A DNA stretch of 64,000 nt, taken from contig OZ024743.1 of NCBI GenBank assembly GCA_964016885.1, positions 45,508,001 to 45,572,000 of the forward strand. The letters run 5' to 3'. Made by a program: the position numbers and the translations under genes. This DNA comes from Eledone cirrhosa. Lineage: Eukaryota. The stretch's first letter is position 1. Each line of letters begins with the position of its first letter. Under the pieces are notes generated by a model. That model was not told the DNA's origin. It was given only the letters and a program-made list of their open reading frames with translations, and searched no databases. Below, piece after piece: positions 1 to 64,000 of this stretch.

Positions 1-1390
1 AACGTTTGTAATACTCAATTGGACGATAGACGAAATCCGAGCAGTTGATGTTGGAACTCGAAAAATACTGAACAACACCGGAAACTTCCACATCAACAGT
101 GACATAGATCGCCTTTACTTGAACCATAAGCAGGGAGGCAGAGGCCTAACATCAGTCCAGACAACATTTGAATGTCGCATCATATCTCTCCGACAACATC
201 TACGAACCTCGAAGCGTAGGAGCCCGCTTTTCGAACAAGTCTATCTGCATGAAACAGATAAGATCATGAGAGTTGGGAAGGAACTCCTTGAGAGATATTC
301 CCTGTGTGATAATCAAAAACTCACACCCAGGGATGTCGATCAGCAGTATCGCAGTGAATTCATGGATGAAAAACTGCATGCCTATCAGCAAAAAATCATG
401 CATTGATATGTTGCCAGGAAGCTCCAGAGTGAGAGTAATATAGATAAGGAAAGTAGTCTATCTTGGACCAACAAACGCTATATTGGCTCCCACTTTGAAG
501 GATACGCTTTTGCAATCCAAGAACAGGAGATTAGCACGAAATACCTGATTCACAAAAGAGATAGGAATGCAGGCAAAACACCTATATGTGGTAACAAGTG
601 CAGACTCTGCAGAAGTAACATCGAGGATATCACCCATGTCATCAGCAGCTGCCCAAAGATGTCATCGCGGTACTATGAGGCATGATGTAGTGGCCAAAAC
701 ACTGTAAAATGCAGTTCGTAAAAAATATAGCCCCGATAATAAACACATTAAAAGCTACAACAATGTGGAAGATATCTATGTACATAATATGAAAGAGTAC
801 TGGTGGAATGATCCAGTAAAAACCCCAATAAAATGAAGGCATAACAGACCAGATATTATGATATGGGACAGGGTGAAGAAAACATGCACAGCAGATGCCA
901 ATATAATATCAAAGATTAGTGAAAAGGAGAATATTTATGCAGAACTGATGAGAAATCTGCAGATACTCCACCCTGATTACACCTTCAGATTTATGCATGT
1001 GATTATTGGGGCACTGGGATATGTTAGTAACTGCCCCAATACAAATCTTGAGAAGCTAGGCTTCACAGGAACAGAAAGAACACAACTAGTTAGGAAATTA
1101 CAAGTACGATCCATTAATGGAACAGTAAAAATATGTAAAACATTCCAAATATTTTGCATCTAATAACTGCATATACACATGTACAGATACAAAGCATATA
1201 CACATGCACACATACAACTCAAAATATACACATCCACACATACAATAACATCCATATCTACACATGCATGCATACATACATATCTACCTAGTTGATGTTG
1301 TGTAAATTCCAATGAGAGAGTCTTGTGCCTATGTTAGAAACCGACTCTCTCTCTGTTGGTAAAACTTTATTAAATTATAAAACCAGAAGA
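1..1390 (+). mobile_element. 3' part of a degenerate RLE-type non-LTR retrotransposon (R4/Dong-like)
   Basis: Post-RT motif GGRGL, CCHC knuckle CRLC..EDITHVISSC (~598-652), RHD motif, RPDIMIWD restriction-like endonuclease; stops and frameshifts; 3' UTR hairpin ~1309-1359; ends in (ACAT)n. Confidence 0.8.
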
Positions 1391-1402
1391 ACATACATAC
1401 AT

Positions 1403-1891
1403 ATGTTGAGATAGATGGCAGTAGAGAATACTGGGAGAATCTGAAAATAAAAACCGCCACCAAATTAAAGCACACCCGGCCTGATATTGTTGTTTGGGAC
1501 CACACATTGAAAACGTGCTCTGTTATAAAGATCAGCTGCCCAGTTGATGTCAACGTTGTCAGAAAATACAAGAGAAGGGGGAAATATACGGATCATTGAT
1601 GAGGAGTTTGCAGATCCAGTATCCAAGATACACCTTCAGCTTCATACCCATCATTATTAGAGTTACAGGTTATATACCAACCCGCTTGGACCAATGTATA
1701 ACTGAACTTGGATTTGTGGACAAAGAGCGCAGCTCCCTAATTCATGGACTACAAATGGCCGCGACATCTGGCACCTTCAAAATTAGCAAAACATTCTTGC
1801 GATTCAAGGGAAGACAATTTCTTTTCTTTGCAGCCTTGCCACCAGGAATGTGGCCGGTCAAAAATGTACTCAACATTAAGAGAAAGAGGAG
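1403..1891 (+). mobile_element. Second RLE-LINE 3' fragment of a different family
   Basis: YWENLKIKTATKLKHTRPDIVVWD..CSVIKISCPVD..YGSLMRSLQIQYPRYTFSFIPII..GTFKISKTFL parallels the C-terminus of the 1-1163 element; followed by (CATA)n. Confidence 0.75.
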
Positions 1892-2388
1892 CATACATAC
1901 ATGCATACATACATATACACATATGTATATGCATACATGCATTTATACATAGATACACACATACATACAAAGAAACACACACACATACACACATACAAAC
2001 ACACATACACACACCACAGGACCTTGATATGATCTATATGCTTTTATTGTTATTACACCACTAACCAGAACCAGATCTAGAATAATCTTGAACTTTTGAC
2101 TTAATTAAACCAACACACATGTATTGTAGAAACCTCCACACGTACGAGTGCAAGCACACAACAAGCACACACACACACTTAAAGACACACACACACACAC
2201 ACACTTAAATACACACAGACACACACTTAAACACACGTACAATCCACATGGCTTCATACTGTTATCTGTATTTTATTTGACTAGAGCAAAGTCTAGAAGT
2301 ACACACATTTATAAGGTGATACTTCAAATAGAAACTAACCATGAGTATAATAAATAGCTCACAAAATATCGGAACTCAATTTGTTCCT

Positions 2389-2566
2389 TGGCAGTATCGG
2401 TAGAGGGTCGGACGCCATGCTTTCCAGCATAGTTACGTCCCTTTACGATCTGAGTTCAAATCCCGCCGAGGTTGACTTTGCCTTTCATCCTTACGGGGTC
2501 GATAAAATAAAGTACCAGTAATGCACTGGGTAATTGCTGGCCTTGTGCCTAAAGTAGAAACAATTA
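2389..2566 (+). mobile_element. Nin-domain SINE (octopus-type)
   Basis: B-box-like gagttcaaatcc, then ctttgcctttcatccttacggggtcgataaaataaagtaccag; at least 6 copies in the window. Confidence 0.8.
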
Positions 2567-2778
2567 TTTGAAAAATTGGTCGTATTCAATAAAAAGCGGT
2601 AAAGAATGTTTGATAACATTTTAAATTGCTTGATGTACCAACTATAAAGAAACTATATTCTTTAAATCCACTTTAGTGTATTTCCACTGTTATTTTTACC
2701 GATAATCTTCGATTTGTGTGGAACTTTATCCTTATTTTTAACTATATACGTATATATACATATCAAATGTATATGCGT

Positions 2779-2897
2779 GAAGGCGTATGGCTGAGTGGTT
2801 AGAGAATTGGATTCGCAATCGTGAGGTTGTGAGTTCGATTCCAGAACAGGGCGATGCGTTATGTCCTTGAGCAAGACACTTTATTTCACGTTGCTCC
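2779..2897 (+). mobile_element. tRNA-derived SINE head (second family)
   Basis: A-box tggctgagtgg, B-box gagttcgattcc, core gtccttgagcaagacactttatttcacgttg shared with 18789 and 19594. Confidence 0.75.
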
Positions 2898-4131
2898 TTC
2901 TACCTGGAGTTGTGACCGATAGATAGTATTAGCAATTGGAAAGACCAATGGAAATGTATATGTGTGTGTGTACGTATGTGTATGTAATCTTACATGCATA
3001 CGCACACACTAATACATATATATCTTTATTGAATAATTATACAAAACGCAGCTGAAAACATCATAGGCTGACTATGAAGGATTTGTGCTAGATTTGTGCA
3101 ACCTTACGTGCATTAATTCCAACTATTCGTATTAATAACTGCATTGTTTCTTTCCAGGGACAATGTTGAAAAATAGACCTCATTTGGTCATTCCATGAGA
3201 GTATCTTAGTCAACCTATGAACTTTTTAGCCGACCCTTGAAGATCAAGAAGAGTAATGTGCAAGACATGGGTAGAATGGATCTCTATCGCTTTAGACGAT
3301 GAGTTTTACAATTGTAACTATTCGTTCATGATGCATCCTTTGCATGGCAACTGGAGGGCTATTCTGTAATATATATGGAATAAAAGGATATAAATTCGTG
3401 GATCAAATATTGAAAACTTTCCGTTCTTTTCAGTGACAGACAAAAATGTATTGCTACGAATAGACAGAATTTAATTAATGGACGTGCAGGAAATAATCTG
3501 TAGTTAAGCAATGATAGACTTCCCAGTTCGATCTCACTTAGTTACGGATTGACCCAGACTCCAAAAAACAAAACCTTGTGAGTGGAATGAGATAGGCAGA
3601 AATAGTGTGGTAACTTATCAGGTGTATTTTTCTTGTAATTCAAAAGGCCAACCTTCTTAACTATGCTCTACAGCGTCACACTGATTTTGTCAGAGATTTA
3701 CGTTAAAGATGCACGTGTCTATGACATAATCAAGCAATTATACGTCAATTCACTAGTCGAGCTTTCAGTTGATCGAACGACTGAATGCTCATTATCGAAA
3801 CCGACGGAAGATCCATCATCATCATTATCAGTTAATATAAACTAAACTAGCATTGAGCAGTGAAATTTCTCGATAATTTATATGTATTTATTCTACATAT
3901 ATTTCGTTGAATAACGTTAAATCTCTGTTGCATACTGGTGGATGAAACACTTCAAAAAGCCATTAAAAAAGGGGACTTAATGATGAGGAAATCCCTGTAA
4001 ATGGATGTCATGCCAACATTTCGATGAGTTAGTGAATAGTTCTATGTGTGTGTACGTGTGTGTGTACATGTGTGGTAGTATATGTTTGGGTGTGGCATAG
4101 AGTGATGCCATGCATTGAATATTATATCTTT

Positions 4132-4325
4132 AAAGGCGGTAGATTGGCAGTATCGGTAGAGGGTCTGACGCCATGCTTTCTAGCATAGACTTACGGCTCT
4201 TTACGTTCAGAGTTCAAATTCCGCTGAGGTTAACTTTGCCTTTCATCCTTACGGGGTCGATAAAATAAAGTACCAGTAATACACTGGAATAAGTGCTGGC
4301 CTTGTGCCAAAATTAGAAACAATTA
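4132..4325 (+). mobile_element. Nin-domain SINE, near full length
   Basis: Same family as 2389-2566. Confidence 0.8.
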
Positions 4326-4463
4326 TATATGTTTATAAAAATAAAAACCAGTATCAGTTATAATCTAGTTAGAAACTTCCGACGGTATTGTCATATGTGC
4401 CTTTGTATGTATGTGTATATATATATATATATATTTACGTGTTGTGTGTGTGCTTATGTATAC

Positions 4464-4529
<66 letters not shown>

Positions 4530-4858
4530 GTGTGTGTGTGTGTGTGTGTGTTCTAGGAGAGGGAAACTTTGAAAAAAACTGTGTGGCTTCGTAAGTATCC
4601 GATGATGTTGAGCAGTTCTCCTTCTCGGGTGGTGTTTTCGATGCTCAGAGAGTGGGATTGGTCGAGTGCAAGGCCTTTCACCACTTAAAAAACCTTCAAA
4701 GTACAGGCACTGCTTGTTCAGGTTGTGTTACAGATTCGTGTGGCTTGCCGTAGCCTAAGAGTGCGCCATTTTCTATAATCTGACAAATGAAAATGCAATA
4801 CTCTTAGCGGAGTTTGCAGCCATCATGTGTATATTGATACACGTATATATATACATAA

Positions 4859-4901
<43 letters not shown>

Positions 4902-5000
4902 TTTTGAGTTTATGTTGGTTGTATACCAACACCTCAGTATGCAGGCTGGAGCACTCGACGAAGTGCGCAGGTTGGTTTGGTTACTCCGGAGTAGTGTAAC

Positions 5001-5255
5001 ATAAAGTTAAATAAAAGTCAAATGATTAAAATTTAGCTTCGTTTATTACTGCTATATATATTTCAGTGACAGCCATCTTTGGCTGTGACCTCTTCAGGCA
5101 GTTTGAATTAGTATGGTATAGACAAGTACATATGTTGTTTAGGTGTAAAATATTGTCAATACTCTGATATGCCCAGTTCCTTGTTTGGTTGTTAATTCAC
5201 TGAGGAATTAACGAAGCTAAATTTTACTCATTTGACTTTTATTTAACTTTATTTT
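5001..5255 (-). mobile_element. Solo pLTR/3' end of a Penelope-like family with short inverted duplication
   Basis: Reverse-complement match to ~43650-43840; 5001-5043 is inverted-duplicated at ~5209-5252. Confidence 0.65.
5048..5102 (-). ncRNA. Type-I hammerhead ribozyme
   Basis: RC: actgc CTGAAGA gg tcacagcc aaagat ggctgtcact GAAA tatata TA gcagt; 5-bp stem I. Confidence 0.75.
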
Positions 5256-5274
5256 ATATATATATATATATATA

Positions 5275-7957
5275 AACAATGAAATAAAAACAAAGAACAG
5301 GTTCCTTATATTGAATAAATCATCATTTTACGATCGTTTCTGGGATATATATGTGTGTGTTGGTATGTATATCATATTAAAGATCTATGTAAAAAAATAT
5401 TACAAATTATCAGAGGAGATATACATACCTTCACTTATATATGCCATCTTCTGAAATGATGTATGTTTATTGTAAGAAACAAAGTATTAATACAGAAGGT
5501 CTGTTTGGGAACAGGTTTTGAATCGACCAATAGAAAATAGTTAGAAGTTGATAGAATAACAGTAGTAGAATTTTATGCTAGGAGTGGAGGAGTGTAAATT
5601 TATGCTTTGAATGAAAATAATACAGTGGAGAAGACAGAGATAGGGGTTAAAATGAGGTCAAGTCAATGAGATAGTGAAGGATTCCCCCCAAAATAAATTG
5701 ATGTTATTAAAGAATGCTGTTAAAAGTTAAGGAAAAATAATTTTTTGTGAGATGAGAGTGTCAGTGAGAAATACTACTCCTGTTTAAATTTCAAGGAACC
5801 TAGATACATGAAAGGAAATTAAATCAATTGATAGGTATACTTTCAGAATTAAAATTATATTAATTCTTATGAATGTGATAAATAAAGAGGTAAACAAATT
5901 TATAAAGAAAGACTGAAATAGATAAAATGTTATAAAAAGTAGTGTATCTATCTAAACATCCATAATATTAAAGATATTAATTATATTTACTAATCCTAGG
6001 CATTAAATAATCCTAGGTATTAAATGTGATAGATAGGGGATACGGTTAAAAGAAGTAGTGAGGTTAAAGATAACTTTAGGTAAAGTGAGCTGCAAGAGGA
6101 AAATAAAATAATGAAATTCTTTGTAGTAAATATCTAATTATAGGTTAACTAAATTTTAAAATAAATTTTTTTAATTAATTATAATAGTTTGTAAAATATA
6201 AGAGTGAGGTAAATATTAATTAAGTTTATAATATTTTGAGGTTTTTCTAATTCTATGATTGCATGATATAATTAACTCATGTCGCTTATTTAATAGGATA
6301 TCATTAGATTTCATGATTTCAAATAGAACTTGGGAGCATAACTTACACTCATATCTGCTATTTTGATAAGAGGTGGCCCTTTTGAGCACGCTCCAGGTCA
6401 GGTTGTAATCAATGTCCTTCTTTCTATAATTATTAATTGCTTCAGCCAAGGCGGTTGTATTAGTTAATGCGACATTTTTAAAACTATGTTTGTGTGTATT
6501 AAATCTTACTTTAAATTGGTTAGACGTAGCTCCTATATAGGATTGAGTGGAGTCCTTAGTACTAATTACACATTTATAGACTATGTTATTAATAAGACAA
6601 TTTCCCTTTAATGGACAATTTCTTTTAATTCTACAGTTACAGCCATTCGTAAATATTGTATCAGGAGAGTTAATTGTGTTATCTATAGTGGTATTAGTGT
6701 TACTATTTTCATTAATGTATGGTTTAAAATGGGTTGTAATTAGTATTGTTAGACAGGTTGTTGGCGGATGATAGTTTAGGGGATGTGGAGCTAGTAGAGT
6801 TCTGTTTGTTATGGAGATTATTAGTCAAAATTGGTGTGGAGTTTACGGGACCTATTATAGGTGAAGAAGAAGGTGGTTTGTTTTGGTTTACTTTAGTATT
6901 ATTAAGGTTGGTTTGATGTGTTGGTGGTATATTTATGGGTTTTTTACACTTATATCCCTCTTCATTTTCCTCTATTTCTGTTTCATCTTCCTCACCTACC
7001 CTTCCTCGTAGCTTATATTCTGTTGTATATTCTTGGTGGTGGAGTAGGAAAATGTGACAGTAGATCTATTTCAAATTTGATGGTATTTATGGTTTGGTGG
7101 GTAGTTTTTCTTTAGGATAGCAAATAATATTTTAGGGATATTGTCTTTAATCTGTAGATTAAATGGAGCATTATACCAAGTAACCTGTCTATTACGGTTT
7201 CGACATTGTTTCTTATATTTATATGATGTATCGGGAGGTTTACTGAGAGAGTTACTATTAGTGATTTTATTATATATAGGTTTAGTTAGATTAATTTGAT
7301 GTTTCAGTTTGATTACTAGGAATTTTGTTAGTTATGTTGTTGACATATGTAAGAGTATTAGGATGAATGGTTTTTGAAAATCATTATCTTTTATGTGAGA
7401 AGAGGTAGAGAAAATTAAATTTTGGGTTGGTGTTTTTAGGTGTAGTATGAGTGGCATTTAGGTGTGGGTTTTCATTTGGTGTTTGTTGGTAATATTAGGT
7501 TGTATGTTTGAAATATTATTGGTGCAAGGTATATAGACTAATTTGTTCTTATGGCCGCTTCTAGCTAAAGCTTCATTATAAAAGGGCGCGTTTTTATCGA
7601 ATACATCATGATTTGATGAAAGGTTAGAGATTCTGAGTGAGATATAATATGCTAGGTTTTTAAGGATAGATATAGGGTGATTAGATTGTGAGTGTATGTA
7701 ATGCAAGTTTTGGTTAGGTTTATGGTAAGGTTGGTAGATACCTGTGGATAGGTCCATAGTTATATCCAGGAAATTGACTATTTTACTGGTATTTTCAAAT
7801 GTAATAGTGAGATTATAATAGTCTTTGAGGAAAGTTCTAATAAGTTTTTTATCTTTCAATTTCTGATCGGCTAAGATTAGTGGATAGAAGAAGACAGTCA
7901 TCACGATATAAACCACCTTTAAGGTGGGGAAAAGATGAATTAATGTTAAATAGAAGA

Positions 7958-7960
<3 letters not shown>
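5275..7960 (-). mobile_element. Degenerate Penelope-like element (Hydra-type): RT C-half, GIY-YIG, 3' UTR/pLTR
   Basis: GGLYRDD (~7900-7920), VNFLDITM..YQPYHKPN..SNHP, CNC-x5-CPL..CL..NIVY..YIGATSN.FK, C-terminal CKLC..LNKRHE..SCNH; frameshifted; bounded by (TA)n. Confidence 0.85.
5321..5461 (-). ncRNA. Hammerhead ribozyme with long branched stem II (core reads CAGAAGA in this copy)
   Basis: RC: catcattt CAGAAGA tgg...~100 nt incl. ggtatgtatatc/gatatacatacc helix...cca GAAAC gatc GTA aaatgatg; 8-bp stem I, palindromic GATC loop. Confidence 0.65.
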
Positions 7961-8032
<72 letters not shown>

Positions 8033-8142
8033 TTATAGATTCCATATACTGGTGGTTTTTTCCCTGTTTTATTGAATGCGCACTGTATATCTCTCTCTGG
8101 TGTGTTACCTTTTCAACATATTGTATTTTATATATATATATA

Positions 8143-8440
8143 CTAGCATTAAAGCCCGGCGTTGCTCGGGGTCAGTAAGTTACCAAAGTTAGGTTGCACC
8201 ACCCATTTTATGGCAGCACTTTTTTGTCTGCCAGGCACTGGGTGAATGAATTGCAGACCTGGACTGCCGAAGCAGGAGCTGCGCCAGCAATGACAATTGT
8301 AGTTTCGCCTATGGATATTATCTCTGTGCAAAGAAGTGTTGAAATTTATTGTTTCACAGTACTTGCGCAACACGCGCGTAGACGATGCCAGCCGAACAAC
8401 AGAGCTGCGATGGAGTTGTTCTGCATGGTTGTCTAATGTG
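8143..8440 (-). mobile_element. Helitron-like 3' terminus (extent uncertain)
   Basis: CTAG next to (TA)n, preceded on the minus strand by GC hairpin cccggcgttgctcggg, similar to 50460 and 44842. Confidence 0.45.
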
Positions 8441-9112
8441 TGTTTTCTAAATTTAAGACAGTAGAGAAGGGTGTGATATGGGGGAGAGGTAGCTGCTGTT
8501 TCTAGCAGGTTTAGTGACCTCATAGAGGATATTATTGTGTATAGTAAATGAACTGATACTTCTTTCTTCCACGTTCATTGATAGATGTTTTAAAAAAGAT
8601 TTATCGCTATTTTTTTGTTGTTGAATAAATTTATCTGTTGCTTTTGAACAATTGTTGTTTCGTATGAAATGAAATAAGTTCTCTTTGTCATTGAAGTAAA
8701 TACATGTTTGACCGTTCCACACTCAAAAACAAACGTTCTCTCTCTCTCTCTTAAAGTTTGTAAGTTTAATCATCATCATTATCTATAAAAGGCAGATTGT
8801 TGTTGTTGTTGTGTGTGTGTGTGCATGTTCCATGTTTATACATTTGCACAATTTCAAACCGATTCGACTCGAAGTCTTTAAGAATGTTGTAAATGGTCTA
8901 ACTTAGGTCAACAACTATTTATTTCATTCAAACTCACCCCCATTGCGGAAATAATAGATAAAACTAAATACATGACGCTTTACCCCTCTAATACAATCAG
9001 ATTTATTCTCTCTACTCCCCTGCATTAGAGAAAGTTGCAGCATGTATGTAGTTTTACAGAAATACTCGGCCGTCGAAACGGCTTGAGTTCTACCGTTGGG
9101 GTCATACATTTT

Positions 9113-9287
<175 letters not shown>

Positions 9288-9315
9288 GCGTTCTTGAAGC
9301 TAGTAAAATGAGGTA

Positions 9316-9405
9316 TCCTCTTGATAAGTCGGCAGACCTCGCAAGGACTCTATATCTTTATGATGTATTGTTTTTGTTTATGCCACGAAACTACGTAGTC
9401 GAGGA
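9316..9405 (+). ncRNA. Type-I hammerhead ribozyme, U3-A8 covariant core
   Basis: tcctc TTGATAA gtcggca...tgccac GAAAC tacgta GTC gagga; palindromic stem III actacgtagt. Confidence 0.75.
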
Positions 9406-9908
9406 ATCTAGGAACAGTTTAGGTATGATACATTTTATTACTAATTATATCTAAATGTTTCTTCTCTCTTCATAATGTATTTTTAAATCTGATACTGGTC
9501 CAGTCTGATTCAACCGGATTGGCCTGTCCCAGTCATTCATTGAGCAACATCGGTAAGGTTGGCACCATTAACTCACGGTTGGGTGTGGATGCATTCATGT
9601 ATATGTGTGGGTCCGCATGTATCTGTGTGTTTCTAAATATATTGTTCATAACTCCCTCTGGTCGAGTAATCTTTGAAGTATGGTGACTGCTGGAAAGCTG
9701 CCATTACTCATACCTCTCGCCTCCTTCACCACCTCTTCTACGGCTTCGATATAAATACCCCCTCCGCCTCCGTGGTATTTTCTTCGGGGTTATAAGAGGC
9801 TTAGCTCTGTTTCTCGACCGTTATATCGCGTGACTATCTCCCCCTCCGCCTTTTGGGATTCTTTCTCACATCGTGTAGACGCGTTCTTGAAGCTAGTAAA
9901 ATGAGGTA

Positions 9909-9998
9909 TCCTCTTGATAAGTCGGCAGACCTCGCAAGGACTCTATATCTTTATGATGTATTGTTTTTGTTTATGCCATGAAACTACGTAGTCGAGGA
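9909..9998 (+). ncRNA. Second copy of the U3-A8 hammerhead
   Basis: Same fold; the stem II closing pair is G-U. Confidence 0.72.
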
Positions 9999-10226
9999 AT
10001 CTAGGAACAGTTTAGGTATGATACGTTTTTTTACTAATTATATCTAAATGTTTCTTCTCTCTTCATAATGTATTTTTAATTCTGATACTGGTCCAGTCTG
10101 ATTCAACCGGATTGGCCTGTCCCAGTCATTCATTGAGCAACATCGGTAAGGTTAGCACCATTAACTCACGGTTGGGTGTGGATGCATTCATGTATATGTG
10201 TGTGTCCGCATGTATCTGTGTGTTTC

Positions 10227-10275
<49 letters not shown>

Positions 10276-10421
10276 TATTTTCCGTAGTGTTGTAATAAGA
10301 ATATTACACACAGTAGATGGACAGCTCACGTAGAGTTTGCTCGACGGTTCCAGTTGTAGTTTCAAAAGTAATCCGGAGAAAATAGAAGGATTTAAATGGA
10401 TACAGTTTAGTTAAAAGCAAT

Positions 10422-10544
10422 TTATTGACACGTGTTTCAATAACAGTTACATAACCTGAAAACAGCTGCTATCTACAAAGTATTAGTTATGCAGACATTC
10501 AATATTTCAATGTTATTATATCAACTGTCATTTCATCAGAATAA
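10422..10544 (-). ncRNA. Hammerhead ribozyme in the inverted pLTR
   Basis: Mirror of 12720-12840. Confidence 0.7.
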
Positions 10545-12149
10545 TTTTATTGAGAACCTGTTTGGTTTTTATAGAGAATATTAGGAGGGAGGGGTGAAGT
10601 TGTTAGAAGAATAGTTGAGGGAGTGGGTTTTTGATGGCAGTGATAATTTTTGGTGGCAGTTAAAAACCTAAATAACCAAAAACTAGAAAAATTACGCAAA
10701 GAAATAAGAAAATTACTACTCGAAATAGGACTAACTATAACATATGAATACAACCTTAAAGTAGTTAACTTCCTGGATGTCACACTCAATTTAAACTCTG
10801 GTCTGATTAAACCGTTTCATAAATTGAATGAAAATCTCAAGTACGTAACTGTTGGGTCTAACCACCCCATCTCTATAATTAAATCTATCCCTAAAAATAT
10901 TTCCCTTAGAATCTCGGGTCTATCTTCTAACATACAAGTATTTAAGGAACACGCCGAGTACTATGATAACGCCCTTAGTAAAGCAGGCTACCTCAACAAA
11001 ATAGAGTATCTAGATGAAAACAATCAAAACACCCAAAATAAATCCCACATAGGTAGATATAATAACACAACACCAAACCACACTTACTACCATAGTATAC
11101 ACACCAGTAAACCAACAAACAAAACTAATAGAAAGCGATGTAAAGAGTACTTATGGTATAACCCTGAATACAATAGTTCCATTAGTACAAATTTACCAGT
11201 ACTCTTCTTTAAAATAATTAAGAGACATTTTCCTACATCACACAAATACCACAAAATCCTAAACCCTACAACTATATGAACAACACATAAAAAAGATCAA
11301 TACTAGAAGGTTAAACGAAAACACTAAAAACTTAAGTACAAAGAACACAAAAAAAACAGTAGACAATACACTACAGAACATAAATAAACCACACCTAAGT
11401 TCGTCCGCAATACTACTCCAGAGAAAACCCAACGTACACAACTGTAACTGCACCTATCCTGACAACTGCCCCCTCGGCAATAACTGCCTGGAAAAAAATA
11501 TCATTTATAAGTGTACCATTAAATCCGGAGGCAACGAGTGGTATTACGTGGGATCAACGGCAACATCGTTTAAATCTCGATTATATAGGCATTCTTACTC
11601 AATAAAACACCAGAGCCAAAGAAATGTAACAACTTTAGCAGAAAAAGCTTGGACGCTCAGGGATAGCGATCAAAAGTTTACCCTAAAATGGGAGAAATTA
11701 GCTAAACCCAAAGCTTTTCCAGGAGCCAAAATTTCTGCAAATTGTGTAATCTTGAGATTTATTACATAATCACACACAAGAAGAAATTGCTTAATAACAG
11801 AATTGAACGAACATTATTCTGCCGTCACCGAACTAAAACCCTTCTTTCCCACTACAAGCTGAATATTACATAAAAGAGGGACATCCCCCAACTATATAAA
11901 CCTCAATCTAGTTAGAAAAATATAAAAACAATCTCTTCTCAACATATATATGTATATTAATAACCTCAAATTACCACACTAATAATGGAAAGATATGCTG
12001 ATGAGAATAGGTGCGAATATGCTATAATGAATGTGTCAAAAAGCGACCATATGTATGTATATATATGTGAAAATGTATATAAATAAGTAAATATATATAT
12101 ATATGTTTGATGTGTATAGTTAGATGTAAGTGTATTCATGTATTAAAGT

Positions 12150-12188
<39 letters not shown>

Positions 12189-12719
12189 GACAGGAGTATG
12201 TATGTATATAAGTGTGTGTCTATACGTGTGTATATAAAGATAGGTTGAGTATGAAAATTTATACACATGAATGCGTATGTATGTACATATATATAAGTAT
12301 ATATATGTATATATATATATGTGCATGTATATATGTATGTAAGTATGAGCATGTAAGTATGTGTATGTGAGTATATGTATTTTGTAGAGGTGTGCATATA
12401 TGTTTGTATGTGAATGCGTGGGCGAAAGGATACGTACACTTGAAAGAAAAATTTAAGTCTGAATGTTAATTAAGTGCAAACACAAAACCAACCATGCATA
12501 TCTATACTATCTCTAATCCTTCTATAGATTTAGAAAATTAACCAACGCCAAATAATATATTCTATAAAAAATGTCAAAACAACAGATGGGAATCTAATTA
12601 CTCACTGCCACCAAAAATTATCACTGCTATCAAAAAACCACTCCCTCAACTATTCTTCTAACAACTTCACCCCTCCCTCCTAATATTCTCTATAAAAACC
12701 AAACAGGTTCTCAATAAAA

Positions 12720-12840
12720 TTATTCTGATGAAATGACAGTTGATAATAACATTGAAATATTGAATGTCTGCATAACTAATACTTTGTAGATAGCAGCTGT
12801 TTTCAGGTTATGTAACTGTTATTGAAACACGTGTCAATAA
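12720..12840 (+). ncRNA. Type-I hammerhead ribozyme with ~90-nt stem II domain
   Basis: ttatt CTGATGA aatgacagtt...aactgttatt GAAAC acgt GTC aataa; palindromic ACGT loop; AATAAA overlaps stem I. Confidence 0.75.
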
Positions 12841-12874
12841 ATTCCTTTTAACTAAACTGTATCCATTTAAATCC

Positions 12875-12923
<49 letters not shown>

Positions 12924-13015
12924 TAGAAGTGGTATTTAATTTGTTGGAAGTCCGACGACAAACATAAATGTTTATAACTGATTTAGAGCACTCAATGGTT
13001 ACTGGAGTAAATATT

Positions 13016-13240
13016 CAATGATATTAAATAAATGGAAACTATATTTATAAAACCATATTTATTTTATTATATATATTTCAATGGTAACCAAGACGACATT
13101 GGTACGCTTTCATCACATAAAATAAACTTTGTATTTTATCTGATGAAAACGTACCAATGTTGTCTTGGTTACCCTTGAAATATATATAATAAAATAAATA
13201 TGGTTTTATAAATATAGTTTCCATTTATTTAATATCATTG
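13016..13240. repeat. Fold-back palindrome (~110-bp arms) of a pLTR-like end
   Basis: 13016-13124 is the reverse complement of 13132-13240 with few mismatches. Confidence 0.85.
13132..13196 (+). ncRNA. Type-I hammerhead ribozyme
   Basis: tattttat CTGATGA aaacgtacca...tggttaccctt GAAA tatata TA ataaaata; 8-bp stem I; the mirror copy has a mutated core. Confidence 0.65.
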
Positions 13241-13249
13241 TATATATAT

Positions 13250-15976
13250 TCATGACCTGACATTAGTTGGGTTCTATAGGCCACCACAAACACCCATACT
13301 CTGCTTCAAAGAGTGCCTCAACAGTATTAAATACTTTATTAAACAGTGCCATTCTAGCAACATACTTTTGATGGGAGACTTTAATCTACCTTGTGTTCAT
13401 TGGTCTACATGTAGTTTGAAACCAGGATCCACAGCCTCAACCACTGATAAAGAGACTGTCGAGTCACTTCTTGACTTCATGAATGAGTTTTTCTTGTCCC
13501 AACTTGTCCTTGCACCAACGAGGCATCAAAAGAAAATTCTGGATCTAGTGTTTAGTAACCACACTAACACTATACGTAATATTACTGTGGAAAAAACCCT
13601 TCTCTCAGACCATGACATTGTTCTTTGTAACCTGAGATTCCACCAGCCGAAAGCTAATCCCAGGGTCCTCTCACCAGCCCACCCATTTGATAACATGGAT
13701 CTCTACAATGCCAACTGGGATGCAATTATGAACGAACTATCACATGTCCACTGGTCTTTTACACACGCACACACTTCCACCAACATAAAAATATCTTGGC
13801 AGATCTTTGTAGACACTGTCATAAATATATGTACAAAGTACACCCCACCAAAACTTGCGAACAAAACCAAGTGCAGTATCCCCCAAAACAGAAAAGCAAT
13901 TATCAGAAAAATAAAAAGAACAAACCAAAAAATTAACACACTAAAATACTGCCAACAGCAACACACACATTCAATGGCTATTACCCTGCTTGAGTAAAAA
14001 AAATATAACCTCCAGCAATGCATGATGACCATCATCAATAACCAGAGAATAGCTGAAGAGAAGTGGGCCATTGAGAAAATCAAACTCAACTCCAAAGTGT
14101 TCTTTTTATTTACTAAAAAAACACAAGGTCACCGTTTCCACTGTTGGCCCCCTAGTTGATGAAAATGGCACACTCCAGGACAATGCCAAAACCATGGGCG
14201 AGATACTGCAGAAACAATACTGCTCTGTTTTCAGCACCCCTGATATGGCCGATCTGGGCCGTATCAGTGATGTTAATCCCCAACACACTATATCAGACAT
14301 AGCGTTTGGCGCCCCTGATGTCTTAGCGGCAATAAACGAAATTAAACACAATTCAGCAGTAGGCCCTGACAGGTTCCCTGCTTGTGTCCTGAAGGTGTGT
14401 CGACACCAACTTGCATCTCCTCTTGCTAATCTATGGAGGAACTCACTGGACACTGGCTGTATTCCTGAAAACTTTCCGTCCCAGTCCGTTGTCCCAGTCT
14501 TCAAAAAGGGAAATAAGTCCCTTGCAGTGAACTACCGTCCGATCTCACTCACCTCTCATATTATCAAGGTATTTGAGAGGGTAGTGAGATCACGAATAAC
14601 CCACTTTCTTGAAAGCAACTGTCCGCTGAACTCCAACCAACATGGGTTCCCTAGTGGAAGGGACTGCCTAAGCAGCTCCTGCATCACTTTGACGATATTT
14701 TGAGAGCCTTGGGAGAGGGCTCCAAGACTGATATCATCTACCTTTACTTCAGCAAGGCGTTCGACAGGGTTGATCATAAGATTCTACTGAAAAGACTATC
14801 CAATGTTGGTGTCTCTGGAAGGTTAGTACAGGGGATCAAATGTTTCCTGACAGGCATAACCCAGCATGTTGTAGTCGAACGAGTAAAATCAAGCCCTGCC
14901 AAAGTCAGCAGTGGCGTCCCACAAGGCACTGTGTTGGGCCCACTTCTTTTCATCATCCACATTAATGACATTACTGACATCATCAAGCACAGCAACATCA
15001 GAATCTTCGCAGATGATTCCAAGCTCCAAAGCGTCATCAATGAGGTGCGTGACCGGACTTGCCTTCAGTCAGATCTACTGGCTGTTATCCAATGGGCAGA
15101 AATGAATAATATGCTGTTGAATGAGGATAAATTTGAATTAATCCACTTTGGAAAAAAGGATGCCCTGAAACTACCATACTCTCTTCCTGCGGGTGAAACT
15201 CTAGTGGCATCCAATAACATCAGAGACCTGGGAGTAATTGTGGACAACAACATAAACTGGGCCACTCATATAAACAGCAAAGTTGATATGGCCCGCAGAA
15301 TGTGTTCCTGGATTCTTAGAACTTTCCAGTCGAGAGATATTCACACTGTTATCCTTCTCTTCTCCACTTTTGCCCGATCCCACATTGAATACTGTTGGCC
15401 ACTGTGGTCACCCCACACGAAACAAAGTATCATGAAAGTTGAAGCACCCCAAAGATTAATTAAAAAAAAGATAGATGGCATGACAGGCCTTGACTATTGG
15501 AGTCGATTAGAAAAGCTCAAACTTTATTCTCTCCAACGTCGCGGTGAGCGTTACATTATCTGTATGATCTGGAAAATATTCTATCAGCTTTGCCCAAATG
15601 ATGTTGGCATCACCTTTAATGTAGACCCAAGGCTTGGGCCCCGTGCTATCCGCCCACGACAAAAATCTCACTCGCATCACATAACAACAATACGGCACAA
15701 TTATTTCACCTCAATTGGCCCTGCACTCTTTAACATTACACCAAGACACATCAAAGCAGAGACAGACCCCATCAAGTTCAAGAAGTCTTTGGATAAATTC
15801 CTTCAAGAAATCCCGGATAAGCCTCCTACACCCGGATAAGCCTCCGTAAACAATAACTCTCTGCTCGAGTGGGCCATGGTGCCCAAACACTGATATGTAA
15901 GACTTGGCCAGGTGGTGCTATTAAGTTAGACATGGCCTGGGCTAATACTGGCCGAAACCTATCAAAGTTATCAAAG

Positions 15977-15979
<3 letters not shown>
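13250..15979 (+). mobile_element. 5'-truncated CR1/L2-group LINE ORF2 (APE + RT), frameshifted
   Basis: APE motifs FYRPP, MGDFNLP, ILDLVF, SDH; RT motifs NYRPISLT, QHGF, FSKAFDRVDH, GVPQGTVLGPLLF, FADD; 3' tandem atcaaagtt. Confidence 0.9.
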
Positions 15980-16053
<74 letters not shown>

Positions 16054-16839
16054 AATAATGATGAAGTAATAAGTATATCAGCATGTGTGGGTAGACAGAT
16101 ATAATAATAGTATTAATAATAATAGACGGGCTCAAGAAGAAAAATGATTAAGAACATCCTTAAATTGATAATGAACGGAAATTATCATTTCCACATATCT
16201 TGCACCATCGGTAGTATTGCTGATACTAAAATCACCATATAAATATCTAAAGAGAGAGACAGAGTAAAATTTAGTTGTCTTACATTAAACTGATATAAAG
16301 ATACTTTAAGATATTAATTATTTTCATTGATATGTAATTATATTTAAATATTTCTGATAATTGATAATTGCTTATATTAAATTCTTAAATAGCAAATTGT
16401 AAAGTAATTACCCATTTTATCGTTTCAATATGAGTAATTCCTTTATAATTGCCTTCAAATTTTCTGTAACAACATTTCCTCTCCGATACAACAACATAAG
16501 GTAATTACTGTTAGTACATAGAACTTAATTTAGTTTTTTTTTTTTTTAGATTTAAGAAATAAGTTAAGAAAACTTTACTATGTTCAAGTTGTTTCTTATT
16601 TCAGTCTTACATTTATCCATCTATCTCTGGGTTCTTAACCCCTCGTTGAGTCATAGGGACACCATAGGGATATACCTTGTGTCTTATTTACACCTCGCGG
16701 AGTCCATCCTTCTCCAGGTCTGAACACAGACGATGCTTTCCAGGGAAAGATAAAGCTGAAGCTGTGAGAGACAGAAAGAGAGGAAGTGAAAAAGAGATAT
16801 AGAAGTAGAATGGTACTTTATTTTTTCGTGAGTGAATAA

Positions 16840-17028
16840 TAATTGTTTCTACTTTTGGCACAAGGCCAGCAATTACCCAGTATGTTACTGGTACTTTATT
16901 TTGTCGACCCCGTAAGGATGAAAGGCAAAGTTAACCTCGGCGGGATTTGAACTCAGTTCGTAAAGGGATGTAACTATTTGCTGCAAAGCATAGCGTCCTA
17001 CCCTCTACCGACACTGCCAATCCACCGC
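16840..17028 (-). mobile_element. Nin-domain SINE
   Basis: Reverse complement of the 4132-4325 family. Confidence 0.8.
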
Positions 17029-18133
17029 ATAATAATACTATAATAATATTATTCGTATTCAGTTTGTTTGCAAGCAAACACCCTCATTAACACCATGTGT
17101 GTTTTCTAGATAACCATGACATCCTTTTTTTCCAGCGGTAGCTGAGAGAAAACAGTTGACAATTGTTTCGGAGTTGTTGCTTTTTATCGAGACTGTGTAT
17201 CTTCGTTGCTGCTACCCATTGGAACTGCTGAGAATACATAGTATTATTAAATGTAAATATCGGCTGATTAGCCTAATTTGCATACCCAGCGATTTTACAG
17301 CCGGCTTTTCCGAAAATTAAAACAAATTTTGGTACTTTGTTTATTGACGTAGAAATGAGGAACATTAAAGTTGTCCTCGGCGAGAATTGAACTCAAAACA
17401 CAGAGATTTGGAACACATAACTCAAAGCAGTTTATCCTACCTTCTAAAGACTGCCAATTCACCCCCTTTGTTGTATCACACATTGGCAACACTAACAAGT
17501 TTCAATATCAACTAATCAATCAAGCAAGTGTCATGCCGTTCAACGTAAACGATCGTGTCTACATTTTATACGGCCTCTAACAATTTGACTTCTCTACCAC
17601 TAACCAACATTTTAACCCATCCATTAGTCTTTATGCTTGTCGGTCTTGAGTCTTTTTTTCTTTATTTGACTTGACTTTTCCACTTGTTACCAAATGTTCT
17701 GGAGTCTCTTGTCATAACAGAAAAAACCATTGCCACATGAAATCCGTGTAAAGTCATGAATTAAAGTTTCAATATAGGAGGCTAGATGAGTAGCTTTCCA
17801 GACTGCCCTGAGTTTGGAAAAGCAAGCAAGATAGAAATATTGAAACTGAATACAAAATGACGATTATATACATTGAATGTTATATTTATTTATACAATAA
17901 ACCAATAACAGTGACAGGTTAGTTTCTGACTTCCACCAATACTCTAATAAGTATATATTTCTTCATTGTATTGTAGTTGGCTTTGTTGCTCCCGTTTATT
18001 TTTCGCATACATACACATCTGTGTGTGTGTGTGTGTGTGTGTACGTAAAAATTAAATGCTACCAGCAAACAATACAATACAATACAATGAATAGATATAC
18101 TAGTTTAATGCCTAATATATTAGGAAAATAGTA

Positions 18134-18171
18134 GTCTTAACGTTTCGGACACTTGTCCTTCATCAGAAGAT
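18134..18171 (-). ncRNA. Minimal hammerhead motif (no stem III loop)
   Basis: RC: tctt CTGATGA a ggac aagt gtcc GAAACGTT aaga; self-complementary AACGTT implies dimeric folding. Confidence 0.6.
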
Positions 18172-18587
18172 AGGATGAGAAATAAAATATGAAATAGAAA
18201 GATAGAGAGTGAGAAGAGAAAGGAACGGAGAAAACTTTTTTTTTTAGGAAACCGTGTGTATATTCAGTGAGCCATTTTTGATGTATATATGGATGGATGA
18301 ATGAATGATGTCTCAAATTCCTGAAGCTCGTCAAACCGAGGGAGATTATTCCGGCGTTCCTGGGTTTAACTGATTGAGAGTTCAATAATCCTTACTGGAC
18401 GTGGCACTAGTCTATGGCAAAGTTAACCACCAACAGCTGTTGGAAATCATTTACTCCAGAGAAAAGGAACAAATCAAGATGTTCGTCAAATATAGATCGG
18501 TAAATAAAACTTACGACAGACTTTATAAATACATACTGGAGTCAATATAAGACAAACAAAATTATCACTGTTGTTATTACGTCATCA

Positions 18588-19305
18588 TGGTGGATTGACA
18601 GTATCGGTAGAGGGTCGGACGCCATGCTTTGCAGCAAAGAGTTACGGCCCTTTATGGTCTGAGTTCAAATCCCGCCGAGGTTATCTTTGCCTTTCATCCT
18701 TACGGGTTCGATAAAATAAAGTACCAGTAATACACTGGGATAATTGCTGGCCTTGCGCCAAAAGTAGAAACAATTATATTGGCAGTTTAAAGGCACGTGG
18801 TTTTGTGGTTAAGATATTCTGGTCACAATCGTAAGGTCATGAGTTCGATTCCCGGTAGCGTGTTTGGTCCTTGAGCAAGACACTTTATTTCACGTTGATC
18901 CAGTCCACTCAGCTGGCAAAATTAAGTTGCACCTGTAATTCGAAGGGCCAGCCTTCTCACATTCTGTGTCACGTTGAATCTCCCTGAGAACTACGTTATG
19001 GGTACGCATTTCTGTGGAATGCTCAGCCACTTGCACGTTAATTTCATGAGCAGGCTGTTCCGTTGATCGGATCAACTGGAACACTCATCTAAGTTCAAAT
19101 TCCGTCGAGTTCAAATTTGCCTTTCATCCTTCCGATATCGATACAACATAATTGTTTCTACTTTTGGCACAAGGCCAGCAATTATCCCAGTGCATTACTG
19201 GTACTTTATTTTATCGACTCCGTAAGAATGAAAGGCAAAGTTAACCTCGACGGGAGCATAACTCTTTGCTGCAAAGCATGGCGTCCGACCATCTACCGAT
19301 ACTGC
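18588..19305. mobile_element. SINE cluster: Nin SINE (+, 18588-18776), tRNA SINE (+, 18789-19088), partial Nin SINE (+), Nin SINE (-, 19149-19305)
   Basis: Matches to the two SINE families seen elsewhere in the window. Confidence 0.75.
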
Positions 19306-19593
19306 AGTGAAGTACTAGTGGTCGATATAATCAACTTTCGCTTTCTCTAAATATTGTTGGGTGTTTGTCTACTAATTTTCTTCGTTGGCAAACCCATGAA
19401 GCTTGCTTAGAGAGGAGCGTAATTTTTGGACACCTGTGCAATGTAAAACAAAACCATAGAAATGGCAGAAAAACTCAGGAAAGTCAAATTCCATCCAAAA
19501 AGAAAAAAACCGGTAGACAGAACTTTGGTTGGCAGTTTGTGTAGGAGCAGAATCCTTCTGATTTCGAAACCTGAGTAAATGGGTCTCCTTAGT

Positions 19594-19735
19594 GAAGGCG
19601 CATGGCTTAGTGGTTAGAGCATTAGGCCTGCAATCGAAAGGTTGTGAGTTCAATTCTCGGACCGGGTGATGTGTTGTTTCCTTGAGCAAGACACTTTATT
19701 TCACGTTGCTCCAGTTTACTCAGCTGTAGAAATGA
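19594..19735 (+). mobile_element. tRNA-derived SINE
   Basis: A-box tggcttagtgg, B-box gagttcaattc, ccttgagcaagacactttatttcacgttgctcc. Confidence 0.75.
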
Positions 19736-22199
19736 GATGATAGGACTGGGGGTCCCTATCATTAAATCACCCAAGACACCTCCAACGAGATATACCTTGG
19801 AGGAGGCCAGCTAAACCTGCATAGGTGTGAGCTGTAACAACAACTTAGTTACCTTGGGAACAACCTTGTAAGCAGTCAACGGCTTCATACTGTGATGAAG
19901 GTGGATAAGCTGCGGTTCGGTAGCCATGTTCTGAGTAATGGTCGGACGACGTCACATTTCCCCAGTGAGAATCATAAACATACAGCATCATATAAATTAT
20001 TATTGGCGCAATTTATTATGGTTCCTGATCCACAGCAATGAAAATGGAAAGAGACTAGACCAATAAAATTAGAAACCTTTATAACAGGAATATATCTAAA
20101 TCATAATAGTTTATGCTGGTTCGTATATCTATGGCTTTAACGATGTTAAAAGGATGTTTATTGCAGTGGTTCGTTGTAACTTAATATTGTATTTATAGCA
20201 AGGGACAATACGAAGCTTCCGCTCACAAATAAAATAACGACTTTTCCTGATATCGTTGCTGAATAATTCTGATTGCAGTTATAATCACCGAGTCCATTAT
20301 AAAGACTTTTCACAAGATAGTTTTAAAAAATTAAAGATATAAATTTGTTCGTAATCATAATGATAATGTGTATATATACATACAGAGATGGAGAGAGTAT
20401 GCGTTGATGTGTGAAAGAGTGGGTGTTTGTGAATGAGCGAGAGAGATGGAGGGAGAGTGAACGAGAGACAAAGGGGGCGAGGGAGGGAGAGAGAGAAAGG
20501 GGCGTGGTACGGATGACATTTCCAATTACTGTGTGACAGAAGGCGTGACAAGGCTGTCATTTTGAATTAGAGGTACAGCCTCTCCATCTACACAGTTTCC
20601 TTCTACTCAATTTCACTCACGAGGCATCGATAAACCTAGGACTATGAAAAAGCCTTTCTCAAAATGACACGTAGTGAGATCGAACCCAGAATCTCATGAT
20701 CGTAAAGCGAACTTCTTACCCACTTGATCATATATGCCATTAGCAGTGTAAGGAACCAGAAATTGTTTTAGCCAGGATTAACACGGATTGTTCAGAGATT
20801 ATCTCTTATATATAGTAAACAGTCAGCTTCCTGTTGTTGCTACCACTAGCATAAATGGACTTAGCTAAATACCACAGAACGCTGTGTATGTTCTTGTTCC
20901 TCTTCTTTACTACTGGCCACAAGGTTTCACTGATGTTGAAATTAAAGGGGAAGTCGTCGAAATATCCAACTGCTCATGCAAAATAATTATATGAAATACT
21001 GCCATAATCATATATTTATCCGTTAATGTTTCATGAAGTTAGTCACGTATTAATAATAACATCTTCTCCAGATTACCTTCATTTATTCCCTGTACCATTA
21101 AGCTCTGTTATAAACTGTGAAGACTCCTCAATGAAATCTCAAACTACACTAAAAAAAATATGCGCTTCGAAATACATTTAACAATTAAAGTGTAGTATAC
21201 ATGATATAATTTATGGTGTATCTATATATATATGCATTACACTTGAATTCCTATTATGGTTATTACGTTCTGTATCGTTATAAGATACATATATTTATTC
21301 GGCTTAACTAGTGCGAGAAATAGGTATCTGGTTGCAAACTCAACTCCTTAACCATTCAGCCATGCCGGCGTTTATTGAAATGAAAATGAAATTTAGAGCT
21401 CACACCTATGTAACTTTAGCTGACTTTCTACGAGTTACATCTCATATGAGGTTACGTGGGGTTTGTTAAAGATATGAAACTCAAGTCCTATCGTGAAAAG
21501 CAAGGAGAAACGAAGCGAATTTCTCAAGAAATCCGACCAACGACCTTATGATTATCGGTCAAACATCCTAACTACCTGGTTATAAGCCTATCATTAGAAA
21601 CTGTTTCTAAACCTGTTCAATAGATTTTACCTGTAATTTAAAAGGCCAATTTAGGAAATTGCACTGTGTTATGCTAAATCCCACCCAGAATTGCATTAGA
21701 AGTACACGTCTCTGTAGAAAACTTAAGCATCTATATATTCATTTCGATGTTCCACTGATCGAACAACTGGAATACTCGTTGTTGGAACCGACGGAGGTCC
21801 ATTCTGTGTCAAAATATATAGCAATATGTATCATTAGTTTTACAGCCCCTAAAGCGATTGAAACTTATACGTGTTAAAGTTTATATTGAAAACATTCTAA
21901 AATCCAAGGCCTCGTCATACAAAAAAATGTACCTTAACATATACAGACGCCGTTAGTACACGGTTAAGAGAGGTGGACTAAGGCTTGGGGAATAATTAAA
22001 AGTCTAACAAATAAAACATACGACAAAATACTAGCTACAACTACACTCGAAATCAACTTATCATATATGTTATATCACTAAACATCCACATACTTACACA
22101 TTGATTGCAATATCACTTCCCCTTCAGAAAAGCTACCGCTTCTTTGCTTCTAATTATTTGTTCGTAATACATACATGCATACATATATATATATATATA

Positions 22200-24690
22200 T
22201 AATACCATACTAATAAATACCATGGTATTTTTAATAAAAATGTAATTAAACCATCATTCTCTACAACCCCTAATATTAGTTCTCATTTAGCTAGCACTAA
22301 CAATAGGAAAATTAGGGACAGCTACTCCTCTTTGCGTACTACTAGTCCTGATAGATCCATTAATGCCTTACCACCTGAGCAGACCTTCTTATAATAACCC
22401 TAGGAGTGATGCATCACTCATTCAGCCGGTCAATAGCACCCGGAAGTGTAACTGTAGAGTAAGTATTAACTGCCCTTTAAATGGTCACTGCCTCTCTAGG
22501 AACATTGTTTATGCTTGTGAAGTTAAGACAAATTCTTCTAATAGCACATATATAGGCTCCACATCTAATACTTTTAAAACTAGGTTTAATTCTCATATAT
22601 CTAATTTTAAGCATGTTAAGTTTAAGAACTCTACTTCTTTAGCACACCATATCTGGGATCTTAAAGGGGCTGGTATGCCATATAGCCTTAATTGGCGTAT
22701 AGTAGCACGCTCTAATAACCTATCAACACACACTAAATTCTGTAATCTCTGTATCCTAGAGACCCACTCTATAATTTTCTCTAGGGAAGTTTTGCTTAAT
22801 AGAAAGTCTGAGATATTTTCTTCCTGCCCCCATGCCATTTCTAATTCTTTCTTCTATTATAGACCTAAAAGTTCTGGTAGTTTAAATCGTATCCATTAGC
22901 TGCTATATTTCCTTATCTTTTTTGTTTAGGTTCATTTTGATTACCATCATCATTATTATTATTAGTTTTTTACAGCTTTTCGATTTTAGTTTCCATAGTC
23001 TTTTGGCTACCATACCCTATCTATCTTCTTAAGCATTATTATAGTTTCACTACTAACACCTTATGAGTTTATATCTTATTAAATACTTCGTTTGGAGTCT
23101 CATTCAACTAATGAACCTCCTCCTCTACACACTTAATATCTGCCCCTTCTATTATACTATATATAAATTTCACCTTTATGCTCCTTTTTATGATATTATA
23201 TAATATATTGATTTTACTTTTATGCTCCTTCCTATCCTCCATAACCTCTCTTCTTTCTGTTCCCATTGGTCTACCATAGTTCTATTTAGAGTCCTTTTAT
23301 TTGATAACGTTATTCGACTGAACGGAGCATATTTTACTCTATTCTTGATAATTTTATTGAGATATCTTAAACTTATACGATTTTGATGACTTAAACACTA
23401 GCCAATTTTGAAGTGACTAAATATGTATTTTAAATACTTTTAATATTAATTAATTTAAAAAGGTTTTCTAGTCAACTCTCCGGTTTACATTTCTATTTTT
23501 TTTCTTTTACTTAACCGCTTGTGACACCTAAGTAAATATGCTTGTTTTTGTTTTTCGATCTTCGGTTTATTTTATTTATTTTTTTACTACCACACGCTGT
23601 CTGTCTGATCATGTAATTTCATTAATATATGTCTGTGTATGTCAACCACGTAAAGCATTTCCTTACACTCTGTTTGCTATTTGATATTAACGTTGTTATA
23701 TCATATCATTTTTATGTAATCGCATTATAGATTTTAATATATGTCTGTTATTTGAGATACTGTTCTGTTATATTTTGTAATATTTTGTGATATTTTGGTA
23801 ATATTTATGCCAATGTAAAATGACTTGACCTCCGTGTATTTGTTACAATGGTATAGATATTTTTTCAGCACAATTTTTTCAACACAATTTAATTCTATAT
23901 GATTTTTTTCTTACCCTGTGTAAAACTTTATACTATTTGTTAACCTTGAATTATATGTATGATGTAATTTTATATATCTTTTAATGCCAATATTTTATAA
24001 TATTGTTATTATAATGTTATTATAATGTTTTTGTATTGTTTATGCACACTGACAGGGAATTATATATTATATTTTATTTTTATTTTTATCTTTATTCTTA
24101 TGTTTATCTTTATTATATTATACTGTAAACAATATATATATATATATTTAAATACTTAATAAGTGTTAGTTTGTGTTTGTACTAATGTGTATATGTATAG
24201 ATATATATATATATACATATATTAAGCTTTTTATTATCACCATCTATTATATTATATTATATTCTATATCGTACTGTAATTCTCGCATTATATTACCATT
24301 TGTGTTTCAAGTTTTTGCATTATACAATATTTGCAATATGGGTTCAGCATGTTAATCACTTCCTTGCTATTTGGTCTATACCTATGTTTGTAACTGCTCA
24401 CTCTTAATCTTAGCCAACTTTTCCTTGATATCTTTCCTAAGCTTTAATAGATGTATACTCCATATTCTTCTGAGTTTTTGGCTTGTATTGGCCGATAGTG
24501 CTTCTTGTAGCTTTACTTGCCCTGATGAGTCCTTAATAGGACGAAACATTGTTGGCTAATAAAGACTTTTGATGTATTGAAGGCTTCTTTGTTTTAATTT
24601 TTATAATTCTTCGGCTCTGTTTAATTACATTGAGCTATATCTTATACTGTCATTTCTATAATATGAAGAGGGTGTTTAACTCCAACACAC
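22200..24690 (+). mobile_element. 5'-truncated Hydra-type Penelope-like element: GIY-YIG plus ~1.7 kb AT-rich 3' UTR
   Basis: KYH..FN..IK.SFSTTPN; ORF 22363-22899 CNCRVSINCPLNGHCL..NIVY..YIGSTSNTFKTR..CNLC..LNRKSE..SCPH; terminal HHR followed by AATAAA. Confidence 0.85.
24519..24556 (+). ncRNA. Type-I hammerhead ribozyme, canonical core
   Basis: gcc CTGATGA gtcc ttaata ggac GAAAC att GTT ggc, then AATAAA. Confidence 0.75.
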
Positions 24691-24705
24691 TCTAGTATTT
24701 TAATT

Positions 24706-24745
<40 letters not shown>

Positions 24746-24779
24746 AGTGTGTATGTGTATGTGTGTGTGTGTATGTATG

Positions 24780-24958
<179 letters not shown>

Positions 24959-25584
24959 AATCAGGAAAGAAGAGTGACCCGGTTTGCTATACAAAAAAAG
25001 GTTTAATCTCATTGCTGACAATTGTTTCTCTGAACTGGTAGGTCTAGAGATCGCTATCCGCTTATTTTCACGTTACTCGATCGCCAATGCAAAGTTATAA
25101 CCAGTCAGTTCATCGGAGCTTGCGAGAATGAAGAGAATATACAGGCATGAAAAGAATATACAGTCCACTATAAGCAGTAGTAATGGCATTCAGTTAGAAC
25201 AATAACAACAATATCAACAATGCTAGCAATAAATTATTTGAAATAATCACAACATCAATCTAGAGGGAAGTATAGTATATCTATGATTTTAGCGTGTAAA
25301 ACTAGCTGACATGAGGCAGATGTATAAAATTGACATGTAAAAACTGTCGTAGGGTGTATTATATCAAGTGTAAAGATAAGCTGGTGTTTTTAAACAATGT
25401 AGGTCAGGTGGCCGTAATAGTCGGTTTTTATCTGACGGATGAAGGATTTATCACTGTAGTGGAATTTGTGTGGTCTATATTAGATGAGATGGCTGTCTAG
25501 CTTTCTCATCATCAATAACATATATGTATAAGACAACACTAACAAAGCTAAATAATGGGCAAGTTAATACAGAGGTTAAGGAGG

Positions 25585-25631
<47 letters not shown>

Positions 25632-26100
25632 TGCACACAAACATATACATATATATACACAGACACATACATACAAAGAGAAAACATGCTGACTATAATT
25701 ATAGCAAGAGGAAGGTAAAGTTCTGTTGTATGTTCTTGGATTTAGGATCAAGTGCTGACAGCAGCTGAGAAGAGATAAGTTTATGGGTTGATGAGGTACT
25801 TACAGACATTAGTGTGGTATAGAACTAAGAAGGCTAGAATGTACTTAATGATTATATTTATGTGGTGATTCGTGCAGAGTAGTGGGTATCCTAGTTGAAA
25901 GCTATGTTACGTCGGTTCGATTCATGGAGGTTTAAATCTTATGAATTTAGTGGCGATCACTACACCTAAGTGGACAGCATATAACAATTATGTGTTACCC
26001 CGTATATATATATATATATATAACGAAGGAAATGTGGTAAGGAACCAGGTGGACCATAACGCACCAAAGTACTCAATACTTAGGGTAGTAGAGTGGGTAA

Positions 26101-26284
26101 TAGGAACAAGTAAGACCCCGACGGCTGAGCTCAAGCCGTTTCGACGGCTAATTCTGTACTGAATGAAAATTTATTCTGGTATTTAAATCATCTGGATCTA
26201 AATACCAGAATAAATTTTCATTCAGTACAGAATTAGCCGTCGAAACGGCTTGAGCTCAGCCGTCGGCGTCTTACTTGTTCCTAT
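26101..26284. repeat. Fold-back palindrome containing the 3' half of a hammerhead
   Basis: ~80-bp arms; GAAACGGCT tgagctc AGCCGTC forms a full stem III; related sequence at 9060-9115. Confidence 0.8.
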
Positions 26285-26688
26285 ATATATATATATGTAT
26301 ATAATATATATATAATATATATATATATATATGTATATATATGTATATATGTATATATATATATGTATTTATACATATATGTATATATCTATATATATAT
26401 GTATTTATACATATATGTATATATCTATATATATGATTTTGCGAGGTTTTTTATATGAAATCGTGTGTCGAAACAGATATTGTTATATTTGGGGAGGGTC
26501 ATATTTGCGTAATATTGCCAGAATTAATAACAGAACACACTCACTGTTTGGTTGGTTTTCGCTTCTCGCTGTCTTTTATATATATATATCTGCGATCTAA
26601 CTTACTCGGTCCTCAATGTTGCCATTGACTGACCGGCGGTCAAAAATAATACAGATACAATATAGACAAACACATATATATATAGTTT

Positions 26689-26730
26689 ACATAAATCTTT
26701 CGTTGCACATCTGCAACATCGTCAGTGGTG
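26689..26730 (-). ncRNA. Hammerhead motif in the Naiad 3' UTR (weak stem I)
   Basis: RC: cca CTGACGA t gttgca gatg tgcaac GAAA gatt TA tgt; same position as the 55448 HHR in the related element. Confidence 0.55.
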
Positions 26731-26999
26731 TTATATTCATTGTTCCTCCTGTTGTGTTGTATGTCTACGCCATTTTTTTTTGTTCAGTCTGTCTATATAT
26801 TTATTTATTTATTTGCTTGTTTGTTTATCTTATTTTATTTTGTCTTCTTTGCGCATGCGTTTGCGTGTGTGTATAGTGTTATGTGTGATGTGTGACTAGT
26901 GTGTATAGTGTTGTGTCTGCTGGGTGACTAGTGTGTGTTTATGTGCTTGTGTATGTATTTATTTATCTTATTTTATTTAATTTAATTTACTTATTTATT

Positions 27000-29345
27000 T
27001 ATACTTCTCTTAGGTCAGTGTTGTTTGTTTGGGTGTTGTTGTTGTTCCACTCATTCTTTCTGTTTAGCTTTGGTCTTCTAATTTCTATTTCACTGGCCTC
27101 TCTGATTTGCCTATCTGCTGGGTCATTCCTATGTTTAGATATTATTCTAATTTCTATGTTGTCTATGTTACCGTCATGATGTTGTCTAGCATGTTCGTAT
27201 AGTACTGACCCGTTTTTTCGTCCTTTTAGTTCCCCCCCAGTGTTGGTCTATCCTTTCACCTATGCTACGAGCTGTCTCACCTATGTATGTTGTTGTCGTG
27301 TTTCTGCAAGTACCCTCTGTACATCTTATGCTATAGACTACGTTTCTAGTTTTACAGTTTATCCGGGGGTTCACCTTACATATGATACATTTCCTATTGG
27401 TACAGTGGGTTTTCTTAAAAGGGTAGGTTTTGCTGATCAGGGATTTTATGGTGGTTCCTGGCTTTTCTACCACCTTTATTTTTAAGTGGGTCTTTCTCAG
27501 GGCCTTTCTACACTGGTTAGCTAATTTCCCTCCAGGGGTGGCGTCCACAAACATGACACTCTGATATCTCTGGTTGTCGTACCATGATGTGGCCTTCCCT
27601 ATCTTATGTCTAGCCCTATCTAAGCTATTCCATGATTTGCTCCTGTATAGTGGGCAAATTCCTTTCATGTCCAGTTCTATGAGGGTCTTATACTTTTCCA
27701 TGGCTCCTTCGTATACTCTGACTCTGTCTCTTTGGTTGTAGCCAGAGAACTGCATGCGGTTGATGAAGTGTTGGATGTGTCCTTCCATTTCTGTTGGGTC
27801 GCACATGCTGGACACATTCTTCATCACTCGTACCAAATCTGCGATCAGAATATTAAACTTAGCACTACTGGACATTGCTGAGTTTTTGAGTATCAGGTAT
27901 TTGGAGGCCATGGGTTTAGCATAGTGTGAGTGGAGAATTTGGGCTCTCTCGTCTATAGTGTTAATCCAGAGTTCTGTGTCTAATACAGGTAGTCTATTGT
28001 TAGGGTGTTTGGAAGGGAAGTCTATAGTTACAGTTATACTCTGGTGTATGGAATTAGCTATCTGCTGGATGCTTTCCATCGTGCTACGTTCTAAATCAAA
28101 CTTGTTAGTGCTCTCTAGTGGGGGTGTTCTTATAACTATATTGATATCGTCTACATAACGAGAGTACATGATGAGGTCTATGGAGCTTTCATTAAGGAGA
28201 TCTTTAAGTCTCCTTTCCCACCATACCATGAAAAGGTTGGCAACATCGCCAGCTATGCTGACGCCGATGGCTGCTCCCTCATTTTGGGTGTAGATTTTCT
28301 CATTGAACTTAAATATGTGGCCCTTTAGGGTAGTTTTGATACTAGCCCCTATTGCATGTGCGACCATTTTTCTTACCTGATCAGTGTTTTGGGGGGTCCG
28401 TATAGCTTTGGTCCACCCAATCCACCTTCCTATGGGAGTCTTTTTAGCCATTGAGGTTATGGTGGGGGGTCTACCTCTTATAGGTCTACTAGGGCAGAAA
28501 CATCTAAGGTCATGGCTGTCTAGGTAGTCAGTGTCGTAGGTAAGTCTAAGTAGGAGGCCCAGTTCGTCTGTGTCGACGTCGCAGAACTCCACCTCACTCT
28601 CAATGATCATCTCCACACATCTTTTCACAGCAAAATCAATGTTAATGGATGGGTACAGTGACACCACATCCATGCTGCCTATTATGCAGTTGGATAGGCT
28701 CCTGTTTTTGTTGCACTCACTGATTCTGCTGAGAAGGTCCTCTGTACTTTCACATACATCTGGGGACATCTTGATTATGGGGCGTATAACCATTGAGAGG
28801 AAGTAGGAGATCCTGTAGTTGCTAGCTATATTAGCTCCGCATACAGGTCTTGTTGGTGGTCCTGTTGTCGGGTCGTCGACTGTCTTGTGGTCTTTGCGGA
28901 GCCCATACAAGGGTGGTATGCCATTGTTAGACGCCTGGAAGTTGTTGGCAGTGCGTCTGCTTGGCTTTAGGATGTCAGTCCACATCATCATGTGAGCGTT
29001 GAGGATTTTTTCTCTCCCATCGTGTGTTAGTTGTGCAACTTCGCTCGTGTTGGTGATGTGGGGTTGCATTGCCTCGATGTAGTTCGGCATGCTATCTATT
29101 GACATCCTACCAGACTTATCTGTGGGTAGACACACTACCTCACCATCCCTTGTGCGCTGCTTGAGGCTAACCAAGCCTTCTACAGGTTTTATCCCAAGTT
29201 GTTGGGCCTCTGGTCTGCTCTGTCTCATAGTGTACCTGTCTACTACTTGTCTAATCTTATTTCTAGCTATGGTGAACTGTGCCTCCGTCTCGTCATCTAT
29301 TTGTTGTGGTATGCAAACTCTTTTATTAAAGGGTAACCTCGTAGG
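27000..29345 (-). pseudogene. PLE RT-endonuclease ORF, open over ~2.1 kb, frameshifted in the GIY-YIG C-terminus
   Basis: ORF 27186-29228 plus upstream open frame; distal frame continues ..RQIREASEI..PKLNRKNEW. Confidence 0.8.
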
Positions 29346-29348
29346 ATA

Positions 29349-29349
29349 G

Positions 29350-29389
<40 letters not shown>

Positions 29390-29503
29390 TATATATATGT
29401 TATATACATATATTATATATATATAATATACATATATATGTATATATACATATATATATATGTATATTATATATATATAATATATGTATATAACATATAT
29501 ATA

Positions 29504-29562
<59 letters not shown>

Positions 29563-29577
29563 CACACACACATATAT

Positions 29578-29671
<94 letters not shown>
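29349..29671. repeat. Degenerate (TA)n/(CA)n microsatellite block
   Basis: Direct observation. Confidence 0.95.
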
Positions 29672-29673
<2 letters not shown>

Positions 29674-30278
29674 TGGCTGCCAACTCGTTTTCGAGTACGG
29701 CCACTACTTTATATCCATGTAGGAGAACCCCTACCGATGCGCTGAACGAATGTGACTTTTTATTCCAGCCAGCGACTTGAAAACTCTGGTACAAAGACTA
29801 CACTTGTGACCATTATTGACACATAGTGCAGGGCCCATGGTACCATGTGATGACAAGTGCAGAGAGATCTCCAGATATAAAGCAATGCCTGTGCTGTGAA
29901 GCTTTTATAGTGAGCAAAGGCACTGCACAAAGCCAGTCTCACTCTCTTAACCAAGATGATATTTACCAAAAAGAAGAACAAGTCAACATCATTGGATACC
30001 ATCAGGGTTGCAGGTGTTATATCAGAGTTTTCCTTCTCCTAGAATTCTGCCTTGACAAAGGCTAAGGGGTCATCTCTCCCGGTGATTTTGGATGGCTATT
30101 GAGTCTTAAGAGCTCCCTTGCCCTTTGACAGGTTTGCTTTTAGTCCTGCAGGATGTCCAAAGTCACCCTCCTCACCAAGAAACCTTGGTGGGGTTGCCAG
30201 TTTAGTTGCCAACGACCCAACCATGAGACAGGTTGTACTGGGATACATGTTACCAGTAGCACCAACTGGTGACCTGAC
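29672..30278 (-). mobile_element. Probable LINE (RTE-like) 5' UTR fragment
   Basis: GC-richer island between (TA)n blocks; RC motif ctaggagaaggaaaactctg resembles RTE-type 5' UTRs (from memory). Confidence 0.35.
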
Positions 30279-30307
30279 ATAATATATATATATATACACG
30301 TATATAT

Positions 30308-30350
<43 letters not shown>

Positions 30351-30612
30351 CATATATAAATATATATGTGTGTTTCTGGAGGAATGTGATGTGTTCTTTT
30401 CTTGGTCTGTTTGATTTGTAACATTTGCTTTTAAGTAAAGTAAAAGGTATAACTATGTATGTCAATGTGATGATATTTTTTTACATCTCGATACTGTCAT
30501 GTTTTTAATTTATTTTGCAGAATTACTTGTCATTCTACAAGCTGCTAGCAGCAAAAACGCATCGGTTTATTACATACGCACATACACAAGCACAAATACA
30601 AGCACACACGCG

Positions 30613-30689
<77 letters not shown>

Positions 30690-31475
30690 CTGTGTGTGTG
30701 TGCGTGTGTTAGTGCATGCATGAGTGTGTGTGTGTGTGCGTGTGTGTGGAATGTGTGTCTGTGTGCATGTATAAATATATATGTATATATATATATTTAT
30801 ATATATATATATATACATATATATTTATATATATATATATATATATATACTTATGTATACATATATATATATATATGCATATATGTCGCCATATATGTGT
30901 GTGTGTGTGCGCGTGTGTGCATGTGTGTGCGTGTCAGTGCATGTGTAAGTGCGTGTATGTGTGCGTGTGTGCGCGCGCGTGTGTGTACTTAATTTGTCGA
31001 AGAGTAGTGTTTGGTTGTAATTACAACGAAAGTAAAGTAAATAGGTTTAAGCCATTAAGAAAATATAGGTTACTGCTTGACTCATATGATTTACATTCGC
31101 GTGAACACTATTTCTCAAGACGTTGAAAACTTACTTATGCAATAAGAAGCAATCTGATATATAAATCATATATATAATCTAGATATAATTCAGAGCGTCC
31201 ATCACTACCGATTGCACCGCCCAGAATTGGAAAGGAAAGATCCATGCACAATCGCATTCGTCATATTAGACAACATCAAATATTAGCACTCAAATGAAAG
31301 TGAATCTTGGCAGATGACTACAGAGATGGTTAGAAAAATTGGACATTTTCCACAAACGTTGATTACAGAAAAATCTTCAAGGTTTTCAGCAAAGACAAAG
31401 ACAGAAATAAAAAGAATTCATTCATGAAGCAAGGATCCACAACTGTAAAACATCGCGGTGCTACATCAGTTTCGC

Positions 31476-31637
31476 CTGCCGGGTTAAATTCTACCGGATC
31501 AAATTCTGCCGGTTCAAATTCTGCAGGTTTAAATTCTGCCAGGTTAAATTCTACCGGATTAAATTCTGCCGAGTCAAATTCTGCCGAGTTAAATTGTGCC
31601 GGGTTAAATTGTGCCGGGTTAAATTGTGTCGGGTCAA
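31476..31637. repeat. 15-bp minisatellite (aaattctgccgggtt), about 10 units
   Basis: Direct observation; produces the spurious GLNSA/AEFNP ORFs. Confidence 0.85.
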
Positions 31638-31874
31638 AGGAATGCAATGCTATGTGTATCAGAGAAAGGAAAACGGAGGAGGGTGGCCAAAGATTACCTG
31701 GTGCTGAACATTCTAGAACGACCTGGTATTTGTTGAACAGGTGCAAAGAGACTCGTAGCAGATCAACTGGGAGCTTGCTGCTTTTTGAGCCGCATGACGT
31801 GGGAATAGCTATGACTAAGACTAAGATTCATATAATTTGGTTCTTGAATAATTTCAAGACCTGGTATATATATG

Positions 31875-32250
31875 TATACGCACATACACAAGCATACGCA
31901 AAACCTTACCATAGGTATACAAACCCACGCACATATAAATATGTGTGTGTCTGCGTGTATACAAATAAATAAATAATTATATAAACGTATATAAATAAAT
32001 AAATAAATACGTATATAACAAGCACACACACATACCTACATATAAATACACGAATGTTCGGAGACATAAGTCAACTAAAGTGTATTTATATGTAGGTATG
32101 TGTGTGTGTTTGTTATATACGTATTTATTTATTTATATACGTTTATATAATTATTTATTTATTTGTATACACGCAGACACACACATATTTATATGTGCGT
32201 GGGTTTGTATACCTATGGTAAGGTTTTGCGTATGCTTGTGTATGTGCGTA
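31875..32250. repeat. Inverted repeat, ~175-bp arms, 28-bp spacer
   Basis: 31875-32051 is the reverse complement of 32080-32250. Confidence 0.85.
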
Positions 32251-32702
32251 TGTGTTTGCGTGTATGTATTTATTTATTTCTATTACTTCTGTATTGTATT
32301 TATTTACTTTGTTCTTAACTCTGTAGCGGAGATTCATCTGGTCTCCTAGTTAGAATTTTAGTCTACGACTTCTGCTATACCATTTACGTGGTTTTGTCTT
32401 TGCGTGCTATTGTTCTCCACGCTCCACATATGACGTATTATCTTCGTTTTTTCGTTCATTGCCAGAGAACGTCTCTATGCACCACCTAAGAGAACATTAG
32501 TCTACGACTTTTTTTATACCATAAACGTGGTTCTGTCTTTGCGCGTAATTGTTTTTCACCGCTCCTATTAATGACGTATTATTCGTTTTTTCCCGTTCTT
32601 TGCCAGCGAACGTTACCACGAACCTAAGTATCATCTTCCTGTCTTCCTCCGGTTGCAACGTTTTTTGAAATATCCAGTTCTGCGTTTACAGATTGACTTT
32701 GT

Positions 32703-32755
32703 AAGTTTCAGAAGATCCCGTTAAGGGTGAAAGCAGCGATTCTTTGCTTAAACTT
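32703..32755 (+). ncRNA. Hammerhead-like fold with CAGAAGA (U4A) core
   Basis: aagttt CAGAAGA t ccc gttaa ggg t GAAA gcag cgattct ttgc TT aaactt; second copy at 37747-37797. Confidence 0.55.
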
Positions 32756-33056
32756 TAATCTGTTATTTTAATAAATATTTGCTCTACGGTTCTTATATAT
32801 TTGATATATATTTATCCTTATCGAGCCCTCTTTGGATTTAGTCTTCAAATTTATTATTATTACGAAGGCATGGTATAAATTTATACCCTGCTTTCGGATC
32901 TTTATTTTGATACAAATACTCCGTTTTACATCATCTAGCTGTTCCCATAAATGGAATTGGAGATATACAAAAGCGTGGAGAACTTAATATTGCTAACAAA
33001 AATGTTATTGGACCGTTTGAAACAACCAATAATACACCTTACTATATATATATATT

Positions 33057-33687
33057 TCTAGAGCGGGTAAAATTCCCGAGATCCATGGACGAGTTCTCCC
33101 CAGCGGTATCTGTCTCTCATTATCGCTGCCATGTCCTGCGTCTCCAACAGACCAGTGTCTGTCCTTAGGGCATCAACATACGGTAACCTTGGTCTTCCTC
33201 TTTCAATGTGTCCATGTAGGGGCTCCCACGAGAGCACTGAGTGCAATGTCAACTCTGGATGTCGGTGAGCATGTGCAGCTAACCTCAGTCTCCTCTGTGT
33301 CACTTTTGAGCTGACTTTTGGGAGGCTCCCATACAGCTCTGAGTTTTTCATCCTTAGTGTATACTGATTAATGTTCAGAGCCATCCTCACCATTCTCGTG
33401 TAGCACCATCCACCATCTGAGTGAGTTTCTTGGTCAGTGTCCAAGTCCCAGAACCGTACAGCAGCACAGACTCCACTACAGCAATGAAGAAGCAGATTTT
33501 CAGGTCTTTACGAAGGTCCGACTTCCACACCGATCTCAAGCTGTGGCACGCCGCCGAGGCTTTGCTCTTCCTCTCAACCACATCATCTTCCGTATTCCCA
33601 ATCTTTTCTCCCAAATACAGGAAGTCCTCAACCAATTTCTAGCGGCTTCCCGCCTACATTAGTGATCCCTTCTGGCTTCTCAACATT
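33057..33687 (-). mobile_element. RTE-like LINE 3' fragment
   Basis: VEDFLYLG..ESVLLYGS.TW..RRLRLAAH..RGRP; homologous to 62325-62960. Confidence 0.85.
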
Positions 33688-36600
33688 ATATAATGTACCA
33701 GCCGATAAAACTGGAAACTTATACAATTTGGAGTACAAAACTTACAAAAAATGCATTACAAATGAAATCGCTAAAATATACAAAACATCAACACGGAAAA
33801 ACATAGCACACATAAACAAACAGGCGAAAACAATAATGACGGAACTGAGCATTGACGACAAGACTCATCCCTACAACCCTAGAACACCGAGACTATCTAT
33901 TAAAGACCATAAACCGGACTTCCAGTCAAAACTACCGGTCAGGCTCATAGCCCTCTCTAAATCGGACCTAGGTAGACTTAGCAAATCAATCATTGACCGG
34001 ATTATACCTGAACTTAGAAATAGAACTAAACTCAGCCTCTGGTCTTGTACAAAGGAGGTAATCGACTGGTTTTTTTGGCATTGAAACTAAGTCGAATGTT
34101 CGATTAGTCCAATTGGACATTACGAACTACTACGCATCTATATCCCCAATCATCCTTAACAAAGCACTGATCTGAGCCATGAACAGATCAAGCCTCACTA
34201 GAAAGGAAGTGAACACCATACTAGCAGCTAGGAAAACTTTACTAGAATTTGACAGTAGATTGTGGGAGCGACAGAATAGACCAGACAGCTTCGACCTTAC
34301 CATGGGATCGACTGACTCCGCACAGGTTACAGATATAGTAGGCATATATCTGCTAAATATATTAACAGACGAGATCCCTCCTTGGGCGGTGGCTTATACC
34401 GTGACGATGCCCTACTAATGACCCGTGGACTCAATAATAGCCAATTAGATAGACTACACAAACGACTTAGGTATATCTTTAAGACCCAAGGATTAGTGGT
34501 AGAAATTGAACCTAACAGTAGGACAGTAAACCTTTTAGATGTCACCCTAGAATTATACTCAGGTCTCTACCGTCCATACCACAAACCTAATGAAAATCTT
34601 AAATACGTCAACAGACACTCCAACCACCCTAGGAGCATAATTAACTCAATAGTTAAAAGCGTTTCCAATAGAGTGTCCACCCTGTCGGCTAATAGAAATA
34701 TCTTCAACCAGCACGCGGAATACTACAACTCCGCACTTGAAAACGTTGTTTACATTGAGAAGATTTCTTACAACGACCCAAATAGAACCGTAACGCCGCC
34801 AAACATAACCGGCCCCTTAGAAACGAACATAGATGAGGTCACCACACCTAGAACAAATAATAACCTAAGATCCTCTGTAGCCGGCAGGGCAGCCAGCGTC
34901 ACACACAACTGTCAAGGAGATAAAGCCATACTCTCCAACCCCAATAAGGACTCCGACTATCGCACACGTTTACGTAGTAATAGAGACAAAAGTCATAACG
35001 CCAATAGATAACTAGGAACCCCTATGACACATACGCCTGACCAAAACGCACCCAAACTACCACCTAACCACAAAAGCCTCACTAAACACCGCAGAGCCCA
35101 AAGTAGACTTGTCACATGGTACAACGCCCCGTATTCCATACATGTTACTACCAATATACCGGGAACCTTCTTCAGGGCTCTTGAACAATCTTTTCCACAC
35201 ACACATAAATACCACAAGCTCTTCAATAGACACACTGTAAAATTCTCTTTCTCCACAGCACCGAATCTAGGCCACACAATAGCACACACTAATAGGACAA
35301 AAATACGAAAACACATGGTTGCCCCGCAACAAACCACTACCACAACCCAGAACGAAACCACATACACAACACAACACAACAACCCACATGCCAGCCCACA
35401 CAGCATGCCACCAACGGCAACGTGCCTCCACACCGGTAACACCCAACTGCAACTGCAAAAAACGGGCTGAATGCCCACTAAACGGGGAGTGCCTCGTTAA
35501 AAACATTGTTTACCGGTGTGATGTCACAGCCGGCAATAAAGAGTACTCATATATAGGTGCGACCTCCACTACGTTTAAAGGGCGCTGGTATAACCATAGA
35601 AGCTCCTTTAAACATAGGCTGAAACGATCCCAAACCAGACTGGCCGATTTGATCTAGGACCTCAAGGACAGGAACATCGAATCCCAGATCACGTGGTCAG
35701 TCAAAAGACGCGTGGCGCAACTCACCAGTGACAGAAACCACAGCAGGTTATGCCTGGCCGAGGCGGCAGAAATAATTAAATTAAATTCTGCCATAAACTA
35801 TAGGTCAGACATAATTGTCAATTGCAGACACACCAGGCTGAGCACATTTTCTGCACAAACATTCGGCGGAGAGCCGCAGACTAACCATGACCCAGCATAA
35901 TAATAACCACCTCTGCCTCGTCTCACCATCCCTCATCTCAGTGAATTTATTTTATTGTATTGCATGTAACCATTTATAAGCCCGTATTTTGTATATCATC
36001 CTCATACATCACCCCCACCAAAAATCACATCGCCATACACCCCTCATCTTTGCAACATTGTGTTCTATCTGTCCTCTCTGTCAGGTTTTACCTTGCAATC
36101 CATAGTAACATCTGATCATATCACCCCATCGCCACCACCACCACCACCACCGCACACATCGTTATATGTCTACCATCCCACACCCGCAACCTTATTCCCC
36201 CATGTTCCCTCTGTCTGCCCTAACCTACAACCCTACGCAAAATTCGATCCTGTAAATGTACCGTCGCACACACCACCACTAGATACATCCACATACTTCA
36301 ACAATCATTAACATCATTAACATCATCAACACATATCATCCCTCACTCCCAGAACGACTGTGTTATATCTGCCCTCTCCGTCTGCTTTACGCTGTAACCC
36401 ACCGTAACATCTGATCATGTAATCATATTGTTGAACATATGACCCCATCACCACCATCACCACCATGACCACAACACACATCGCTATACGTCCACAAACT
36501 TTTCCCCCCGTGTTCCCTATGTCACCTTTTCACCTGTAACCCATCGGATTATTCGATCCTGTATATTTTTGTCGCTCAGAACTCTACCACCGCCACCACA

Positions 36601-36720
36601 AGGCACAATTCCATACCTCAACAATCATTAACTTCATTAACATCGCCAACACATACCTTCCCTGTCGAACCAACGCAAGTATGTGTGTGTCTTTGTGTAA
36701 GTATATTTATATATATGTAC

Positions 36721-36788
<68 letters not shown>

Positions 36789-37575
36789 AACACCATCTCC
36801 ATTGGCTCTCACCCTCCCTCTATCTTTGTACTACGCCACCCCCACCGATACCCCCCTCTTTCTATATATCCACACGCGCGCATGCATATATATGTGTATG
36901 CATATAAATATATGTATTCGTGGATCTATGTGGGCGTGTGTATGTGTGTGTATATAAGTGTGTATGTATATATGTCAGTATATATGCCCATGTATATGTA
37001 TACAACGTATTTGCCAGACTAAGAGTGTCTAGGTATGTATCTCCCCATGGACTTGACATCATCAACACATCCACTACTCCACCACAGACACCATTACCAT
37101 AAACAACAACACCAACCACAAATATACGCCAACCTGTCTACCGACAATCCACTACCCCCACACCACAGCGCATCCCAGTCAGCGACCGTCACTACCATCT
37201 TATCATTACATCGACTCCCACGTACACTACAGGCAAAAGTCAATCCGCCACCCCCACATCACAGCCCATCGCAGCCAACGACCGTCACCAACATCTTATC
37301 ATCACATCCACCCCCACATTCACTACAGGCGAATACATCACTATGATCTTTTCCACCAATCAAAACAACTCATATTGTCCAACTTATGAACTTCTGACTT
37401 TATCACATAGCATGTATTCATTTACTTATAGCATTTTAAAGGGTCCGTCGAGCTGCCGATTATTGAGTCGGGTAAGATCGATACAGATCCAACATTGAGC
37501 TGATCAGTGGCGAAACGCGCGTCACCTACCAATAAATGTAATGAAGGAGTAACCCATCGTCCTTGTTATCCTTTC
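33685..37575 (+). mobile_element. Hydra-type Penelope-like element, near-complete RT + GIY-YIG, degenerate, long repetitive 3' UTR
   Basis: PADKTGN, IKDHKPDF..VRLI..SKSDLG, LDITNYYASI, FDLTMGSTDSA, GGLYRDD, PYHKPN..SNHP, CNCKKRAECPLNGECL..NIVY..YIGATSTTFK, NCRH. Confidence 0.88.
37441..37527 (+). ncRNA. Degenerate or variant hammerhead at the PLE 3' end
   Basis: gggt CCGTCGA gctgccgatta...tgatcagtggc GAAAC gcgc GTC acct, then AATAAA. Confidence 0.45.
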
Positions 37576-37576
37576 A

Positions 37577-37626
<50 letters not shown>

Positions 37627-37722
37627 ACGCTCATACCCATACATAAACACACACACTAAGGGTAAAAAACATGCGCACACCAAAAAACACAGAATATTGT
37701 GCGTTCTCGATTATATATATAT

Positions 37723-37904
37723 CTGCGTTTACAGATTGACTTTGTTAGTTTCAGAAGATCCCGTTAAGGGTGAAAGCAGCGATTCTTTGCTTAAACTTTA
37801 ATCTGTTATTTTAATAAATATTTGCTCTACGGTTTTTATATATTTGATATATATTTATCCTTATTGAGCCCTCTTTGGATTTTAGTCTTCAAATTTATTA
37901 TTAT

Positions 37905-37905
<1 letters not shown>
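37723..37905 (+). repeat. Dispersed pLTR-like end containing the U4A hammerhead (37747-37797)
   Basis: Copy of 32680-32862; partial copies at ~40973-41070 (-) and ~55715-55855 (+). Confidence 0.75.
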
Positions 37906-37962
<57 letters not shown>

Positions 37963-38007
37963 GGGGGGGCGAAGTAGTTTCAGATGTTAAAGTCCTTTAA
38001 TGATAAT

Positions 38008-38082
38008 GCTGTGATACATATTTCAATGACGACAGTGGCCACACGGTTCGGTGTACCCAGTGCCGTGACATCATCAGACAGC
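38008..38082 (-). ncRNA. Hammerhead ribozyme (inverted copy)
   Basis: Mirror of 39355-39429. Confidence 0.6.
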
Positions 38083-39354
38083 TTCTTACATAATAAGGTT
38101 ATATTTCCGAGGTAATCCAAATTGAATCGACAGGGCAACGGACAAAGCGTGTGTTCTTGAATCCTTCGCCCGTTCCCTTGTGAGTCCCAATTTCACCCCA
38201 TCGGTCTGCGCAGGCGCAAGTCCGAAGTAAGTTGACCATCAACTACCGAAAGTTCTACGAAACTCGCCTAGGCAGGTCCCCCTCTCAACCAAACAATCAC
38301 CCCCATCCACTACCATGGGGATTGATTACACACACTGGAAATCCCTGCTACTGGATGGACATAAAATTATAAACTTTCGACAGGATAAATACGCGGAACT
38401 AAAAACAACGATAAACCCCTTATTTTCCTGCAGCAAATTGCATTTGCACAGAGGCCTTGAACGGAAGCCGCCTCACTTCATCAGATAACGAATTTTTATA
38501 TGCACTTTACATGGACAAAATTGACAATCATTTTAATCCTTTTAACCACTTATACCCTCATTTCCATAGTTTACCTTCCTCGTATATGTTTCTCATATAT
38601 ATCTCCTATCTCATTTTGCATCTGTATATTTTTTGTATTTTTTGTATTTTATATTTTGTATTTTTTGTTTGATTCATGTGATATAAATATTAACTATGTA
38701 TTTGCCTAATTACTACGTTTCATACTGTAATTTACCCTCCGTTCTACTGTACAGTACTATCGTTCAATATATGGATAATATATCTGTAATATTGATCCCC
38801 CTTTCAAAACTTCTTACTATAATTTAAACATCTCCCTATTTATTAGTTATTATATGTACATATTTTTTTACTTACTTCAATCAAGATTTTAACTTGTAAT
38901 TTTTTTAATTTCTAATTTTCAATCATAATTTCTCCTGTGAAACCATAATACCTAGAAATAAGTATATATACTCTTAGCGGGTGATGGTCAATTCTATTGT
39001 CCATGCATAATTTAGTGGTAGTATTGAGACCTATTGAAACTCATACTCTCCCACCCCACTAGGTTTCGGCCAACTGCCACTGGCAGGGGGACTAGCAGTA
39101 AACTATAACCGTGTCATATTACAGACCCGGATGGGGTGATTGTTTGGTTGAGAGGGGGACCTGCCTAGGCAGGTTTCGTAGAAATTTGGGGTAGTTGATG
39201 GTCAACTTCCTTCGGACTTGCGCCTGCGCAGACCGGCGGGGGTGAATTGAGACTCACAAGGGAACAGGTGAAGGATTCAAGAACAAACGCTTTCTCCGTT
39301 CCCTTGTCGATTCAATTTGGATTGCCTCGGAAACATAACCTTATTATGTAAGAA

Positions 39355-39429
39355 GCTGTCTGATGATGTCACGGCACTGGGGACACCGAACCGTGAGGCC
39401 ACTGTCGTCATCGAAATATGTATCACAGC
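39355..39429 (+). ncRNA. Type-I hammerhead ribozyme
   Basis: gctgt CTGATGA tgtcacggca...tgtcgtcatc GAAA tatgta TC acagc. Confidence 0.65.
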
Positions 39430-39644
39430 ATTATCATTAAAGAACTTTAACATCTGAAACTACTTCGCTTTTTTCTTATTCGATATATACTCCGTCGCTC
39501 CTATGTGGAAAAAGTACGTTGAGTCCTTGAATTGAATTGCATCAATATTTACCTTAAGTATATATATATATAGATCAATATTACAGATATATTATCCATA
39601 TATTGAACGATAGTACTGTACAGTAGAACGGAGGGTAAATTACA

Positions 39645-39729
<85 letters not shown>

Positions 39730-39732
<3 letters not shown>

Positions 39733-40386
39733 TGGCGCTCTGAAATAGCTATATATATATGAATGTATATATAGTGTATTTTGCAATACACTGTATGCTT
39801 AATTAAAAGCATTTCGAAGACATTATGCTATTGTTTTAGGGTAGTGACAGTCTCACTTACTTTAAATTTTCAGCAAACAGGGGGAGATAAAGCTGACAGA
39901 GCTATGTTTCTTAAACATAGTTCTGTCAGCTTTATCTCCCCCTGTTTGCTGAAAATTAAAAGTAAGTGAGACTGTCACTACTCTAAAACAATAGCATAAA
40001 GTCCTCGAAATGCTTTTAATTAAGAATACAGTGTATTGCAAAATCCACTATATATACATTCATATATATATATATATAGCTATTTCAGAGCGCCAATTCT
40101 AATTTTCAATTTCTGCTTGACCGGCAACCGCTCTGTATAATCAGTTCCTGATTATTACTAGAAATTCTATAAGAATCAAACATTCATGATTTTCAGCAAA
40201 CAGGTGGGGTACTTGGCTTTGATAAGTACCAATCAGTCCGAAACATGGCTCTGTCAGCTTTATCTCCCCCTGGTTGCTGAAAATGTGAAGTAAGTGAGAC
40301 TGTCACTGCTCTAAAACAATAGCATAAGGTCTTCGAAATGCTTTTAATTAAGAATACAGTGTATTGCAAAATACACTATATATACA

Positions 40387-40395
<9 letters not shown>
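39730..40395. repeat. Fold-back (39730-40098) plus 328-nt tandem unit with HHR
   Basis: ~180-bp arms centred at 39911; 39913-40065 repeated from 40241. Confidence 0.8.
40215..40259 (+). ncRNA. Hammerhead ribozyme, U3-A8 covariant core
   Basis: ggct TTGATAA gtac caatca gtcc GAAAC atggctct GTC agct; stem I extends through ttttcagcaa/ttgctgaaaa. Confidence 0.6.
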
Positions 40396-40431
<36 letters not shown>

Positions 40432-40623
40432 ACAGGGAGAAAAAGACGATTATTAGGAAGAACAATATTTTTGTTTCCTTTTTGTTTTTTTCTCTCATTT
40501 TTCTTGGTTAGAAAATGATTAAAACGAAACATTTTACTTTGTGTGAAGTGTTAAAGTATTAGTTGATTTATTTATTAATTAACAATGGCATTTATTTATT
40601 TATTTATATATTTAATATATATA

Positions 40624-40760
<137 letters not shown>

Positions 40761-40910
40761 GGTAATTCCGAATGAAAAGCAAAGGAAAGAAGAGTGCTAT
40801 ATGTATAGAACAGAGGTATTTAATTAGATCCAGACGTATATTAATATTATCTGGTATCCAGAAACCTTTGGTAATGGAGTAGTTATATTTTGTGTTGTTC
40901 CTTTTCTAAT

Positions 40911-40975
<65 letters not shown>

Positions 40976-41066
40976 ATAATAATAAAATTGAAGACTAAAA
41001 TCCAAAGAGGGCTCGATAAGGAAAATATATATCACATATATAAGAACCGTAGAGCAAATTATTTTA

Positions 41067-41107
<41 letters not shown>

Positions 41108-41642
41108 AAATTAAGATAAATCAAAGTGAATTTAATCTAAATCAAAATTATGGGTGTCATGCCAGAAAGGCATGCGCCATATCACCCGTAAAATAAGCTC
41201 CAAGATTCTAATGAATAGGTCCGAGCATTTTATAACAACTAGAAATTGATTAACATATAAATAAACATATGAAACAATCACAGGGGATAATTTTTACAAG
41301 TGTGTAAGCACACATAGCTAGGTAGGTAACTAAATAAAGTTAACTAGAACTTCAAAAATAGATACCTTATAATATGATTAATCTTCCCTGTATATGTTCC
41401 ATTAAAGTAATATATTTCACCAATTAATCGAATGGTAAACCACGGAGGCCGATACTTGGATTTTCAACAAGGAAGAAGTCCAGCCATCTGTGTTTACTGG
41501 CCAGTCGCTGATTTGAACTTAATGCGTAAACACAGCTGGCTGGACTTCTCCCTTGTTGAAATCCAAGTATCGGCATCCGTGGTTTACCATTCGATTAGAA
41601 GTCCAGCCATCTGTGTTACTGGCCAGTCGCTGATTTGAACTT

Positions 41643-43840
41643 AATGCAGTATTTTAAACCATTCTATTACTTCTCCCGTGCATGACCATTGCTGTAATTT
41701 AGTTTTCTTCCGAAGCTTGGGCAAAATCCTATCCAGTATTCTATTACTGACGATGCCTAGGTCAGATCTGGAGGGGGCTATTTGTCTGACAGGGAGGTCG
41801 GACTCAAAGTTTGGCTTGTGATCTTTAAGGGTAATCCGCGGCTCGCTTGGTTGGTATGGGGCCGTCCTGTCCTCTATGCCGATTCTGGATATAATCCTGT
41901 AAGCTGTGGCATTGATCTCATCCAGGGTAAATCCAGGTGTTTTTTGTAGCACTTCCTCAGTTCCCAGAAGATGGCAATACAAGCACTCAGCAGAACCATG
42001 TAAAAGGAGGGAAGGGGGGACCCAGAGCCTACCCAAGAAACCCAAACAGACCCGGGGACCCCCCACCGTGCCTGGGGAAGACCAACATGTAGCACACAAC
42101 GGGAACTCTAATCTAGGCACGCATAGGTCGACCACCCTCTGCAACTGCAGAAACCCTGAATCATGCCCCCTTGGTAATGAATGCCTCAAGAAGAACCTAG
42201 TATACGGTTGTAGGGTTAAAAACCCCAACTCCGAACACCTCTACATGGGAGCCACATCAACGAGCTTTAAAGACCGCTGGTACAACCATCGCCATTCATT
42301 CAATAAGGAGGCCAAAAGGAAAAGCACGGCTCTCTCCGACCTGATCTGGAAGCTTAAGCTGGACAGGACCCCGTACTCTCTGGCCTGGTACATAATCAGG
42401 AAAGTACCACCCGATAAAGGGGGATCATGCATATGCAAACTATGCCTGAACGAGACCCTCGAGATACTAAGAGGTGGAAGCGGCCTGATAAACCTCAGAA
42501 CCGACTTCTTCGGGACATGCAGACACCTTAGAGCCGAGACCTTCCTCAAGATATATGGACAGTAGCAACACAAGAAGATGTGAACTCTCCTCAAGCTATA
42601 GGGACTTCTACAGAACATGTAAACACCTCTCAGCCAGACCTCCCTCAAGCTATATGGGCAGTAACAACACCCTAGATTGTGAACTCCCCTCAAGCCATAG
42701 AAGACACCAGGCTGAACAGACACCATGATAGCCTAGAGATTGAATCGGACACAGCCATTATAATTTGGCCAACATCTATATAACACAAACACATTTTAAT
42801 TTACTTGATTTCTGACTTTCACGTCCCAATTTTAAATCTTGATTTCTCTTTATTAATTTGTTATTTGTTTTCTGCCCTCTTCACTGCATCACCTTATATT
42901 TATTTTTAAGTTGAGATTGATTATTACACAAACACATTTTGTTTGATTTACCAATCTATCCAACATATTTCTGAACTTGAGATTGATTATGGCACACACA
43001 TTTTATCCTACTTTATTTGAATCTTCATTTTATTTTTCACTTCTCCAAATTCATTTTCATTACTTTTTCACCAATTTTTCATTTATTCTTTATTCTCTAT
43101 TTATTATTTATTTTCAAATTATACAAATTATATTATTTATTTTCTGTTTTCTTCATATACTGCCTTATATTTCTTCATATACATGGAAGAACCAACACCC
43201 CCCATCCCCAACCCCACCCACCACCACCACCACCACCACCACTATGAGAGATGGTGGCAGGAGGGATGAAGAAAAAACACACACAGATACTTCTAAATTG
43301 TCAACAGAAGCAAGACATAAGCTGACCACAACACCAACAACACTACCAAATTAATGATAGAGGTCAAATGCACTTAACAATAGCAAACACAAACACTACA
43401 GGGAGAAAGAATTCTATAGACTTCTGACTGAGGAATGCTTTCAGAACTGACCAATGGGAAGTTTGACACTTTGTTTGTTATTTTCTTCCTTTAACACCTT
43501 GTCCCTTCTACCACTTTATCAATTTTTTAAGCTAACTCCAACAATAACAACACTTAGAATGAGGAATGTTCTAACAACTGACCAATGAGAGGAGAAGAGG
43601 CCCTTTGACATTGAAATTCGTTTGTTTGAATTCAATGAAATAACAACCCAACCAGGAACTGGGCATATCAGAGTATTGACAATATTATACACCTCAACAA
43701 CATATGTACTTGTCTATACCACACTAATGCGGACTGCCTGAAGAGGTTTACAGCCAAAGATGGCTGTCACTGAAATATATATAGCAGTAATAAACGAAGC
43801 TAAATTTTAAACATTTGACTTTTTATTTAACTTTATTTTA
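41643..43840 (+). mobile_element. Hydra-type Penelope-like element with an inverted RT segment (41643-41930, minus) fused to GIY-YIG and 3' UTR
   Basis: Minus strand: ITLKDHKPNF..VRQIAPSRSDLG..WSCTGEVIEWF; plus strand: CNCRNPESCPLGNECL..NLVY..YMGATSTSFK..CKLC..TCRH. Confidence 0.85.
43733..43788 (+). ncRNA. Type-I hammerhead ribozyme
   Basis: actgc CTGAAGA ggttt acagcc aaagat ggctgt cact GAAA tatata TA gcagt AATAAA. Confidence 0.75.
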
Positions 43841-43850
43841 TATATATATA

Positions 43851-44871
43851 TCTGTATATATATATAAAATTAAGTATGTGTGTGTGTGTCGTGTGTCTGT
43901 GTATTACCTATAGGGGCCTACATCTTACGACCGATTTTCATGAAACTTTACAAGCTCATATATTAGTCATCGAGGAGTGTTTTCTATATATCAGCGTATC
44001 GTTTTTTTTTTATTCCGGGGTCGTTCTGCAGATAAAAATCTATATGGGGGGGGGGGGGGGTCACTTTTTTTTAGACATCGAAAAATAAGATTTTTGGCTC
44101 CAGCTCCCACATTTTGCCACCGATATCGTTCAAATTTTAATGCAAAATAGAATTTATCACTGGACATCCTGTAATGGCTTTATATTTTGCATTTGCTCTT
44201 CGGGGATGGCGTGGGAGTCGTTTAAATATTCAAAAATACCACTTTTTCGCTGAAATTTCCGCCTAGCACCCACATTAATCAACATACTTTGTTCAAATTT
44301 TACACTCTGCTAGATCTGATTATTCCACGTCTTAAAATAACTTTACATTTTGGATTTTTTGTTCAGGAACTGCGTGGCAGCCGCATAAATATTCGAAAAT
44401 ACCACCTTTTCGCTGAAATTTCCGCCTTTTCGGCTCTAGCTCCCACATTTTTCAACGATTTAGTTCAAATTTGAAACTTCGGCTCCACCTCACATATAAA
44501 TCAATTTATTTGGTTCACCTTTTATACTACGATAGAACCTATCATTAGATCCCACATTTTTCAACCGATTTCGTTCAAATTCGAAACTTCGGCTCCACCT
44601 CACACATAAATCAATTTATTTGGTTCAACTTTTATACTACGATAGAACCTATCAGTGCACATTTTATAGTAGCTTTACAGTTTGTATTTTTTATTCAGGG
44701 ACGACGAATTATTCCACCTCCCACATATTCCATACGATTTCACTCAACATTTCGCCATTTGCTACAACTTACGACCGATTTTCAAGAAACTCGCAGTCGC
44801 TAAGATCAACACCTTTTCGTTAAAACAGATATTATTTTACCTACCCAGGCAACGCTGGGTACTTCTGCTAG
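43851..44871 (+). mobile_element. Non-autonomous Helitron-like element
   Basis: 5' TC..tatataaaa followed by (GT)n; internal direct duplications; 3' hairpin tacccagg..ctgggta then CTAG; lies between A and T. Confidence 0.65.
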
Positions 44872-46281
44872 TATATATATATATATATATATATTTGTTC
44901 ATATACCTATTCTCGCTTTTCTAGCTAAATCCCCTAACATTCTTGTTAAGTCAAGTTTAACCATATATTCTACCTTCTCTACGAAATAATATTTATTCAA
45001 TTGTTGTTGTACGGAAGTTATCTACTGAAATATTCTGTCAATTTTATTACATACGCTCAACTAAGCCGCTGGTCAAATCATTTATAAAATCATATAGAGA
45101 AATATATTTTATAGAGATTATTATTATAAGTGGTTAGTTTCTACTCTTTAACCCCAGTATATTGCCTAAATCTATTATGTACAATTTAGGAGAGAATTTA
45201 ATAAGAAAACGTCAAAATCAGTTATCTTTGTTTATCCGAATTTAATTGCCTAAAATTAAACAATATATTAGATATTCACATATTGGTTCAGACCGAAAGT
45301 TGAAGTTATAAATATATCATTCTTCATAGCCAATATTAATCGTCAACGTTCACTTCAAACCTTTCCAAATAATTTGTTTGTATTTCAACATTCAAAGCTT
45401 AATATCTGGATTTTAAATAAAATGTTCGATTAAATGCATCTATATATATATTATATTATATTTTGAGAATAAACTCTCAGTCGTTTACAATAATTAAGCT
45501 CCAGGAAGGGGCTCTTCCGAGCAGTTAAATACATTTAAAATATATGATAAACACGAAATGTGTTTATATTGCAACAGACAAAGTTAGCTATTAATGAAAT
45601 AAACTAATTAAAGTGAATACAATTTGTCTGTCTCGATATAAGTCAATAAAGACAAGCTTATATTGGCAACGGCCATGATTCCTGGACAGATTTAAATTTC
45701 AAAATTCAAACCTGTTCTGTAGACGAATTTGAACCTCGAAACCTAAATAAGTTTCGCAACGGTGGAATGTGAATTGAAAAATAAAGAGAATCGAAAGGGA
45801 ATAGAAATAAAAGAGTGAAATATCCAAATCTTCTGTGCTTATCAACAGGAATCCAGTAAAATTAGTATATCTCACATCAAACATTTTGCAGGTCTGACTA
45901 CACGTGCGTAGGCAGGCCAAAACTAGCCGTCCCGCATTCACGGTGCTAGAAATAACAGCCGCTTATGCAGGATTAAGGATCAGCTCTACAATAAAGGAGC
46001 CATACATTATATTATATTTATATATATATATATATTATTATTATTATTATTATTATTACTTTCAAAGTAAAGGCAGTCATGAATGATACAAAATCAAACA
46101 TGTCTCTAAAAACAGCTCAAGATAGAATTCAGAGAATAAAATCGAGTCTTAATCATTATAACACATAAGTGTGCACATATCAAAACATAGAACTAGAGAC
46201 AATCTACACTGAAAGTAAGACTACATAATTCGTTGAGTATCTTATTAAATTTAATAAAAAAAGTTTAAAACAAAATATATA

Positions 46282-46939
46282 TATATTTGAAAAAAAGGAA
46301 CCGAATGACTTCCCTTGTAGCTCTAAACAATTTAATTTTATATTATAATTTTACAATTTGGTTTTGTAGATCTAGTAAGTTCTCTGTTAATTTTGGTGAG
46401 GAGAATTTTTAAAGATTCCTGGTTAGCTTTTCTGGAAAACTTTCTCGCATTCGTCGGTGGCGATTGTCAAACGGATCTCAGGTGGTGTTGTGATGTGTGA
46501 CTCTATATATACATATAAGAGATTTGGGTGTGTCAGGAGTGGGGTTGGTTAATGAGGGTGGGAGTGAAGGAGTGTTGACATAGATTTAAAGGAATTAAAG
46601 CATATATATATATACACACAAGAGCTGAAAGAAAATAGTGAATGGTAAAAGCAAGCTAACTGATTGAAAGTGGAGTTGGGAGGTGCTTGGGTGTTTAAAG
46701 AGTGTTTTAGAAAGTGCCATCCTACTTGTTCCATTTCAATAGTCAACCTTTGGTGAATAAAATATAATGGGCAGATGCTTTTCAATTTCTTTTCTTATAG
46801 CTGAATCAACTATCTTACACTCTTTATAAACTTAGAGAACTTACTCGATCTACAAAACCAAATTATAAAATTATAATATTATAAAATTAAATTGTTTAGA
46901 GCTACAAGTGAAGTCATTCTTTTCCTTTTTTCAAATATA
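46282..46939. repeat. ~100-bp inverted repeats flanking a PLE-like 3' end fragment
   Basis: 46282-46385 is the reverse complement of 46834-46939. Confidence 0.6.
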
Positions 46940-46991
46940 CTTAACTATACCAAGAATTCCACACATTTTCAAATATATATATATATGTGTG

Positions 46992-47022
<31 letters not shown>

Positions 47023-47024
47023 AG

Positions 47025-48322
47025 ATAAATCTACCAAAATAAACGGTAGTGTCCAATCCGTATGAGGAACTCAATGTAATCCAAATATAGTAGATATCAT
47101 GAAAAGAGAAAATGCATTCAAAATTTAACGATAAAAATCATAGGAAAACAGAGTCAAAATACATTAATAAAAACAATGAAATAAAAACAAAGAACAGGTT
47201 CCTTATATTGAAAAAATCATCATTTTATGATCGTTTCTGGGATATATATGTGTGTGTTGTTATGTATATCATATTAAAGATCTATGTAAAAAAAATGTTA
47301 CAAATTATCAGAGGAGATATACATACTTTCACTTATATATGCCATCTTCAAAAATGATGAAGTATGTAAGAAACAAAGTATTAATACAAAAAGTCTGTTT
47401 GGGAACAGATTTTGAATTGATCAATAGAAAAGAGTTAGAGGTCAAGTTGATAGAATAACAGTAGTAGAACCTTATGCTAAATTTATTCTTTGAATGAAAA
47501 GAATACAATTGGGGAAGAGAAAGGTAGGGGTTAAAATGAGGTCAAGTCAATGAGATAGTGAAGGATTCCCCCCAAAAAGTTGATATTATTAAAGAAGGGA
47601 AAGAATTTTTGTCGGATGAGAGTGTTAGTGAGAAATACTACTCTTATTTAAATTTTAAGGAACCTAGATACATAAAAGGAAATTAAATTAATTGATAGGT
47701 ATACTTACAGAGTTAAAATTATATTAATTCTTATGAATGTGATAAATAAAAAAGTAAAAAAATTAAAAAAATAAAAAGTAAAAAATTTTTTTTAAATAAT
47801 AAAAAAATATATATAGAAATACAGAAATAGATAAAATTTTATAAAAAGTAGTGTATCTATCTAAACGTCCATAATATTAAAGATATTAATTATATTTACT
47901 AATCCCAGGTATTAAATGTGATAGATAGAGGATGCGGTTAAAAGAAGTAGTGAGGTTAAAGATAACTTTAGGTAAAGTGAGCTGCAAGAGGGAAATAAAA
48001 TTATGACATTTTTTGTAGTAAATATCTAATTACAGGTTAACTAAATTTTTTTTTAAATGTTTGAATTAATTATAATAATTTGTAAAATATAAGAGTGAGG
48101 TATATATTAACTAAGTTTATAATATTTGAAGGTTAATAATGGAATATATAAATGAAGGTATGTATATCTCCTCTGTGAATTTGTAATATTTTTTTACATA
48201 GATCTTTAATATGATATACATACCAACACGCACATATATATCCCAGAAACGATCGTAAAATGATGATTATTTTCAATATAAGGAACCTGTTCTTTGTTTT
48301 TATTTCATAGTTTTTATTAATT
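47025..48322 (-). mobile_element. 3' UTR-only copy of the 5275-7960 PLE family with inverted pLTR (48140-48322)
   Basis: 47172-48130 aligns with 5274-6243; mutated HHR at 47218-47359. Confidence 0.8.
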
Positions 48323-48344
48323 TATATATATATATATATATATG

Positions 48345-48423
<79 letters not shown>

Positions 48424-48450
48424 GTATGTATGTATATATATATATATATG

Positions 48451-48487
<37 letters not shown>

Positions 48488-48639
48488 TTCTATTATTTAT
48501 AAAGGTTTTTCTTACACATATATGTTTACATTACGTATACATATTTGTTAATGGACATACAGACAGACATACACACAAACACGGACTTAGACGTATACTT
48601 ATGCATATACATACATACATATATATATGTATATATGTA

Positions 48640-48694
<55 letters not shown>

Positions 48695-48933
48695 AGTCCA
48701 CTATTATTGGTAAGGTATGTATGAAAATCTCAATATGCACTTGAGTTTGACAGTAAGCAGGAATCCAACTCAAATCAAAGGTGTACTCCGGAGGTTAAGA
48801 TACTTGTAGATGAAAACTGCGAGGGAAGCTGAGCATAAATATTTGATAGTAATTAAACCAAGGTTATTAAATTAAATCCATCTTTAATCCCCAAAATTGG
48901 TTCCTATACAGATAAGGGCCATGCAAATACATG

Positions 48934-49017
<84 letters not shown>

Positions 49018-49052
49018 CATATATATATATATATGTATGTATGTATGCATAC

Positions 49053-49083
<31 letters not shown>

Positions 49084-49084
49084 C

Positions 49085-49120
<36 letters not shown>

Positions 49121-49130
49121 ATGTATGTAT

Positions 49131-49183
<53 letters not shown>

Positions 49184-49188
<5 letters not shown>

Positions 49189-50039
49189 TGAGGACGATAT
49201 TCGTTCGCAATTTTCAACTGCTAATTTTATGCAATTTTTTTTAATTTCCGTTGTCACTCTTGTCTTCATAAAAACAGTGACTATATTTCCATTATTTGTT
49301 TTCAGAATAATTTATTATGAATAATTTTGAACCTCTAAATTTGTGGAAGAGACACGGAGTTCTTCTTGGAATCCGCGCCGGGAGGACAAGTAAGGCCAGA
49401 ACAACAGGTGGCTCGCTGTCTCATCCAAAGACGTGCCCAGAGTCATGCAGACAAACCTTCCAGCGACAACATTGGTCTTAGATGTCGTCAGCAGTCAAGG
49501 TGACGTCATGCCACCTCACTTCTTGCCTGAGGGCCTTAAGCTGAACACCGATGGCTACATCCGCGTTCTGAGTGAGGTAGCAAAGCCTTGGATCGACCAG
49601 GTAGCTGCAGTTAGGCCGTACGTGTGGCAGCAAGACTCAACGCCCTGCCATACCAGCCGAAAAACCCAAGCCTGGCTGTCAGAGAACTTCGTCGACCACT
49701 CTTCACCTGACATCTGGCCTCCCAGCTCGCCTGACTGCGACCTCCTCGACTACTTTGTGTGGAGCGCAGTGGAACGAGACACCAACAGATCTAGCTGCAA
49801 TACGAAAGACGATCTGAAGGCCAGGATCACAAGTGCCTTTAGGGGCCTAAGTCAGGGGACAGTGACGAAGGCCTGTAGCCGTTTCTGAGGCCGCCTTGAG
49901 ACCGTCATCAAAGCCAATGGCGGGTTTATCGAGTGAAGACAAACTGACCCAAGTTTGATAAATAAATCTTAAAAAGTAAAACTACTGTGTTACTTTTTCC
50001 TAGACAGTAATCTTGCGAACAAATATCATCCGCACCCTG
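49184..50039 (+). mobile_element. Internally deleted Tc1/mariner DD37D (maT-like) transposon
   Basis: ~27-bp imperfect TIRs (49184-49210 / 50013-50039) with TA flanks; QQDSTPCH..WPPSSPDCDLLDY with 37 residues between the last two Asp. Confidence 0.85.
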
Positions 50040-50149
50040 TATATCTACATATATATATATATATAATTGAGGTAAGCGGAGGAAGCAACATTCAAACAAT
50101 TTTTTTAAATAAATTAAAAAATATAATTTAAATATTTACCTATTCCAAT

Positions 50150-50233
50150 TGCTTTTACCGAACGGTTTCACTTCACAAAAGATTGGAGATCCCTAGGAAT
50201 CTCCAATAGAAAAGTTTAGATCATCAGAAAGCA
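50150..50233 (-). ncRNA. Type-I hammerhead ribozyme
   Basis: RC: tgcttt CTGATGA ..acttt..attggagatt cctag ggatctccaat..gaagt GAAACC gttc GGTA aaagca. Confidence 0.7.
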
Positions 50234-50459
50234 TTTTCCTTTCCTAGGACAAAAAGTCCCGGGAACCGCAGAATATATTGCCATCTGCCAGCTAGCACAG
50301 GATCGAATGGGGCCGAAAATTTGACCTATGCATGTACCAGCCCTTAGTAGAAGCGCAAGTAAACATAGACGTGTATCATAGACACCCTATATATTTCCAG
50401 GGGTACTTAGTACCTGTGGCGATATTAACTTCTTATATATATATATATATATATATATA

Positions 50460-51070
50460 CTAGCTGTGGTACCCGGCGTTGCACGAGATAAGGTATTTGG
50501 AACGCGAGCCGCCAATAGACCTAAAAACTGCATGTCTGAACAATATGTAAAGAAAATAAACCGAATACTCTGATGGCTGGATAATCTTTAAGATTTTCCT
50601 CGATGAAGCAGGAAAAGTGCAGGTTTTCACCTAATGCGGGCCCTAGGGGATCAAGAAAATGAATTTATGTGCATAACACTCCCTGAAACATAAGTAATAA
50701 ACATGTAAAGTTTGAAAAAAATCGGTTGGGTACTTCTCGAGTTTTAGGGATTCAAATTCACACACACACACACACAGACATCCTCAAGGAAGTGACGTAA
50801 TGCAGACAGTCAGACATACCGACAGATATTATAAGGGCGCGACATCTATCTAAAAAGAGAAAGACTAAGGATTATAGAACGAGATCGCTAAATCGCCTAA
50901 TGTGGTCCCTGGGGCATAGAAAATTTGAAATTGTTTTTGCTCAGAACACTCCCTGAATCATAAATATTACATGTGTAAAGTTTGAAAACAGTCGGTTGGG
51001 TGGTTCTCGAGTTTTAGGAATTCGAACTCACACACACACAGACAGACATCCTCAGTTTTATATATATAGA
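50460..51070 (-). mobile_element. Non-autonomous Helitron-like element
   Basis: RC 5' TCTATATATATAAAA, internal ~160-bp duplication, 3' hairpin plus CTAG. Confidence 0.65.
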
Positions 51071-52501
<1,431 letters not shown>

Positions 52502-52714
52502 CGTTTCTGAATTTGTTTAGCAAGATTCTTTATCTGAAATCGTGTGTTGAAACCGATATTGTTATACTTTGGGAGGGTCATGTTGCCAATAAGAAACACA
52601 CGCACCAGTTGCTTTCACTTCAATTTAATTTAATATATATTTATAAATTTACAAATTTATAAATTTCTGGTTGGTTGGTTGGTTCCACAACCAGATAGTT
52701 GTTTATATATATAT

Positions 52715-52759
52715 AGTCATAGTTCTTTCGTCACACACTCTGTGACCTCTTCAGTGACT
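52715..52759 (-). ncRNA. Hammerhead ribozyme (left arm)
   Basis: Mirror of 55448-55492. Confidence 0.7.
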
Positions 52760-55447
52760 GGGGATTTCTTTCTTCGTTTCTGTGCCTTTCCTTTCTTCTA
52801 TCCTACGCCATTTTGTTTGTGTGTGGGTTGCGTGCTCAGTTTGCGCATGCGCCACATCCGGGTGTCTGTGTGTGTTTGTGTTCATTTTTCTATTTTTCTA
52901 TATTTGTTTGTTTATTTATTTATTTATTGTTGGTTGGTTGTTTGTTCTATGTGTGTGTGTGTTTTCATTTTGTCTTGTGTGTGTTTTCATTTTGTGTGTG
53001 TTTTCAATTGTAAGTTGTTTATATATGTGTGTGTGTGTTTTCATTTTGTCCTTAATTGTAAGTTGTGATGTTGCTGTTCCACTCATATTTTCTATTTAAT
53101 TTTGGTTTTAATTCTTTTATGCTTACTGCCTCTGTAATTTGCCTAAACATTGCGTCTTTCTTGTGTGTGGATTCTATTTTTATTTCTATGCTCTCTAATT
53201 TACCCCTGTGTTCTATCTTAGCATGTTGGTAGAGCACAGATGATTCTTTACTATCTTGGAGGTCTCGCCAGTGTTCATTTATTCGTTCCCCTATACTACG
53301 AGCTGTCTCACCTATGTACACTATATTTTTGTTTCTACATTGTCCCTCAGTACATCTTATGCTATATACTACATTTCTAGTTTTACAGTTAATATGGGGG
53401 CTTATTTTACAGGTTATACATTTCTTATCTATACATGAGGGTCTTTGGAACGGGTATGTCTTGCTAATAAGTGTTTTTACGGAGGTACCAGGTCTTTCTA
53501 CTATCTTAATATTGAGATTATGTTTCTTTAGGGCCCTTCTAAATTTGTAGGCTAGTTCACCTCTAGGGGTTGTATTGATGAACATTACACTCTGGTATTT
53601 ATTGCTATCATACCATGAGTTTATTCTATTGGCCTTGTTCTTAGTTCTTTCTATTCTATTCCAAAATTTGCTCCTATACAAGGGGCAGGTCCCATTTATG
53701 TCATTATTTACCATTTTTTCCCATTTTTTCCCATTTGGTTCTGGCTCCTTTATACACTCTGATTCTATCTCTCTGATTGTAGCCAGAGAACTGCATACGG
53801 TGGATGAAGTGTTGTATGTGTCTCTCTAGTTCTTCGGGGTTGCACATGCGGGACACATTTCTCATCACCCGTATCAAATCCGCAATCAGTATGTTGATTT
53901 TGGTATGGTCCGAAATGGCCGAGTTTCGGTGGATCAGATGTTTGGAAGTCATGGGTTTGGCATAATGGGAATGGAGGATTTGTTTTTGGTTGTTAATAGT
54001 ATCTAACCAGAGCTCTGTGTCTAGTACAGGTAATCGATGGTTGGGGTGTCTACTTGGGTAGTCTATAGTAACTCTAATGCTCTGGTGGATGGAGTTTGCT
54101 ATAAATAGCAAACTCCATCCACCAGAGCATTAGAGTTACTATAGACTACCCAAGTAGACACCCCAACCATCGATTACCTGTACTAGACACAGAGCTCTGG
54201 TTAGATACTATTAACAACCAAAAACAAATCCTCCATTCCCATTATGCCAAACCCATGACTTCCAAACATCTGATCCACCGAAACTCGGCCATTTCGGACC
54301 ATACCAAAATCAACATACTGATTGCGGATTTGATACGGGTGATGAGAAATGTGTCCCGCATGTGCAACCCCGAAGAACTAGAGAGACACATACAACACTT
54401 CATCCACCGTATGCAGTTCTCTGGCTACAATCAGAGAGATAGAATCAGAGTGTATAAAGGAGCCAGAACCAAATGGGAAAAAATGGGAAAAAATGGTAAA
54501 TAATGACATAAATGGGACCTGCCCCTTGTATAGGAGCAAATTTTGGAATAGAATAGAAAGAACTAAGAACAAGGCCAATAGAATAAACTCATGGTATGAT
54601 AGCAATAAATACCAGAGTGTAATGTTCATCAATACAACCCCTAGAGGTGAACTAGCCTACAAATTTAGAAGGGCCCTAAAGAAACATAATCTCAATATTA
54701 AGATAGTAGAAAGACCTGGTACCTCCGTAAAAACACTTATTAGCAAGACATACCCGTTCCAAAGACCCTCATGTATAGATAAGAAATGTATAACCTGTAA
54801 AATAAGCCCCCATATTAACTGTAAAACTAGAAATGTAGTATATAGCATAAGATGTACTGAGGGACAATGTAGAAACAAAAATATAGTGTACATAGGTGAG
54901 ACAGCTCGTAGTATAGGGGAACGAATAAATGAACACTGGCGAGACCTCCAAGATAGTAAAGAATCATCTGTGCTCTACCAACATGCTAAGATAGAACACA
55001 GGGGTAAATTAGAGAGCATAGAAATAAAAATAGAATCCACACACAAGAAAGACGCAATGTTTAGGCAAATTACAGAGGCAGTAAGCATAAAAGAATTAAA
55101 ACCAAAATTAAATAGAAAATATGAGTGGAACAGCAACATCACAACTTACAATTAAGGACAAAATGAAAACACACACACACATATATAAACAACTTACAAT
55201 TGAAAACACACACAAAATGAAAACACACACAAGACAAAATGAAAACACACACACACATAGAACAAACAACCAACCAACAATAAATAAATAAATAAACAAA
55301 CAAATATAGAAAAATAGAAAAATGAACACAAACACACACAGACACCCGGATGTGGCGCATGCGCAAACTGAGCACGCAACCCACACACAAACAAAATGGC
55401 GTAGGATAGAAGAAAGGAAAGGCACAGAAACGAAGAAAGAAATCCCC

Positions 55448-55492
55448 AGTCACTGAAGAGGTCACAGAGTGTGTGACGAAAGAACTATGACT
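55448..55492 (+). ncRNA. Type-I hammerhead ribozyme
   Basis: agtca CTGAAGA g gtcaca gagtg tgtgac GAAA gaac TA tgact. Confidence 0.72.
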
Positions 55493-55645
55493 ATATATAT
55501 ATATAAACAACTATCTGGTTGTGGAACCAACCAACCAACCAGAAATTTATAAATTTGTAAATTTATAAATATATATTAAATTAAATTGAAGTGAAAGCAA
55601 CTGGTGCGTGTGTTTCTTATTGGCAACATGACCCTCCCAAAGTAT

Positions 55646-55696
<51 letters not shown>

Positions 55697-55998
55697 TATA
55701 TATATATGTATATCCATTAAGGGTGTAAGCAGCGATTCTTTGCTTAAACTTTTATTTTCATAAATATTTGCTCTATGGTTTTGTATATTTATATATATAT
55801 ATTATCCTTGTCAAGCCCACTTCGGATTTTAATCTTCACATTTATTATTATTACTATGTATATATATGTGTGTGTGTGTGTCTGTGTGTGTGTGTGTGTA
55901 AAAGGTAAACAGAAATAACAACACAATCGGTACAGTATATGGAAGGGATATATTAGGTTAACGCTTGATATATATACATAATTACAACAGTGACATAA

Positions 55999-56048
55999 AC
56001 AGGTACTCAAGTTTCATTAGGTTTTGGACCCCAATTCATTCAGCCTGT
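55999..56048 (-). ncRNA. Hammerhead with a one-nucleotide core insertion (CUGAAUGA)
   Basis: RC: acagg CTGAATGA attggg gtccaaaa cctaat GAAAC ttga GTA cctgt. Confidence 0.6.
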
Positions 56049-56175
56049 CATGGGAAAAATAAAAACAAAGAGTACCTGTTTATGTCACTGTTGTAATTAT
56101 TTATACTAAACTCGTCCTATGGACTGGGTGCTCTTTCTCTTGGCTCTTGGATATTTCCACTTAACCTTTACTTCA

Positions 56176-56211
<36 letters not shown>

Positions 56212-56402
56212 ACAAGGAGAAAGAGACGTCTATTAGGGAGAAAAATATATTTTTTTCCTTTTTGTTTCTCTCTCTCTTTTTTCTGGGTTAGAAAATGATT
56301 AAAACGAAATGTTTTACTTCGTGTGAAGTGTTAAGTTATTAGTTGATTTATTTATTATTTAACAATTGCATTTATTTATCTATATATATATTTAATAATT
56401 GT

Positions 56403-56444
56403 CTATTACCGGTTTCAGCATTTTTATGCATTATCAAATGATAG
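56403..56444 (-). ncRNA. Minimal hammerhead, U3-A8 covariant core
   Basis: RC: ctatcat TTGATAA t gcat aaaa atgc t GAAACCGGTA atag; stem I weak. Confidence 0.5.
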
Positions 56445-56721
56445 TGAAATGTATTCGTGTGGTGTCGCACATGTTAAACAGAGGGTGCAGAAAGAATAAT
56501 GTTATTTACAAACAAGGTTTATGAAGTGAAAAGAAAAAAGAAAAAGAAAAAAAACGTGCATAATGTAGAGCATAAAAGGTTAATGTGGAAGAAAAAATAA
56601 TGTTATTTACAGCATAGTTATTGAAGTTAAGCAGATCAAAATGTGTTAATATAGCAAGATTGCTTAGTTGATCCATGATTCCATGATGGAGGCAAATCGT
56701 GGACTGGGGTTTGATATATAT

Positions 56722-56815
<94 letters not shown>

Positions 56816-56858
56816 AGAGAGAGAGAGAGAGAGAGAGAAAAGGCTTGAGTACCTTATA

Positions 56859-56904
<46 letters not shown>

Positions 56905-57121
56905 ATATATTGCTCTGATTGTTAATTATCTATTTAATTAATTCGTCATTGAGCCAAAAATATACATATATCTATGGCTCTGTCTAGTTAAATTTTATAT
57001 ACTCTCGTAAGGTTGAGTAAAACTTTAGGCAGTATTTGGCTGCACTTTCTAGCAACCAGCCTACTCGCCGACACGCACCAATCACAAACTTTCTGCCTTG
57101 ACCACTAGCCACGTGACGATT

Positions 57122-57558
57122 TGTGGTAAAATGTAATGCATCCTAGTTGGATAGTTCAATGACATAGACGTGAGGGAAGGTCCCTCGTCTATTTACCATT
57201 TTGTGTTTGTGAGAATTATAAGATAGTGAGTGAGTGTGTGTGCAAACAAGACAATAACCACAACGAGAGAGTTAAATTCAACAATTGTAAATAATGGTGA
57301 TTTATTTACACTACAAATGGAGCATACCAAATGTTGACGTAGTCAGTTGTGGTGAAAGGAACGTATTACCATTACAAAAGTATTGTTGGGTTTATTGTTT
57401 GCTGTTCCCTTTGCGGCTTTCTATGGCGTGGTACAGAGGCTGTTTTCTGGCGTGTGATCAGTCTGCTTTCTAGTGGCTGTCTGTTTACTCCTCGCGTTCT
57501 CAACCAGCGGGAGATAACTAGGGTTGTTCTATCAAGAGGCGTGAGGCGTCTTACTACA
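57122..57558 (-). repeat. 3' LTR
   Basis: About 7 substitutions and one 2-bp indel versus 61380-61814 (manual count). Confidence 0.93.
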
Positions 57559-57782
57559 GTATCCCCTGCCAGATTTTCAAATCATCGAAAATCGATGTCA
57601 TTACTCACATGCGGAGTAAGATGGCGATCAATGCAACAAGGGGGAGCTATTCGCTCTACCAAAAATTGAATCCAGAATAAGGATTTGAAAAATGTTTAAA
57701 AAAAACAACATGCATGCATAAAAAACAAGGCAAAGAAAAAGCAGAAACACAGAGGCAAAAAAAAAGGTGCAGCTAACATAGT

Positions 57783-60736
57783 CTAAATATAGACGGTGCT
57801 GCAAACTTTTTTGGGCCAGTGGACCCTACGATCTGAAAGGGTCGTGGTCTTGTAACGTGGCGATGGTGGTGGTGTAGGGACAGGCGATGATGGTGGTTCA
57901 GGAACAGGCGTTCGCTCAACAGGCAAATACGAAGGGGTTCGTGGATCAGGAACCACAGCGTCCGTGTCAAGGTGCACCTGCTTAAGCCTGTCTATTGTAA
58001 CTGTCTCCCTGGACCCCTTAATATCCAACGTGAAATGCTTAGCCGAGCGCGCTAAGACACGGTAAGGTCCAGTGTAAGGCTGTGTGAGCGGCGGCTTCAC
58101 AGAATCTTTCCTAACAAAGACATGCGTCCACGAGGCAATATCTCTCGGGACAGCAGTCTTGACAGTTTGTTTCCTAGTGTCCATTGGCGGCAAATCCTGG
58201 AAATAGGACCGCAAACGGGACACGTAGGAAGCGTGATCTTGGGCATCAACATCGATAGGGGCAAGCATTTGCCGAGCAACGTCAGAGGGGCACCGTACAG
58301 TACTTCGGCCGGTGAAAATCCAAAGTTGACCGAATCCCTAGTAGCACAATAGGGAGGTACTCGCTCAATGCGCCGAGTCCATTGAGGCCATTAAGGAGGC
58401 CTTCAGTTGTCGGTGAAAACACTCCACCATACCATTCGAAGCGGGATGGTACGCCGTAGTTCTAATGCGTTTAGCACCAATTAATTTTGACAGCTCGAGG
58501 AAAAGGCTCGACTCGAACTGTCGTCCACCGTCGGTAGTTATTGTGGATGGAACTCCATAACGAGATATCCATCCAGATACAAGAGCACGTGCTGTTGTCT
58601 CCGCGGTGATGTTTTTCAAGGGGATGGCCTCAGGCCATCTCGAAAAACGGTCAATGATGGTCAGCAGATAAGAATAACCATCGCTGACAGGCCAAGGTCC
58701 CACTATGTCAATATGAATATGAGAAAAACGCTCATCTGGGTTAGCAAAGGTACCCAGGGGAGCCTTGACGTGTCGATGGACCGTTGATCTCTAGCAAGCG
58801 ACGCAGGAACGGCACCAAGCAGCAATTTCACGCCTCATATTTGGTCAGAAAAATCTAGCTGATATGAGCTTTGCTGTGGCAGAAGATCCTGGATGCGAGA
58901 TACTATGTAATGCCAGAAACACGGTCCGATGATGATTCTCTGGAACGAAGGGCCTAGGCACGTCCAAAGAGACGTCGCAGAGGATTTGGCCAACTGCAGT
59001 CGACAGAGGCAAGTATTTCATCTCGCAATTCGCAAACTCAGGTGATGTAACATCCAATGACTCAAGGGGAAGCTGATCCGCAGCCAAACGAGTCAGATCT
59101 ATGTCAGAGGGTGACGAGATCGCTGTCACGGGTAAGCGGGACAAAGCATCGGCCGCTGTATTTAGTGAACCCGGAATGTGCTGGATATCACTCGTATATT
59201 GTGAGATGAAATCAAGGTGTCTCGTCTCTCTGGGCGAGTATTTATCAGCCTTCGCTCTCAAAGCAAAAGTCAATGGTTTATGGTCAGTGAGGATAGTAAA
59301 TTGTCTACCCTCTAGCACATGTGAAAATTGTTTCACGGCCAAATAGATGGCTAAAAGCTCTCTTCCAAAGGTTCTGTAGCGCGTCTCAGCAGGTTTCAGC
59401 TTTCTGGAAAAAAACTCCAGCGGTTGCTGGTAACCATTGATGTTTTGGTGTAGTACTGCGCCCACAGCGATATCCGATGCATCAACACAAAGCGTTAGCT
59501 TTGCACCGGGTACCGGGTGAGTCAGTAACGAAGCATTAGCCAAAGCAGTTTTGGCGTGCTGAAAATCAGCAAGTTGAGTGTCTGTCAAAGAAATATCTTT
59601 GTTCTTCCTCCGACAATTTTTCAAAATTTCTGTCAGGGAGAAAAGCAATTTTGCACAATTTGGCACCAAACGCCTATAAAAGTTAATCAGATCTAAGAAC
59701 GGGCGTAACTGACGTAGTGAGGTCGGTGGAGGCAAATCCTCTATGACCTTAACTCGCTCAGGCCGGGGTCGAATACCGTCAGCATCGATGACGTGACCCA
59801 AGAAAGTCAGTGACTCAGCACCAAAAACACATTTGGGCGCATTAAGCTGCACGTTATACGCCTTCAATCGGCGGAAAGAAGATTCAAATGGTGCGTATGT
59901 TGCTCTTGAGAAGAACTAGCAATGAGCAGGTCGTCAATATAGGTATAGACGAAATCGAGGCCGCGAGTAACCTCATCCATAAACCGCTGAAAAGTACTAG
60001 CGGCATTCCTTAATCCGAACGGCATAGTCAAAAACTCGAATGACCCAAATGGCGTAACTATAGCCGTTTTTGGAATGTCATTTTTATGGACAGGAATTTG
60101 ATGGTACGCACGAATTAAATCCAGTTTGGAGAATATCTTGCATCCCTGCAACGAAGACGCAAAGTCTTGCAGATGAGGGATAGAATAACGGTCCGGTACC
60201 GTTATCGAATTTAGGCGTCGATAATCTCCAGTAGGTCTCCAATCGCCATTCGCTTTCGGTACCATGTGTAATGGGGACGCCCACGAGCTCGTGGAAGGAC
60301 GAATAATCCCCATTTGCAGCATATGATCAAACTCTGATCGTGCTGCTTTGAGTTTGTCCGGAGGCAAGCGACGAGGACGAGAAAAAACGGGAGCACCAGT
60401 TGTAGATATGAAGTGCTCCGTGGTATGAGTTGGTTCATCAACTCGAAAATTTCTCTGAGTCAGTTGCGGGAACGAGTTCAACAGCGCATTGTAAGGATCA
60501 CCGGTGTTAGCAAGAAAAAAGGTCGGGCTAACCGTTGGAACTCCTGCTGCCTTGCCAACAACAGTTAATCCAGTGATTAGGTCTTGGACCGAATCTGCTA
60601 GATTAGGGGGAAGTCCGCTAATCAGTACAGCGAGGCGCTGGTCAGATTCGGTCTTACAGACCGTAAAATACGCCTGTAACTGGGCAAACCACATCTTAGG
60701 TTTTCCAGTAAAGGCGGGCATATGTGGCACATTCAT
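57783..60736 (-). pseudogene. pol: gag-pol remnant: Gag N-terminus fused to RT-RNase H-integrase; frameshifts and stops
   Basis: WFAQ gag motif; [26 protein letters not shown]; DAS..RELLAI..TDHKPL; HPG..CxxC; [25 protein letters not shown]; PYTGPY. Confidence 0.9.
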
Positions 60737-61363
60737 GGTAACGTTTAAAATTAAAAAAATATATATATACATATATATCTAAACAGCAATTAATGTACCC
60801 TCGTACAGTGAAAAGCGAACAGCCAAAATTGAGAAAAAGTTAAAGGTCAAAAAGAAACAGACATTCAAAACATTAGGAAATATGAAAAATACATAAAATA
60901 CATATATATATCTTTTAAAAAAAAAATGTTCCATCAACTTCTGTCCCCTCGTGTTGCTTCAACGAACCAGCCAAATCAAATAAGGTGAAAAAGAGAAAAA
61001 AAATGTTTGTTTTACAATATATCCACGCTGGATATCAACAAAGGTAGTCAGTGGCTAAAAATCCCTTAGAAAAAGGTAAGGCATGTATATACCCTGCGGG
61101 GCAGTAATGTTCACAAAAAAAGTTTCATCTCTTTTCTCTTGATCAGTCATGGAACACACACGCAATTCCAAAAATGTCCCCGTCCTGGCGGAAAATTACA
61201 AAACGGGGAAGGAACGCAACGCCATCTTGGAAAAATTCTCTTTTTTTTTTTTATTTGTGTAAGTTGCGAAAAGGTTGGCAACGGCAGTGAAATATTCCAG
61301 TGAATAATACGGGCTGCTTTAAATTATTTACACGAATGAATAAAAAGGCTAGATAAAATTCTT

Positions 61364-61378
61364 ACGTCGGGGTCACCA
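61364..61378 (-). promoter_or_regulatory. Primer-binding site complementary to the tRNA-Trp 3' end
   Basis: RC TGGTGACCCCGACGT, 1 nt from the 5' LTR. Confidence 0.85.
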
Positions 61379-61379
61379 G

Positions 61380-61814
61380 TGTGGTAAAATATAATGCATC
61401 CTAGTTGGATAGTTCAATGACATAGACGTGAGGGAAGGTCCCTCGTCTATTTACCATTTTGTGTTTGTGAGAATTATAACAAAGTGAGTGAGTGTGTGCG
61501 CAAACAAGACAATAACCACAACGAGAGTTAAATTCAATAATTGTAAATAATGGTGATTTATTTACACTACAAATGGAGCATACCAAATGTTGACGTAGTC
61601 AGTTGTGGTGAAAGGAACGTATTACCATTACAAAAGTATTGTTGGGTTTATTGTTTGCTGTTCCCTTTGCGGCTTTCTGTGGCGTGGTACAGAGGCTGTT
61701 TTCTGGCGTGTGATCAGTCTGCTTTCTAGTGGCTGTCTGTTTACTCCTCGCGTTCTCAACCAACGGGAGATAACTAGGGTTGTTCTATCAAGAGGCGTGA
61801 GGCGTCTTACTACA
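61380..61814 (-). repeat. 5' LTR
   Basis: Adjacent to the PBS. Confidence 0.93.
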
Positions 61815-62255
61815 GATTCTTAGCCACTTTGAATTCGTTTCTGGCGGAGATCTTGTAAAAAAGATTTTTGTCCAATTGAGTTTATCTCCTGATGATTTCC
61901 AATCTCGTTGATTTATCCAAGATCGGATATATCCAAAAAGGAATGAAACTGGCGGCAGTAGAAATACGTTGATGATTTTGGTATGTTTATGTACATTTTT
62001 TCTTCTAACTTTAATTTTGTACATAATTATGTATGGTTAACTATACGTTTAGTCAATTTCTAGAGGCTATCAGAAATACTGGATAAATTTTCTGTAGCTG
62101 TGAGTCGCGGATAATGAGCTATATTATTTACCTATTACTTCTTCATAAGTATATTTTAAACTTATAGCCTCGTTTAAATGATTTTTTGTGTGGTTGATTT
62201 CTGCTGATTGGGAGAAGAAATATTGTATATATTTTATCTAATGATTCTATGGACT

Positions 62256-62321
<66 letters not shown>

Positions 62322-62323
<2 letters not shown>

Positions 62324-63459
62324 TATTCTAGGGCGGGTAAAATTCCCGAGATCCATGGACGAGTTCTCTCCAGCTGTCTCTGTCCCTCATTATCGCTGCC
62401 ATGTCCTGCGTCTCCAACAGGCCAGTGTCTACCTTAGGGCATCAACATACGTTAACCTTGGTCTTCCTCTTCCAGTGTGTCCATGTCGGGGCTCCCACAG
62501 GAGCACTGAGTGCAATGTCAACTCTGGATGTCGGTGAGCATGTCCAGCTAACCTCAGTCTCCTCTGTATCACTTTTGAGCTGACGTTTGGGAGGCTCCCA
62601 TACAGCTCTGAGTTTTTCATCCTCAGTTTATACTGATTGATTAATGTTCAGAGCCATCCTCAGCATTCTCGTGTAGCACCCATCCACTATCTTAGTGAGT
62701 TTCTTGGTCAGTGTCCAAGTCTCAGACCCGTACAGCAGTACAGACTCCACTACAGCAATGAAGAGGCGGATTTTCCGGTCTTCACGAAGGTCCAACTTCC
62801 ACACCGATCTTAAGCTGTGGCACGCCGCCGAGGCTTTGCTCTTCCTCTCAACAACATCATCTTCCGTAATCCCAATCTTTGCTCCCAAATACAGGAAGTT
62901 CTCAACCAATTCTAGCGGTTTCCCTCCTACATTAATGATCCCTTCTGGCTTCTCAACATTCTCTACCAGATATTTTGTTTTAGTCTCATTCATTCTCAGC
63001 CCCACACTCATTGACACAGTCTCAACCTCCTGCATCAAATCCTCTGCTCCTTTCACTGTATTTGTCACCAAAACTATGTCGTCAGGAAATTCAGCATCCG
63101 ATATGTTTTTCGCCATACTCTCCAGCTCTGAGCCGGTGCTACAGTAAAGCCAGAGTCCTGGGTTTTTCTCCAGTGCAAGGTGCATACAATAGTCCACTAA
63201 GATGATGAGGAGGATATTAGAGGAAGCTAGAGCAAAGTGCTTTCCTGCGGTCATGGTTTTCATTGACTTTAGGAAGTCCTTTGATTCTGTGGACCGTCAC
63301 TGCCTGGTGAAGATCTTACAGGCTTATGGAATCCCAAAGAAGATAGTGGACCTGGTATCACACCAACACCAAAGCCAAAGTCATTGCACCTGATTGGATG
63401 GCAGAGTTCTTTGAGATACTGGCTGGAGTGCTCCAGGGAGATACATTGGCTGCCTACCT

Positions 63460-63463
<4 letters not shown>
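62322..63463 (-). mobile_element. RTE-like LINE, 5'-truncated with 5' inversion (63208-63463 on +)
   Basis: Minus strand IILVDY..FPDD..NETKTK..FLYLG..LLYGSETW..RGRP; plus strand FIDFRKSFDSV..GVLQGDTLA.YLF. Confidence 0.88.
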
Positions 63464-63514
<51 letters not shown>

Positions 63515-64000
63515 GTAATTCCGTCGGAAAGGTCCAGGAAAAAAGAGTGCTCTATGTAAGTTACAGAGCTTATTAGTTATGTAATAAACAACATAAGATA
63601 ATTATTTCATTTACCAGTGGTTTTTTGAAAGCAACCAAAATTACTTTCGTTCACAGAATGAAAAAATCCTGGTGTTTTATTGACAGTGGATTTGAAAAAA
63701 AAATATAACATATGAAAGTGAGGCTGGAGGGAAAAAAAGGGGAGGGTGAAGAATAATAAATAAGAATATATAACAACACACACGAACACACACACACGCA
63801 CAATCGCACACAAACGCACATATACACACATATATACATATATACATACATATATACACGCATATATACACATATATATACACAGAGACACATATACACG
63901 CACATATACATACATATATATATATATATCCATACATAAACACACCAACACATATATATATGAAAAGAACGATCGACTTTCGTCAAATCGGACCGAGGGA

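Follow-up and report, generated by a model that had tools for sequence, protein, structure and literature searches.

The locus studied here raises the question of how a retroelement copy and a mirror image of itself, both carrying the same defects, came to lie head to head in one insertion. All coordinates are positions in the window, the whole 64-kb stretch of DNA that was analyzed, unless they are marked as reference, in which case they refer to a unit of 4286 nt from a natural full-length copy (L038).

Structure of the insertion

A sequence-only reading of the window had proposed an essentially perfect palindrome of about 3.1 kb (52556–55651) with 1547-bp arms. A near-perfect palindrome is present in the assembly, but its right end lies at 55653, and a tail on the left had been overlooked. 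The mirror part of the left arm (52556–54102, minus strand; reference 2680–4228) is indeed 1547 bp long and contains the RT end, linker, GIY-YIG, 3′ region and pseudo-LTR (pLTR), but the right arm (54105–55653, plus strand; reference 2678–4228) measures 1549 bp. The two are reverse complements with no substitutions, and their sole difference is a 2-nt indel within a run of (TA)n, where an extra TA stands beside the right-arm hammerhead. The proposed 2-nt loop is the AA at 54103–54104, which fits the element's own sequence when read with the right arm (reference 2678–2679).

The whole insert occupies 52498–55653 and is asymmetric. The left arm is longer by a 58-nt one-sided tail (52498–52555, minus strand; reference 4229–4286), the last AT of which is common with the target, and in all it spans reference 2680–4286; the right arm terminates at reference 4225–4228. 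The layout is head-to-head with one tailed ('long') and one untailed ('short') end. (TA)n abuts both insert ends, at 52384–52497 with a GTG interruption on the left and at 55654–55692 on the right, and no target-site duplication is readable in such a target. The 2-kb flanks have no mirror similarity. A search of the right flank for an empty allele recovered only an older repeat. Positions 55714–55860 of this flank are an older high-copy repeat, approximately 88% identical to many loci and often found with a short inverted partner.

Element identity and coding capacity

The insert is a young, 5′-truncated EN+ Penelope-like element (PLE) with RT and GIY-YIG sequences in (TA)n. The Penelope identity assigned by the sequence-only reading is supported by the frame, motifs and domains of its relatives. 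The arms are 98–99% identical to intact relatives, one of which encodes, in a single ORF of 1278 aa, the motifs DKSG and YVDD, a CX4CxxC linker and, C-terminal to the RT, a GIY-YIG domain. With part of the protein as the query, the GIY-YIG family PF01541 was matched at E 1.1e-4 (22.8 bits against a cut-off of 22.6) and RVT_1 at E 2e-4, under its curated cut-off; the whole protein as the query gave no Pfam match, and a PDB sequence search returned an intron endonuclease at E 0.15 only. In the right arm, the frame encoding the linker and endonuclease lies at 54472–55155 (plus strand). The element's translation has two Cys residues between the VVY and YIG motifs and His residues downstream. This corresponds to the CCHH motif, two cysteines of which lie between GIY and YIG, that the parts of Craig et al. 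2021 used here (PMC8557442) give as a feature of EN+ PLEs. A pLTR from partial tandems, an inverted copy and a one-sided tail, all expected of EN+ PLEs, are also present.

The zinc finger in the RT-EN linker, CX4CxxC, conforms to the CX2-5CxxC pattern of Neptune and Nematis, and a linker zinc finger rules out the Penelope/Poseidon and Hydra clades according to the same parts of PMC8557442. The clade is therefore probably of Neptune or Nematis type, as judged from the features described in that paper. An assignment to Naiad/Chlamys was rejected: the endonuclease of those elements is N-terminal, and the one here is C-terminal. The L038 frame contains an in-frame low-complexity insert rich in Asn, Thr and His at residues ~250–480, which recalls the Asn-rich inserts described for Adineta Penelopes (PMC3846280, in part).

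Both arms start approximately 30 codons behind the RT YVDD motif, and the copy is therefore inactive regardless of any frameshift. The short duplication that had been called an inactivating mutation does shift the frame relative to intact copies, but 5′ truncation makes this copy dead in any case. The insert is a dead-on-arrival copy, and we propose no function for it.

The head-to-head layout in the family

The family is large. The site of the duplication has 3471 exact wild-type matches in the assembly, and a marker of the young subfamily identifies 412 arms. Exact matches number 11,466 for short termini and, for long termini, 6388 on the forward strand, with a reverse count of 7367 that includes double counts. 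The first set of loci, drawn from the top 41 matches and including the present one, comprised 20 in which both ends could be observed, and every one of these combined a long with a short end. Outside the 20 were three loci with a single arm or with a switch to a diverged relative, and one that was incompletely covered. A further 20 young loci were examined, and the 17 with both ends in view had the same combination, bringing the total to 37/37. On contig C1, mixed pairs made up 41 of the 46 head-to-head pairs and same-type pairs five (p = 2e-8), in a pairing of the 181 ends at the head of the listing (92 long, 89 short), of which 89 had no exact-match partner.

The head-to-head tailed/untailed layout is the family norm in this genome. 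Extrapolation from 46 pairs in 39.6 Mb gives some 3,500 exact-match inverted pairs. Published EN+ PLEs likewise include inverted 5′-truncated copies and have a tail at one end, according to the portions of PMC8557442 and PMC3846280 used here. At one locus (L060:2877–3086), a young arm is fused to one from a diverged subfamily, which suggests that two different RNAs entered one insertion.

Private indels point to a single template

The same short duplication in both arms, noticed at the outset, is 10 nt long and frameshifting; it lies at 54471–54496 (plus strand) and is mirrored at 53711–53736 (minus strand). A search of 3.0 Gb returned exactly two matches to it, the two arms. Exactly two matches, again the two arms, were obtained for a deletion of 12 nt within the 3′ non-coding region (52874–52914, minus strand; 55293–55333, plus strand). 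Neither the duplication nor the deletion occurs anywhere except in these two arms, in a comparison that included 3471 wild-type sites and 412 arms of the young subfamily. The origin of both arms from one template molecule is therefore well supported by sequence comparison, and the single template envisaged by the sequence-only reading appears correct.

We rejected the stronger argument that a unique shared mutation proves snap-back, since asymmetric loci also share genome-unique variants between their arms. One control variant had five matches, in all five units of a five-unit asymmetric locus, and another had two, in the two arms of another asymmetric locus; a third was common to nine loci. 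At L153, where neither arm contains the other, a 14-nt frameshift is present in both arms. The duplication site is furthermore a slippage hot spot, with 14 insertion matches at 12 loci. Where both arms cover it, the insertion is in one arm only at five of six informative asymmetric loci. The asymmetric L153 and the present symmetric locus have the insertion in both arms. At L151, where the arms are offset by only 41 nt, an insertion is confined to one arm. In the first 24 loci, a further three frameshifts were arm-specific. For the five-unit control locus (L033–L035, G000:C4:116.26–116.28 Mb), whose units all carry the genome-unique substitution, either a tandem source that the assembly lacks or templating by a circular RNA may be considered.

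How the arms were made

Arm lengths across the family bear on where synthesis began. In 25 of the 48 asymmetric loci that have a single unit on each side, the arm extending further 5′ is the untailed one; in the remaining 23 it is the tailed one. An untailed arm that is the longer was not copied from the tailed arm, and the tail could not be copied from the untailed arm; neither arm then contains the other, and RNA must have been the template at both ends. Simple snap-back was therefore rejected as the account of the whole family. It is likely that both target strands primed reverse transcription, as suggested by the family-wide arm lengths together with in vitro work on another PLE (PMC11167929).

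The snap-back synthesis proposed by the sequence-only reading, which by itself cannot explain the family, is favored for a subset of loci to which the present one belongs. Axes that are symmetric to within 16 nt account for 17 of 70 junctions, compared with 1.9 expected by permutation, and this locus is of that near-symmetric class. Four of the 17 axes sit on the element's natural palindrome. This 26-nt pLTR palindrome (reference 4120–4145; window ~55545–55570) is the inversion axis in L065, L066, L090 and L105. In the youngest set, the arms of six symmetric loci differed by 0 substitutions in 10,472 bp and those of 12 asymmetric loci by 10 in 15,514 bp (p = 0.006), in a test for which the six were picked as top BLAST hits and the p-values treat sites as independent. 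All scored young loci together gave 8 substitutions in 16.8 kb (9 symmetric loci) versus 64 in 35.3 kb (24 asymmetric loci), with 7 of the 8 in one locus and 43 of the 64 in three; 12 junctions had been left out of the scoring for short overlap, age or failed anchoring. Snap-back fill-in is the favored, though not proven, explanation for the lower number of arm-to-arm substitutions at near-symmetric loci.

Short stretches of homology, templated duplications and brief snap-back tracts occur at junctions in the family, and snap-back tracts or templated inserts are visible at L046, L057, L127, L136 and L144. These features may resemble polymerase-theta joining. The axis of the present locus offers at most 1–2 bp for priming a snap-back.

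For this locus, we consider it probable that the palindrome arose in one 5′-truncated insertion from a single template, with both strands priming 58 nt apart and one cDNA snapping back. Both cut target strands would likely prime reverse transcription, at two start sites separated by these 58 nt. One of the cDNAs would then, again likely, snap back at the axis and supply most of the second arm, and the new sense strand may anneal to the partner cDNA primed at the other end.

A serious rival is twin run-off from one broken RNA. Two RTs would copy the same 5′-broken, defective RNA from the long and short starts and run off its end, and the cDNA ends would be joined, for instance through pairing between untemplated A's on one and T's on the other. 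In this scenario, the indels would pre-exist in an RNA whose source is absent from the assembly and which was moved in trans. Several observations agree with this. Private variants in all units of asymmetric loci indicate that sources are often missing from the assembly, the frameshifted template of L153 is represented in both arms, the axis AA agrees with the element when read with the right arm, and trans action of a Penelope ORF is reported in the sections of PMC3846280 used here. However, independent RT passes should leave arm-specific errors, as they do in asymmetric loci, and the youngest symmetric arms have 0 in 10.5 kb; the three other frameshifts in the first 24 loci were likewise arm-specific. 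We therefore regard twin run-off as possible but unlikely.

Later homogenization of the arms is improbable. Arms alike from the start could in principle have been kept so by hairpin- or cruciform-driven conversion that spread both indels; perfect palindromes with a 2-nt spacer can extrude, and conversion would also yield the substitution deficit. Other symmetric loci nevertheless retain arm differences (2/286, 2/266, 10/247, 7/4023 and 1/1639), and the TA difference is retained at this locus. The arm homogenization that had been put forward is, in a strong form, not supported by symmetric loci that keep 1–10 differences, and any such effect is weak at best.

The weakest explanation, a long-read fold-back or polishing artefact, would account for the near-perfect symmetry but is very unlikely on the assembly sequence, where the flanks are unmirrored although read fold-back would mirror them, where one arm is tailed while its partner ends at the second terminus of the family, the arrangement seen in 37/37 young loci, and where the axes of other loci hold templated inserts that read fold-back does not produce. 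When three contig sets and one RAD-seq run were aligned to 54040–54700, the matches were swamped by thousands of family copies; among the pieces listed, none spans the axis or the duplication, which neither supports nor refutes an artefact.

More generally, we lean slightly toward viewing PLE insertion as an asymmetric two-ended reaction in which one RNP uses the tailed start on one strand and the inner start on the other, always one of each, with the cDNAs joined by short-homology annealing or snap-back. We found no published twin-priming model of PLE inversions in the open-access literature searched.

Predicted hammerheads and RNA consequences

The hammerheads face outward, as had been noted, with cores starting at 55453 (plus strand) and 52754 (minus strand). 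A motif search and fold predict minimal type I hammerheads at 55448–55492, with cleavage after 55487, and at 52715–52759, with cleavage at 52720. Core, helix I and helix II are present, as expected of a pLTR hammerhead, and the fold z-score is only −1.1 to −1.3. An Rfam scan of the window returned no hammerhead at the palindrome among the matches listed (150 of 161). Like the minimal hammerheads of metazoan PLEs described in the parts of Cervera and de la Peña 2014 used here (PMC4209133), the predicted motifs have an extra base between 9 and 10.1, a G10.1–C11.1 pair, a long helix II, a 5-bp helix I and a tiny helix III. According to the same source, such hammerheads did not cleave as single motifs, and dimer action in direct tandem is predicted for them; here the motifs occupy opposite strands, so that each transcript would contain only one.

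The minimum-energy fold of a read-through transcript, an equilibrium prediction, pairs 3180 of 3221 bases and places the hammerhead entirely in duplex with the other arm. As the hammerhead is predicted to be fully duplexed and is of the dimer type (PMC4209133, in part), the ribozyme-defined end suggested for a dsRNA hairpin is unlikely. A ribozyme-processed hairpin RNA gene was rejected likewise, since its hammerhead would have to fold freely. An ADAR footprint in retrotransposed young copies was also looked for and rejected: only four of 43 private substitutions are A>G, although A makes up 41% of the element, and there is no A>G excess. Inverted pairs, where they lie within transcripts, would be a potential source of dsRNA. 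Window frames of at least 120 aa are transposon frames with no evident host exon, though the window may still be intronic.

Neighboring elements

Other repeats are present in the window, and the microsatellites may be of a cephalopod-like kind. An older related Penelope-like copy (26440–29350, minus strand) is 71% identical; it contains a 737-aa frame and a hammerhead of its own at 26725, and its tailed end, likewise set in (TA)n, is similar. A separate palindrome of ~170 bp adjoins it at 26110–26282. A Ty3/Gypsy-like LTR retrotransposon at 57267–61815 has 293-bp direct repeats that are 99% identical and a pol in pieces on the minus strand. Further hammerhead cores occur at 24506–24576 (plus strand; Rfam HH9, E 0.0054, below the gathering score) and 18166 (minus strand). 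Inverted repeats at 31876–32251, 37969–39468 and 39745–40405 have arms of 165–286 nt that are 92–95% complementary.

Significance and comparison with known systems

The locus is an ordinary, real-looking dead copy of a known kind, with modest mechanistic value. It is a marked record of the PLE insertion reaction, in which private indels tie the arms to one molecule. The pairing of a long with a short end, the fact that either arm can be the longer, and the excess of symmetric axes across the family are testable constraints on insertion. If true, the asymmetric two-ended reaction would provide a single mechanism for tail, head-to-head copy and palindromes alike, and the two-ended model could be tested at scale in this genome, where exact-match termini of each kind number more than 11,000.

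In LINE-1 twin priming, the second target strand primes on the RNA and short homology joins the ends of the cDNAs; the stretches of RNA represented in L1 inversions do not overlap. Unlike in L1, both primings here would occur at the 3′ end, so that the arms overlap and a palindrome forms.

The PLE insertion reaction is described as still undefined in the parts of PMC8557442 considered here. The closest systems are the EN+ PLEs of Craig et al. 2021 (PMC8557442) and Arkhipova et al. 2013 (PMC3846280). As far as the portions of these papers used here go, they share with the present family partial tandems, a head-to-head copy, a tail at one end, (TA)n targets, a pLTR hammerhead, palindromic junctions and an Asn-rich frame insert. 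The tail is 58 nt here and 30–40 nt in those elements, and the inverted copy here, unlike theirs, equals the main copy in length. Arkhipova et al. proposed self-priming on an antisense template, and Craig et al. proposed endonuclease resolution as the origin of the tail; in contrast to both proposals, the arm lengths in the present family suggest that both ends were primed.

Frangieh et al. 2024 (PMC11167929, in part) reported that, in vitro, Poseidon from Anolis carolinensis cleaves both strands of AT-rich target sites and extends each of them, and that it has two internal RT start sites, with the tail being the stretch between them. Hammerhead cleavage was dispensable, and a dimer was predicted. 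Extension on both strands and a tail lying between two starts are common to that system and our reading of the present locus. Anolis Poseidon nevertheless belongs to another clade, as Penelope/Poseidon elements are described as being without the linker zinc finger (PMC8557442, in part), and it exhibited no start-site difference between strands, whereas each insertion here has one site of each kind. The portions of PMC11167929 used here do not treat inverted copies, and head-to-head inverted copies are the layout of the present family.
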